A stretch of DNA of 63,699 nucleotides, the filler included, from Aduncisulcus paluster (lineage: Eukaryota), in NCBI GenBank assembly GCA_024181965.1. It is 22 parts of 22 records of this genome, joined end to end, with 100 filler letters (N's around TTAATTAATTAA, not from the genome) between each part and the next. Parts side by side here need not be neighbours in the genome. Positions count along the whole stretch, not along the records: positions 43,771 to 45,386 come from BQXS01005691.1; 21 more parts are not named here. One strand, 5' to 3'. Positions 1-63,699 of the stretch are shown piece after piece. The notes beneath the pieces were generated by a model. It was not told where the DNA came from. It did not search any database and worked only from the letters and a program-made list of their open reading frames with translations. Both the position numbers and the translations under genes were made by a program. Every line of letters starts with the position of its first letter. Position 1 is the stretch's first letter.

Positions 1-1
1 T

Positions 2-169
2 TGGGCCATTGCTCTGATAATTATTGGTTCCATTATTGTCGTTGCCGCTGTCGTTATTCTCATTGTGTACTGTGTCAAGAAATCACCAAAGGGTGAGACC
101 ACTGACTTGCTCGGAAAAGGAAAGTACGAGAATCTCTCTGAGAAGGAGTCTGTTGGCGAGGAGGTGTAA
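2..169 (+). CDS. 3' end (TM helix + cytoplasmic tail) of a second copy of the surface protein at 400-2758
   Basis: Matches 2591-2758 (WAIALIIIGSII...GEEV*); tandem paralog or scaffolding duplicate. Confidence 0.7.
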   Translation, partial: WAIALIIIGSIIVVAAVVILIVYCVKKSPKGETTDLLGKGKYENLSEKESVGEEV

Positions 170-399
170 TTTTCCGTTTAATCATGCTGGAAAGAAGGAT
201 CTAATATCGCAAAAAAATAATACTTCTTTGAATCTCTTGTACCTTTATGTATTTTCTCTATGAATTTTGTTATTATTTATTTATTTATTTGGACCCATCT
301 TGGATGTATCTTATTCACTAAGACTTACTTGACAGTTTTATGAACTTATTATCATTCTTTGTGCTGAAATGGTTTGTTTNNNNNNNNNNNNNNNNNNNN

Positions 400-2758
400 G
401 GTCTATGCCACTGCCAACCATGCTGATGGAAATGGAGGTGTGTTATCCTCCGACTGTGAAGAAGTGATCCTCCAAGAGGTAACTTTTGACAACAACAGTG
501 CCGGTGGTAATGGTGGATGTCTCGATACTGATGGAGTGACTGCCTTCGAGGTGATTGCTGGTCAGTTTGATCACAACAGTGCCGGTGGTAAGGGAGGTGA
601 TTTCCACTTCACCTTGACCATGAGTCTTCTCATGAATCCAGATTACATGATCCTTGATGCTGAGTTCTCTGGATCTTCTGCTGGCAGTGATGGTGGATCC
701 ATATACCTTACTGTTCCTTTCGTCAATATTTCTGGATGTTCCTTTACTAACTGTTCCAGTGGTGGAAGTGGTGGTGCTGTGTACCTCACCAAACCCAAGG
801 GTGTCTTTTCCTCTTCTTACACCCAGCTTGATCTCTCTGGTACCGAATTCAAGAACTGTTCTGCCGTTCAATATGCCGGTGGTTTGTACACCGAGTACTT
901 AATTGTCGATCTCCAGACTGCTGCCTCTCCATGTACGTTCAATCAGTGTACATGTGGTGCAGGTGGATGTGGAATGATGGCTGAAGACATTGAGTTGGCT
1001 TCATGGGTTGGTGAGATCACACAGGATGTTCTTTATGAATTCAATAGCTGTGGTCTTAGCTCAACTCCTGCATACACCGCTGCCTCTGCTTTCTACTTGC
1101 AGACGGATGAGTTGTTATTGTACAGTGACATTGATATTTTCCTTTCTCTCCTTGCTTTCAACAACTGTGCCAGTCCCTCAGCCTTGATTGGTACCGATGA
1201 GTGCACTTCTTCTCAGCATGAGGTCATCCACAACTACAGTGTCAAATGTATTGACAATGATGTTTGGGACTGTACTAACGGAGGTGAAGATCTGATGCAT
1301 GTTCTTGACTCAGATGGAGATTGTGTGTGCAAGCCTGGATACAATGACGACTGTACTGCTCCTCTTGACGATTACATGCGTGAGACAATTGTTCCTCTTA
1401 ATGCTGGATCCAAGCATAACAGAAATGCCAATTTTGGTGCTGGTATTGTTTCTGGTGGAAACATGTTTGGTGTTATCCAAGAAGGTACTTTGAACTTCTA
1501 TGCTATTGTGAAGGATATTGACAATGTCACGCTTGAATACATTGTTCAGGATGATATTACAACAGCCAGCAATGGATCCACTCGTCTTGCTTCCGCTAGC
1601 GACTGGATTGTTGCTGCTGACAGTTCTTCCATTTATGCATACTCTCTGGATGTCGAGAGTCTTTTCATCATCAAGGAGACATGGTTTACCCTCAGTAATG
1701 CTAGTCTTGTCAGTTTTGGTGTTGATCCTTGCACTTCCTACACAACCGTTGCAGCTCAGTACTCTGACGATGACGATACCACCTACCTTTTCATGGGTCG
1801 TCTGAGTGAGGATGGATCTGAGATTGTGTATGGACAAGGTTATGGTGACAGCAGTTACCCTGGCATTACTTGTAGTGGACTCTACTGTTTCGCCTATGGT
1901 AACACTTACAAGAACGATCCTGCTGCTAGTGGTTTCATGTTTGACGAGGCTTCCGGTGAACCTGTCTTCATTGGAGGTGATTGGGATATCGCGCGTCCTG
2001 ACGATGCCACAACCTCATTTGCCTCTTCTATGGCTATGTGTAACAATGTTGTGTTCCTTGCTGATCCTGAGAAGGAGACTCTGTACATTTACAAGCTCCA
2101 AGAGGTTGCCGATGACATTCCAACCCCTGTCCTTGTTTCCACCCAGCAATTTATTGATACCAACTATTATGGTCTTGATATCAAGTGTAAGGATAATATT
2201 TTCATGGTTAGTGCCCAATATGTTGACACTAACGCAGTTTCTGATGAGAACTCTGAACATTACTACTCTCACTTTGATGTCTGGACTTGTACTGATCCTG
2301 GAAGGACACTTGACTCTCTTTATTGCTCAATTTCCAACACTATCTCTGATCCAACTGGTGACAGCTATGACCATCTCTTTGGTTATCCTGATGGCTCTAA
2401 ACATGATGGTCAGTACCCAATGCCTTGGTTCGATTTGACTCTGGCTTCATCTTCTGATTACATCCATGACACTGTTATTCTTGTTGGTTCCCCAGGTAAT
2501 GGTTACGTTACTGATGAAGGAGCTGTATATTCATTCGGTTACGTTGCTCCCACACCTATCACACCCGATGATGACAATGGCCTTCCTGGTTGGGCCATTG
2601 CTCTGATAATTATTGGTTCCATTATTGTCGTTGCCGCTGTCGTTATTCTCATTGTGTACTGTGTCAAGAAATCACCAAAGGGTGAGACCACTGACTTGCT
2701 CGGAAAAGGAAAGTACGAGAATCTCTCTGAGAAGGAGTCTGTTGGCGAGGAGGTGTAA
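400..2758 (+). CDS. Single-pass surface protein: Pmp-like beta-helix repeats, EGF-like motif, FG-GAP-like propeller, TM, short tail (5' partial)
   Basis: FxxN/CS + GG(A/S/G)xY repeats; CVCKPGYNDDC; NFGAGI, SFASSMAM, ILVGSPG..GAVYSF; hydrophobic GWAIALIIIGSIIVVAAVVILIVYC; tail ETTDLL and YENL. Confidence 0.75.
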
Positions 2759-2916
2759 TTTTCCGTTTAATCATGCTGGAAAGAAGGATCTAATATCGCA
2801 AAAAAAATAATACTTCTTTGAATCTCTTGTACCTTTATGTATTTTCTCTATGAATTTTGTTATTATTTATTTATTTATTTGGACCCATCTTGGATGNNNN
2901 NNNNNNNNNNNNNNNN

Positions 2917-3229
2917 GTACTGTGTCAAGAAATCACCAAAGGGTGAGACCACTGACTTGCTCGGAAAAGGAAAGTACGAGAATCTCTCTGAGAAGGAGTC
3001 TGTTGGCGAGGAGGTGTAATTTTCCGTTTAATCATGCTGGAAAGAAGGATCTAATATCGCAAAAAAAATAATACTTCTTTGAATCTCTTGTACCTTTATG
3101 TATTTTCTCTATGAATTTTGTTATTATTTATTTATTTATTTGGACCCATCTTGGATGTATCTTATTCACTAAGACTTACTTGACAGTTTTATGAACTTAT
3201 TATCATTCTTTGTGCTGAAATGGTTTGTT
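2917..3229 (+). repeat. Third copy of the surface-protein 3' end and downstream flank
   Basis: Matches 67-379 and 2656-2896 across an N gap (poly-A length differs slightly). Confidence 0.85.
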
Positions 3230-3741
3230 TGTCATACTGTATTTAAATAATAAAATCTCTCCTCGAAAATATCTTGTTTAAATAGAGCCGAAACAACTTA
3301 CAAAAGCTGCCAGCTGGCAATTATCTCAGTGAGATAGACTAGTCTGTCTGCCATTGACATGCTACAGGATTTGAAAATTTCAAATTTGAGAAACTTTCTC
3401 TAAACTTGAAGTTTCTCATTTTCATCATGATAAAATATGATATTTTTTGTGTATTTTTATCCCAAATAAGAAAAAATATCATTCTTATTTTGAATTGTCT
3501 TGTCCGAACAAGATTTGTATTTTCAAAATATGTTATTCAACAACTTGTTTTGTTGAACAAAATTATACAGATAGAAGTTTCTACTTCATTTTGGATACAA
3601 TCAAAAAAATTGAATCCAAAACAAGTTGATATTTGATTAGTATGTCTGTTTTTCTATCGGCAAAAACCATAAATCTCCTATCACATGACGATTAATTATT
3701 ATTTCCAATATTGGATTTACTAAATCCACGACATCTAGTAG

Positions 3742-6023
3742 ATGTCTTCACCTAAACCCTTTACTCTTCCTGATCTCGAGAGCTTGAAAGAAAAAATCAT
3801 TGAAATAGGCTCTCAATATGCAGTATCAGAGCTCTATCAAATATCTTCTCACCGGTTGAAGGCTACATTTGATGAATTCTCAGCCCCTTCAGTTCCATCC
3901 TCTACAATCCTTTCAAATCTGGATTTTTTTGTTCTTTGTTCCGAATGTTTATCCCTATTTGTTAGACATCAACGTGTCGAACTCAATTATTGGGATAAAA
4001 CGACAGAAGTCGTGAATATTACTCTGGACATTTCTTCAATTCGCAATCTCATTGACTCCTTTCTCTCTCCAATGATCAAGATACTATCTATTCTGAGAAG
4101 TGAGATTCGAAAAACAACCGACGAAGGGGATACTTTGGCGTCTACAGGAAAAAAAAGATCAACAGGCTCGAAAAGATCTCTTGGTGGGGAAAAGAAAGGA
4201 AAGAAACCATCTTCTAGCACTCAGAAGGAAGAAGATAAAGTTTTATCTATCACAACCTCTTTATTTCAAATTATTTCTATATCTCTGCTTTATGTTTCCT
4301 CACTTCGACAGACCATTTTCCCTCAAATCTCAGGCCTTCTATCCGAATTGTTTTCCTTGGGGGTTTTACATAAATTTGACAGTGTATTAGTTGAGAATAT
4401 CCTCGAAATGTGTAAGAATTTCTCGGTTGCCAAAGAGAACACCACTAAGGATGCCCTTTTGACCATTATTTCTCCTAGTATTCACGATTGGATTAAAAAA
4501 TATAAGACCAAAAAGTCCTATCTTTTATGGATGACCATTCTGAAGAATATTTCATTCGATTCAGCTAATGCTACTCCCAATAAGGATCGTTGCACAAAAC
4601 TCTGGTTTACTTTCCATTTGATTTTGGATGTGGTCAAGGGATCTTCCTCTGTGAATTACGATTGGCTGAAGACAAGTTTGATATTCTTTGCTAATCTTTG
4701 TTGTATTCCTGACCAAGGTGTTGCTATTTTTGATTCTATCAAGACTAATCTCCTTGATCAGTGGCATGGGATCATGATTATGAAGTACCTAGAGGAACAT
4801 GAATGGGCGGGAATTGGAACCTGGGCCAATATTGTCTCTATTTTTGCAACAATTCCTTCTCTTCTTTCCCAAGTTTCCCCAAAATATGATGTATTGATGA
4901 ATCAGTGTCAGTATTATGCCTGTCAAGAGTATCACTCGAGATATATTGCTGCCTGCCACTCAACTCACACGAAATGGTATGATTTGTATGATTCTGTTGC
5001 CAAAGCCCTCTCTCCCGCCCTTATTACTCAAATGTATGAAGACAATCGAGATGATATTCTTGGTATTTTTAGCAAAATAATATCAAAGAGTGACATTACG
5101 GAGCATAAGGAAGAGATTAGATTATGCTGCAGGTGTTTGTCTGTATTTATTGCCAAATTACCTCAGCAACTAGTTATTATTGACACATTTCTTGATCATT
5201 TGGAAAGGATTGATGAAATTCAAGAAGGAATCGTTGATCGCGCTTTCTGTAATCTTTGTTACGAGTATAGTTCAAGCAATATTCATTCTTTGGAAGATTC
5301 TTTTCTTCGCAAGATATCTCCAATGTTTCAACGTATTTTGAAAAGAGGATCCAAGGAGAAATTACCCGAATGCATTGCTAGAGAATTATTATTTACTCTC
5401 TTTTATGTTTCCGCTTCTACCAAAGATTCCATCCTCTCTTCTCTTTTCGCTCTCATCTCTCCTTATTGCAAATATTGGTTCGATGTTAATGATTATAGTG
5501 AATGTTACGGAATATGGATGATGCTCCTATCAAATATTACAGCTTCCAAGGATTCCTCATTATGTTCTGAAGTTTGGCCTCTTTTTTACCCAGTGTTTGA
5601 GCTTATTGAGGGCAAATTTGATGGAATTCGTTTTACTATGGATAACCATGAATATGTATTGGAATTCTTGTCTAATTTATGCTATGATACAAAGCATGCA
5701 TGTATTATCTATCGAAAGGTTAGCCTTCTCATTGGGAAGTGGTTTAAACTTCTGAAGAGAGAGAAATTTGATCGAGGAATTACATTTTGGGCGAAATTCA
5801 TTACGAAATTATCCTCCATTCCTTCTATTCTATTATTCCATATATATCAAAATATAAAGAGAACATGAAATGGATTGCTGCATACTTTACACCCAGTGCA
5901 AACAGTCTTTTTGATTTATTTGTTTCCAATATCGAAAAGGTTCCAATAGAAGAGATTGAGGATGGGGAAGAGGAAGATGAGGAAGATGAGGAAGATGAGG
6001 AAGAAGAGGAAGATTTATATTAA
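3742..6023 (+). CDS. Alpha-helical (ARM/HEAT-like) repeat protein with acidic tail, frameshifted near the C-terminus
   Basis: 708-aa ORF with two homologous internal blocks (WMTILKNIS..FFANLC..TWA..IPS and WMMLLSNIT..FLSNLC..FWA..IPS); continues in the ORF ending 6023 if the 5-bp duplication at 5825-5834 is removed. Confidence 0.6.
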
Positions 6024-6177
6024 CAAATTAATTAATATTCACAATCAACAAACCGTTTTGTCGATGTCAATCATTGATCTCGGCTTTCATATTTTTTATT
6101 ACCGGCTGTGGCCGATAACAACCGTACAAATTCGTTTTTTCTTTTGTATTTTGTTGCAATTACGGTCATTATATTAA

Positions 6178-7544
6178 ATGAAACCCAATTTCTCTTTGAT
6201 TTGTGCGATTCTTTATATTGTTGCCGCTTTGAGGTTTGGTGCTTGCTCAAACGAGTCAAACGATGGAAACGTTGACTATGAAGCTGGAGCAAGGCTAATA
6301 ATCCGAAAAAGCATGTTTGATTATTATCTTCCCCGGGTTGCCGACAATTTTGAATATACTTTCCCTTCGTTTGGAAATATTCTTTACACCGATATTGGTC
6401 ATATTATTGTCAATTATGACGGCTCCAATCCCGTTGCAGTTAAAACAAATCCAGTGACATCCTTTGAAAAACCCAATATTGTTGATTTTGACTTTCAAGA
6501 TTTGGCATTTTCAATCTCAACTCAATATCAATATGAGAACGACCCAGATATTAATGGAATTTTGGATATCTCTATAACGAGAGGGGAAAGTGACATTTCG
6601 ATTTTTCTTGAACAAGGTGACGTTTATTATGATGATCCAGAGCAATTTTATATTGATTACGATAAAATTATTGTGGGTGCTTATGAGTATGAACTTGATT
6701 GGCACAATACTGACTTAAATAATTGGTGTGATTGGAATACTCAACATGTATCAACCTGGTTGGCCATTCTTATTAATCATTGGTCTATAGATATATCTAT
6801 GGACATTCTTAATAACTTCCTCGACTCCTTACCCGCTACCCACATTCCTTTCGATGCATATGTTGACCTTGATGATGGGCTGGTGCTTTCTGATCCCATT
6901 TTAGTTACAAGTGAGGACAAATCCTATATCTCAATCGGTTCTAAAATGCGATTTGTCCCTTCAAATTCTGCAGCTCGTACCGAGGATCATACAGTTGGTC
7001 TTCCAATTGCTCCACTTGATGATCTCTCCACCTCCGATGCTTTTCTCCACATTGCCATTGACAGTTCTGTTCCTACTTCCTTTTTAACAGCTCACAACGA
7101 CTCAGGCTTCATCTCTTCCATCCTGATCACTGAAGATGAGATATCACCCGATTTAGCCATTCAACTCACTGTGGGATCTCTTGGAACCCTCATGTTCCCG
7201 AATCTCGATGACTTTTACTCCCCCTCCCGAAACCTCTTCCTCTCCTTTTCTGTCCCTGAGGATGAAGAGGCCACTGATCTCTACGCCGGTTTCAACTCTG
7301 ATGGAATGTCTTTCTCGTTGACATTTGACATGCGAATTGATGTTGCTCAGAGTGGTACCTATGACACATTGGCCGAGGAGATTGCCGTTGTTCGGTTCGA
7401 TATTTCTGGCTCTGGGGAGATGACTGCCACTGATACCCCGTCTCTTGATGGTATTATTATTGCTGGTAATATTGCGTCCATTGATGTTACCAATCCTTCC
7501 ATTGAGTTTTTGAAAGATGATCTTGACGTTTCTACATACTTCTT
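6178..7544 (+). CDS. Secreted BPI/LBP (TULIP) lipid-binding protein, 3' partial
   Basis: Signal peptide; GARLIIRKSMFDY resembles the BPI N-domain G..vRIt..gLdY; LHIAIDSSVPTSFLTAHNDSG..LITEDEI resembles the BPI C-domain. Confidence 0.6.
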
Positions 7545-7588
7545 NNNNNNNNNNNNNNNNNNNNNNNNNNNNNNNNNNNNNNNNNNNN

Positions 7589-7600
7589 TTAATTAATTAA
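7589..7600. other. Artificial contig linker TTAATTAATTAA in N runs; also starts at 8766, 30355, 33251, 34413, 35685, 37286, 40600, 43715, 45431, 48319, 50062, 51364, 52560, 54139, 55460, 56861, 58182, 59731, 61184, 62504
   Basis: Identical six-frame-stop 12-mer flanked by Ns; composition and taxon change abruptly at these points. Confidence 0.98.
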
Positions 7601-7644
7601 NNNNNNNNNNNNNNNNNNNNNNNNNNNNNNNNNNNNNNNNNNNN

Positions 7645-8721
7645 CATCACTTTTGGCTGACCTCTGGTCTCACGCACTCACACCTAGTTCTTGTCCCAAC
7701 ACTTCCCATTGGAGGTCACTCTCCAGCCCTGGTGTCCCTTCACTCACATACACGCACGCGCCCTTGGTGTCACACATCCCTATACACTCACATACACTCA
7801 CATATGCCCTTGGTGTCACACGTCCCTATACACTCACATACACTCACATACACTCACATGCACCTTGGTGTCACCTCACTGATTCCCTTGGAGTCACATA
7901 TTCACCTTCACTGTTTCACGTCACTACACATACACGTATCCCTTAGCACTTCCCTTTCACCTCACACATCCCATTGGTGTTCACTCACATCCCATTGGTG
8001 TTCACTCACATCCCATTGGTGTTCACTCACATCCCATTGGTGTTCACTCACATTGCCGTTCGAGATTTCACCTCCGTCTTCCTAGTTATCGCTAAACCAC
8101 ACTCTTTCGGCAGTCGCCCAGGCGTCTAGTGGTTTCCTCCCTTGCTCCACACATCACACACACTTCACTGGTTTCTATGTCTTTTTTTTTTATCACTCTG
8201 GCGTCTCATGGTGTGAAGGATCTCGAAGTTCATGAAGCTTCGGTAGTAACATCTTCTTTTGGGGCTATGGTTTATGGTTTCATTCTGATTCACTTGTTGG
8301 ATGCTTTCTATCTGCGATCCTTGCTGATCTTCTCAGTCTTCTTGGTATTGTTCTCGCGGCCACAGGCGGAGTATAGGTGTCTCCCTCATCATCTTCATCA
8401 CTTTCACTATTATTCTTTCTCTTTGATTTCCCTTTGGTGTTCCCATTGGCTTTCCTATTGGTGCTCACGCGGATGGTCCTACGCGTGCCCCTCCTCCTGC
8501 TTTTTGGTGCTGCCTTGGCGGCATCCACGCTAGTCGCTTGAACTCCCTCATTTTCTGTTTGTACAACCGCGGTGTCGAGCTCCGACGTATCCCTTTCCTC
8601 AGACTCGGATTCCCCGGACGTCGATGAATCGTCAGTGTCTTCTTCATCCTCTGGTGTATCACTCCAGCGCACTTTCTTTCTCCTCTTTGATTTTCCCTTT
8701 TTCACTTTCAACACATCTTTG
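7645..8721 (-). mobile_element. Probable 3' end of an LTR retrotransposon (ORF tail, PPT, start of LTR)
   Basis: Minus ORF ending 8280 contains RRLRRSARIA; purine-rich AGGAAGACGGAGG (8083-8071) directly followed by TG at 8070, then repeat-rich noncoding DNA. Confidence 0.45.
7965..8053 (+). repeat. 21-bp tandem repeat CACATCCCATTGGTGTTCACT, 4 copies plus partial
   Basis: Read directly; related ~46-bp repeats at about 7760-7870. Confidence 0.95.
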
Positions 8722-8821
8722 NNNNNNNNNNNNNNNNNNNNNNNNNNNNNNNNNNNNNNNNNNNNTTAATTAATTAANNNNNNNNNNNNNNNNNNNNNNN
8801 NNNNNNNNNNNNNNNNNNNNN

Positions 8822-9163
8822 AGAATCAATATCTCCCATGTCCTTGTTCTCTCCAGTCAAATTTTAAGTTGTTTCGTTCTCATTTTTTTGGGGAATTCGT
8901 TTTGGTGGATTCAATTCAAACAGAAACAATAGACAACATGTTATTTTATTAACTTTTTTTTTATTATTTTTGGTTATTATGTTTTGATAGTTGTTATTTT
9001 TGTCCTGGTTTGGTATTCTTCCCGGTTAAATGAAGATTTTAAAGAAAAAAAAAATTAAAAAGGAAAAAGAAAGGAGAAAAAAATTAATTTAAATTTAGAA
9101 TTTTTTATTATTACACCTTCTATTCTACATTTTGTCTGACTTTTTGGAAAGTATGTTATTACT
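8822..9163 (+). repeat. Duplicate of 16975-17315 (AT-rich noncoding)
   Basis: Near-identical sequence, abuts an N gap. Confidence 0.9.
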
Positions 9164-9183
9164 NNNNNNNNNNNNNNNNNNNN

Positions 9184-10564
9184 GACCCAGTAAATCCAAA
9201 AACATGACATTTATACAAATCAAGGATCGTTTCAGCGGTGGTAACACTCACCCCGGCCAAATGAGGCAAGAAATCGTTACCAATGAAGAGGCAAATAACA
9301 ACAAAATCGTCAATCACACGTTCGAAATCGAATTCGGGGATAGAAGCCAAGACAGAAGCTTTATGATCTTCCCAATCTTTCTCAAATCTATTTTTAAACT
9401 CAACAACATCAATAGGGTCCATAAATTCCTCGGGTTCTTCCTCTCCTTCTTCTTCTTTCTCTCCAAATTCTGAAGGCAAGGAGATAATATCAGAAGACAA
9501 GGAACTAACATCCTTACTACTATCCTCATGTTCCTTTTCTTCTTTCTTCTTCAGGGCATCTTTAATGGCAGTATTATAAGCATTATTCCACATACGAGTC
9601 CCTTTGTAAGTTTTAATGGCTCGTTTCCCATGTTGGAAGGCAAACAAGAACTCTTCGTGCATATATTGTCTGAGAACTCCGATATCAAGGACCTGCATGT
9701 TGATATCCCATGGTTGTAGGTGTACATCAAGGCCATTGCGTTCAAATGGTGGCTTGAAATCAACTTCACGCCGGAATATTCCGATTCTGGGTTCATGGGT
9801 TGATAAAGCAAGGAATATAAGATCGGCATCAAGACCATGGAAGGCATGAGATTCACTTCCAAGATATGATGGATCTTTACGCTGTCTTTCACGAATATAA
9901 TCGAGGAATTTATGCTCCCCTTCACCGGGAACATCCACACCAGAGAGAATCAGGGTAATATCCCTCCAGGCTGGGCAGAACGTCTTACGATTAGCCAAAA
10001 ACATTGTCAAAATACGAGTGAATCGTATCATAAAGGGAGTTCCGGGAGAAATAGAGGTTCTTTCAAAATGAGGAATGTCACCGCGGTACAATGTTTCAAG
10101 CTCAGCTTTCCAATCAGCAAGATGGGATTCACCGCATATTTCAACAGGATTAAGCTCTGGCATCCTCGAAGCGATTGCACCAGCCACTCTTCGCTCACGT
10201 TGTTGATTCATTTTAGTTCTTGGAGCAACACCATCAACTGCAATAAATAATAACTTCTTTGGACGCACTACATCAAATAAATGAGTGATATATGCTAATA
10301 CTCGTTCAACAATATCTTTCTCGGATAAACACATTTTACATTTGTTTTCTCGGCTAGCGCTTTCATGAATAATTGCGTTACAATCAATATATAGATTGTC
10401 TAATGGAAATTTTAAATGTTATTAATAAATCTAAAAATCAGAGGAAGTGAATAGGCTAAAAAAAAAGATCACGTACCGTAAAGGCCTGCATCAGTGGTGA
10501 CGACATCTCTTAGAACAAGAGGATATCGTTCACTGACGAATCTGGCAAATTTAGGAACTCCCAT
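9184..10564 (-). CDS. XRN1: 5'-3' exoribonuclease XRN1, two exons (10564-10477, 10399-9184), 3' partial
   Basis: Spliced N-terminus MGVPKFARFVSERYP..YDNLYIDCNAIIH; AVDGVAPRTKMNQQRERR, PGEGEHK, HGLDADLI, GNDFLPH. Confidence 0.92.
10400..10476 (-). other. 77-nt GT-AG spliceosomal intron in XRN1
   Basis: GTACGT...CCATTAG; removal restores the conserved DNLYID motif in frame. Confidence 0.9.
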
Positions 10565-10760
10565 TTGAACAAATTGCTATTTTTCAATCCAGAATTGTTT
10601 CTTCCTTAAGAAACAGCAAGGCCATAATTACAATATAAAATATTTTATCAAAAGTGCGAATAATTAATGTAATTATTAATTATAAATGATTTTACTGAAT
10701 GAGTAGGCAACCAAAAAAAACTCTGTGATTTGGAGCTTTAGCAGAGTGATACATAATTTT

Positions 10761-11393
10761 ATGGAATTAAAAGATGATAAAAAAATCACTCCTGAAGTTG
10801 TTAGGGAGAATGCTTTTATTCCTGATGATGAATTAGCAGAATTAGTTGGCTTGCTCCACAAAGTTGCCCATTTCGATATAACAAGAAAAGATTTGAAGAA
10901 AGAACATTCTCATTCTGTCAAAAAAGAGAAACAAGCTCAAAAAAGTACATATATAGGTTTAATTAGAGAAACTTTTTTGGAGAAGTTTTCGAAAAGCCGT
11001 GAATTACAAAACCTACTTGAAATAGAGGAGAAAGAAGTTAAAAACATGTCAGATGAAGAATTAAGGTATATTGTGGCAGATAAAGAGGTCACCAGAAGAC
11101 AACGAATCGAACGTTTGATGCCAAGTAAGATGAAGGAGCGTATTGTAAGTGCCATCATATCAAGTTTTTCAGACCCTGAGTTAATATCAACATCAAAAAT
11201 ATCTTCAATATTTGCTAGTGCTCTTGTGCATGAAGAACAATCCCAACCTCAAAAAATGGAGGAATCTCTTCATCTTGAAAAACCTTCTAAACATTTGGCA
11301 ACGGGACATTCTGTCGATTCATCCATAAAAGCCGGATCTAAACAGCCAAAAGTTGTTGAGGAACTTTTAGATTTTGTTTCGCATGTTAAATGA
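10761..11393 (+). CDS. Hypothetical protein, divergent from XRN1
   Basis: 210-aa charged ORF from ATG 10761; no recognised motif. Confidence 0.55.
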   Translation: MELKDDKKITPEVVRENAFIPDDELAELVGLLHKVAHFDITRKDLKKEHSHSVKKEKQAQKSTYIGLIRETFLEKFSKSRELQNLLEIEEKEVKNMSDEELRYIVADKEVTRRQRIERLMPSKMKERIVSAIISSFSDPELISTSKISSIFASALVHEEQSQPQKMEESLHLEKPSKHLATGHSVDSSIKAGSKQPKVVEELLDFVSHVK

Positions 11394-11627
11394 TGATGAG
11401 GAAAGAATCGATATTTCTCATTGAGGTGAAATCAATCATATTCGGCGATCTAACGCTGCATTTTTAAATATTTTAAGTTTATTATATTTTTATGATATAA
11501 TAAACAAAGATTTTTTGTTTGTTATATTTAATATTTCTCAGATAACATGAAATATCATTCGTCCCTCATGGGCTGTTCATCGATTTCTTGCTTCTTTTGT
11601 TCCCAAATCATATTTTTGTAAACACTG

Positions 11628-12560
11628 ATGCCATTTGAAGAGCAAGATTTAACAAAGGATGAGGAAGATGATGAATTTTATCCTATATCTCAGGCACATG
11701 CTGAAACATATCAAATTGAATTGTTTCCTCCCCATCAGGTGATACCAGACATCCATATCCCTGTTGATCAGGATCCTCATACTCCTTTTCATGCGATTCA
11801 TGAGTTTGATTGCCCCCCAGTCTATTGGAAACTCACATATAAAAATACCTGTGAAAAACTCCAAAAGGGCATTTTGAGGCGAAAATCGACGGTTGAGCCA
11901 TGTTCTTGTTTGACAAGTTTGCACCAGGGTGATTCATATATATTATTCTTTTGTCTATTGCACCGTAAATTTATTCCTTGGCCCCGACACTCAGTAACTC
12001 CCGCCCTGTTATTCAAGCGAGGATATTGTGGCGATTGCTTCCAAAAGGGGGTTAAATTCTGGGGAAACAATAGTCGCCATGTCCCAAGGTTTAAATATGA
12101 TGGTCTATTCAAATCTATCTTTACTAATGTGTGGAAAGGATTTAGTTTCGAACAAACTTTTCGAAAGGTGTTTTTGAGTTCTTCTTCTTCTTCTGATCGG
12201 GGTGTTAGATACCCAGAGATTGAGACTGAAATTCTTGAATGTGCCCTTCAAGAAATGTTAATAGCCAAGGGAAAAGATCCCATTACCAAAGAAATTGTCC
12301 CAATGTTCAAGTTAGATGTGCCCGATATCATTGATGACTCATATAGGAGAGATGTTTGCTTTATGTTCCTATTAGCAGTGGGAAATTGCGGTAACGCCAA
12401 ATTTAAACAATTACAAGAAACCCATTGTCCTTCTTTTAAGGGAATTAAGAAAGGGTTGTATGTAATGTATTTCAGCGGAGATGATGAATTTAGAACGCGT
12501 ATTTATGACGATATTGTCAGGGCAGGTGGATATGATCCTTTGGATCTTTTTGAAGAGTGA
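11628..12560 (+). CDS. Hypothetical protein with Cys/His clusters
   Basis: 310-aa ORF; CSC, CLLH and CGDC could bind metal. Confidence 0.6.
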   Translation: MPFEEQDLTKDEEDDEFYPISQAHAETYQIELFPPHQVIPDIHIPVDQDPHTPFHAIHEFDCPPVYWKLTYKNTCEKLQKGILRRKSTVEPCSCLTSLHQGDSYILFFCLLHRKFIPWPRHSVTPALLFKRGYCGDCFQKGVKFWGNNSRHVPRFKYDGLFKSIFTNVWKGFSFEQTFRKVFLSSSSSSDRGVRYPEIETEILECALQEMLIAKGKDPITKEIVPMFKLDVPDIIDDSYRRDVCFMFLLAVGNCGNAKFKQLQETHCPSFKGIKKGLYVMYFSGDDEFRTRIYDDIVRAGGYDPLDLFEE

Positions 12561-13154
12561 CTCTTATCAAATCAGAAGAGTTAGTGGTTCATTTTTCATT
12601 TTTAAAAGGCATATATTTATTAATTCGAATGTTGTTAAATAAAATTTATCGATCTAATAACTCAAGCAATTGACAATGGAATGAGGACCTCTCAGAGTGC
12701 GAAGCGCAGATATTGGAGTGATGACACTCCGACTTCGAAAAATCTGATTGCAATAAATGAAAATGAACTGAATAACAAATAAAGTTGTTAATGATATTGA
12801 TTTTCACTCAAGTTTCTGAAAATAGTTGCAGGAAACCGAGGCATCGGAATATTGCTGAAATTTTTCTTGCCAAATGGGTATTAATGATTCAAATATCATT
12901 TGCATCTGCTTAGCATGAAGTTCATGGAAAAATAAATGGAATCAAAGAAACAAAAAATTTGAGATCTTGGTGCAATTAAGTGTTCATCGTTGAGAGTCTG
13001 AGTTCATTATTTTTGGAGTCGCTTGCTAATTATTTCCCGTTTTATTGTCGTAATTAGCATAAATCTGTAATATTTTACGAAATAACTCACTTTAAATTGT
13101 TGTATTAGCAAGTTATCCGCTTTTTTCTAAAAGTCTTATTTATTTTACGAATTA

Positions 13155-15686
13155 ATGAAAAAGATCACTCATTATTATAGTTTTTTATTTTCTTTGCCAT
13201 ATTCAACTCTTTTGCCACTTGGTGAGGAGGAGAAATTGAAATTAGAAGAAGACTTAAAGGTTTTTGAATCTACTCGCTTGTCTCATATAAAAGATGCCAT
13301 GGTTCATTTCGAATACCCCGAATGCGAATATAGTCCAAAATCAAACATATTAGAAGGTACTGAAAAACATTTTCTTTATGTTGTACAACTCAAATTCACC
13401 AAACTCTCTCCTGAGCAAAAAACCAATCTTGACAAAACAGTTTTCAGTTATATCCATAGTAGTCTTAAACAGCATTGCAAAGAAAAATTCATTTTGTCCA
13501 GTTCAAAAATGAGCCCTCTCTTTTCGCAAGCCAAAAGATTTCCTTACCGCTGTGAAGTTCTCAGACAAGTATCAACGGAAAGAAGGAAACATTATTTTGT
13601 TGTTAAGACAGATGACGCTTCTGAAGAAAATCCTTGTAGTCTTGTTATTGGATTTTTATCAGAAGAGGATATTTCGAGCCTCAGGGATGCTGTCATGAAA
13701 CAAGAAGAACTCTCATCCAATCAACGTGGTTCTCATCGTCAAGGGAATGCGACAAAAAAGCGACAACCCACCCCGACAAAAGTTGAACCTAGTGTTGGAA
13801 GCTCTTCAAGTCGTTCTTCCCAAGTTCATTCAAAGCCAGCGCATCCTGAGCCCAAAACTGATCCAAGTATTGATTCAATAGAAAAGAAAGCTCCCAAAGA
13901 GAAGGAATCTGATTCTTCATGTGATGTATCCAGTCTTCACCCCATTCAACTTTCTGATGATTCTCCTCACCAGCATTTCCAAATGGAATCTGTTGATTCT
14001 TTACGTGAATCACCCCAAAGTTTTTCTTATTCTTTTACGCCTTCGTCTTCCTACCCTACACAATTCCGCCCAGCTCCTCCAACTCATATTAGGCCCCCTG
14101 GCTCTTTATCTACACAATCTGATTCTTTAAAGAGTCTACATCGGCCTCAAATCTCTCAGTCATCGCTATATGAATCTGTGTCGCGCTCAGATGTGATCCA
14201 TCCTCAGAACCGTAGTAGTTCTGAACGACTGACCGGAGGAGACCAACATTTCTCTGCTTCCTCGTTTCAAACTTCAACATTTCACATTGATCCCGTAGGA
14301 GTAGGAAGAACAACTCCAATTAGATCCCGTCAATCATACCCGCAGGGTCACCCTGACCCACATCCCCAATCACTCCGTCAACATGCTTCCCAGCTTCCTG
14401 TTTCCCAACGTCCTGCTTCTCAGCATCATCGTGTGCACCATAATCCCCATCCCGTTCAGCAAGAACATGACACGATAAGGAGAGAGAGAGACGCCCCTCA
14501 TACACGTGCCCGACCCATCCATGATCCTGGTCCAGGAGAAACTGGACATCCTGTGCAGAGGCGGTACAATGAACAACAGATGTGGGAGGAGAGTTGTGGT
14601 TATTGCATGTCAACATATGGCAGTTCCCATTCAAGTTCCGTCGGTCAGTCCGTGGAACAACCCCATAGTTTTCCTTTTCCTTCTATCTATCAACGTGCCC
14701 ATTCTCGCTCTGTGGCATCTCCTGACTTTCAGGTCCGATATCATCGTCCCATATATGGTGAGCAGTCGTCCTATGGGGTCGGGGTTCCGTCCCATTACAT
14801 GCCACAACGTGTGCCTCAGAGCTCCATTCCCGAACATTCTCGACACGTCCAAGGGTTATATCAGCAAGGGGAGCATCAAAGGGCATATCCTAATCGGCTT
14901 GAAGACTTTCCAGATCATTCCTACGACAGGATACCAATTCAGACAGACCGTCATTCTTCTTTTGCTCAAACTCAGACTTCTCAATTTGTTCAGCCCAGAT
15001 CTGGTTCATATTCATCTCAGTATCAGTTCATGGGTGCTCCGATGCATAGTCCCCCTCATCACTCTCAACCCCTCCCTCAAGGTCACCCTCAGGCTCATTC
15101 TCAGCATCATCCCCAGCATCTCCCTCAAGGTCACTCACAGCATCACCCTCATTCTCACCCTCATGCCCAATCTCACTCCCAGTCTCACTCCCATGCACAG
15201 TCTCATTCACTTGGTTTCTCCCATGAGTACTCTCATTATAGCCTTCCGACTGCTGATCTACCGTCTTATTCTGATTCAAGCCAAGTGTACACAAGCGCGT
15301 CTCTTCCATCAATGCTCCCTCCAGCAATGTGGCAACATCTTCAGAGCAGGGATCAGCAGCGTGTCATGCGCACGTCCTCTTCATCTTCTTCTCCTTTGTA
15401 TCCCTCTTCGACGACTCCATCTTCGGCTAGAACCGTTCAGAGTTTATCGGGCAGGTCATCCATTCGTTCTTCCTTAGAACCTGGTGGACCCCATGCATCT
15501 AGTATAGATATTCCAATAAGAGATCGGAGTGTTGTTGGTCCGTCCTCTCACATGCATTATACTCCTCCTCAGTCGCATATGTATTCCTCATATTCTGGCC
15601 CCCATCACGGCAGTACTAGCAGTGGAAGAGTATGTTATGATGATCCATCGCATCCTCACCAGCAACAAGATCATCATTCTGGATGA
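13155..15686 (+). CDS. Protein with ~180-aa globular N-domain and long S/H/Q/P-rich disordered region
   Basis: 843-aa ORF with His/Gln repeats such as PQGHSQHHPHSH. Confidence 0.7.
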   Translation: MKKITHYYSFLFSLPYSTLLPLGEEEKLKLEEDLKVFESTRLSHIKDAMVHFEYPECEYSPKSNILEGTEKHFLYVVQLKFTKLSPEQKTNLDKTVFSYIHSSLKQHCKEKFILSSSKMSPLFSQAKRFPYRCEVLRQVSTERRKHYFVVKTDDASEENPCSLVIGFLSEEDISSLRDAVMKQEELSSNQRGSHRQGNATKKRQPTPTKVEPSVGSSSSRSSQVHSKPAHPEPKTDPSIDSIEKKAPKEKESDSSCDVSSLHPIQLSDDSPHQHFQMESVDSLRESPQSFSYSFTPSSSYPTQFRPAPPTHIRPPGSLSTQSDSLKSLHRPQISQSSLYESVSRSDVIHPQNRSSSERLTGGDQHFSASSFQTSTFHIDPVGVGRTTPIRSRQSYPQGHPDPHPQSLRQHASQLPVSQRPASQHHRVHHNPHPVQQEHDTIRRERDAPHTRARPIHDPGPGETGHPVQRRYNEQQMWEESCGYCMSTYGSSHSSSVGQSVEQPHSFPFPSIYQRAHSRSVASPDFQVRYHRPIYGEQSSYGVGVPSHYMPQRVPQSSIPEHSRHVQGLYQQGEHQRAYPNRLEDFPDHSYDRIPIQTDRHSSFAQTQTSQFVQPRSGSYSSQYQFMGAPMHSPPHHSQPLPQGHPQAHSQHHPQHLPQGHSQHHPHSHPHAQSHSQSHSHAQSHSLGFSHEYSHYSLPTADLPSYSDSSQVYTSASLPSMLPPAMWQHLQSRDQQRVMRTSSSSSSPLYPSSTTPSSARTVQSLSGRSSIRSSLEPGGPHASSIDIPIRDRSVVGPSSHMHYTPPQSHMYSSYSGPHHGSTSSGRVCYDDPSHPHQQQDHHSG

Positions 15687-16387
15687 GGCTGTGATGTGTA
15701 TTGATGCGTTTTGTTAATGATATATTGTCAATTTGGTTGAGAACTTGAGCTATTTATGGATTTGATTTGAAATAACTTACCTCACTCGATTCTTTGACCT
15801 TCTAGGGTTAAGCATTATTAGTGTTTTTTATGAGCTTTCCTACCTCAATCCACCATTAATTCCCTTCAAGAAACTCTATCTTAATAGTCCCGTGTTCGTT
15901 TTTTTATACTTTATTTTACTTACTTTTTACAATACTATTACCTTAATTGATCATTTTATCATGAGTCATCTCTTCCCTCTCTCTAATATATTCTTAATAT
16001 ATTTGGCTGTTGATGTTTGGGAGTCTTCTTGAAGCGATTGAGTGCATGTGTGTGTGATTTACTCAAAGTTTTATTATTATTAATTTATTATTATTAATTA
16101 ATATTTAAAGTGGTACAAAAACATACATATATATATTTATATATATTATTCATATCTACATTGATTCTTATATATCAATGGTGTCTTTTGATATGGCAAC
16201 ACGTTCAACTGCAAAACCCTTCTCACTTTCTTTCTTTCCTTTTCTTTTCCCTTGTTTTCTGCTGTCAGGATGAATATGCAGTTATTTCATCCAAATTTCC
16301 TTCAATTCTCTATTTTGTCATCTCGATTATTATTCCATTCTAATTCTAATCTTCTATATTTTATATATTCTCATGCAATTTATGAAT

Positions 16388-16418
<31 letters not shown>

Positions 16419-16599
16419 CTATTTGGTTTTTGAAACTTCTCTGTCAATTTAGAACTTTTTTGTAATATTTATAAAATTATTTTAAATTGATTTTTATAGG
16501 TCTTTTAGGATAATGGCTCTGATTTTTTATATTTTCATCAGGAATGGTTTACTGTAGTATATGTATCAATTCTGTAGTCGTTCGTGTCAACAGTACACA

Positions 16600-16670
16600 C
16601 TCTCTCTCTCTCTCAAATTAAACCTTTTCTGGTGGAGATTTTTCTTTCTCTCTCTCTCTCTCTCTCTCTC
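16600..16670 (+). repeat. Two (CT)n microsatellites
   Basis: About 16600-16614 and 16647-16670. Confidence 0.9.
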
Positions 16671-17616
16671 CAGTCAATCTATTTTCTCTATATTGATTTT
16701 TCTTTCCTCAACACAAATACTTTCTCATCTTCTTTTTATGGCTTTTATTTTTGTTATTTGTTTTCTCACCGATATAAATATGTGCGTGTAAATAGTTGAG
16801 GATATTTTTGATTTTTTTTTATTTTTTTATTTTTTTTTTGTTTCACTTCTGTAACTTGTTATGTATGCTCATTATTTCTATTATTATTGATTTAGTTTAG
16901 TCTCGAGAAAGAAGTTTGATGGTTCTTTCTCAATAGACCTAAAATTAACTCTTATTGTGTCTACTTGATACGTCAGAATCAATATCTCCCATGTCCTTGT
17001 TCTCTCCAGTCAAATTTTAAGTTGTTTCGTTCTCATTTTTTTGGGGAATTCGTTTTGGTGGATTCAATTCAAACAGAAACAATAGACAACATGTTATTTT
17101 ATTAACTTTTTTTTTATTATTTTTGGTTATTATGTTTTGATAGTTGTTATTTTTGTCCTGGTTTGGTATTCTTCCCGGTTAAATGAAGATTTTAAAGAAA
17201 AAAAAATTAAAAAGGAAAAAGAAAGGAGAAAAAAATTAATTTAAATTTAGAATTTTTTATTATTACACCTTCTATTCTACATTTTGTCTGACTTTTTGGA
17301 AAGTATGTTATTACTCCTATCTGCGAAGATTATTGTCAAATAATAAATGGTAGATCGAATATATTACTTTACTAGGTCATTAAATTAGGGAAACGCCTGT
17401 CCATNNNNNNNNNNNNNNNNNNNNTAAAGAAAAAAAAATTAAAAAGGAAAAAGAAAGGAGAAAAAAATTAATTTAAATTTAGAATTTTTTATTATTACAC
17501 CTTCTATTCTACATTTTGTCTGACTTTTTGGAAAGTATGTTATTACTCCTATCTGCGAAGATTATTGTCAAATAATAAATGGTAGATCGAATATATTACT
17601 TTACTAGGTCATTAAA

Positions 17617-17910
17617 TTAGGGAAACGCCTGTCCATCGATCATTTGGAGCTTGATGCTCTTATCAATATCACACCAAACAGTGTATTGTACTCTTGCTTT
17701 AATACCATTTGTATGTTCAACATTGCAATCGAGAACATATTTTATCCCACGAACAACCTGTGATTTCCATTTTAAGGGGGTGACAGAAACCAATTTCATT
17801 TCTTCAGAAGGAGGATGAGCATTGAAGGTCGCTTTCACTTCATCGCAAATCTTTAAAGCAAGTTCATTGCCGGTACAGTCAGAAAATTCGGTAAATCCAC
17901 CACACAACAT
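17617..17910 (-). CDS. Cystatin/stefin-type cysteine protease inhibitor
   Basis: N-terminal MLCGG, QVVRG (QxVxG), 97 aa, no signal peptide. Confidence 0.85.
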   Translation of the reverse strand: MLCGGFTEFSDCTGNELALKICDEVKATFNAHPPSEEMKLVSVTPLKWKSQVVRGIKYVLDCNVEHTNGIKARVQYTVWCDIDKSIKLQMIDGQAFP

Positions 17911-18635
17911 TGGGATCTTTTAAGAGGATCAAAAGGATAATAAAATCAAGTAAATATTGTTTGATATCGATATAAAATTCAATGTAAGATATATTTAACT
18001 TACTATTATTTTGTTTGTTGGTCAAAAACACACTCTACGTTTATCAGAAATCGACTAAAAAAAAAGACAATGTTCAAAGGCATACTGAGCTAGTTATAGC
18101 CGATTTAAATTCAAGTTTACTAAATAAAGCATACATGGGAAATTCTTAAAGATATTAAATACTTCATGGAAGCTTTCATTTATCCTTGAGAGNNNNNNNN
18201 NNNNNNNNNNNNAGGATCAAAAGGATAATAAAATCAAGTAAATATTGTTTGATATCGATATAAAATTCAATGTAAGATATATTTAACTTACTATTATTTT
18301 GTTTGTTGGTCAAAAACACACTCTACGTTTATCAGAAATCGACTAAAAAAAAGACAATGTTCAAAGGCATACTGAGCTAGTTATAGCCGATTTAAATTCA
18401 AGTTTACTAAATAAAGCATACATGGGAAATTCTTAAAGATATTAAATACTTCATGGAAGCTTTCATTTATCCTTGAGAGGCGGATTTTTGCAGGGGGGCG
18501 AAAATAGAGTATTTTTGGAGTGTTGTTGAGAGAATGAAAGTTATATTTGCTTTTTAATGAATAATTTGTTACTATTGTAAAAGCTCTAATAGATATTAAG
18601 ATGATAAGATAGATTGCCCTTATTTGTCGCATAGG

Positions 18636-21600
18636 ATGTTTTCTCTTTTCTTGAAGACTAATTTTCTTCTTGAATTGCGACGATATTATGCTTCTATAAT
18701 TGAAGTACTTGTTATTCCAATTGTTGCGTGTCTCATATTATCTCTTGTGCTTAATAGTCCCTATGGTTACTCAGATTCTAATATTATTGAAGTTTCAACG
18801 CCTAAATTACCTAATTGTGATCTTGTCAGTGAACCTGATTGTCTAGAGCTCATATACTATCCATCCTGTGAAGAAGCTAGATTCTTTGCTGAATATTTAA
18901 TTGAAAAAGAAGATATCAACCCCACTCTTGTGAAAGCTTTTGACAATGAGACTGATATGTTTGACTTTTTTAACAAAGTAGAAAATCGTCACACTCTGTA
19001 TAAAAGTGGATTTTACATGGAGGAGACTTCTGATTCAAAGAATAACTCTTCCACTCCCGTTGAAATATCTTTCAATCCTCTTACTCATATGATAAACAAA
19101 GCATTTCCACAAATATTTAATTCCACTGATCTCATTCCTTATGGCTGTGATGGTGAGTCTGGTGACAGGTGTGTGTGGATGGATCCTGGTCAAATTATTT
19201 CAAAAAGGGCTGTCGAAGCCCTTGCTCAGCTTTCTGGGACAGATCTTCTCTTGAATATGACAGCTGCCCTTGCTCCAGCCAAGGAAGCCTGGTTTAATGG
19301 GGATTCTATTACTCATACGGGCATATTGTATAGTGCCAATCCATATGTTTGCGCTTTTATATTTCCAATTGCTCTTTTTTCCACCCTCATGGCATTCGTT
19401 GATGCTGGTAGAAACCGTGAACAGGGTGTTATGAATTCAATTAAACTTTTGTCATCTAAACGGTTTGGCACTGAGATGAAGTGGACTTTGGCTCAATATG
19501 TCACATGCTTCACTCTTGGATTCCTTGGTTTAGCTGTCACCTTCATCTGTCTATCCATTGCTAATATTGGTGATATCCCTGTTCATTCCACATTTTCGAC
19601 AATTCTATTTTATATGTTTTTCTTATTGTTACATTATATTTCCATGTCATATGTCTTTCATCGCCTAGCTCGAGCTCAAATGCTTGGTATTATCTTCCCC
19701 ACTGCCGTCATGGTCTTTGTTCTTCTTTGTACTTTCAGTAATTATAGCAACAGTGACAAACGCGCGGAGAATATCGCGGCATTCTCAACGAAAGATATTC
19801 TTTATGACCTATTCTTCCCTGGAATTCCTGAGATCAACTTCTTTTGTGACATTGGAAGATTGTATTCTGATGATGGGATTCTCAAGAGTTCTCTCGGAGA
19901 TGTAGAATGGAGATACACCTTTGGAATGTTGTTCTCAGGATTCTTCTGGTTTGGTGCCTTTATTGTTATTGAATTGGTTTGTGAGATCTTTGAAGTCATT
20001 CACCGTAATTCTATTCGAAACAATACAAATTTCAACGTCAACTTCGATAACAATCGTAAACAACACGGAGATAGAGTTGATGGTGATACTTCGACACCGA
20101 AGCTCTGTTCCTTTGAAGAAGATCAGATTATTCATGAATCCGGCTCTTGTGATTCTAGTTCTTCGAAGACAATCGTTTCTGTCTCACACCTTGCTTTTTG
20201 CTATGATAATCCAGTCCTTCGGTTTGTTCGGAAAGTTGCTCTTGGGATCGATTCATGCTTCTCTTCGTCTTCCAAGTGTAAATCCAAAGCCTCTGATGAC
20301 ACGGTGCCTCTTTTGAGTTCTATTGAGGAGAAGAAAGGTGGAAGAAGAGTCTCTGAAAGATCAGCAATGGATCCGCAGCCTGGGATAACTGGAGAGTTAG
20401 CTGAGTATGGAACTGGTACAAAATCATCCAAATCGAAACAATCAACGAAATCAACTAAAGGACAGAAGGAGAAATCTGGAGATTATTATGATGGTAAAGA
20501 TAAAACCATGTCAAAGGATAGTGGTCTTGAGGATGAGGAGGACACAAACATGTCATGCATTGAGAGAGCTTTCAGAGCCACGACTCCCATATTCACCGAC
20601 CTTTCTTTCACTGCAAGCACATCGACAGCCATTCTTGGTAAATCAGGGGAAGGTAAAACGACACTATTCTCGCTCCTTTTGAATTTGAATAGTCCTATTT
20701 CTGGCTCCATCTCTTTCTCTCACTCTGAAGACTCATACATTGGATACATGCCCCAGGATAGTAATGAACTTATGTTCCCATGGTTAGACGTGAGGCAACA
20801 CATCCAATTTGCAGTATCATTGCGTCGTAACAAGTGGGTTCCTGAGGAAGGTGATGAAGTGAAGATGCTGATTGAGAAGGCACAGCTTGATCTCGCTGAA
20901 CACGGACGACTAACTCCCTTGCAAATGTCAGGTGGTATGAAGCGTAGGCTATGTCTTGCCATCGCTCTTGCCGGTGACCCCTCCCTTGTCCTCCTAGATG
21001 AACCCACTGTTGGTCTGGATCCTGTCACAAGAAGCAATGTTTGGGATACGCTTCGGAAGATCTCAGAGGACACTCCTTTGTTGTTCTCATCCCACATTGT
21101 CGAGGAGATCGAGGCTCTTGCAAAGAATGTCGTTCTCATTGCTGGAGGGAATGCTGTTCATCAGGGTTCTGTGATCGATCTTATGAAAAGTGGGATTGCT
21201 GTTGAAATTAACCTCTCAAAACGCGGCGAAATAAGGAAAGAAATGATGATGTCAAGGCGTGAACAAGCTGGAGAGAGACATGGAGAGTGTGAAGATGATC
21301 GCCATCTGCCTCCTTCATTCTCCGCAAGAAGTTTGTGTTCCACCCATTCGTCTTCAGATTCTTCCTCGAGTTTGCTCGACGATCATCATGGGCACCGCGA
21401 TGATTCTTCATCAGACATATCTAGACATGGCGGATCTTCTAGTTTCTCTCTCTCAAAAAAATGTTATCGATCTATTTATAGATTCCTCAAACACAACCAG
21501 GATGAGTTTAAAGATGTGTGTGTGTGGTGTGAAGATAAAATTGATGATGATGATCCACTTGGTTATGGTATATTCGGGGATCATTCCAGGAGTCATTTGG

Positions 21601-24600
21601 ATGGTACTTTCTCACATTCAATTGCTCCACCCAAAGTTGAGGTTATTCTATTGTTTCTCAATCGAATCAGTGATGATTATTCCTCGGTCCAGGATTTTCT
21701 CGGTGACTCTTTCAGAAAAATCATGGGCAAACTTGGAATTTCTGAGGAAATTGTTATGCTCAGAGCATGGAAAACTGCTGAAGCTGTGGCGGCTTTGTCT
21801 CACAAGAACATGAAAGTTGATTATTCTGATAAAGAGCGACGCAAGAAAGAAAAACGAGAGAGGAAAGAGAGGAAGCGTCGTGAAGAAGAAGCTCGTAGGG
21901 CCCAAGTATCCTTTGAAAAGCGAAAGAAGAGAGATCAGAAAAAAGAGATGAAGCAGAAATCTCAGATTAGTGGTTCGAATGTATCCAAGACTGATGATAC
22001 AAGTCAGATAGAAAAAGTACATGTTGTTGAGAGTGGTGACATGATAGACCATGAAGAAACTCTCACACATGATAGCGGCAGTGCATTACTCGAGATGACT
22101 TCAACAGGAATGGTGTCGTCATCTGACGTTAGTGGGTTGTCGACAGCCAGATCTGAAGCTTTGTCAACAATGTCGAGTGTGATGCCAAGCTGTGAGACCA
22201 GTGAGATGCCTTCCCACATCACTTTGGAGCGGGAATCATCATATTACATGGAAATTGAGTGCTGTTGCTGTCTTGATGTTGACCAGGAAAAGGGTGGACC
22301 TCGTGGTCGTGGAGTTTATTGTTCGATGCGTTGTATTTCCATCCTGAGGAATGTTGTAGGTTTCATGGCTGCTCTGTTGGGCCCTGGTCTTTTATACTTT
22401 GGTGTATTTGTCGTGTTGACGGGTGGAAAACCACTCTACCCCTATGTCAGGGAGGATCAGGATATGAATGAACTCATGAAGGATATCCTGCCTTACTCGC
22501 ATCTGTATACTTCAGCTGAGGGGTGTGATCAGGATATCCTTGACTCCATTGGCTATGCTGTGAATGTCGGTGACATTAGTGATAACTCTGGCCTCATGTC
22601 ATGGGTTGCTGGACATATTAACAGTATTCCTCTTGAAGATATTGCCTCGTCTGCTGAATTATCATCTGTGCTCTATGAACAGGGCGACAAAGTGTTCACG
22701 TCCAGTCAAATGGATACGTGGCCAGCAAGTATCGATCTTCCTTATTCCTCATTCCATTTTTATCAGTACTCAGATATTGATACTGTTTCTATTAATATAT
22801 CTGATTCTATTAATAGGTATAGTGATATTGACCCTGATAACCTTGATAAACGAGGACAAGGAAGTAATTCTGACAAACTTGATTTGTTCAGATCATATCT
22901 TGAATTATTAAACCTTTCTAAAACTCTTATTGTTGATTCTATTCCGCAAGAAGAAGTGGTTTCAACCTCAGATGTAATTGTGAGTGATTCTTTCATTCAC
23001 AAATATTTGTTCCACTTCAACCTTGTTTGTTATAAGTTCTCGCAATGTCTTGATCCTCTCCATAATCAAGACAAACAATTCACTCATTCTTCCTCTTATT
23101 TTACAGATAATAACAACTCAGATCCGAACAACAGAATGGAATCAACGAGGGATGGACTATTTGTATTGGCCAACCTTCAAAAATGCTCTGATCGAATATT
23201 GGATGATCTCACTCACGATCAACGAATCAATAGGGAACTTCTTGCCACTATAAGACAACATATTTCTTCTATCCTGTCAATCGGCAATATTATGGATTAT
23301 GACTATGATAATCACTCATCGTTGACTGATATTGACAAGGAATTGTATGGAGTTTATTATCTTCTCGAAAGGTCTTTGGATCCACATGCTCCACTGACAG
23401 TTCGTTCTCTGCACACCGCCTACCTCAATGTAGTTCAGAACTTCCCAATCGCTAATTCTATCGCCCCACCGATCGGTCCCTCCAACATGCACCAGCACAG
23501 TCTATTATTAGATGCATTCCTCAAAGAATCGACCCAAGGCTCCATTTCTGCCTCTCTTAATGTTTCTCTTCAGTTTTCTGGAGGATATTATCCGGATGTT
23601 GATCTCATCTCAATCTGGGTTATTTCCATGCTTATTCCATGGCTATTTATATCCATTTTGCTTTCTTCTCAATTCAAACAGTTTCAATCGTTATCGAGGT
23701 ATGGCGGCCCTGATCTTGTTCGACCAATTTATGATGTGATCCTGTTAATCCCAATCACAATAATATCCATCCTTGTGATATTGTCAATCGCTTGGTTATT
23801 TGGTGTTGAGAGTCTCCGATCGAATGGAGCTTTGCCGATGGTCTTCTTGGCAGTTGGCAGTGGCATTGTCGTCACCATCTCTGCCTATCTTGTGGTTATG
23901 ATTGTCGGTTCTCTGCCACTAACCATCATCCTCAGTATGTTCTTGATTGTGATGTCTATTATGATTGGTACAATGATGCCAGCGTATGGTGAGACTGTTG
24001 ATCGTGACTGGTGGTTCCTGTTGATCCCCTTTAGCCTTCCTATCTTGATGTTTATGAGAATGATCATCAATGGGGCTGTTGATGGTCAAATCATTCCATC
24101 GCCTCGCATTTCTAATCACGATCTTCTCTTGTTTGCTACACCCAATGCCAGGAAATTCTTATTTATATTCGGGCTTTGTTGGGTCCATCTTGCCGTTTTC
24201 TGCATTATTATGGTCCTCAGAAAACTTCCTGGACAACTTATCAAGAAATTACGCGACGAAAAAGAGAGAAAGAAGGAAAATGTTCCTGCTGAATCTCGTG
24301 ATGCTGATAATGAAAATGGTCAACTCTTACTAACATTTGAGGAAGAAAAAGAAATGAAGAAGAAACCCCTGAGCAGAAGGGAGAGAAGGAAGAAGAGACG
24401 GATTCAGAGAGATCTCATCAATGGAAAACCTTCTGATCTACTTTTGAAAGCTGATGATATGGATGATTCAAGTCATATCCACACCACTGCTCTCAGTGCA
24501 ACGTCAATTCTCCATGATGTCGAAGAATCTATACCCGCCGTTGTGGAGGAATTTGCAAGGAGTGGAGGACTTGCTTTCTCCCATTTCGAGAATGGACCGG

Positions 24601-25514
24601 CTGCTCTTGTCTGTTCTGGGATTTCCAAATCATATGGAAAGCACCGTGTTTTGGATAATGTCTCCATCTCAATGCGGCGTGGAGAACGTTGGGCCCTTCT
24701 TGCACGCAGTGGTGGAGGAAAGACCACTCTTTTGAATGCTATCTGTGGTGATCTTCCTTGTGATGGTGGGAAAGTGTTCATTGATGGATTACCAATGACA
24801 GAAAAACTTAGTGCCGATAAGATCTCAATCGTTGGACAAGAGAATAATTTATTCCCTTATTTGTCCGTGTTTGAACATGTTTATGCTCTTGCACACATGA
24901 ATGGGAACTCCCGGAGACACTCAAGAACCATGGCAAGACGAATCATTAATTCTCTTGGATTTAGCCTCGAAGACTATGACAAGAAACCCAAAGAACTCAG
25001 CGGTGGGATGAAACGAAGGTTATCTGTGGCGATCAGTCTTGTGAATAGAGGGAGTGTCGCATTCTTTGATGAGGTTACTGTTGGTCTCGATGTCATTACC
25101 AAACGCTCTTTAGTGCACTCATTAAAGCAGGCGTGTGCCGATAAAGCTTGTCTATTAACCACACATGACACGGAAGTCGTCGAATGGTTTGCTGACAATG
25201 TGTTCGTCTTGGTCGATGGAAAGATTGTGGTTCAAGGTCCGGTATCAGAAGTCAGGGATAAGTCACCATGGCTCGTGAGCATTGTGAACAAGAGAGTGAT
25301 GGAGAGTCTTGTGAAAGATCTGGAAAAAGCTTGTCTGTGGCATGATTGTGATGAGCATTCTGGAGTGTGGAAAATTATGATCAAGGGGCCGCGTGAAAAG
25401 ATAAAGAACCTATTATCGCCTTATTCTCTTCATATTTCTGTCCAAGAACCTTCTCTACAGTCCCTATTTGTCCTGATTAATAAGGGATTTCACTATGACG
25501 AATCCCATTCTTAA
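18636..25514 (+). CDS. Full-length ABCA-family transporter (TMD-NBD-TMD-NBD)
   Basis: Walker A GKSGEGKTT and ARSGGGKTT; signatures MSGGMKRR and LSGGMKRR; DEPTVGLD and DEVTVGLD; large loop after the first TM of each half; C-terminal EPSLQSLF. Confidence 0.92.
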   Translation: MFSLFLKTNFLLELRRYYASIIEVLVIPIVACLILSLVLNSPYGYSDSNIIEVSTPKLPNCDLVSEPDCLELIYYPSCEEARFFAEYLIEKEDINPTLVKAFDNETDMFDFFNKVENRHTLYKSGFYMEETSDSKNNSSTPVEISFNPLTHMINKAFPQIFNSTDLIPYGCDGESGDRCVWMDPGQIISKRAVEALAQLSGTDLLLNMTAALAPAKEAWFNGDSITHTGILYSANPYVCAFIFPIALFSTLMAFVDAGRNREQGVMNSIKLLSSKRFGTEMKWTLAQYVTCFTLGFLGLAVTFICLSIANIGDIPVHSTFSTILFYMFFLLLHYISMSYVFHRLARAQMLGIIFPTAVMVFVLLCTFSNYSNSDKRAENIAAFSTKDILYDLFFPGIPEINFFCDIGRLYSDDGILKSSLGDVEWRYTFGMLFSGFFWFGAFIVIELVCEIFEVIHRNSIRNNTNFNVNFDNNRKQHGDRVDGDTSTPKLCSFEEDQIIHESGSCDSSSSKTIVSVSHLAFCYDNPVLRFVRKVALGIDSCFSSSSKCKSKASDDTVPLLSSIEEKKGGRRVSERSAMDPQPGITGELAEYGTGTKSSKSKQSTKSTKGQKEKSGDYYDGKDKTMSKDSGLEDEEDTNMSCIERAFRATTPIFTDLSFTASTSTAILGKSGEGKTTLFSLLLNLNSPISGSISFSHSEDSYIGYMPQDSNELMFPWLDVRQHIQFAVSLRRNKWVPEEGDEVKMLIEKAQLDLAEHGRLTPLQMSGGMKRRLCLAIALAGDPSLVLLDEPTVGLDPVTRSNVWDTLRKISEDTPLLFSSHIVEEIEALAKNVVLIAGGNAVHQGSVIDLMKSGIAVEINLSKRGEIRKEMMMSRREQAGERHGECEDDRHLPPSFSARSLCSTHSSSDSSSSLLDDHHGHRDDSSSDISRHGGSSSFSLSKKCYRSIYRFLKHNQDEFKDVCVWCEDKIDDDDPLGYGIFGDHSRSHLDGTFSHSIAPPKVEVILLFLNRISDDYSSVQDFLGDSFRKIMGKLGISEEIVMLRAWKTAEAVAALSHKNMKVDYSDKERRKKEKRERKERKRREEEARRAQVSFEKRKKRDQKKEMKQKSQISGSNVSKTDDTSQIEKVHVVESGDMIDHEETLTHDSGSALLEMTSTGMVSSSDVSGLSTARSEALSTMSSVMPSCETSEMPSHITLERESSYYMEIECCCCLDVDQEKGGPRGRGVYCSMRCISILRNVVGFMAALLGPGLLYFGVFVVLTGGKPLYPYVREDQDMNELMKDILPYSHLYTSAEGCDQDILDSIGYAVNVGDISDNSGLMSWVAGHINSIPLEDIASSAELSSVLYEQGDKVFTSSQMDTWPASIDLPYSSFHFYQYSDIDTVSINISDSINRYSDIDPDNLDKRGQGSNSDKLDLFRSYLELLNLSKTLIVDSIPQEEVVSTSDVIVSDSFIHKYLFHFNLVCYKFSQCLDPLHNQDKQFTHSSSYFTDNNNSDPNNRMESTRDGLFVLANLQKCSDRILDDLTHDQRINRELLATIRQHISSILSIGNIMDYDYDNHSSLTDIDKELYGVYYLLERSLDPHAPLTVRSLHTAYLNVVQNFPIANSIAPPIGPSNMHQHSLLLDAFLKESTQGSISASLNVSLQFSGGYYPDVDLISIWVISMLIPWLFISILLSSQFKQFQSLSRYGGPDLVRPIYDVILLIPITIISILVILSIAWLFGVESLRSNGALPMVFLAVGSGIVVTISAYLVVMIVGSLPLTIILSMFLIVMSIMIGTMMPAYGETVDRDWWFLLIPFSLPILMFMRMIINGAVDGQIIPSPRISNHDLLLFATPNARKFLFIFGLCWVHLAVFCIIMVLRKLPGQLIKKLRDEKERKKENVPAESRDADNENGQLLLTFEEEKEMKKKPLSRRERRKKRRIQRDLINGKPSDLLLKADDMDDSSHIHTTALSATSILHDVEESIPAVVEEFARSGGLAFSHFENGPAALVCSGISKSYGKHRVLDNVSISMRRGERWALLARSGGGKTTLLNAICGDLPCDGGKVFIDGLPMTEKLSADKISIVGQENNLFPYLSVFEHVYALAHMNGNSRRHSRTMARRIINSLGFSLEDYDKKPKELSGGMKRRLSVAISLVNRGSVAFFDEVTVGLDVITKRSLVHSLKQACADKACLLTTHDTEVVEWFADNVFVLVDGKIVVQGPVSEVRDKSPWLVSIVNKRVMESLVKDLEKACLWHDCDEHSGVWKIMIKGPREKIKNLLSPYSLHISVQEPSLQSLFVLINKGFHYDESHS

Positions 25515-25814
25515 ATGATTCTCGAGTTTGATAGGATTCACTTATCATATCCAAAAATATACATCGTTTTTATAAATTATTTGTATGATTTGGTAAATTT
25601 AACGAATAAAATAGTTGTTTATATGCAATTTCAAGGCTCTATCTTTATCTTTTTATTAAGGTTATTCATCACATTTTAACCCGTTGTTTTTTTAATATAT
25701 GGCTTTTATATGGGATATTCTGCTGAAATATCGCCTCATCATACTTTGATTAATCTTTGAATTGAATTTTCCAGTTTTGTGTGAAATCTAATATTTTCAC
25801 AACATTTAATTAAT

Positions 25815-28089
25815 ATGAACAAGGAAAAAACCACTTCAACATTAGTAACAATCAATTATAATTCAACTCCTACGATGATAGAACCTGTTACTACTTCTCA
25901 TTCTGATATGGGAGGTAGGAAAGAGGTAGAAGAAATATTTACTGAAGAAAATGAAACAACAGAAGATAAACTTGAGAGAATTGCCCAAGAAAAACAAAAG
26001 AAAGAGGCAGCTGCCTTGGCAGAACTTAAACGGAAAGAATTTTATTCTAGATTATCAGAACCAACAGCTCCACCAAAATCAAGGGGTTCAAGTACAGGAT
26101 TAGAGCATAAATATCCAACTTTATTTAAAAGGCGGCGTGCTCAGGCGGTCGCTCCTTCGATATCGATATATCAGCCCATGTCTGTTCCAACTAGCTATCA
26201 GACACTCCAAACACTCATGAAAAACCCCAATTCCGTTTTAACTTCTGATAACTCTCCATATTTACAACTATTAAAACAATTTCAAACCTCAGGTCAGGAT
26301 CCAAGTGGGTTTTCCGATGAACTATATAAACAACAATTAGATGAGTGGCAATCTCGATTCCTTCAACAATTATCTGTTGAAGCCAAAGAATCTGCTAAAT
26401 CTCCATTCGATCATTCTTCACCCNNNNNNNNNNNNNNNNNNNNCAATTCCGTTTTAACTTCTGATAACTCTCCATATTTACAACTATTAAAACAATTTCA
26501 AACCTCAGGTCAGGATCCAAGTGGGTTTTCCGATGAACTATATAAACAACAATTAGATGAGTGGCAATCTCGATTCCTTCAACAATTATCTGTTGAAGCC
26601 AAAGAATCTGCTAAATCTCCATTCGATCATTCTTCAACCTCTCAGGCATTCGATATTCATTCCCTTGATTCATCAACAACTCCTGGGAAACCAGAGGCTA
26701 TTGACCATGATATTCAACATGGTTCGGCTAGGGAATCAGAGAAACCTATGAAATCCGATGATACTGACGAGACAAATCCAGAGGTTCCAATCCCATCAGA
26801 TGATTCTTATCCTAAATCGGCACTGGCTTTAATGCATCAATCTAACCTGTCAGACAGTGAAATAAGTGCACCAGGTTCCATGAAGGCTTCGAATATTCAT
26901 ACAGAACCTTCAGATGGGTCAAGCAGAGTTCTTCCATCTCCTTTGATGCCTATTATCCCAGGATCTGTGGCATCAACAAGCAAACATGCTACACCGGTGT
27001 CGTCTGGTGCATTCTTATTCCATTCTAAAAATAGAATTCCGGGATCCACTCCCTCTCATTTTCAAAGAGGACCTGCATCTGCCATTCTCAACCCAAAGAC
27101 GGCGTTTTCTCCCTTTCGAACTGGTTCCTTACCACCCCAAGGCCCCCCCATTATTCCTCGGTCAACCAGACCTCGTCTCCCATCTGTTTCTGCCGCCAGC
27201 AAGATACCTCTCCATAACATCTCGAATAGACACTTGAAAGCCTTTTCTCAGATTGCTATCAATGCCCACGATATACCCAATTTCCCTGTTTCACAGCTTT
27301 TGTATGGAAAAGATGCTATGCCAATTCATTTTAATCCATTTCAGCCCTCCATTATTCCCGAAGAAGAGCACAAGAGTAGTGATGGTCGGACTCTGATTCC
27401 GAGTTCTAATAATAGTTCACATTATTCGGGGCATATTGGTCAACAGCTTCGCTTGAAAAGATGGCAGAATTTGGGATCGAGGGATGGTTCTGGGTCGAAG
27501 AATCCAAAGAAAGGAAAGACTAAACCCTCTCTTTTAAACTTATCACCTTTTCCGCCCGAGAAAGATATGGGTACTGCCAGAGACTCGACAGAAATACCTC
27601 TTGCAAAACAGTCTGAACACGATATTGGTACAAAAGATCATGGTATTTCAAGCACGATTCCTGGAGAGTCTTCAACAGAGAATATTGTTGATCCTAAATA
27701 TATTGAGGACGTTGAGAAAGCTCAATTGGTAACTAACTTCTTGCATTCATTCGTTCCTCCCCAACATTGTGTTGTATTGCACTCCTCTCATCCTCCTTCT
27801 GGAGATTTCCTCTCCTTTAAGATTGAGAAACAGCGGCAAAGAGGTGGCGGCCAGAGACGTTTGTCCACAGCCATTAATTCTACTCCAGTAACGACCCCTC
27901 AGAAACCCTCCTCTTCATCTTCTGCTTACCAATCTTTCAAGAGTACCAGTGCGAAAGGATCTCGAACACTCACTGGAAAAGGTCTTGGAAGTTCGAGAGG
28001 CAGAAGAGCTGTGAGTGTTGATGGAAGAGTTGATAATGAATTTGGAATCGCTGCCAGGCAAGCGATGTCTCCTTCAGTTCCGTCTTCTT

Positions 28090-28120
<31 letters not shown>

Positions 28121-30310
28121 TGTTCCACACGGAAGCACGCCTCTTCAACGGGTGAAAGAGGAAGAATGGGTGAGTATTATTATGCCTCCGCTTCACCCAA
28201 GATTCCCTGATCACTGTGGTGTTTACGGTGAGTGGGTGAAACACTTGTTGTCGGAGGACGAGGGCAAGTTGGATGCTGAAGTCAAAGAGTGGGACTCCCA
28301 GCGCCAAGAGAGGATGTTAAAGAAGAAAGAAGATGAAAGGAAACAGAAGGAGAGAAGTAGTCAATGGAATTCAATTGGGGCTTCTCCCAAGGCTATCAAG
28401 GAAGGGCACGACGCTGAAAGAGCCTTTGAAAAGGAACAAAAGGAAGCAGATTTGAAGGCAGAAGAGAGAAGGATTGCTGTCGAAATTGAAATGGAAAGAC
28501 GAAAGAAAGAAGGGCAACGAAGACTTGTTCGAAATACTATTGAGAAGAAAAAAATTAAACGTGGAAACCGAAAAAGTTCGCGAAATATCCAAGCCGATGA
28601 ATCCTCAAGGCTGCAAGATTCCTCAAAGGGACCAGAATCACCAGGAATAGAATCATCAGGAATAGAATCGTCCAAAAATGGAATTCATTTCAATCCTACT
28701 GTGGATTACAAAGCTCATACTGAAGATTCTGAAACCCAACAAACTGATTCATTGCCCAAATATAGTATGACTGAAGCAGATTCCGAAGCCATAGGCAAAG
28801 AAAAGGGAAAAGGAAAAGGAGGTGAAACGACTCAGACATTGACAGAAAATAATCATGATGGTCAAAATAGTCAAGATACTGGAAGAAAAATAATACTCAA
28901 ACACTCAGCTCACGTAGATTCAAAGAGATCCATATTTTCTGAAGAAGAAGAAGCTTTGTTTGAAGATGAATATGAATACGAGTATGAAGTTATTCCTGAG
29001 AGTGAATTAATACCGTCAAATGATATATATCTGTGTGAATTAACTGATGGGAGACAAATATTCCACCCCCGATTACCACCTACTCCTTCACCTCATTCCT
29101 CGTCTCTCTTGATGTCTCTGATGAATGAGACTGTTCGTCTTGTGAAAGAAGCCGAATGGAGCGAAGAAGGGACAGTAGTCAATGGTAGTAATACAATTGG
29201 TTCAAGTTCACTCATACCAACTTCAGATCTCTCTGGTTCTTCCTTATCTGGTGGTGGAATGCGAGAACCAAGCTCAATGTCCCATAATGCTAAACAAAGG
29301 AATTTGAATACATTTTCAACTGCTTTGCAAGCCCTATTTGAAGCTTTGTCCAAACGTACAGTGCTCAGGATGCAAAGGGAATGCGAGGAAACTTTGACTA
29401 GCCTCGATTCTGATACTCTATTTATAGAACAGATTATGGCCATGGAAATTGATTCTCTGAAAAAAGAAGTTGCTAGGTGTCATAATAAGGAAGTTCTTGA
29501 TGCAAAGAAATTGGCAAGTATGAAGACAGATGTTAGTACTCTAACGAGACAACTTGCTGAGCAAAAACAAATCACTATTCGAACTCAACTGCGTTTGGAC
29601 ACTACATTGCTAGAACTTGAAGATTCCCATAAAATATCCCAATTGGCTATTGAAGCAAAGGAAAAAGCTGAAGCTCTCTCTCTTAAAAATGCTGGTCAAC
29701 TCGATGAGGTGAGAGAGCGAGCGATTAAGAAAGGAATTGTCATCCAGACTTCCCAGGAATCACGTGAGCAGCACTGGCTTGACATGGAAAGGAGGTGGAG
29801 AGAGCGAGAAGGTTGGCTAGGCGCTGAAGTGGTGGTTATTAGAGACGCCGAGGACGAAGAGAGAAAGAGGTTGGAAGAGGCGAAGAGGATGAAAGAAGAA
29901 GAGGAAGCGAGGGAAAGGAAGAAGAAAGAAGAAGAAGAAGAAGAAAAGAGGAAGAGAGAAGAGGAAGAAGCGGAAAGGAAGAAGAAAGAGGAAGAGGAGG
30001 AAGAAGAGAGAAAGAAACAAGAGACTGAATCTGGTAAAAAGAAAGGAAAGAAAGGGAAGAAAAAAGGAAAGAAAGCTGGAAAAGGGAAAGGAAAAGATTC
30101 GTCTCGTACTTCAACTTCTTCAGACCATTCATCCTCGCTCAAGACCAGTTCTCTGTCTAAACCAAAGCATAGTGAACAACAACATTCCTCTCAGAGAAGT
30201 GTAGATATCGATTCAAATGGTGAATCTGTTGACTCTGAGTCTGAACACCAAGTTCACGATAAAGCTGATCGTCAACATCAGAGCGAGATCGATGGTTCCA
30301 CAGGAGATGA
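25815..30310 (+). CDS. Large low-complexity/coiled-coil protein, 3' partial
   Basis: About 1500-aa ORF with E/K/R-rich helices and poly-Ser; about 26228-26421 repeated across a gap (artefact). Confidence 0.7.
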
Positions 30311-30410
30311 NNNNNNNNNNNNNNNNNNNNNNNNNNNNNNNNNNNNNNNNNNNNTTAATTAATTAANNNNNNNNNNNNNNNNNNNNNNNNNNNNNNNNNN
30401 NNNNNNNNNN

Positions 30411-30862
30411 CCGGCGAGTTACGGGGGGCGGTGTCCTCGCTGCATCCGCAGGTGCTGGCCGAGCTGGGATTGACGGCGGCAATCCGGGAGCTCGGCCGGC
30501 AACATGCGGCACGGGGTACCGTCGACGTCGTCACCGAGCTGGACGATGTGGGCAGCCCCCCGGTGCAGCCGCTGGTATACCGCGCGGCCAAGGAACTGTT
30601 GACCAACGCGGTGAAACACGGCCGTGCCTCCAGCATTCGGGTTGAGCTCACCCGAGACGGGGACCACCTGACCCTGGTCGTCGCGGACGATGGCAGGGGC
30701 TTCGATCCGCGTGATCTCGTGATCTCGGTCGCCGACGGGCATATCGGGCTGGCCTCGCTGACGGTTCCCATCGAGGCCGCTGGTGGAGAGGTCGCGATCG
30801 ACTCCGCGCCCGGTGCGGGCACCAGGGTCTCCGTCACCGTGCCCGTCGATATGGCAGCGTAG
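30411..30862 (+). CDS. Sensor histidine kinase C-terminus (HATPase_c, NarX-like), actinobacterial
   Basis: ELLTNAVKHG, DDGRGFD, GHIGL, GAGTRV. Confidence 0.9.
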
Positions 30863-30892
30863 GGGAGGCCGCNNNNNNNNNNNNNNNNNNNN

Positions 30893-32340
<1,448 letters not shown>

Positions 32341-32341
32341 C

Positions 32342-32734
32342 TCAGCCCGCCATGAACTCGTCGTAGGCAGAGGCGAGGCCGGCGGGCAGCACCGTGACGT
32401 TGCATTCGCGCTGAGCGTTGCCGATCGGTGCCAAAATGCCGCGTAACTCGTGGTATTCCGTGGGATGAGCGGTGAAGTACATGCGGATGTTGGCGGCTGC
32501 CTCGGGCCGGGACTGATTGGGGGCGGCATCGAACACCGTGCGTGCACCGGGGTGGCTGTCGAGGTAGCTGCGTGTCGCCGACGTGGTGGCGCCGACGGTG
32601 TCGGACAGTCTTTCTTGGCTGCAGTCCGGTGCTGTGACTGCGGTGGGAGCCGTGACGACGGCGGCGAGCCCTCCGAAGAGGCTGATCGCGCCGGCGAGGG
32701 CTGTTTGGCGTATGCGTAGGTTGTGGAGCTTCAT
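32342..32734 (-). CDS. Secreted hemophore-related protein (Rv0203/Rv1174c-like)
   Basis: Signal peptide; PDC..SYLDSHP..YFTAHP.EY.ELRGI..C pattern. Confidence 0.8.
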   Translation of the reverse strand: MKLHNLRIRQTALAGAISLFGGLAAVVTAPTAVTAPDCSQERLSDTVGATTSATRSYLDSHPGARTVFDAAPNQSRPEAAANIRMYFTAHPTEYHELRGILAPIGNAQRECNVTVLPAGLASAYDEFMAG

Positions 32735-32910
32735 GGCATCTTTCTTTGGGTCAGTCGTGCACTGATCCCCGACCTTGTTCCCCGACCCTTGTTTACACAG
32801 TACGCTTGACCGCCGCGAGGTCAACCGACCAGCGGAATCTCCGCGGCGATGCTGACCAGTGGCGCCGGATAACGCTTGGCTTCCTTGGTTACCAGGCTGT
32901 TGAGCAAATA

Positions 32911-33206
32911 TCAGGTCTTGCGAAGTAGGCCTGTTACCCCGGCCAATAGCAGGGCGGTTAGTAACCAGGCCAAGGCCTTTAGAATCCCAAGCTCGGCTTT
33001 CAATGCCGCTGACGTGATGGTCCAGTCGCTGGTTTGTATGGCGACTGGGGGCAGCACGGTACTAAAGGTGAACGCGAATGAGTCGAAGCAAGGTGAGTAC
33101 ACCGTGTCGGCGCAAGGCTCCGTCGCAGTAATCGGCACCGGTGGTGCGTAGTCCGACCGCACCGGCGGGGCTTTCTGTTGTGCGCTCACGGTGCGTTGCG
33201 TGTTCG
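32911..33206 (-). CDS. Membrane protein C-terminus (5' partial)
   Basis: Hydrophobic end LAWLLTALLLAGVTGLLRKT. Confidence 0.5.
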
Positions 33207-33306
33207 NNNNNNNNNNNNNNNNNNNNNNNNNNNNNNNNNNNNNNNNNNNNTTAATTAATTAANNNNNNNNNNNNNNNNNNNNNNNNNNNNNNNNNNNNNN
33301 NNNNNN

Positions 33307-34368
33307 GTGGAAAATAAGTTCAGGGCGTTCTTAATTAAAGCAAGCAGAATATCCGATGAAATGGGAGGCAGTATCGTGGCGATGGATCAGGCAACCGATT
33401 ATGTGACCAGATGGCAGACTTTGTACTCAGAGACTCTAGGCAGTGGCAGACTACAACCAGATCAGAGCAGAGAAGCAGTGGATGTGTTTATTGAGGGAAT
33501 TAAACCAGTTGGTTTCCGTGATAAAATCACCAGAGCCGTGAGAGACTTCCGGATGATGAGTAGAGATGAAAAACGTGCACAATTCCGAACAGGACAGTTT
33601 GAATCAGACGATCTCGATGGTATTTGTTGGTTTACTCTACAGTTGGCAAGGAAAGCCGACTTCCATTCCGTGAAATACAGTGGCATCACAGGTGATGTTT
33701 CTTCAGTGTCAGTGCCTCAGGATGAGCCTGAAAAAGACAGATCAGAAAAACACAAAAGACATACCAGTGACAGTGGACCCCATTCTTTTGACAGTGACTT
33801 TAAAATGTCCAGGAGTTATGGAAATCCCGTTGGAACAGGTTCTTTTGGCAGCAGTGCAGGCACGACAGTGACGGGCAGACCGGTAACACAAAACTTAACG
33901 ACTCAGAGATACCCCAGAACAGAGCCGAAGCCGAGATGCATTTACTGTGGACAGGCGAATCATTGGGTGTGGGAATGCACACACAGAAACGCACAGATAC
34001 CGAGAAAACAGACGTACTCAGATGAATGGAGACGCTACAGTGCTATCTTAACTCAGAAAGGTCGAACCGACGTGAAAAGATTATTCAATGCGTTCTGGAT
34101 AGAATGTCTGGAAGAAGGCAGAGCCAGTGGAATCAGACCACCGCAGACGGCAACAGGAACAAGCAGTGAGCAGAACCAAAGTGAGCAGGGTGTCGCAGCA
34201 CCAGTACAACCACAGCATTCTCATTGGCAGAACATGAAGGATGTACTGTGTTTCAGATGCCTACAGAGAGGACATTTTGGAAAGCACTGCCCAAATCCTG
34301 AAGCTTCAGACGCAGAGAAAGAAAGAGTTTTAGGACCAAAAAGGCGCAGTAAAAGAAAAACCCCTTAT
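33307..34368 (+). mobile_element. gag: Retrotransposon Gag fragment with two CCHC zinc knuckles
   Basis: CIYCGQANHWVWEC and CFRCLQRGHFGKHC (CX2CX4HX4C); FIEGIKP capsid-like motif. Confidence 0.8.
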
Positions 34369-34469
34369 NNNNNNNNNNNNNNNNNNNNNNNNNNNNNNNN
34401 NNNNNNNNNNNNTTAATTAATTAANNNNNNNNNNNNNNNNNNNNNNNNNNNNNNNNNNNNNNNNNNNNC

Positions 34470-34646
34470 GACGAGCTGCGCCGCCAGGCCGACGTCTTCA
34501 CCGACCTGGTCGAGCTGCAATCCAAGCTTGGCCGCGATCCGTCCGAACGGCCGGCGCCGCGCGAACCGCGTCACCACTCCCCGCAATTCCTGCAGCGCGC
34601 GACCACGATGGCCCCACGGGGAGCCGATGACGATTTCGACGAGTAA
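34470..34646 (+). CDS. NYN (LabA/DUF88) domain protein C-terminus
   Basis: DELRRQADVFTDL; overlaps the UDG start. Confidence 0.8.
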   Translation, partial: DELRRQADVFTDLVELQSKLGRDPSERPAPREPRHHSPQFLQRATTMAPRGADDDFDE

Positions 34647-35338
34647 TCTCGTCGCCGCACCGCAGCGTCCCGACAGCAACTGCCAGCTCTGTCCAAGGCT
34701 GGCCAACTTCCGCGCAGAAGCCCGCGCGCGCAACCCGGACTGGTTCAACTCCCCGGTGGAGTCGTTCGGCGATCCGAACGCGCGGTTGCTGATCGTCGGC
34801 CTTGCGCCCGGTATGCAGGGCGCCAACCGGACCGGCCGTCCCTTCACCGGCGACTACGCCGGGGACCTGCTCTATGCGACCCTGCTCGAATATGGCTTCG
34901 CCAGCGGCGTCTATCAGGCGCGGCCGGACGATGGCCTGACGCTGGTCGACAGCCGGATCAGCAACGCGGTGCGCTGTGTGCCGCCGCAGAACAAGCCNNN
35001 NNNNNNNNNNNNNNNNNNNNNNNNNNNNNNNNNNNNNNNNNNNNCCGCTGCCGGCCGAGATCAACACCTGCCGGCAGTTCCTCAGCGCCACCATCGCTGC
35101 GATGCCGAAGGTGTGGGCCATCGTGCTGCTCGGACGCATCGCCCACGAATCGACCCTGAAGGCATTGGGCGTTCGCCTGGCCGCGGCGCCGTTTGTGCAC
35201 GGCGCCGTGCATAGCGTCGGCAAGTACAAGCTCTACGACAGCTACCACTGCTCGCGCTACAACACGAACACAGGCGTGCTGACGACCGACATGTTCCGCA
35301 AGGTGTTCGCGACAGTGCGCAGGGATCTGGAGACCTGA
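34627..35338 (+). CDS. Uracil-DNA glycosylase (family 4/5, UdgB-like), gapped
   Basis: CQLCPRL, GLAPGMQGANRTGRPFTGD, RCVPPQNK, SYHCSRYNTNTG. Confidence 0.92.
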
Positions 35339-35355
35339 CGAAGCGTGGGAGCACC

Positions 35356-35640
35356 ATGCCGGACAATCCATACGTGCCGTTGCGTCCTATCGACTGGGAC
35401 GCGGACGAGGTGACGACGGCAATCGGGGAGATCGTTGCCGACGCGCTCGCCGGCTTTGACCCCGTGGACTTCTGGCCGGCACACCCAAGTGATGACGGCT
35501 TGCCGGACGGCACCGCGAGCTTCTACTTCGGTGCCACAGGGATGATCTGGGCGCTCAACTATCTCAAGTGGGTTGGGGCGACGAAGGCCTCATTCGATTT
35601 CAGTCCGATCCTGCCGCGGCTGATCGAGAACAACAGGGCC
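35356..35640 (+). CDS. LanC-like protein N-terminus (3' partial)
   Basis: WPAHPSD..SFYFGATGMIWAL resembles standalone proteobacterial LanC-like proteins. Confidence 0.6.
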
Positions 35641-35740
35641 NNNNNNNNNNNNNNNNNNNNNNNNNNNNNNNNNNNNNNNNNNNNTTAATTAATTAANNNN
35701 NNNNNNNNNNNNNNNNNNNNNNNNNNNNNNNNNNNNNNNN

Positions 35741-36242
35741 TTTAAAAAGTATCTAAATTTTTCTTTATTTTTAGGATAAAATCTATCTAAGGCTTCTATT
35801 ACCATACTTTGGGACATTGATGGAAAACCTGGAGTAAAAAAATAACGATTTTCTAAAGAAAATCCAGGAACATTATTCACAATATTTTTCAACTGTTTTG
35901 CATCTAAAGGTAAATCTGCCATCTGTATACGATGAGGATAGGCTTCATTTGCAAATTGATCAATAATACATTTTTCCGCATTTTTGTTTCTTTCCATTTT
36001 TCCATTTGTAAAAACATTTGCAGCACACTGTCGTGTATAATCATCAGGTGTAGAACCAATTCCACCAAAACAAAACATAACAGCATCTGGATCAGTTTTA
36101 ATCAGTTTGAAAATATCTTCTATAAAAGGAGGTTCATCTTTGATGACAAAACTTGCTTTTTGTTCCCAACCTCTTTTTAGAAGTTCATTGTTTAAAAATG
36201 AAAAATGAGCATCTTTACGACGCCCATTTAAAAGTTCTGTTC
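35741..36242 (-). CDS. CinA/molybdopterin-binding domain protein (partial)
   Basis: TELLNGRRKD, GGIGSTPDD, PGFP. Confidence 0.8.
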
Positions 36243-36325
36243 NNNNNNNNNNNNNNNNNNNNNNNNNNNNNNNNNNNNNNNNNNNNNNNNNNNNNNNNNN
36301 NNNNNNNNNNNNNNNNNNNNTTCAT

Positions 36326-36895
36326 TTATATTTTACTTTGTATAAATGCATCCATCTCATCAACAATCTCTTCAATTGTTCTTTCACCATTAATTTTAGT
36401 AATTAAATTTTTTGCTTCATAAAAAGCTTGTATAGCTGCTAATGGTTCTGTATAAACTTTCATTCTATTATTAAATACATCAACATTATCATCAGCACCT
36501 CTTGCTCTTCCTAAAACTCTATCACATGCAACCTCTTCAGATACTTCAACTTCAATTACATTTACAAGTTCTACTTCTGATTCATTAAGAAGATATTTAT
36601 CTAGCTCTTCCATTTGTTCACTACTTCTTGGATATCCATCAATTACTACGGTTGGAGTAGGAGCATTTTTAATTGCTGTAACAATTGTTTTGATAACAAT
36701 ATCAATTGGCACTAGATTTCCTTTGCTAACATAAGCATCTATTGTTTTACCAAGTTCACTACCAGTTGCAACTTCAGCTCTAAACATATCACCTGTACTA
36801 TAATGTGTGATATCTTCATGTTTAGCTGCAATTAATTCTGCATCTGTTGTTTTACCACTTCCTGGTGCGCCTATGATTAAAAATAATTTTTTCAT
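36326..36895 (-). CDS. adk: Adenylate kinase
   Basis: [27 protein letters not shown]. Confidence 0.95.
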
Positions 36896-37017
36896 GTTTT
36901 TCCTTACTTATGTTTAATTAATGTATTATATCTAATATTATTTAAATTTTATCATACTGTTTTTATAAGATCTATTATATAATCAAATCATGTATAAATT
37001 TACACAAAAGGTAAAAT

Positions 37018-37241
37018 ATGAAAAAACTAATACTATTATTCTGTCTTACAATACTATCCTATGGACAAATGAACTTAAGTGATCCTCAACCTACATTTGA
37101 TAATCCTAGAAAATGGGTTATTAAACTTCATGTGTCAGATGAAAAAACGGTGAATTCAACTTTAGGTACAATTTATAATGTACTTAAAGAATATCCAGCA
37201 GAAGCTATAAATATTTCTGTAGTTGCTTATGGAAGTGGAGT
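37018..37241 (+). CDS. Exported DsrE-family protein (3' partial)
   Basis: Signal peptide; NVLKEY..ISVVAYGSG. Confidence 0.7.
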
Positions 37242-37341
37242 NNNNNNNNNNNNNNNNNNNNNNNNNNNNNNNNNNNNNNNNNNNNTTAATTAATTAANNN
37301 NNNNNNNNNNNNNNNNNNNNNNNNNNNNNNNNNNNNNNNNN

Positions 37342-38774
37342 TACAAGCAACATAGAGAACATCAGGGGAGAAGATCCTTGGTTGAACTGCACAAAAGAGA
37401 TCCAGGAAAGGATTCTGTTCTTTGACTTTGTTACGGGTCTGGGTAATGACACAGTGACGTTTGTGTGGGAATGAAGCAAAGAGAGGTGGTATGAAGACAG
37501 AAGCTTCGGATTCATACTCAGGATTCATGACATAGAGCAAGATATTAAAGGCCGTAGTCTCATCTTGTGGAACTACTTCTGACTGAGCAATTGAGAGAGC
37601 TGAGGTGAGAGGAACCTGGGACATACCATCAACAGATGACATGGGGAATCCACCACCCATGCGAGGATCATTGAAATCATGTTCAATGGCAAATTCATCT
37701 TCGTACATCATGCCGCCACCACCAAAATGAGAGCCCATGCCACCAGGCATAGGACTGTGGCCAGCTTTAGTCATTGAGGTCTTCAAATACGACTGTGGAA
37801 TAAAATAATTGAATTCTTCACATATATGAAAATGTGAAACATCGCGTAAGTCGAGCTGGTTGACAGCAACAACACATCCAACGACATCTTTGCCTCCAGG
37901 ACCAGTTCCATCAACCTCAGCAACAAGAACAGTGATATTTTCATCTCTTTCATGAGCATGGACTAACTGGGCCACACCATATTTCCTAACTCCTTCCAAT
38001 TGCTCAGGAGCATACATTTCAAACAATGGCAAAATATCATCGTTATCTTCTACTTTTGCAGCCCTAATTGTAACCTTTGGAAGACATACATCACGGTAAA
38101 TGCAATATAATTCAAATGAATTCTTCTTATTGATAGGGGCATGCGTTGCAGATAATTTGGCGCTTCCACATGGCTTACAAAGCAATTCAAATGATGGATT
38201 AATCTCATGTCTTCCTGGAGGAAGCAATAATAATATGTTATCGATGTGAGGCATAGTGCTAAAGGCTGTACGCAATAATTCAACAGAATCTGGTTCATGG
38301 ATCGGCGAAGTGACGAAATAATTTACAAAGACACTATTTCTTTCATTTATAAGTTCTTCTGGATAGTATTTTGCAATCCATTCACCCCAATTATTGGGAT
38401 CAGGAGGCCCAGCTGCTTCTTTATCTAAAATCATTTTTTGATCTGATTGAGGCTGGAATATTGGAGTGTTATCGGATAAAAATAATGCGGCAACGACATT
38501 ATCAGCACCATCAACCAAACCTAAAGAGAGTAAACAATTCTGTCTAAGAAAAAAGAGAAAAAATATCATAATAAAAGGTAAACATCAGCAAATTATTATT
38601 ATAAACAAATAGATCTCAATGAATAAATGTATTATATTGCAAAAACTTGTCTACATACCGGAGAAACTCAATAGAAAGATGAGAGCCTTCAAAAGCAGCT
38701 AAAGAATGTTCTTTGATCAATTTTTCTAAACTTTCTATATGTTTTTCATCTATTCGTGTGATATCAAAGTCCAT
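37342..38774 (-). CDS. CFAP61: Cilia/flagella-associated protein 61 N-terminal region, two exons (38774-38659, 38543-37342), 3' partial
   Basis: IRAAKVEDNDDILPLF, LLRTAFSTMPHID, AFNILLY..FPHKRHCVIT; splicing gives FLR|QNCLLSLG. Confidence 0.75.
38544..38658 (-). other. 115-nt GT-AG intron in CFAP61
   Basis: GTATGT donor, GCTGAT branch-like motif, pyrimidine tract, TTAG acceptor; frame restored. Confidence 0.85.
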
Positions 38775-40010
38775 GACTGAACTTTTTGCAACAAAGAAAG
38801 GCGTAACGAGCAAGTGATACGAATTCGATTCTTTAAGCTATATGCGCAGCTAATACTTCCAATTATTGAAATTAACAAATAATTTTATTAATGATTATTA
38901 TCCCGATTTCTTTCGATATAACACGGATCAGATGATATGTTAAACTATCGTTTATTGAGCTTGAACCACAATTACAGTATCTCATTATAATTTATTCGGT
39001 GGAAACTTTTCGATACATTTTGACTAATTAAAATGTCTTCTGAGTTATAACGATAATTGGCCCTGGAGATTAATTTCTTTTGTTTTGGTCGGTACTATTA
39101 AGATCAAAATATTTTATAACTATTAATGGATTATTATATATGATATTAAAAAATATAAAACAGTACCTATTGATATAAGGCCTTATTTCGATGAGAATGA
39201 TTTAGTTCTCTGTGTGATCTATCTGTCACAGATTATTTCGTCACTTAAACGATATATACATTTATATTTTTTCAAAGGTGCTATTTTTGATACATTTTTA
39301 TGTGCTGAAGTGAGCTATGATAGATTGAAGAAATTTTGTCAGGAGAATTCGACCTTTGTACTTGTGCAAAATATGTTATTCATGACAAGCATCCCATCAT
39401 TATGGGGTGAAGTGAAACTATATTGTTGGAAGTGTAATTGCTCTATATCCTACACGAATACAGCTCAATCATTTACTTCAAAAATCATTGAAGAATCCCA
39501 TTCTCATCGGCATTACTATCATCATGTGGAGCTATTGAAGTATATAGATAGTATTTAAAAAGCTCAAATGTGCCCTTCTCAGTTTTATTCAAGAACTTCT
39601 TGAGTTTGAAACTCCATTCTGAACCTATCACGTTCGTTTTGCATACTTGCATGTTTTGGAAATTATCATGACAAAAACAACCATTTTTACACTCATTTAT
39701 TGATATTTTATCATTTAATCGGAGAAATAGATTCCTCAATCAATAATGAAAAATGACATTTCGGTTCCTCGTTGTTCCCTTCATTCTATTTCCACTTTCT
39801 AATAATTTTTGATTTTATTTTAATATTTTAATTCATAATTTATGTTTAAATTTAAGTTTATTCCCTTATTTCCTTTCTTAACGAACTTTGGACTATTTCA
39901 CACTTCGACTAAATTACTCTTTCTGACAACGGAAGTGCACTTTAGCTCTAGGTTATGGTATCTTTTTTACAATGTTTTCTTGACAATCATTTGTTAATAA
40001 TTACAAAACA

Positions 40011-40555
40011 ATGAAACTTTTTACTATTGTTGTTGCTATATTAATGGCAATTGCTTTCTGTCTTGATAAGCAGGCCGTTGTTGATATGATCAACTCTAAT
40101 CCTGACTCCAAGTGGACTGCCAAGGTCTACCCTCAATTTGAGAGCAGGACTCGTGAAGACTGGCGTAAGATTCTTCTTGATGACATTGAGGTTATTGGTC
40201 TTCCTCAAGTTCAACACGTTGATTGTGAAGTTCCCACTGCTTACGATGCTCGTTCCACCTACCCCGACTGTACTGCCCTTAACACCATCCGTGACCAGGG
40301 TCAGTGTGGTTCCTGCTGGGCCCATGGTGCCAACGAGGCTCTTTCTGACCGTTTCTGCATTTCTTCTGGAGGTGACATCAACGTTACTCTTTCCCCCGAG
40401 TACTCTGTGTCCTGTGACACTGGTAACGACGGATGTGATGGAGGTTACCTTGACGTGGCTTGGGACTTCTTCAAGACCACCGGAACTGTCCTTGACGAGT
40501 GTTTCCCCTACCCTGAGGAGACCTACCTTCTCGGAATTGTCCCTGCCTGTCCCAC
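40011..40555 (+). CDS. Cathepsin B-like cysteine protease (C1A), 3' partial
   Basis: Signal peptide, propeptide, RDQGQCGSCWA, SDRFCI, GCDGG. Confidence 0.95.
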
Positions 40556-40654
40556 NNNNNNNNNNNNNNNNNNNNNNNNNNNNNNNNNNNNNNNNNNNNT
40601 TAATTAATTAANNNNNNNNNNNNNNNNNNNNNNNNNNNNNNNNNNNNNNNNNNN

Positions 40655-40913
40655 NCCTGCAAATGCTATGACTACAATTTATACTGAAGATTCAAATGCG
40701 ATTAGAAAAATTCTAAAAGAGAAATATGATTTAAATATTGCAGGTGGACAAGATCACTTAAAAGGTAAAATATTTAGAGTAAATCATATGGGACTTGTTG
40801 CTGATTATGAAGCTTCATGGGCTGTTAATGCAGTTGAGAAAGCTTTGGATGATTTAGGTATTCGTTCTTTTGATGGAACAGCGAATAGAGTATTCATGGA
40901 AATAAACAGTTAG
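40655..40913 (+). CDS. Class V aminotransferase (serine-pyruvate/alanine-glyoxylate type) C-terminus
   Basis: IAGGQDHLKGKIFRVNHMG. Confidence 0.88.
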
Positions 40914-40915
40914 TT

Positions 40916-41867
40916 ATGATTTTTGAACATGAAATCCCAACAGGAAGTAGACTCTACTTTGGTAAAATTGCAAAATTAAAAAGAACATTAGAAGATACTT
41001 CAAGTGTTTTTTTAGAAGAGAATGGATTTGAGGAGATTATCACTCCAAATTTTTCATATTCTNNNNNNNNNNNNNNNNNNNNNNNNNNNNNNNNNNNNNN
41101 NNNNNNNNNNNNNNNNNNNNNNNNNNNNNNNNNNNNNNNNNNNNNNNNNNNNNNNNNNNNNNNNNNNNNNNNNNNNNNNNNNNNNNNNNNNNNNNGCTCT
41201 TATTACTTTAACTGATGAAGTAAATAATAGTTTAGCACTTCGAGCAGATAGTACACTAGATGTTGTAAGAATTATTTCGAAACGATTAGGAAGAGCAACA
41301 ATACATAAAAAATGGTTTTATATTCAACCTGTATTTACTTATCCTGCAAATGAAACATACCAAATAGGTGTTGAGTGGATAGGTCATCATTGTGTAAGTG
41401 AAATCATTAATTTAAATTGTCAATTACTTGAAAAAATAGAAATTGAAACTTTAGTTCAAATAGCAAATATTAATATTCCTATGATAATCTCAAAAGAATA
41501 TGATATTGATATTGAACTTTTTAAAAATGGTGAGATTGGTGCATTATTCGAATTGAATTTTGAATGGTTGACAAAACTTATAAGTGTAAAAAATGCAGAT
41601 GAGTTAGAGGCAATACTTGATATACTACCAGATTGTCTTCATGCAGAGTGCAAAAAATTAATCAATATAGCAAATAATGTAAAATATCACAATGTAAATA
41701 TTTCTCCTATTTATTATAGTGCGATGAAATATTATGATGATATATATTATAGAGTTATTAAAGACCACTTAACAATTGCAAAGGGTGGTGGATATAAAAG
41801 TGATGGAATTAATTCACTTGGATTTGCATTATATACAGATAATTTATTAAAAGTAATTGAAGGATAA
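40916..41867 (+). CDS. hisZ: ATP phosphoribosyltransferase regulatory subunit (gapped)
   Basis: MIFEHEIPTG, LRADSTLDV, YQIGVE, GGGY..GFALYTD; upstream of purA. Confidence 0.85.
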
Positions 41868-43367
<1,500 letters not shown>

Positions 43368-43380
43368 GGAAATCATAATT

Positions 43381-43670
43381 ATGAAACTAAAAAAACAACA
43401 TAGCCCTTATATTGCAAGAAAAATAACGAAAGATATTGTTAATTCAACTTTTATTGAGGTACGAAAAGAAAAATCATTTATCACAGCAGAATGTGAAAGA
43501 ATTTTAAATGACGATATCCAAAAAGAGATTAACTTAGATGATGCAGTTGATGAACTACTTGAAAAACAAGAAGATGAAATCGAATTTTATAAAGCTGATT
43601 ACAGACAACTTTTTTGGATGACAAAAAAAAGAATGGCAAATGATTTTGGAGTGAATTTAAATTTTGAAGA
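43381..43670 (+). CDS. DUF507-family protein (3' partial)
   Basis: HSPYIARKI..LFWMTKKRMA; follows purA as in Campylobacterota. Confidence 0.7.
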
Positions 43671-43770
43671 NNNNNNNNNNNNNNNNNNNNNNNNNNNNNN
43701 NNNNNNNNNNNNNNTTAATTAATTAANNNNNNNNNNNNNNNNNNNNNNNNNNNNNNNNNNNNNNNNNNNN

Positions 43771-44964
43771 CTGGCGGCTATGGTTATGTCTGATAAGCTC
43801 CGTAAAGTGCATTATGAAGAGCTGAAACTGGACATTAACACAGTCGATACGGACTATGACAACATGTGCGGTCAGACTTACATAACAAGAGTAGAAGAAG
43901 TAAGACCTGTAAAAGTGGCGATGGGGGTCTCTGAATTGGAATTTCAAGAGGTTTGGCAGTCTGTTTTCAATCATCCTATTGTTGAGGAAAATCCAAAGCT
44001 GAAAAATGTAGGCATTCTTATATTTGATAATGTTGAAGCACAGGACTTGGCGGGTGTTTTCGAGGTTCTCGGCGCAGCGAGGATGAAATCGAATGCAAAT
44101 AAGCCTCAGTTTAATGTCTTTACAGTGGCGAAAAGCCTTGATCCAATAAAGTCGACGGCAGGACCGCCGGTTCCGGGTTCCAAGGAAANNNNNNNNNNNN
44201 NNNNNNNNNNNNNNNNNNNNNNNNNNNNNNNNNNNNNNNNNNNNNNNNNNAGTCCAAGTATATGACATCGGGCGGCGTACACTGCGCCATAGCCCAGGCT
44301 GTGCATATAGTGGAACTTGTTCAGGGTCTGGAAGCGGCTCAGGCTCTTTGTAAAGACGTTCTTGAGTATACGATTCCAAGAGGCCGTTACAGCATTCCAC
44401 CTGAGTTTCCACAGCCGCGCCACATGGACCCAAGAGATTTCGTTCTTGGTTTTTCACACATCAATGTTATTATGGCAGACCTGAAAATGATGGAAGAAGC
44501 AACAGCCTTCTATAAACGCGTGTTAGGCTTTGAAGAGGCTTGGACTTTATGGCTGCCNNNNNNNNNNNNNNNNNNNNNNNNNNNNNNNNNNNNNNNNNNN
44601 NNNNNNNNNNNNNNNNNNNNNNNNNNNNNNNNNNNNNNNNNNNNNNNNNNNNNNNNNNNNNNNNNNNNNNNNNNNNNNNNNNNNNNNNNNNNNNNNNNNN
44701 NAAATTCACTACCATAAGACGAACGATGTTGGGGGCATTCGCCATGTTGCACTGGAAGTCAATGACGCTGTAGCCGCATACAACTGGCTCAAAAATCAGG
44801 AAGGTGTTCGTATGATCAAACCAGTTCGAGAAGGATATGGGCCGCCTCAAAGACTGACACCGGACCCACAGACATTCTTCTACTGGCTCGATCCATATGG
44901 AGTTCAGTGGGAGTTTGAACAAGGCAGACCGATGGAACGTGTTATTAACGGGATTGTCGGATAG
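43771..44964 (+). CDS. Multidomain protein: nucleoside-hydrolase-like C-terminus + DJ-1/PfpI + VOC/glyoxalase (5' partial, two gaps)
   Basis: LAAMVMSD..GQTYI..PVKVAMGV..F; VGILIFDNVEAQDLAGVFEVL..TSGGV; FSHINV..FYKRVLGF..RHVALEV..DPYGVQWEF. Confidence 0.7.
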
Positions 44965-45486
44965 GCAATACCTAATATTATGAAGCTAGAATAAAAGGGC
45001 AGGACAGCGGNNNNNNNNNNNNNNNNNNNNNNNNNNNNNNNNNNNNNNNNNNNNNNNNNNNNNNNNNNNNNNNGGGTCAAGTGGGTGGTTTAACAAGTCA
45101 AATACGAGCACTATGAGGGCGGAAAACCAGTTACCAAGTGCGAAAGAATACGTGAATTCGACATGAGAAGAACAGAAAAAGATAAAATTCAGTAAAAATA
45201 GTTGCAAATAGTGGAGTTTGAAAACCTTTTGATATATAATAAAGTAGATGTGGAGTCTTAAAATGAGCAGAAACCAGTTATTTCAATAGTTTGAAGGAAA
45301 TTTGGACCTGTTGATTTTGACACTGTGCATTTATTGGAAATAATGATAATTTGCGGTAATGAATCGCTTAGAAAAGCTAGATGAAANNNNNNNNNNNNNN
45401 NNNNNNNNNNNNNNNNNNNNNNNNNNNNNNTTAATTAATTAANNNNNNNNNNNNNNNNNNNNNNNNNNNNNNNNNNNNNNNNNNNN

Positions 45487-46648
<1,162 letters not shown>

Positions 46649-46649
<1 letters not shown>

Positions 46650-47914
46650 CAGTCCCGGTACTTTGCGCTCGGAGGTGCGGGCGCGGGCCCCAGCACGCTC
46701 AACCACTTGCGATACAAGGCATTCCAGGTTCCGTCGCGGCGGATGCGCTCCAGGGTGCGATTGACGTAGCGAACCAGATCGGTGTTCTCCAACTTGATGC
46801 CGATCCCGTAGGGCTCGTCGCTCATGTTCGGCCNNNNNNNNNNNNNNNNNNNNNNNNNNNNNNNNNNNNNNNNNNNNNNNNNNNNNNNNNNNNNNNNNNN
46901 NNNNNNNNNNNNNNNNNNNNNNNNNNNNNNNNNNNNNNNNNNNNNNNNNNNNNNNNNNNNNNNNNNNNNNNNNNNNNNNNNNNNNNNNNNNNNNNNNNNN
47001 NNNGACCTGTCGTTGCTGCAGTGCTACAAGGCAATCGGCCCAGGTCACCACCGAGATGATCACCGGGGGCGGTTCGATCTGCGAGAGCCGGTTCAGTGAG
47101 GTGGTGCCCCGTGCGGCGCACACGCGCCTGCCGGAGAGGTCCTGCGCGTTGGTGATACCCGAGTCGCGGGCCGTCAATATCCGTTGGTAGTTCATCAGAT
47201 AGACGGACGAGAAGTTGACCTNNNNNNNNNNNNNNNNNNNNNNNNNNNNNNNNNNNNNNNNNNNNNNNNNNNNNNNNNNNNNNNNNNNNNNNNNNNNNNN
47301 NNNNNNNNNNNNNNNNNNNNNNNNNNNNNNNNNNNNNNNNNNNNNNNNNNNNNNNNNNNNNNNNNNNNNNNNNNNNNNATCAGATAGACGGACGAGAAGT
47401 TGACCTCCTTGCGGCGCTCGCAGGTGATGGTCATGGTCTTCACCACGATGTCGACCGTCGAGTTCTTCAGTGCGGCGATGCGATCCGCGGAGGACAGAAT
47501 CCGGTACTCCACCCGCTCGGGCGTACCGAAGATGTCGCGCGAGACCTCTCCGGCGATATCGACGTCGAACCCGGTCAGCTCGCCGGTGATCGGATCGCGG
47601 AAGCTGAACAGGTTGCTGCCGATGTCCAGCCCGACGACCAGACGTCCACGCTTGCGGATCGCCGCTACCGCCTGGTCGTTGGCGGCCCGGTCGTTGGTGG
47701 GGCGCAGGCTTGCCGTCGGGTCGCATGAGGTGTCGACCTTGTCCAGGAGCGCGCGGTTGGGTTCCTGCTCGGTCATTTCCGCGGGGGTCGGCCGCGGCAC
47801 GGTCAGCTGCGGCAGCGGTGTGGAGTTCTCGGGCGTCGAACATCCGGCCAGCACCGCCGCGGTGAGCGCCAGCGCTCCGAATCGGTGGCCCCAATGCGCC
47901 ATCGCGCTCATCAT
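46649..47914 (-). CDS. glnH: Glutamine/aspartate-binding lipoprotein GlnH (gapped)
   Basis: Lipobox LAGC, GFDVDIA, TMTITCER; between glnX and pknG. Confidence 0.9.
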
Positions 47915-48274
47915 CGGTACTCGCTCAGTCGCGGCCACAGGCCGACCCCTACGCATATCGCGCCACCCACCGAAAGGATCAGCGCGCCCGCGGGTGACAA
48001 CGTCAACGCGCGCTCGGCGTTGAGTATCCCCGACCGCAGCTGGCGGCGGCTGTCCTGGACGGCGTTGCGCAGTGACGCGTCGAGGCTGTCGAAGGCGGGC
48101 GTGGAATCCGATTCGCTGCTGCCGAGAGCCACCTGGGTCGCGGCCTGGTAATTGCCGACACCGATGTACGCGTTGATCCGATCATCGGCCTGCCGCCACC
48201 GGGTGAGTAGCTGCTGCGCCCGCTCCAGGTCCGCGCGGGCGATGGCGTCAGGGTTCGACAGGTATTCGCCTATC
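47911..48274 (-). CDS. glnX: GlnX (Rv0412c-like) membrane protein C-terminus
   Basis: Ends GLWPRLSEYR; glnX-glnH-pknG order. Confidence 0.85.
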
Positions 48275-48374
48275 NNNNNNNNNNNNNNNNNNNNNNNNNN
48301 NNNNNNNNNNNNNNNNNNTTAATTAATTAANNNNNNNNNNNNNNNNNNNNNNNNNNNNNNNNNNNNNNNNNNNN

Positions 48375-48522
48375 CAATGAAAATATTTCCTTCAAGTGTA
48401 CAATTATTTCCAATCTTTATATTTTTACCTAGCTTTACATTCCCTTTAATAGTATTAAAATTTCCAATGGAAACTGATTTGTCAATTTCCACTTCAATTA
48501 TATTAAAATTGTTATTGGTCAT
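48375..48522 (-). CDS. Hexapeptide-repeat acyltransferase N-terminus (WbpD-like)
   Basis: VSIGNFNTIKGNVKLGKNIKIGNNC. Confidence 0.75.
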
Positions 48523-49558
48523 TAATAGCCTTTAGTGAGATAATACTATCTTCTATAGATGCGAGTACATTATTAGCTTTCTCACTATTAACAAATTTGA
48601 TAAATTCATTTAATTCAGATAATAATGGCTCACCTTTTTTTACAAAACAATTTCTTGTTACAAATGAGTTATTAAGCTTATAATTAGAATATTCTATTAG
48701 CTCTTGAGACATCAAATCTGCTTCAAAATAAGCATCTTTACAAGCAACCTCTATTTTTCTTTTTTTAAATGGAGTTAGCCAGTTTGTAGTAATTGAAACC
48801 ATTATTTTATCTTCTAGTNNNNNNNNNNNNNNNNNNNNNNNNNNNNNNNNNNNNNNNNNNNNNNNNNNNNNNNNNNNNNNNNACAAGAAATAATTGCATT
48901 ATCTTCATGTTGATTATGTATTTTTTGGGATTTGTAAATTGTTTTATTTATGATCTCTTTACTTGTTATAAATCGTACAAGATCTATATCATGCACTCCT
49001 AAATCAGTTAAAATACCACAATCTTCATTTCTAGGTAAAAATGGACCAACTCTTGTAATGTCTATGCTATATATCTCTCTATCTTTTAATTCCATTTTAA
49101 GGGCTTTAACTACTGGATTAAATCTTTCGATATATCCAACTTTTACTTTTACTTTTTTTTCATTTGCTTTTTTAAAGATATTTTCTGCACTTGATACATT
49201 AATTGCAATAGGTTTTTCTATAAGCAGATGTATAGATTTGTCTAGGCATTTAACAGCAACTTCTTCATGAAGTGTAGTCGGTACAGCAATAATTGCTATT
49301 TCTATTTTTTCATTGGCTAACATATCATCCAAATTTATATAAGTTTTAATATCATAATCATGACTATTGATCATTGGATCACATAAACAAACTAAATCAA
49401 TATTAGGTAGGGTTCTTAAAATTCTATAGTGATNNNNNNNNNNNNNNNNNNNNNNNNNNNNNNNNNNNNNNNNNNNNNNNNNNNNNNNNNNNNNNNNNNN
49501 NNNNNNNATAGTGATTTTTCCCCATTGAACCAAGTCCTATTATTGCTATTTTATTCAT
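48512..49558 (-). CDS. Gfo/Idh/MocA oxidoreductase (WbpB-like), gapped
   Basis: MNKIAIIGLGSMGKNH, IEKP, ERFNP, DLGVHDID. Confidence 0.9.
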
Positions 49559-50017
49559 TATTCACACCTTTTATTACTATACATTGTTCCTCATTTGTTA
49601 AAAAAGCAGAAAAAGGTAATGCTATTATATCTTTAGATATTCTTTCAGAGACAGGGAAATCACCCTCTTTATATCCTAATTCTTTAAATACAGGTTGTAA
49701 GTGCATAGGCACAGGATAGTATATAGCATTTGGTATATTTTTAGAGTTTAATTTATTTATAAAACTCTCTCTATGTTTTACCCTTATACAATATTGAGCC
49801 CAGACACTTTTAGATTCTTTTAAAATAGTAGGAATAATAACATTTTGTAAGTTTTCATTATATCTTTCTGCAATTTTTTGTCTAATCTCAATCTCTTTAT
49901 CATAATATTGTATTTTTACATTTAGAATTGCAGCTTGAATTGAATCAAGTCTTCCATTTATCCCTATTTTTGAGTGAATATATTTTTCTGTTTGCCCATG
50001 ATTAAGAAGAACTCTTA
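49551..50017 (-). CDS. DegT/DnrJ/EryC1 aminotransferase C-terminus (WbpE-like)
   Basis: GINGRLDSIQAAIL, SVWAQY, YYPVPMHLQP, LPFSAFL. Confidence 0.9.
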
Positions 50018-50117
50018 NNNNNNNNNNNNNNNNNNNNNNNNNNNNNNNNNNNNNNNNNNNNTTAATTAATTAANNNNNNNNNNNNNNNNNNNNNNNNNNN
50101 NNNNNNNNNNNNNNNNN

Positions 50118-50865
<748 letters not shown>

Positions 50866-50884
50866 CGAACAGCAGAGGCGGTGA

Positions 50885-51319
50885 GTGGTGGCCGAAGACG
50901 ATAAGCCTGGGATTCTCGACCGCTATCGCGCACGATTTCCCTGGTTCGACCACATCATGCGCATGCAGGAGCGGTACGGGAAGGTAAACGGCAACTTCTT
51001 CGCCGCGGGAATCACCTATTTCACCGTCTTTGCGCTGTTTCCCCTCATGATGGTCGCATTCGCGGCCATGGGGTTCGTGTTGTCCCGGCGGCCGGACACG
51101 ATTGCGGAGCTACGTGGACGCATCAGCGGCGCCATCTCCGGCGAGGTAGGTAACCAGCTAATCAATTTGATGGATACCGCGATTGCCTCGCGCACCAGCT
51201 TGGGTATCGCAGGTCTGGCAACCGCGGCCTGGGCCGGGCTGGGCTGGATGGCCAACGTGCGGGCGGCGCTCAGTGCCATGTGGGAGCAGCCCAACGACTC
51301 GGAGAACTTCGTCAAGGGC
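50885..51319 (+). CDS. YihY/BrkB (YhjD-like) inner membrane protein (3' partial)
   Basis: AAGITYFTVFALFP; follows mycobacterial trpS. Confidence 0.85.
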
Positions 51320-51419
51320 NNNNNNNNNNNNNNNNNNNNNNNNNNNNNNNNNNNNNNNNNNNNTTAATTAATTAANNNNNNNNNNNNNNNNNNNNNNNNN
51401 NNNNNNNNNNNNNNNNNNN

Positions 51420-51553
51420 TAAGTGCTGGAATGATATGTTTGGATAATGATTCGTTTAAAGCGCCCTCTTTAGTACTATGATAGTGTTGATTAAACTGAG
51501 TACTAAAGAGAGTATTTGAACCATCTTTAGTTGATATAGGTTCTATGCTTCAA
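51420..51553 (-). CDS. MnmC/MnmD-type tRNA methyltransferase N-terminus (start unclear)
   Basis: TKDGSNTLFSTQFNQHYHSTKEGALNESLSKHIIPAL. Confidence 0.75.
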
Positions 51554-51869
51554 TCTCTTTGAGTTGTTTTTTAGTAAGAAGTAATTTTTTATTGTTCATA
51601 ATTCCTACCCCATTTTTAACAACAAATAGTGCAGTTTTTTTCGCACTTTTTAATGAATGCATATTATATGTACCACATTGGTATAAGTTTAACTCTGGAA
51701 TATCAGCTTCACTTTTCACTTTTAATACATCTTTCATCGCTTTTACTGTAGCTTTTGCAACATCTTTCTCAGATGGAGTTCCTAAACAGCTCATATAAAA
51801 ACCAGTTCTNNNNNNNNNNNNNNNNNNNNTCTTTGTGTGATCTACTTTAAAACTATCTAATAATGGCAT
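51543..51869 (-). CDS. luxS: S-ribosylhomocysteine lyase (gapped)
   Basis: MPLLDSFKVDHT, RTGFYMS, QCG..MHSL. Confidence 0.95.
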   Translation of the reverse strand: MPLLDSFKVDHTKXXXXXXXRTGFYMSCLGTPSEKDVAKATVKAMKDVLKVKSEADIPELNLYQCGTYNMHSLKSAKKTALFVVKNGVGIMNNKKLLLTKKQLKEIEA

Positions 51870-51902
51870 ATTTAATCCTTTTGATTTTTGAAATTATAAC
51901 AT

Positions 51903-51933
51903 AAAAAAACCTAAGGGTTTTAAACCTTAGGTT
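51903..51933 (-). terminator. Intrinsic terminator after ccoG
   Basis: AACCTAAGG/CCTTAGGTT stem with a T-tract on the minus strand. Confidence 0.7.
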
Positions 51934-51969
51934 GTAATCTTGAATTTTAAGATATAGAACTTTAAAAAA

Positions 51970-52515
51970 TTATTTTAAAGGTTCTAACTTATCAGCTCGT
52001 GGATATATAAAAACAGCTTTTCTGATTACGAATACAACATCAGGATTTTCTTTTGCATACGCTTTTAGAGTTACTGTAATAGGTGTATCTTTTGTAAAAT
52101 CATTTACTAATCTCTCTTTAGTTGAAAGTTGAATTACTTTTTTTACCATTTTATTATGTGATAATTTGAAATCTGTAAATTTTTTAATCTCAAATTTGTC
52201 AGCATATTTCCCAATCACTTCTATAGTATAAGTGTAGTTTTCTCTTTGTGTATTTTGGAATAATAGTAAAAAGTTATTGATTACTTCATTATTATCTTTT
52301 ATTTTGTAAAGTTGAGTTGTTTTATTGATGTTTAATAACATATACTCTTTTTTCCCACCCATAACAAATAACATACCAATGATAAGCAGTAAAGCAATAC
52401 CGTACATAATTGTTTTACCACGGATTAATTTTGTTTTGTTACCTTTTATAACCTCATTAGTACTTGACCATTGAACTAAACTTTCTTTGCCTAAATTACC
52501 CATAACGGTTGTACA
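51970..52515 (-). CDS. ccoG: CcoG/FixG cytochrome oxidase accessory protein C-terminus
   Basis: CTTVMGNLGKESLVQW, TM helix, Ig-like tail ending FIYP. Confidence 0.75.
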   Translation of the reverse strand, partial: CTTVMGNLGKESLVQWSSTNEVIKGNKTKLIRGKTIMYGIALLLIIGMLFVMGGKKEYMLLNINKTTQLYKIKDNNEVINNFLLLFQNTQRENYTYTIEVIGKYADKFEIKKFTDFKLSHNKMVKKVIQLSTKERLVNDFTKDTPITVTLKAYAKENPDVVFVIRKAVFIYPRADKLEPLK

Positions 52516-52615
52516 NNNNNNNNNNNNNNNNNNNNNNNNNNNNNNNNNNNNNNNNNNNNTTAATTAATTAANNNNNNNNNNNNNNNNNNNNNNNNNNNNN
52601 NNNNNNNNNNNNNNN

Positions 52616-52840
52616 TCGTTTAGCTCTTGCATCGATAAACTCTTGATGTTTTTGTATCTTGGCTTCTCGTGCTATTTTTGCTTTTTGAGCTGGTTGGATA
52701 TAGTTGACATAATAAAGCATAGATATACAAACAGTTACAATAGTTACAATCGCATAAAAATTACCAAGCACCGTACTTTGTTGTGGTTGGTGTTTGTATT
52801 TTTTTGACTGTAACTCTTGAATATGTTCGATTCTATCCAT
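52616..52840 (-). CDS. Small membrane-anchored hypothetical protein (3' partial)
   Basis: One TM helix; abuts the lon stop. Confidence 0.6.
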
Positions 52841-54094
52841 CTAAATTAACCCGTATTCTAAAACCTCTTCAACTTTATCAACTGCTATAATTTCAATATC
52901 TTCTTTTACTTCATCAGGGATATCTTTTAAATCTCTTTGATAGTTTTTCGTAGGAATAAGTACTCGTTTCATTTTTGCTTTATGTGCAGCTATAAGTTTT
53001 TCTTTGAGACCCCCAATAGGTAAAACTTTTCCTGTAAGAGTTACTTCTCCTGTCATTGCAAGTGTTGAATCGATTTTTCTATTTGATAAAATAGAAGCGA
53101 TAACTAAACTCATAGCAATACCAGCACTAGGACCNNNNNNNNNNNNNNNNNNNNNNNNNNNNNNNNNNNNNNNNNNNNNNNNNNNNNNNNNNNNNNNNNN
53201 NNNNNNNNNNNNNNNNNNNNCTTTAGGTGTAGCACCTTCAGGAATATGCATATGTATATCATGAGTTTTAAATGTGGCATTTTTTAGTTTTTTCTTATCG
53301 ATTAAACCTTTTACAACACTATGCGCAATCTTCGCACTCTCTTTCATCACATCACCCATATTTCCAGTCAGTGTCAATGCCCCTTTTCCTGCAAATTTTG
53401 CAGTTTCTATTTTGAGTACATCTCCACCAACACTTGTCCATGCTAAACCATTTACAACTCCTACGCTGTTGAGTTTATCAGCTGGTTCTATTTCAAATAC
53501 TGGATTGTCTAAGTATTCTTCTAAGTTTTTTGTGTTGATAGTTACTTTTGATAACTCTTTATCATACATAAACTCTTTTGCTGCTTTTCTATAAAGTTTT
53601 CCAAATACTCTTCGTAAGTTTCTAACACCAGCTTCTCGTGTAAACTTTTCTATGATAAGTTCAATAGTCGGTTTACTTAAATTTACTTCAGCTTTTTTCA
53701 AACCATGTTTTTTTAACTCTTGTGGAATTAAATAATTTTGTGCTATGTGAAATTTTTCATTTGGTGTGTAACTACTCATTTGAATAAATTCCATTCTATC
53801 TCTAAGTGGTGCTGGGATTCTTCCTGCATTATTTGCTGTAGCTATAAAAATACAGTCACTTAAATCGATGTCAAAATTTACATATAGGTCTCTAAAGGCA
53901 TGATTTTGTTCAGGATCTAAGATTTCAAGCATAACAGCACTCGGATCACCTCTATGGTTTGCGCCGAGTTTATCTATCTCATCTAGTACAATAACAGGAT
54001 TCATTTTTTTAGCTGTTGTTAGTCCATGTACAATTCGTCCAGGCATAGCACCTACATAAGTTCTTCTATGCCCTCTGAGTTCATTGACATCTTC
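52841..54094 (-). CDS. lon: Lon protease (5' partial, gapped)
   Basis: LRGHRRTYVGAMPG, LDEIDK, GPSAG, MTGE, PIGGLKEK. Confidence 0.97.
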   Translation of the reverse strand, partial: EDVNELRGHRRTYVGAMPGRIVHGLTTAKKMNPVIVLDEIDKLGANHRGDPSAVMLEILDPEQNHAFRDLYVNFDIDLSDCIFIATANNAGRIPAPLRDRMEFIQMSSYTPNEKFHIAQNYLIPQELKKHGLKKAEVNLSKPTIELIIEKFTREAGVRNLRRVFGKLYRKAAKEFMYDKELSKVTINTKNLEEYLDNPVFEIEPADKLNSVGVVNGLAWTSVGGDVLKIETAKFAGKGALTLTGNMGDVMKESAKIAHSVVKGLIDKKKLKNATFKTHDIHMHIPEGATPKXXXXXXXXXXXXXXXXXXXXXXXXXXXXXGPSAGIAMSLVIASILSNRKIDSTLAMTGEVTLTGKVLPIGGLKEKLIAAHKAKMKRVLIPTKNYQRDLKDIPDEVKEDIEIIAVDKVEEVLEYGLI

Positions 54095-54194
54095 NNNNNN
54101 NNNNNNNNNNNNNNNNNNNNNNNNNNNNNNNNNNNNNNTTAATTAATTAANNNNNNNNNNNNNNNNNNNNNNNNNNNNNNNNNNNNNNNNNNNN

Positions 54195-55265
54195 GGTTAC
54201 TACCGGTCAAGAACCGACCTCCAGCCGAAAGTAGTCGCGGCTTCCGGTCGAGGTACGACTGATCAGTGGTGACTAAGACGAAACTTTTGTGGCGATACCG
54301 TGTGCAGCCGGTAGGAGTTTCGTGCCGATCGAATATTTTCCTCAGACGTGATGAGTTTTGATTCGTGAGGTAGTGAACTGTGATTGTGGAGCCTTCGAGG
54401 GTTTTGTGTTCTCCTGTGGAGTTTTCCCTGAAGCTCAGTGGCGTACGACCGTGTTATATCGTGACTATGGACAGGTTTTACTTCTTTTACCGACCATACG
54501 TGGGTGTGGACATGTGGATATCACCGACGTGAGGCTGATATCTGAGTCCAAACCAGGTGAATCGTGAGGTTTTACTCCTTTGGTGATAAAGGTTTCCCTC
54601 ATGATAGTGAAAGTGCTCTTGTGAGTAAGTGTGGTGATCTTCTCATAAGGAACCGTGTAAGTGATACGTTAGGTTTTCCTTAGTAGTGAGATTGAGGTTT
54701 GCTAACGGGTGCCTGTGTGTTACTGGTCAGATTTTCCTCTGTGTACGAGTTTACTGACCAGGTGTTTGTGTAAACACGGGAGTTTTGTGTCCCAACAATG
54801 GGTTTTCCCTGTGTAGTGTTTGTGTAATGATTCTTAGAGTTTTATTCCCCTTTGTGTGATAGAGGTTTTCTCTGAGATAGTGAAATACCGTGGTGAATGA
54901 GATGTTTTCTCCCAGTGTGTCGGGTTTTCATGTCATTCGTGTGGCGACTTACAAGTGATAGTCGTGAACATTGGAAGTTTGGTCCCTGAATCCAGGTTTT
55001 TATTCCAATGGTGTGCCGTTTCCCCCGGGTTGTGGCCTGATGGAAACATAATATCTAGGTGTATGAAGAATCTAACCCATTTTGATCAGGATACAAAGTG
55101 ATAAATAACTATGTGTTGAGACTCCCTGTGTAGTGTAGTGTTTATTCGGTATGGCTGTGTATAATAGTGTATATTTTCTGATGGTTCGTGTGAGTGCTTG
55201 CAGGCAACCCCTCAGAAAGTAAGGGGTGAGTGTGGTGACCATCTTGTTTTCGTGAATCTCTAACA
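54195..55265 (+). mobile_element. Possible LTR or noncoding part of a retroelement
   Basis: No long ORF, G/T-skewed, degenerate internal repeats; ends ...CTCTAACA at an abrupt switch to very AT-rich DNA. Confidence 0.35.
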
Positions 55266-55515
55266 TATTATTATTTATTATTTTGTTTTATTAATATTAT
55301 TTCTATTTTATTATTATTTATATTCTTAATTTATTATATTTATTATGTTCCAACTTAGTCAATATTCTATTTTTAGATAATCTTGATTCTTCGTATAACT
55401 CAGTAAATTGTCTTCNNNNNNNNNNNNNNNNNNNNNNNNNNNNNNNNNNNNNNNNNNNNTTAATTAATTAANNNNNNNNNNNNNNNNNNNNNNNNNNNNN
55501 NNNNNNNNNNNNNNN

Positions 55516-56286
55516 CGCGGCGAGCTCGGCCACGGTGCCGGCGCCGGAACGCGAGATCACCAGCTGGCTCGAGGCCAGCCGTGCCGGCAGGTCGGCGAAG
55601 AACGGCGCCAGCTCGGCGTTGATCTTGAGCCGGTCGTAGACCGCGCGCACCCGCTCCATGTCCTCTTCACGCACCTGCTGGGTGACGATCAGGCGACTCC
55701 ACAGCGCGGGATCGAGCTGCTCGATCGCCGGCGGCACGATGTCGCTCATCACCCGCGCGCCCTGGCTGCCGCCGACCACGAGCAGGCGCAGCGGCCCGTT
55801 CACTTCGGGCGGTGTGTATTTCACCGCAGCCGCGGCAAGGATCGCCGGGCGCATCGGCGTGCCGACGGTGGTGGCCTTGCCGGCGAGGGCCGGATCGCGA
55901 TCGAGCACGCCGGGCAGCGAGGTCGCGATCGCGTTNNNNNNNNNNNNNNNNNNNNGCGGCCGAGCACCGCATTGGCATCATGGATGATCCCGGGAACGCC
56001 GAGCATCCGCGCCGCCACCAGCGGTGGCAAGGTGGGATAGCCGCCGAAGCCGACCACGGCCGCAGGCTTCAGCCGGCGCATCACATTGGCGGCGACCAGC
56101 GTGCCGTAGCCGAGCATCAGCACGGTTTGTGCGAGCGAGATCGGGTTGCGGCTGCGCACGGTCGCGCTCGGCACCAGCTCGATGCTCTCCTTGCCGAACA
56201 GGCCGGAATAGCGCAGCGCGCGGCCGTCGGTCGCGAGCCGGACCCGCAGGCCACGCCTGATCAGTTCCACGGCGAGCGCTTCGGCC
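55516..56286 (-). CDS. murG: MurG glycosyltransferase (partial, gapped)
   Basis: GFGGYP, GGSQGA, SRSGAGTVAE. Confidence 0.95.
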
Positions 56287-56499
56287 NNNNNNNNNNNNNN
56301 NNNNNNNNNNNNNNNNNNNNNNNNNNNNNNNNNNNNNNNNNNNNNNNNNNNNNNNNNNNNNNNNNNNNNNNNNNNNNNNNNNNNNNNNNNNNNNNNNNNN
56401 NNNNNNNNNNNNNNNNNNNNNNNNNNNNNNNNNNNNNNNNNNNNNNNNNNNNNNNNNNNNNNNNNNNNNNNNNNNNNNNNNNNNNNNNNNNNNNGTCAC

Positions 56500-56816
56500 C
56501 TACGCGTAGGCGCGCTGCGCGCTGGCGCCCTCCATCGATTCGATCTCGGTCCGCGGCCGCTGCCGGGTCAGCGCCAGCATCATGCCGACGCCGTAGGCGA
56601 GCGAGACGAACGACGAGCCACCATAGGAGATGAACGGCAGCGTCATGCCCTTGGCCGGGATCAGTTGCAGATTGACCGCCATGTTGATCGTCGCCTGCAC
56701 GCCGAACAGGATCGCAAGCCCAGAAGCGGCAAAGCGCGAGAACATGTCCTCGGTGGCATAGGCCCGCGTCAGCGTGCGGATCACGATGAAGCCGAACAGC
56801 GCGACCAGCATCAAAC
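56500..56816 (-). CDS. ftsW: FtsW C-terminus
   Basis: PAKGMTLPFISYGGSS; upstream of murG. Confidence 0.95.
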
Positions 56817-56916
56817 NNNNNNNNNNNNNNNNNNNNNNNNNNNNNNNNNNNNNNNNNNNNTTAATTAATTAANNNNNNNNNNNNNNNNNNNNNNNNNNNN
56901 NNNNNNNNNNNNNNNN

Positions 56917-57278
56917 GCACCTCTGTATTTTGGTAAAAGTGAAGCATGCAAATTAATACAAGGAGCAATACTTAATATCTCTTTTGGTAATATTTGACCA
57001 TAAGCAGCTACAATTATAATATCAGGTTCTAGATCAATTAAAGTACTTTGAATTGCATTTTCTTTAAGTGTGTTTGGTTGATAAATTGGTATAGATAATC
57101 CATTGTCCAAAGCAAACTTTTTTATATGAGGAGGTGTTAGTATCTGTTTTCTACCAACTGGTTTATCTGGCTGTGTAAAAAGTGCAACAATATTATAATT
57201 TTTTTCAAGTAATCTTTCAAAAATAATTGTCGCATAGTCTGGAGTACCCATAAATACAATTCTTTTTAGTTGAGTCAT
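56917..57278 (-). CDS. fmt: Methionyl-tRNA formyltransferase (3' partial)
   Basis: FMGTPDYA, TQPDKPVGR, NLHASLLPKYRG. Confidence 0.97.
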
Positions 57279-57989
57279 TTATTGTCCTTTCCTATAAATA
57301 ATGTTCCATTATTATGNNNNNNNNNNNNNNNNNNNNATTAAAAAATCTGCTGCTTTTAGTTTTGTTACAATTCCACCTGTTGCAAATTCACTATTTGCAC
57401 TATGTTTCTCTTTTAATTGATTATTATCAATAGTATGTACATATTTTTGTAATTTTGCATCATCAAAGTGATGTGGATTTTTATCATAAAAACCATCAAT
57501 ATCAGTAAGTATCACTAAAATATCTGCATTAAAATAGTGTGTGATGTATGCAGATAACTGATCATTATCACCAAATACTAACTCATCAGTTGCAGTTACA
57601 TCATTTTCATTGATAATAGGCACTATTTTATGTTTCATCATCACTTCCATAGCATCTTGGGCATGACTTAGTCGTTTTTTATCGTAAAAAATTGATGCTT
57701 CAAGTAAAATTTGAGAGCACAGTATATCGTATTTTGCAAATTCATCTCGATAAGTGTGTAAAAGTAATGGTTGCCCCAATGCTGCTAATGCTTGTTTATT
57801 TGAGACTATTTTTTTATCAAGTTTTAACAAAGAATATCCAGCAGCAACTGCACCAGAACTTACCAAAATAACTTCATATCTTTTTTGTAATAAAGAGATA
57901 AGTTCAACTAAATTATGTAATCGTTCTAATGCTATTGCTCCATTTTCTGTAAGAACAGCACTACCAACTTTTAATACTATTCTTCGCAT
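57275..57989 (-). CDS. proB: Glutamate 5-kinase, apparently PUA-less (gapped)
   Basis: KVGSAVL, SSGAVAAG, INEND, GDNDQLSA, TGGIVTK. Confidence 0.95.
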
Positions 57990-58137
57990 CGATCCCTACT
58001 AATCAAATCGTATAATGCATATTTCAATCCATTAATATTATCATGAGTTGCAGATGAGATAGGTAAAACAAAATATGGTAACTCTTCATTATACTTTGTA
58101 TATGTTAATTCTTGTAAAAAATATTTTTTATCTTTTT
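57977..58137 (-). CDS. obgE: GTPase ObgE C-terminus
   Basis: PYFVLPISSATH..LKYAL; obg-proB-fmt order. Confidence 0.7.
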
Positions 58138-58237
58138 NNNNNNNNNNNNNNNNNNNNNNNNNNNNNNNNNNNNNNNNNNNNTTAATTAATTAANNNNNNN
58201 NNNNNNNNNNNNNNNNNNNNNNNNNNNNNNNNNNNNN

Positions 58238-58358
58238 TTATTTCAAGTATGCGCGGAATCCGTTCATACACTTCTTCTTGACGCATACGGCGAATCGCTT
58301 TGTTTTTTGCTTTAATTTTGTCGTATTCCCGTTTGATTGCAGCGTGGTCTATGATCAA
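58238..58358 (-). CDS. DnaC/DnaI-like ATP-binding protein N-terminus
   Basis: REYDKIK..RQEEVYERIPRILEI; TTG start overlaps the DnaD-protein stop. Confidence 0.65.
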
Positions 58359-59686
58359 GATTCTTCGCTCCTTCTATCTGCTTTCCTTGCTGATTTGACA
58401 AGCTTTCCAAGACTTGATTTGTCCCTTTGAGCAAACTTGCCAAAGTTCCCCTTCTTCACCGGTCCTTTTGCGCTTGACGTTGCGGATGCCGGCTGTTTGA
58501 GCAAATGTCTGTTGTATTCTTCAATAGACTTTATTCCCAGCTGATGAGCTTCCTTTAAAACAGCTTCAGCTCCGGCCAGGGTCAATCTGGTTTTTCTCTT
58601 TTTCTGTTCAATGAGGATATGACGGATCATTTCCTTGCCATACCCATAGNNNNNNNNNNNNNNNNNNNNNNNNNNNNNNNNNNNNNNNNNNNNNNNNNNN
58701 NNNNNNNNNNNNNNNNNNNNNNNNNNNNNNNNNNNNNNNNNNNNNNNNNNNNNNNNNNNNNNNNNNNNNNNNNNNNNNNNNNNNNNNNNNNNNNNNNNNN
58801 NNNNNNNNNNNNNNNNNNNNNNNNNNNNNNNNNNNNNNNNNNNNNNNNNNNNNNNNNNNNNNNNNNNNNNNNNNNNNNNNNNNNNNTTTTTTGAGTTCTG
58901 AGCGCATAAGCTCCACTGGCACCCAAATGCCAGTTGCCTTCATAAGGCCATAATAGTACTCTCCGGCAGAGAGGTAGGTTTTGAATTCTTCTATGCTCCG
59001 AATATTCTTTCCGTCCAGTTCCTTAAAGTATTCATCCAGATTTATGGGTACAAGTTTTGACCTGGTGCTTCTTAGATACTCTGCAACTGTCTTTATGAAT
59101 ATTTCATCGTAGTCATAATCTTTTTTCCACTTCTCAATAAGCTTAGAAAGGGCATTTGCCGAACCCGACGCACCGATAACTCGCTCAAGCTCGTAGGCAA
59201 ATCTGTATTTTGCCGATCGCATTTCAATGTGATTTTCCGCTTCTTCAATTGTCTGGATGCCTGCGCCTTTCCAGCCTTCAAGCACTCTGTAGACATAGTT
59301 GAAGCTTCCCCTTCTATTTAATTTGCCCAGCTGCTGAGCATAATCAAAGCCAAATTTGACAAGCTCATAGCCAAGGCCAATGTCTTCGACAAATTCGTAC
59401 AGGTTTATAAGTTCTTTCAGCTGAAGTTCCCTTTGAACAAGACCTTCAACAAACTGACGCAGGCGTCTGTTTTCTTCATTGCGCTCGTACACATTCAAGC
59501 GTTCAGGGGAAACAGCCCGTGATGCAACAGCCTTCTTGACCTTGGCCTTGTCAGCCGTAACATAGTTGCTGTCCAAATATTTTTGTCTAATCGGAATAAA
59601 TGTTATATCAAACTCATGGGGATCGTCACCCGCTTCTGAAAGCTGGACCAAACCCAGGCGCTCCCAAAACTGCCAAGCACGAACAA
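58355..59686 (-). CDS. DnaD-domain replication protein (clostridial type; gapped, 5' partial)
   Basis: VRAWQFWERLGLV; SFNYVYRVLEGWKGAGIQTIEEA plus further degenerate DnaD repeats. Confidence 0.8.
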
Positions 59687-59786
59687 NNNNNNNNNNNNNN
59701 NNNNNNNNNNNNNNNNNNNNNNNNNNNNNNTTAATTAATTAANNNNNNNNNNNNNNNNNNNNNNNNNNNNNNNNNNNNNNNNNNNN

Positions 59787-61139
59787 CCTGGACAAGACCC
59801 GTTTCCGCAGCCACCCCGATCTGGATGTGCTCACCCACGGCCTGACGCTGTGGGATCTGGACCGCGAGTTCAAGGTCTCGGGGTTCAAGGGCCAGGAGTA
59901 CATGAAGCTGCGCGACGTGCTCTCGGTGCTGCGCGACGCGTATTGCCGGCACGCCGCAGTGGAATACACCCACATTCTGGAACCTGAGCAGCAGAAGTGG
60001 CTGCAGGAGCGCATCGAGGTCAAGCACGACAAGCCGACGGTCGCCGAGCAGAAGTACATCCTGTCCAAGCTCAATGCGGCCGAGGCCTTCGAGACCTTCC
60101 TGGCCACCAAATACGTTGGGCAGAAGAGATTCTCACTGGAGGGCGCCGAGGGCGTCATCCCCATGATGGACGCCGTCATCGACCAGAGTGCCGAGTACGG
60201 CCTCGACGAGGTCGTCATCGGCATGCCGCACCGCGGTCGCCTGAACGTGCTGGCCAACATCGTCGGCAAGCCGTACTCGCANNNNNNNNNNNNNNNNNNN
60301 NNNNNNNNNNNNNNNNNNNNNNNNNNNNNNNNNNNNNNNNNNNNNNNNNNNNNNNNNNNNNNNNNNNNNNNNNNNNNNNNNNNNNNNNNNNNNNNNNNNN
60401 NNNNNNNNNNNNNNNNNNNNNNNNNNNNNNNNNNNNNNNNNNNNNNNNGGCGCCTCGGGCACCTATATCCAGATGTTCGGCGAGAACGACATCGAGGTGT
60501 CGTTGACCGCCAACCCCTCGCACCTGGAGGCCGTCGACCCGGTGCTGGAAGGCCTGGTGCGTGCCAAGCAGGACGTCCTCGACAACGGCACCGACGGCGG
60601 CCGCTTCACCGTGGTGCCGCTGATGCTGCACGGTGACGCCGCATTCGCCGGCCAGGGCGTGGTGGCCGAGACCCTGAACCTCGCCAACCTCCCCGGCTAC
60701 CGCACCGGCGGCACCATCCACATCGTGGTCAACAACCAGATCGGTTTCACCACCGCACCGGAGCATTCACGCTCCAGCGAGTACTGCACCGACGTCGCGA
60801 AAATGATTGGCGCACCGATCTTCCACGTCAACGGGGACGACCCCGAGGCGTGCGTTTGGGTGTCACGCCTTGCCGTCGACTTCCGACAGAAGTTCAACAA
60901 GGACGTCGTCATCGACCTCATCTGCTACCGCCGGCGCGGCCACAACGAGGGTGACGACCCTTCGATGACCAACCCGCAGATGTACGAGGTGATCGACACC
61001 AAGCGCGGCGTGCGCAAGACCTACACCGAGTCCCTGATCGGCCGCGGCGATATCTCGATGAAGGAAGCCGAGGACGCCCTGCGCGATTACCAGGGCCAGC
61101 TCGAGCGGGTGTTCAACGAGGTCCGCGATCTGGAGAAAT
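59787..61139 (+). CDS. kgd: Multifunctional 2-oxoglutarate decarboxylase/dehydrogenase Kgd (internal fragment)
   Basis: [43 protein letters not shown]. Confidence 0.95.
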
Positions 61140-61362
61140 NNNNNNNNNNNNNNNNNNNNNNNNNNNNNNNNNNNNNNNNNNNNTTAATTAATTAANNNNN
61201 NNNNNNNNNNNNNNNNNNNNNNNNNNNNNNNNNNNNNNNTTTAACTATGCAAATAGTAGTATAAATCTGTGGAGTTTGTGTGGAGTTGTCTTTTGAGCCT
61301 ATAATAGCTAGCGTGTTTTATTATAAACTGAGTATAATCAAAAATATATAGAGGATAATATA

Positions 61363-61896
61363 ATGAAAATTTTTTTAATGGAAGATGATTTATTAGTAAA
61401 TGAAATTATTGAAGAACACCTAATAGAACAAGGGCATAGTATAAAAATTGCATTTAATGGAATTAAAGCTGAAGAGATCTTATATAATGAGGTATTTGAT
61501 TTATTATTATTAGATGTAAATGTTCCTAGTATAGATGGTTTTGAGCTGTTAAAAGAACTGAGAGAAAAAGAGATATTCACTCCAGCAATTTTCATTACTT
61601 NNNNNNNNNNNNNNNNNNNNNNNNNNNNNNNNNNNNNAAAGGATTTGAATCTGGTTGTGATGATTACCTAAAAAAACCCTTTGAATTAAAAGAGTTAGAT
61701 TTACGAATCAATAATATGAAAAGACTCTTTAAAATAGATAATGGTGATATTTTATCTATTTCAAGCAAAATTATTATTGATAAAAAGAATTTATCCGTAA
61801 AAGTGAATGATAAAGAGACACATATATCGTTAAAAGAATTAAATNNNNNNNNNNNNNNNNNNNNTAAGAGGAGTAGGTTATCGATTTAACAGCTAG
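61363..61896 (+). CDS. OmpR-family response regulator (gapped)
   Basis: EDD, LLDVNVP..DG, DDYLKKPF, C-terminal RGVGYRF. Confidence 0.92.
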
Positions 61897-62459
61897 CGAA
61901 AAAAGTATATTTTTTAAGTTTGTAGGTTTATATTTGGGTTCATCGTTTATTTTAATGATATTAGTCACTTTTTTTTATTATGAGAATGAAAAACGACTAT
62001 ATTCAGATTTAACAAAGTCAAATATGCAAAATATAGCTTCAGACATCTCATCTAAAATTATTCTTTCACATATGACAGACTCTTTTTTTGATAGATCAAA
62101 ATTATTAAATGACAAGCATTATAAACTTGCTTTTTATAATAAAAACAAAGAAAAAGTTTATGGAAATATAGATGAAAAAATAGATTTAAGTAAATCTTTA
62201 ATAATAAAAGATGAAAATTTTATACTAATTGATAATTCTACTTTAGGACATCTTGGAATTTACTATATAGCTATTGAAGAGCATCTTTTTTATAAACAGA
62301 TGAAAGATTTAAAATTTAATATTCTTATATTTTTTCTTTTAATCTATTCAATAGTAGCAATAATAGGAATCTATCTTGCAAAACTTTTTTTAAAACCTAT
62401 AAAAGAAGAAAGAATTAAACTGAATAATTTTATTAAAGATACAACACATGAATTAAATA
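61877..62459 (+). CDS. Sensor histidine kinase N-terminus (start unclear, 3' partial)
   Basis: Two TM helices; H-box FIKDTTHELN. Confidence 0.88.
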
Positions 62460-62559
62460 NNNNNNNNNNNNNNNNNNNNNNNNNNNNNNNNNNNNNNNNN
62501 NNNTTAATTAATTAANNNNNNNNNNNNNNNNNNNNNNNNNNNNNNNNNNNNNNNNNNNN

Positions 62560-63699
62560 TGAAGATATCCAGATCGACATGCGCCCAGGAGATCTCAATC
62601 CCGATGATGTTTCGCGGGTCGGTTGGCGAGCGGCGTGGCGGTCGATAGAACCGTCCACAACACCTCCTCCCCCCTCGGGCAGCCCGGCGCTACGTGAAGC
62701 ACTGTCCGTCTACCTGCGATCCTCCCGCGGACTACCGTGCGACCCGCGGCAAATTGTGGTGTGCGCTGGAACTGCCGAAGCCCTAACCCTGCTCACACTT
62801 GCCTTCAAGTGGCAAGGACGAGCGGTAGCCGTCGAAGACCCGGGCTACTCCGCAATACGACGGACCTTCCAGGCCCTGGGTGTGCAGTGGGTCCCGGTGG
62901 ATGTCACCGATCCCGACCAGCTTCTGATGAGACTTCAATCCACCCAAACATCAATCCAGGCGGCGTATCTGACACCAAGCCATCAGTATCCGCTGGGCCA
63001 CCGAATCGACCCCGACATGCGCGGCCATATCTTGCGTTGGGCGCGCGANNNNNNNNNNNNNNNNNNNNNNNNNNNNNNNNNNNNNNNNNNNNNNNNNNNN
63101 NNNNNNNNNNNNNNNNNNNNNNNNNNNNNNNNNNNNNNNNNNNNNNNNNGGTGGAGGATGACTACGACAGTGAGTTCCGGTTCGGGGTCTCCCCACTGCC
63201 CAGCCTGGCTGGCCTGGATACAGCCGCGAGCACGATCTATCTGGGAACGATGTCGAAAGTTCTGGACCCGGGCCTGCGGCTTAGCTATCTGCGCGTACCC
63301 ACGCATCTGCTGGAACCCGTCCTTCAAACTCGCGACATGTTGGGCGCAACCGTGGCCGCCCCGGTTCAACAAGCCGTCACACACCTGCTCACCAGCGGCG
63401 AGCTGGCTCGTCACATTGCCCGCGTCCGCAAGCTGTACCAAGACCGTCGCGCAACAATGTTGCAGTCGCTGGAGAAGGTCGCGGCCGTCACTCATGTCAC
63501 CGGCACCGAGGCCGGGTTACACGTCTTGGCATCGCTGCGCCAAGATGTTTCAGCTTCAGCGACCGTAGAACAGGCCCGCGCCCGCGGCATCTACATCACC
63601 GATCTCGACGACTACCGGGCCCATCCCGATCCGCGGAACCCCGGACTGGTTCTCGGCTACGGACAACTCAAACCGGCCGCGATCAGGCAGGCAGTGAGC
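62560..63699 (+). CDS. MocR/PdxR-family PLP-dependent regulator, aminotransferase domain (partial, gapped)
   Basis: VEDPGY, TPSHQYPLG, EDDYDSEFR, GTMSK..PGLRL, AGLH, LVLGYG. Confidence 0.9.

Follow-up and report, generated by a model that had tools for sequence, protein, structure and literature searches.

A Nucleoside Hydrolase Fused to DJ-1/PfpI and VOC Domains in Diverse Bacteria: Possible Coupling of Nucleoside Salvage to Glutathione-Independent Carbonyl Removal

Why would a nucleoside hydrolase (NH), a DJ-1/PfpI protein, and a VOC metalloenzyme be joined in a single polypeptide chain? The question is raised by a stretch of DNA from the Aduncisulcus paluster assembly GCA_024181965.1, which is 63,699 nucleotides long, filler included, and is referred to here as the window. 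The initial annotation of the window, made from the sequence alone, described such a three-domain fusion and proposed that it either detoxifies reactive carbonyls and salvages damaged nucleosides or tailors a nucleoside or isonitrile metabolite. The three folds are known, and their coupling is undescribed in the literature searched. As the annotation had supposed, no description of an NH joined to DJ-1 and VOC domains was found in that literature, which leaves most subscription journals and supplements outside, and the available part of one paper (PMC4614350) presents NH and glyoxalase as separate genes.

The fusion lies on a single contig of 1616 bp at positions 43771-45386 (G000:C5691), which contains three internal N gaps and is bounded by N44-TTAATTAATTAA-N44 linkers that join unrelated contigs; the DNA on either side belongs to other contigs and differs in base composition. 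This contig carries the 3′ two-thirds of a Fusibacter-like fusion gene. Three stop-free pieces on the + strand, 43771-44187 (139 aa), 44253-44555 (101 aa), and 44704-44961 (86 aa), correspond to residues 273-411, 525-625, and 672-757 of WP_430884011.1, a 757-aa protein of Fusibacter sp. JL216-2, with identities of 88, 85, and 95%, respectively. Both domain junctions fall within these ungapped pieces, just as annotated (Table 1). The N runs in the gene, 62 and 144 letters long, are placeholders, and because of this the assembled pieces stand in different frames. A 15.4-kb contig from an independent run (X2) covers the whole set and fills the two gaps with 336 and 134 letters, which together with the leftover bases amount to 113 and 46 codons, the spacing found in the full-length relative. 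The view of the spanning contig covered the gap lengths and the 30-letter gap edges; read by eye, these edges are in frame and stop-free, and closing the gaps keeps the frame and exposes neither a stop in the edges nor a misjoin. A misjoin or chimera was rejected on the strength of this spanning contig and of isolate genomes, and the fusion itself is, to near certainty, genuine.

Table 1. Features of the fusion gene and its surroundings on the contig, in window coordinates; residue numbers are those of WP_430884011.1.
Feature	Position	Strand	Remark
NH domain, C-terminal part (residues 273-339 of relative)	43771..43971	+	Relatives exceed PF01156 cut-off; first 272 codons lie off the contig
InhA-like DJ-1/PfpI domain, N-terminal part	43999..44187	+	Glu361 codon at 44035-44037
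Asp364 codon (ICH Asp17 position), DJ-1 domain	44044-44046	+	Placed by alignment
Assembly gap	44189..44250	.	True length 336 nt; holds nucleophile Cys470 and TTHH motif in relatives
DJ-1 domain end, LEY motif	44253..44378	+	Codon of family-specific invariant Cys535 at 44283-44285
VOC domain start	44439..44555	+	Predicted metal ligand His593 at 44457-44459
Assembly gap	44558..44701	.	Actually 134 nt long; VOC Glu659 of relatives falls here
VOC domain end	44704..44964	+	His685 at 44743-44745; Glu741 at 44911-44913; stop codon of the fusion gene at 44962-44964
Downstream non-coding stretch	45176..45342	.	90% identity to the stretch of Fusibacter JL216-2 that separates the fusion from a murA-like gene

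Taken alone, the window fragments stay below every Pfam and NCBIfam cut-off, and the first piece gives no NH hit. The last Ca-binding Asp of the window copy lies 5′ of the contig start together with the DxDxxxDD motif, which had been proposed as a check and is present in the full-length relatives. The catalytic DJ-1 cysteine does fall in a gap, as first noted, and Cys470 and VOC Glu659 are both known here from the sequences of relatives.

The coding DNA of the fusion is 75-79% identical to that of Fusibacter JL216-2 and the downstream non-coding stretch is 90% identical, from which the source is taken to be a Fusibacter-like bacterium in a mixed assembly; other contigs of the same assembly match the flanks of the JL216-2 locus. 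An origin in the eukaryote that dominates the assembly was rejected as unlikely because of these coding, non-coding, and flank matches. The 5′ part of the gene and a partner phosphatase were not found in the gene's own assembly, which is incomplete. By eye, the window mixes organisms elsewhere as well (40668-43670, 45487-48274, and 37342-40555), with a low-GC contig carrying purA, a contig of 65-69% GC carrying a PknG-like kinase, and contigs whose genes look eukaryotic, among them a cathepsin-B-like ORF at 40011. A sigma-70-like site matching at 11/12 positions lies at 45317-45344, close to where the contig ends, and may serve the next gene; three such sites were found compared to 1.1 in shuffles.

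A search with the first piece returned nine proteins, seven of which are 744-757 aa long and contain PF01156, PF01965, and PF00903, and WP_430884011.1, which the complete Fusibacter sp. JL216-2 genome encodes, belongs to one of the homolog clusters. The order NH-DJ-1-VOC occurs in 39 of the 61 clusters that match the full-length protein (38 full length and one fragment), which together with the spanning contig bears out the annotated architecture. The database label of the protein is 'nucleoside hydrolase' only, and Atlas look-ups give generic VOC and DJ-1 names only. The carriers span several bacterial phyla and include Fusibacter, Clostridia, Psychrilyobacter, Psychromonas, Vibrio, and Pseudomonas as well as bins assigned to Bacteroidales, Desulfobulbus, Nitrospirae, and Aminicenantes, and the three-domain chain is kept from 99% down to ~37-44% identity. 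A window-type VOC match occurs in two of 401 genomes of the Fusibacter order and in two of 401 genomes of a Desulfobacterota sample, and a search of plasmids found no fusion but only two stand-alone DJ-1 matches. No RNA holder of the gene was listed, an absence that says nothing about its expression. The patchy spread suggests lateral transfer or frequent loss. A set of 70 GTDB loci, drawn from the best 80 of 127 stretches, holds at least 11 fusion loci, 30 stand-alone hydrolases of the same subfamily (NH1), and 25 stand-alone VOC genes. A low-sensitivity search found no close stand-alone form of the DJ-1 domain of this family. Longer fusion versions of 778-900 aa (P0063, P0064, P0065, and P0067) form one supported group in both trees described below; P0064 begins with a signal-peptide-like stretch, and the group may be eukaryotic in origin. 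In P0069-P0071, an NH1 hydrolase is joined to an N-terminal PF15711 domain.

Residue conservation was assessed in 35 aligned fusions and is numbered after WP_430884011.1. Mean identity is 74% for the VOC, 58% for the NH, and 54% for the DJ-1 domain, and the catalytic-type residues are near-invariant. All three profiles, PF01156, PF01965, and PF00903, score above cut-off in five full-length relatives. For the NH domain (residues 9-339), the scores are 161-173 bits against a cut-off of 34.2, so that a hydrolase call made from a short fragment has been upheld (167 bits versus 34). The N-terminal Asp cluster consists of D14 and D16, found in 34/35 with one N-truncated row, and of D20 and D21, found in 35/35; E198, N200, and the last Ca-binding Asp, D271, are also present in 35/35. 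The residue preceding the last Asp is His in group I hydrolases, Trp in group II, and Cys in group III, according to an excerpt of PMC8910321. In the fusions it is Phe (F270, 35/35), which sets the domain apart from group I, as does its RihC score of 83-96 bits versus 382. The group II Trp of IAG-NH is absent, although Phe is aromatic too and may work alike, and a regional profile of the NH domain for the group II comparison gives no match to IAG-NH. Group II is further marked by a Trp in the β3-α3 loop and by two extra helices; the fusions have invariant F83, P84, and F87, and residues 85-92 form a helix in the model. The replacement of the general-acid His by Phe makes purine stacking or an activated leaving group likely, and the NH domain is thus likely to favor purine or otherwise activated N-ribosides, as far as its sequence indicates. 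Two stand-alone NH1s nest among the fused NH1s in a quick tree.

The DJ-1 domain comprises residues 349-566 and scores 43-51 bits against PF01965 (cut-off 26.6). Its nucleophile-elbow cysteine, C470, is present in 35/35 fusions, is followed by Ser, and aligns to ICH Cys101, while D364 (34/35) aligns to ICH Asp17; E361, H490, H491, R493, and C535 do not vary. Among solved structures, InhA/ICH come closest (E ~1e-21), and the best NCBIfam scores, below cut-off, are to the sensor domains of the FtrA and GbdR regulators. Among DJ-1 proteins, Asp rather than Glu at this position marks isocyanide hydratases, as stated in the consulted section of PMC12570138. Asp does not seem specific to isonitriles, since an ordinary stand-alone DJ-1/PfpI protein, P0091, has it as well. 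The glyoxalase III (Hsp31/YhbO) signature of Glu and Cys-His is replaced by Asp and Cys-Ser in the window family; the His after Cys is needed by YhbO, and not by DJ-1 or HchA, in the part of PMC13449665 that was available. Deglycation by DJ-1 is itself disputed, being described in the accessible portion of PMC9539984 as apparent only and limited to reversible adducts, with reversible guanine adducts lowered through the removal of free methylglyoxal.

The VOC domain (residues 587-757) is the most conserved of the three and scores 38-47 bits against PF00903 (cut-off 20.6). The initial annotation pointed to likely metal ligands, and four predicted ligands, H593, E659, H685, and E741, are indeed present in 35/35 aligned fusions. 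The curated profiles, however, are far from their cut-offs, with 17-21 bits versus 120 for glyoxalase I (TIGR00068) and 23-27 bits versus 115 for methylmalonyl-CoA epimerase (TIGR03081), the latter being the best curated score. The closest fold to the VOC model is an uncharacterized Bacillus cereus protein, 1SS4 (Z 13.4, rmsd 3.1, 145 aligned). Ile/Val and Tyr occupy the positions at which E. coli glyoxalase I presumably binds glutathione through Arg9 and Asn60, and we take these Arg and Asn residues to lie four residues after the first His and Glu. A four-ligand VOC metal site is linked to enediolate chemistry. A Streptomyces protein with two VOC domains aligns to the fusion VOC with 97.6% probability and 30% identity; we assume that it resembles the ValD/CetB cyclitol epimerases, and a look for valiolone epimerases found nothing in the literature searched. 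The 25 stand-alone VOC loci have no co-directional partner, with convergent SDR-like genes in 7/25. Stand-alone members of the VOC clade (P0093, P0098, P0105, P0108, and P0124) have lipoprotein-like or membrane-anchor N-termini, which suggests that an enzyme of this clade can act outside the cytoplasm. In P0156 and P0174, a sister VOC subfamily is fused to a maltose-acetyltransferase-like hexapeptide domain.

A model of the whole chain (mean pLDDT 79.6, pTM 0.69) shows the linker from NH to DJ-1 as ordered and the one from DJ-1 to VOC as poorly defined. When residues 345-757 were modeled as a pair, the score was 0.80 compared to 0.22 for the best control; this mark is attained by 21 of 30 homodimers of known structure and by none of 23 monomers, contact agreement between runs is ≥82%, and pLDDT is ≥82. 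In the modeled dimer, the strand that carries His593 in one chain pairs with the strand that carries His685 in the other, and the interface includes DJ-1 residues 361-374, 490-491, and 531-535, although resemblance to known VOC and DJ-1 dimer structures may account for the score. The fusion is probably a cytoplasmic, dimeric enzyme of ~757 aa.

The gene neighborhoods, whose examination had been recommended from the start, provide a clue to the pathway. An adjacent, co-directional HAD phosphatase occurs in 7 of 11 fusion loci (at least 11 in the best 80 of 127 stretches). These phosphatases come from two unrelated families, HAD-IB-like in five loci (upstream in two and downstream in three) and AphA-like in two, the latter scoring 160 and 168 bits (cut-off 196). 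A hydrophobic leader is present in 7/7, and five have a lipoprotein-like Cys by eye. Five phosphatase queries, whose families are those the test covered, found no match in the 59 other loci (30 stand-alone NH and 29 VOC-bearing, from the best 80 of 127 stretches), 12 of which are syntenic Pseudomonas loci. Four of the 11 fusion loci from these stretches (the best 80 of 127) have no adjacent phosphatase, one of them lacking upstream DNA and another having 1.1 kb of it. One locus with a phosphatase continues into an RNase T2-family gene. In JL216-2, phosphatase and fusion are 28 bp apart and lie between terminator-like hairpins at 6703-6739 and 10276-10317 of its locus (L002), although such sites are no more numerous than in shuffled sequence. 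Periplasmic phosphatases of the AphA type turn nucleotides into nucleosides, as described in PMC10694654, and the phosphatase neighbor points to nucleotide scavenging as the setting of the NH domain. No nucleoside transporter or downstream catabolic gene recurs in the 11 fusion loci, and no Hsp31-type gene was found near the 70 GTDB loci, both among the best 80 of 127 stretches.

Individual loci have other neighbors. The Psychromonas fusion is followed by a Cache/HD_5 gene, with an ADP-ribosylglycohydrolase gene 1.7 kb upstream (L008:10926-13814, 5461-6282). Two choloylglycine-hydrolase-family genes (L009:6491-7657, 11345-12502) flank the Vibrio penaeicida fusion, near which lie genes that we take, from their sequence, to be YcaO/TfuA-like.

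The hosts differ in their own means of carbonyl removal. JL216-2 has mgsA and two ribokinases, and neither a glyoxalase I over cut-off nor a PF04262 GshA was found in it. Three of the five carrier genomes tested, all gammaproteobacterial, have canonical glyoxalase I and GshA, which makes plain methylglyoxal removal redundant there, and the fifth, a 2.6-Mb bin, has neither. This split fits glutathione independence of the fusion.

A second trio with the same three folds was found in Vibrio. A VOC profile search of 1.84 billion representatives identified P0097, a protein of 732 aa with the order DJ-1, NH, VOC, whose cluster holds Vibrio brasiliensis isolates. A VOC match occurs in 31 of 401 Vibrio-family genomes (30 of the 31 loci were fetched); the 24 strong hits are all in frame with an NH, and the seven weak ones stand alone. 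These 24 comprise 18 NH2-VOC, five DJ-1-NH2-VOC, and one NH-DJ-1-VOC of the window type. The DJ-1 domain of the Vibrio trio is Hsp31-like (4P5P, 1U9C, and the Candida glyoxalase III 4LRU at E 3.7e-24), keeps Glu and Cys-His in 5/5, and has no BLAST similarity to the DJ-1 domain of the window family (E 0.67). NH1 and NH2 are 24% identical and are separated in a quick tree by a very long branch with unfused hydrolases between them. In a second quick tree, the VOC domains fall into one clade, in which each architecture has its own supported group. Both trees have SH-aLRT support only and midpoint roots; together with the differences in DJ-1 and NH, they are read as indicating that the same trio arose twice, from different parts. 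GGDEF genes adjoin NH2-VOC co-directionally in 11 of the 12 fetched loci (of 19 found) and adjoin Hsp31-NH2-VOC in 5/5, giving two cyclase contexts overall.

Hsp31-NH2-VOC lies directly behind a 1680-aa kinase-AAA-GAF-GGDEF gene in 5/5 genomes (L108-L112, L072) and is usually followed, in the Vibrio family, by a small DUF3574 gene, and a Desulfobacterota NH2-VOC (L123) lies just ahead of a gene of the same kinase-AAA-GAF-GGDEF type. A three-gene unit also recurs; its members are a small protein that looks exported and weakly matches cytochrome P460 (E 0.01), a HAMP-GGDEF cyclase, and NH2-VOC (L114-L122, L124, L066, L068, L069, and L071).

Given these findings, we tentatively favor nucleoside salvage coupled to glutathione-independent removal of reactive carbonyls, with a probability of roughly 0.45. 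In this mechanism, the exported-type phosphatase would turn outside nucleotides into nucleosides, from which the Ca-dependent NH domain would release base and ribose. Reactive α-oxo or α-hydroxy carbonyls that accompany this flux would be removed at two sites, the Cys/Asp site of DJ-1 and the His-Glu-His-Glu metal site of VOC. Such carbonyls may be set free by guanosine that was reversibly glycated, or they may arise from the load of ribose, and no glutathione would be needed. Carbonyl chemistry is pointed to by the repeated recruitment of DJ-1, once from the α-oxoaldehyde-hydrating class, together with the four-ligand VOC domain. According to a citation in PMC3146418, E. coli that takes up ribose can show raised methylglyoxal. 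Against carbonyl removal stand the DJ-1 Asp without the His, the VOC scores below the glyoxalase I cut-off, and the hosts that have glyoxalase I; furthermore, 18 of the 24 strong Vibrio-family VOC hits lack DJ-1 and adjoin diguanylate cyclases rather than phosphatases. The first proposal of carbonyl detoxification with salvage is therefore sustained in part: it gains from the neighboring phosphatases and from a separate fusion that uses a glyoxalase III-class DJ-1, and it loses from the isocyanide-hydratase signature of the DJ-1 domain, the low glyoxalase I score, and the disputed deglycase activity of DJ-1. A more specialized form, in which the fusion would be a metabolite-repair machine for damaged nucleosides whose VOC and DJ-1 domains strip or convert carbonyl adducts without glutathione while the NH domain recycles the base, is unlikely.

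Somewhat unlikely, too, is a compact catabolic pathway for one specific modified nucleoside, in which the NH domain would free base and sugar, the DJ-1 domain would hydrate or hydrolyze a nitrile-like, formyl, or acyl C-N group on that base, and the VOC domain would isomerize or epimerize the sugar or a ring-opened product through enediolate chemistry. Such a pathway agrees with the VOC domain being the most conserved and with its fusion to NH in 24/24 strong Vibrio-family hits, which suggests that it acts on the NH product, and likewise with its best curated scores being those of methylmalonyl-CoA epimerase, below cut-off, and with the Streptomyces two-VOC alignment. The Phe before the last Asp in both NH subfamilies and the family-specific invariant H490, H491, R493, and C535 at the modeled dimer interface also agree with it. 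However, one specific step would need two unrelated DJ-1 classes, no downstream catabolic genes recur in the 11 loci from the best 80 of 127 stretches, and stand-alone VOC and NH1 genes have no operon partners in common. Full sets of catalytic-type residues kept in DJ-1 and VOC argue against a role for these domains as sensors or binders that control the hydrolase, or couple nucleoside levels to c-di-GMP-type signaling, without turnover. This sensing role is improbable, even though it would explain the FtrA/GbdR sensor-domain scores (below cut-off), the GGDEF neighbors of NH2-VOC (11/12) and Hsp31-NH2-VOC (5/5), and the Cache/HD_5 gene after one NH-DJ-1-VOC locus; the Vibrio loci are related and thus count as about two events, and an adjacent co-directional GGDEF gene was found in 0/11 NH-DJ-1-VOC loci among the best 80 of 127 stretches. 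Chance joining of unrelated housekeeping or detoxification domains in co-regulated genes, with no metabolic coupling, could account for the stand-alone NH1 (30/70) and VOC (25/70) loci of the best 80 of 127 stretches and for the two stand-alone NH1s nested among fused ones. It is very improbable, given that VOC is joined to NH in two subfamilies that are very distant from each other and that the trio occurs with two DJ-1 classes, that the chain persists from 99% to ~37-44% identity, and that the low-sensitivity search found no close stand-alone DJ-1 of the family. Least credible is the isonitrile role raised in the initial annotation, in which DJ-1 would act as an isocyanide hydratase that detoxifies or tailors an isonitrile glycoside or nucleoside. 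InhA/ICH are the closest solved structures and the Asp17 and Cys101 equivalents are kept, but the convergent Vibrio fusion has an Hsp31-type, non-ICH domain and no isonitrile or natural-product cluster recurs around the gene, and the proposal is strongly disfavored.

If the trio was indeed assembled convergently, it argues strongly, by Rosetta-stone logic, that nucleotide scavenging has a missing step, and it hints at an undescribed clean-up or breakdown reaction there. One protein from a harmless host makes two questions approachable, namely the natural substrates of InhA-like DJ-1 proteins and the existence of a dedicated clean-up of glycated or damaged nucleosides. Should the repair machine prove true, InhA-like DJ-1 proteins would have a natural substrate, a VOC family of many bacteria that is linked to c-di-GMP genes in Vibrio would have its first function, and the need would be strong enough for two assemblies from non-orthologous parts.

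Each part of the fusion resembles a known system and departs from it. The NH domain shares the fold of the IU-NH family (PF01156; RihA/B/C and trypanosomal IAG-NH; Foldseek E 3e-19 to 6BA0), its N-terminal Asp cluster, its last Ca-binding Asp, and a Glu/Asn pair aligned to the AEFN/AEWN motif, but it is only 17-24% identical to solved NHs, has Phe ahead of the last Asp, and bears two further domains. The DJ-1 domain has its best PDB match in InhA/ICH (3NON) and keeps the Asp17 and Cys101 positions, whereas it differs in the Ser after Cys, in TTHH instead of TTHW, in the extra invariant Cys535, in several insertions, and in being fused. With glyoxalase III of the Hsp31/YhbO type (4LRU, HchA, and YhbO) it has in common the superfamily, the nucleophilic Cys, and the Gly-Gly loop, and not the Glu and the His, both of which are present in the DJ-1 domain of the Vibrio trio. 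The VOC domain has the fold of E. coli glyoxalase I (1F9Z; Z 10.4, rmsd 3.8, 126 aligned) and resembles glyoxalase I, methylmalonyl-CoA epimerase, and other VOC metalloenzymes in the four His/Glu ligands and, in the model, the swapped dimer, yet it is far from their curated cut-offs and belongs to a distinct unnamed clade. The nearest counterpart of the whole is the uncharacterized Vibrio brasiliensis family of WP_006881404.1, annotated 'nucleoside hydrolase', which combines the same three folds in one chain and shares the VOC clade with the window family at 47-52% identity, but has the order DJ-1, NH, VOC, another DJ-1 class and NH subfamily, and a position behind a kinase-AAA-GAF-GGDEF gene.
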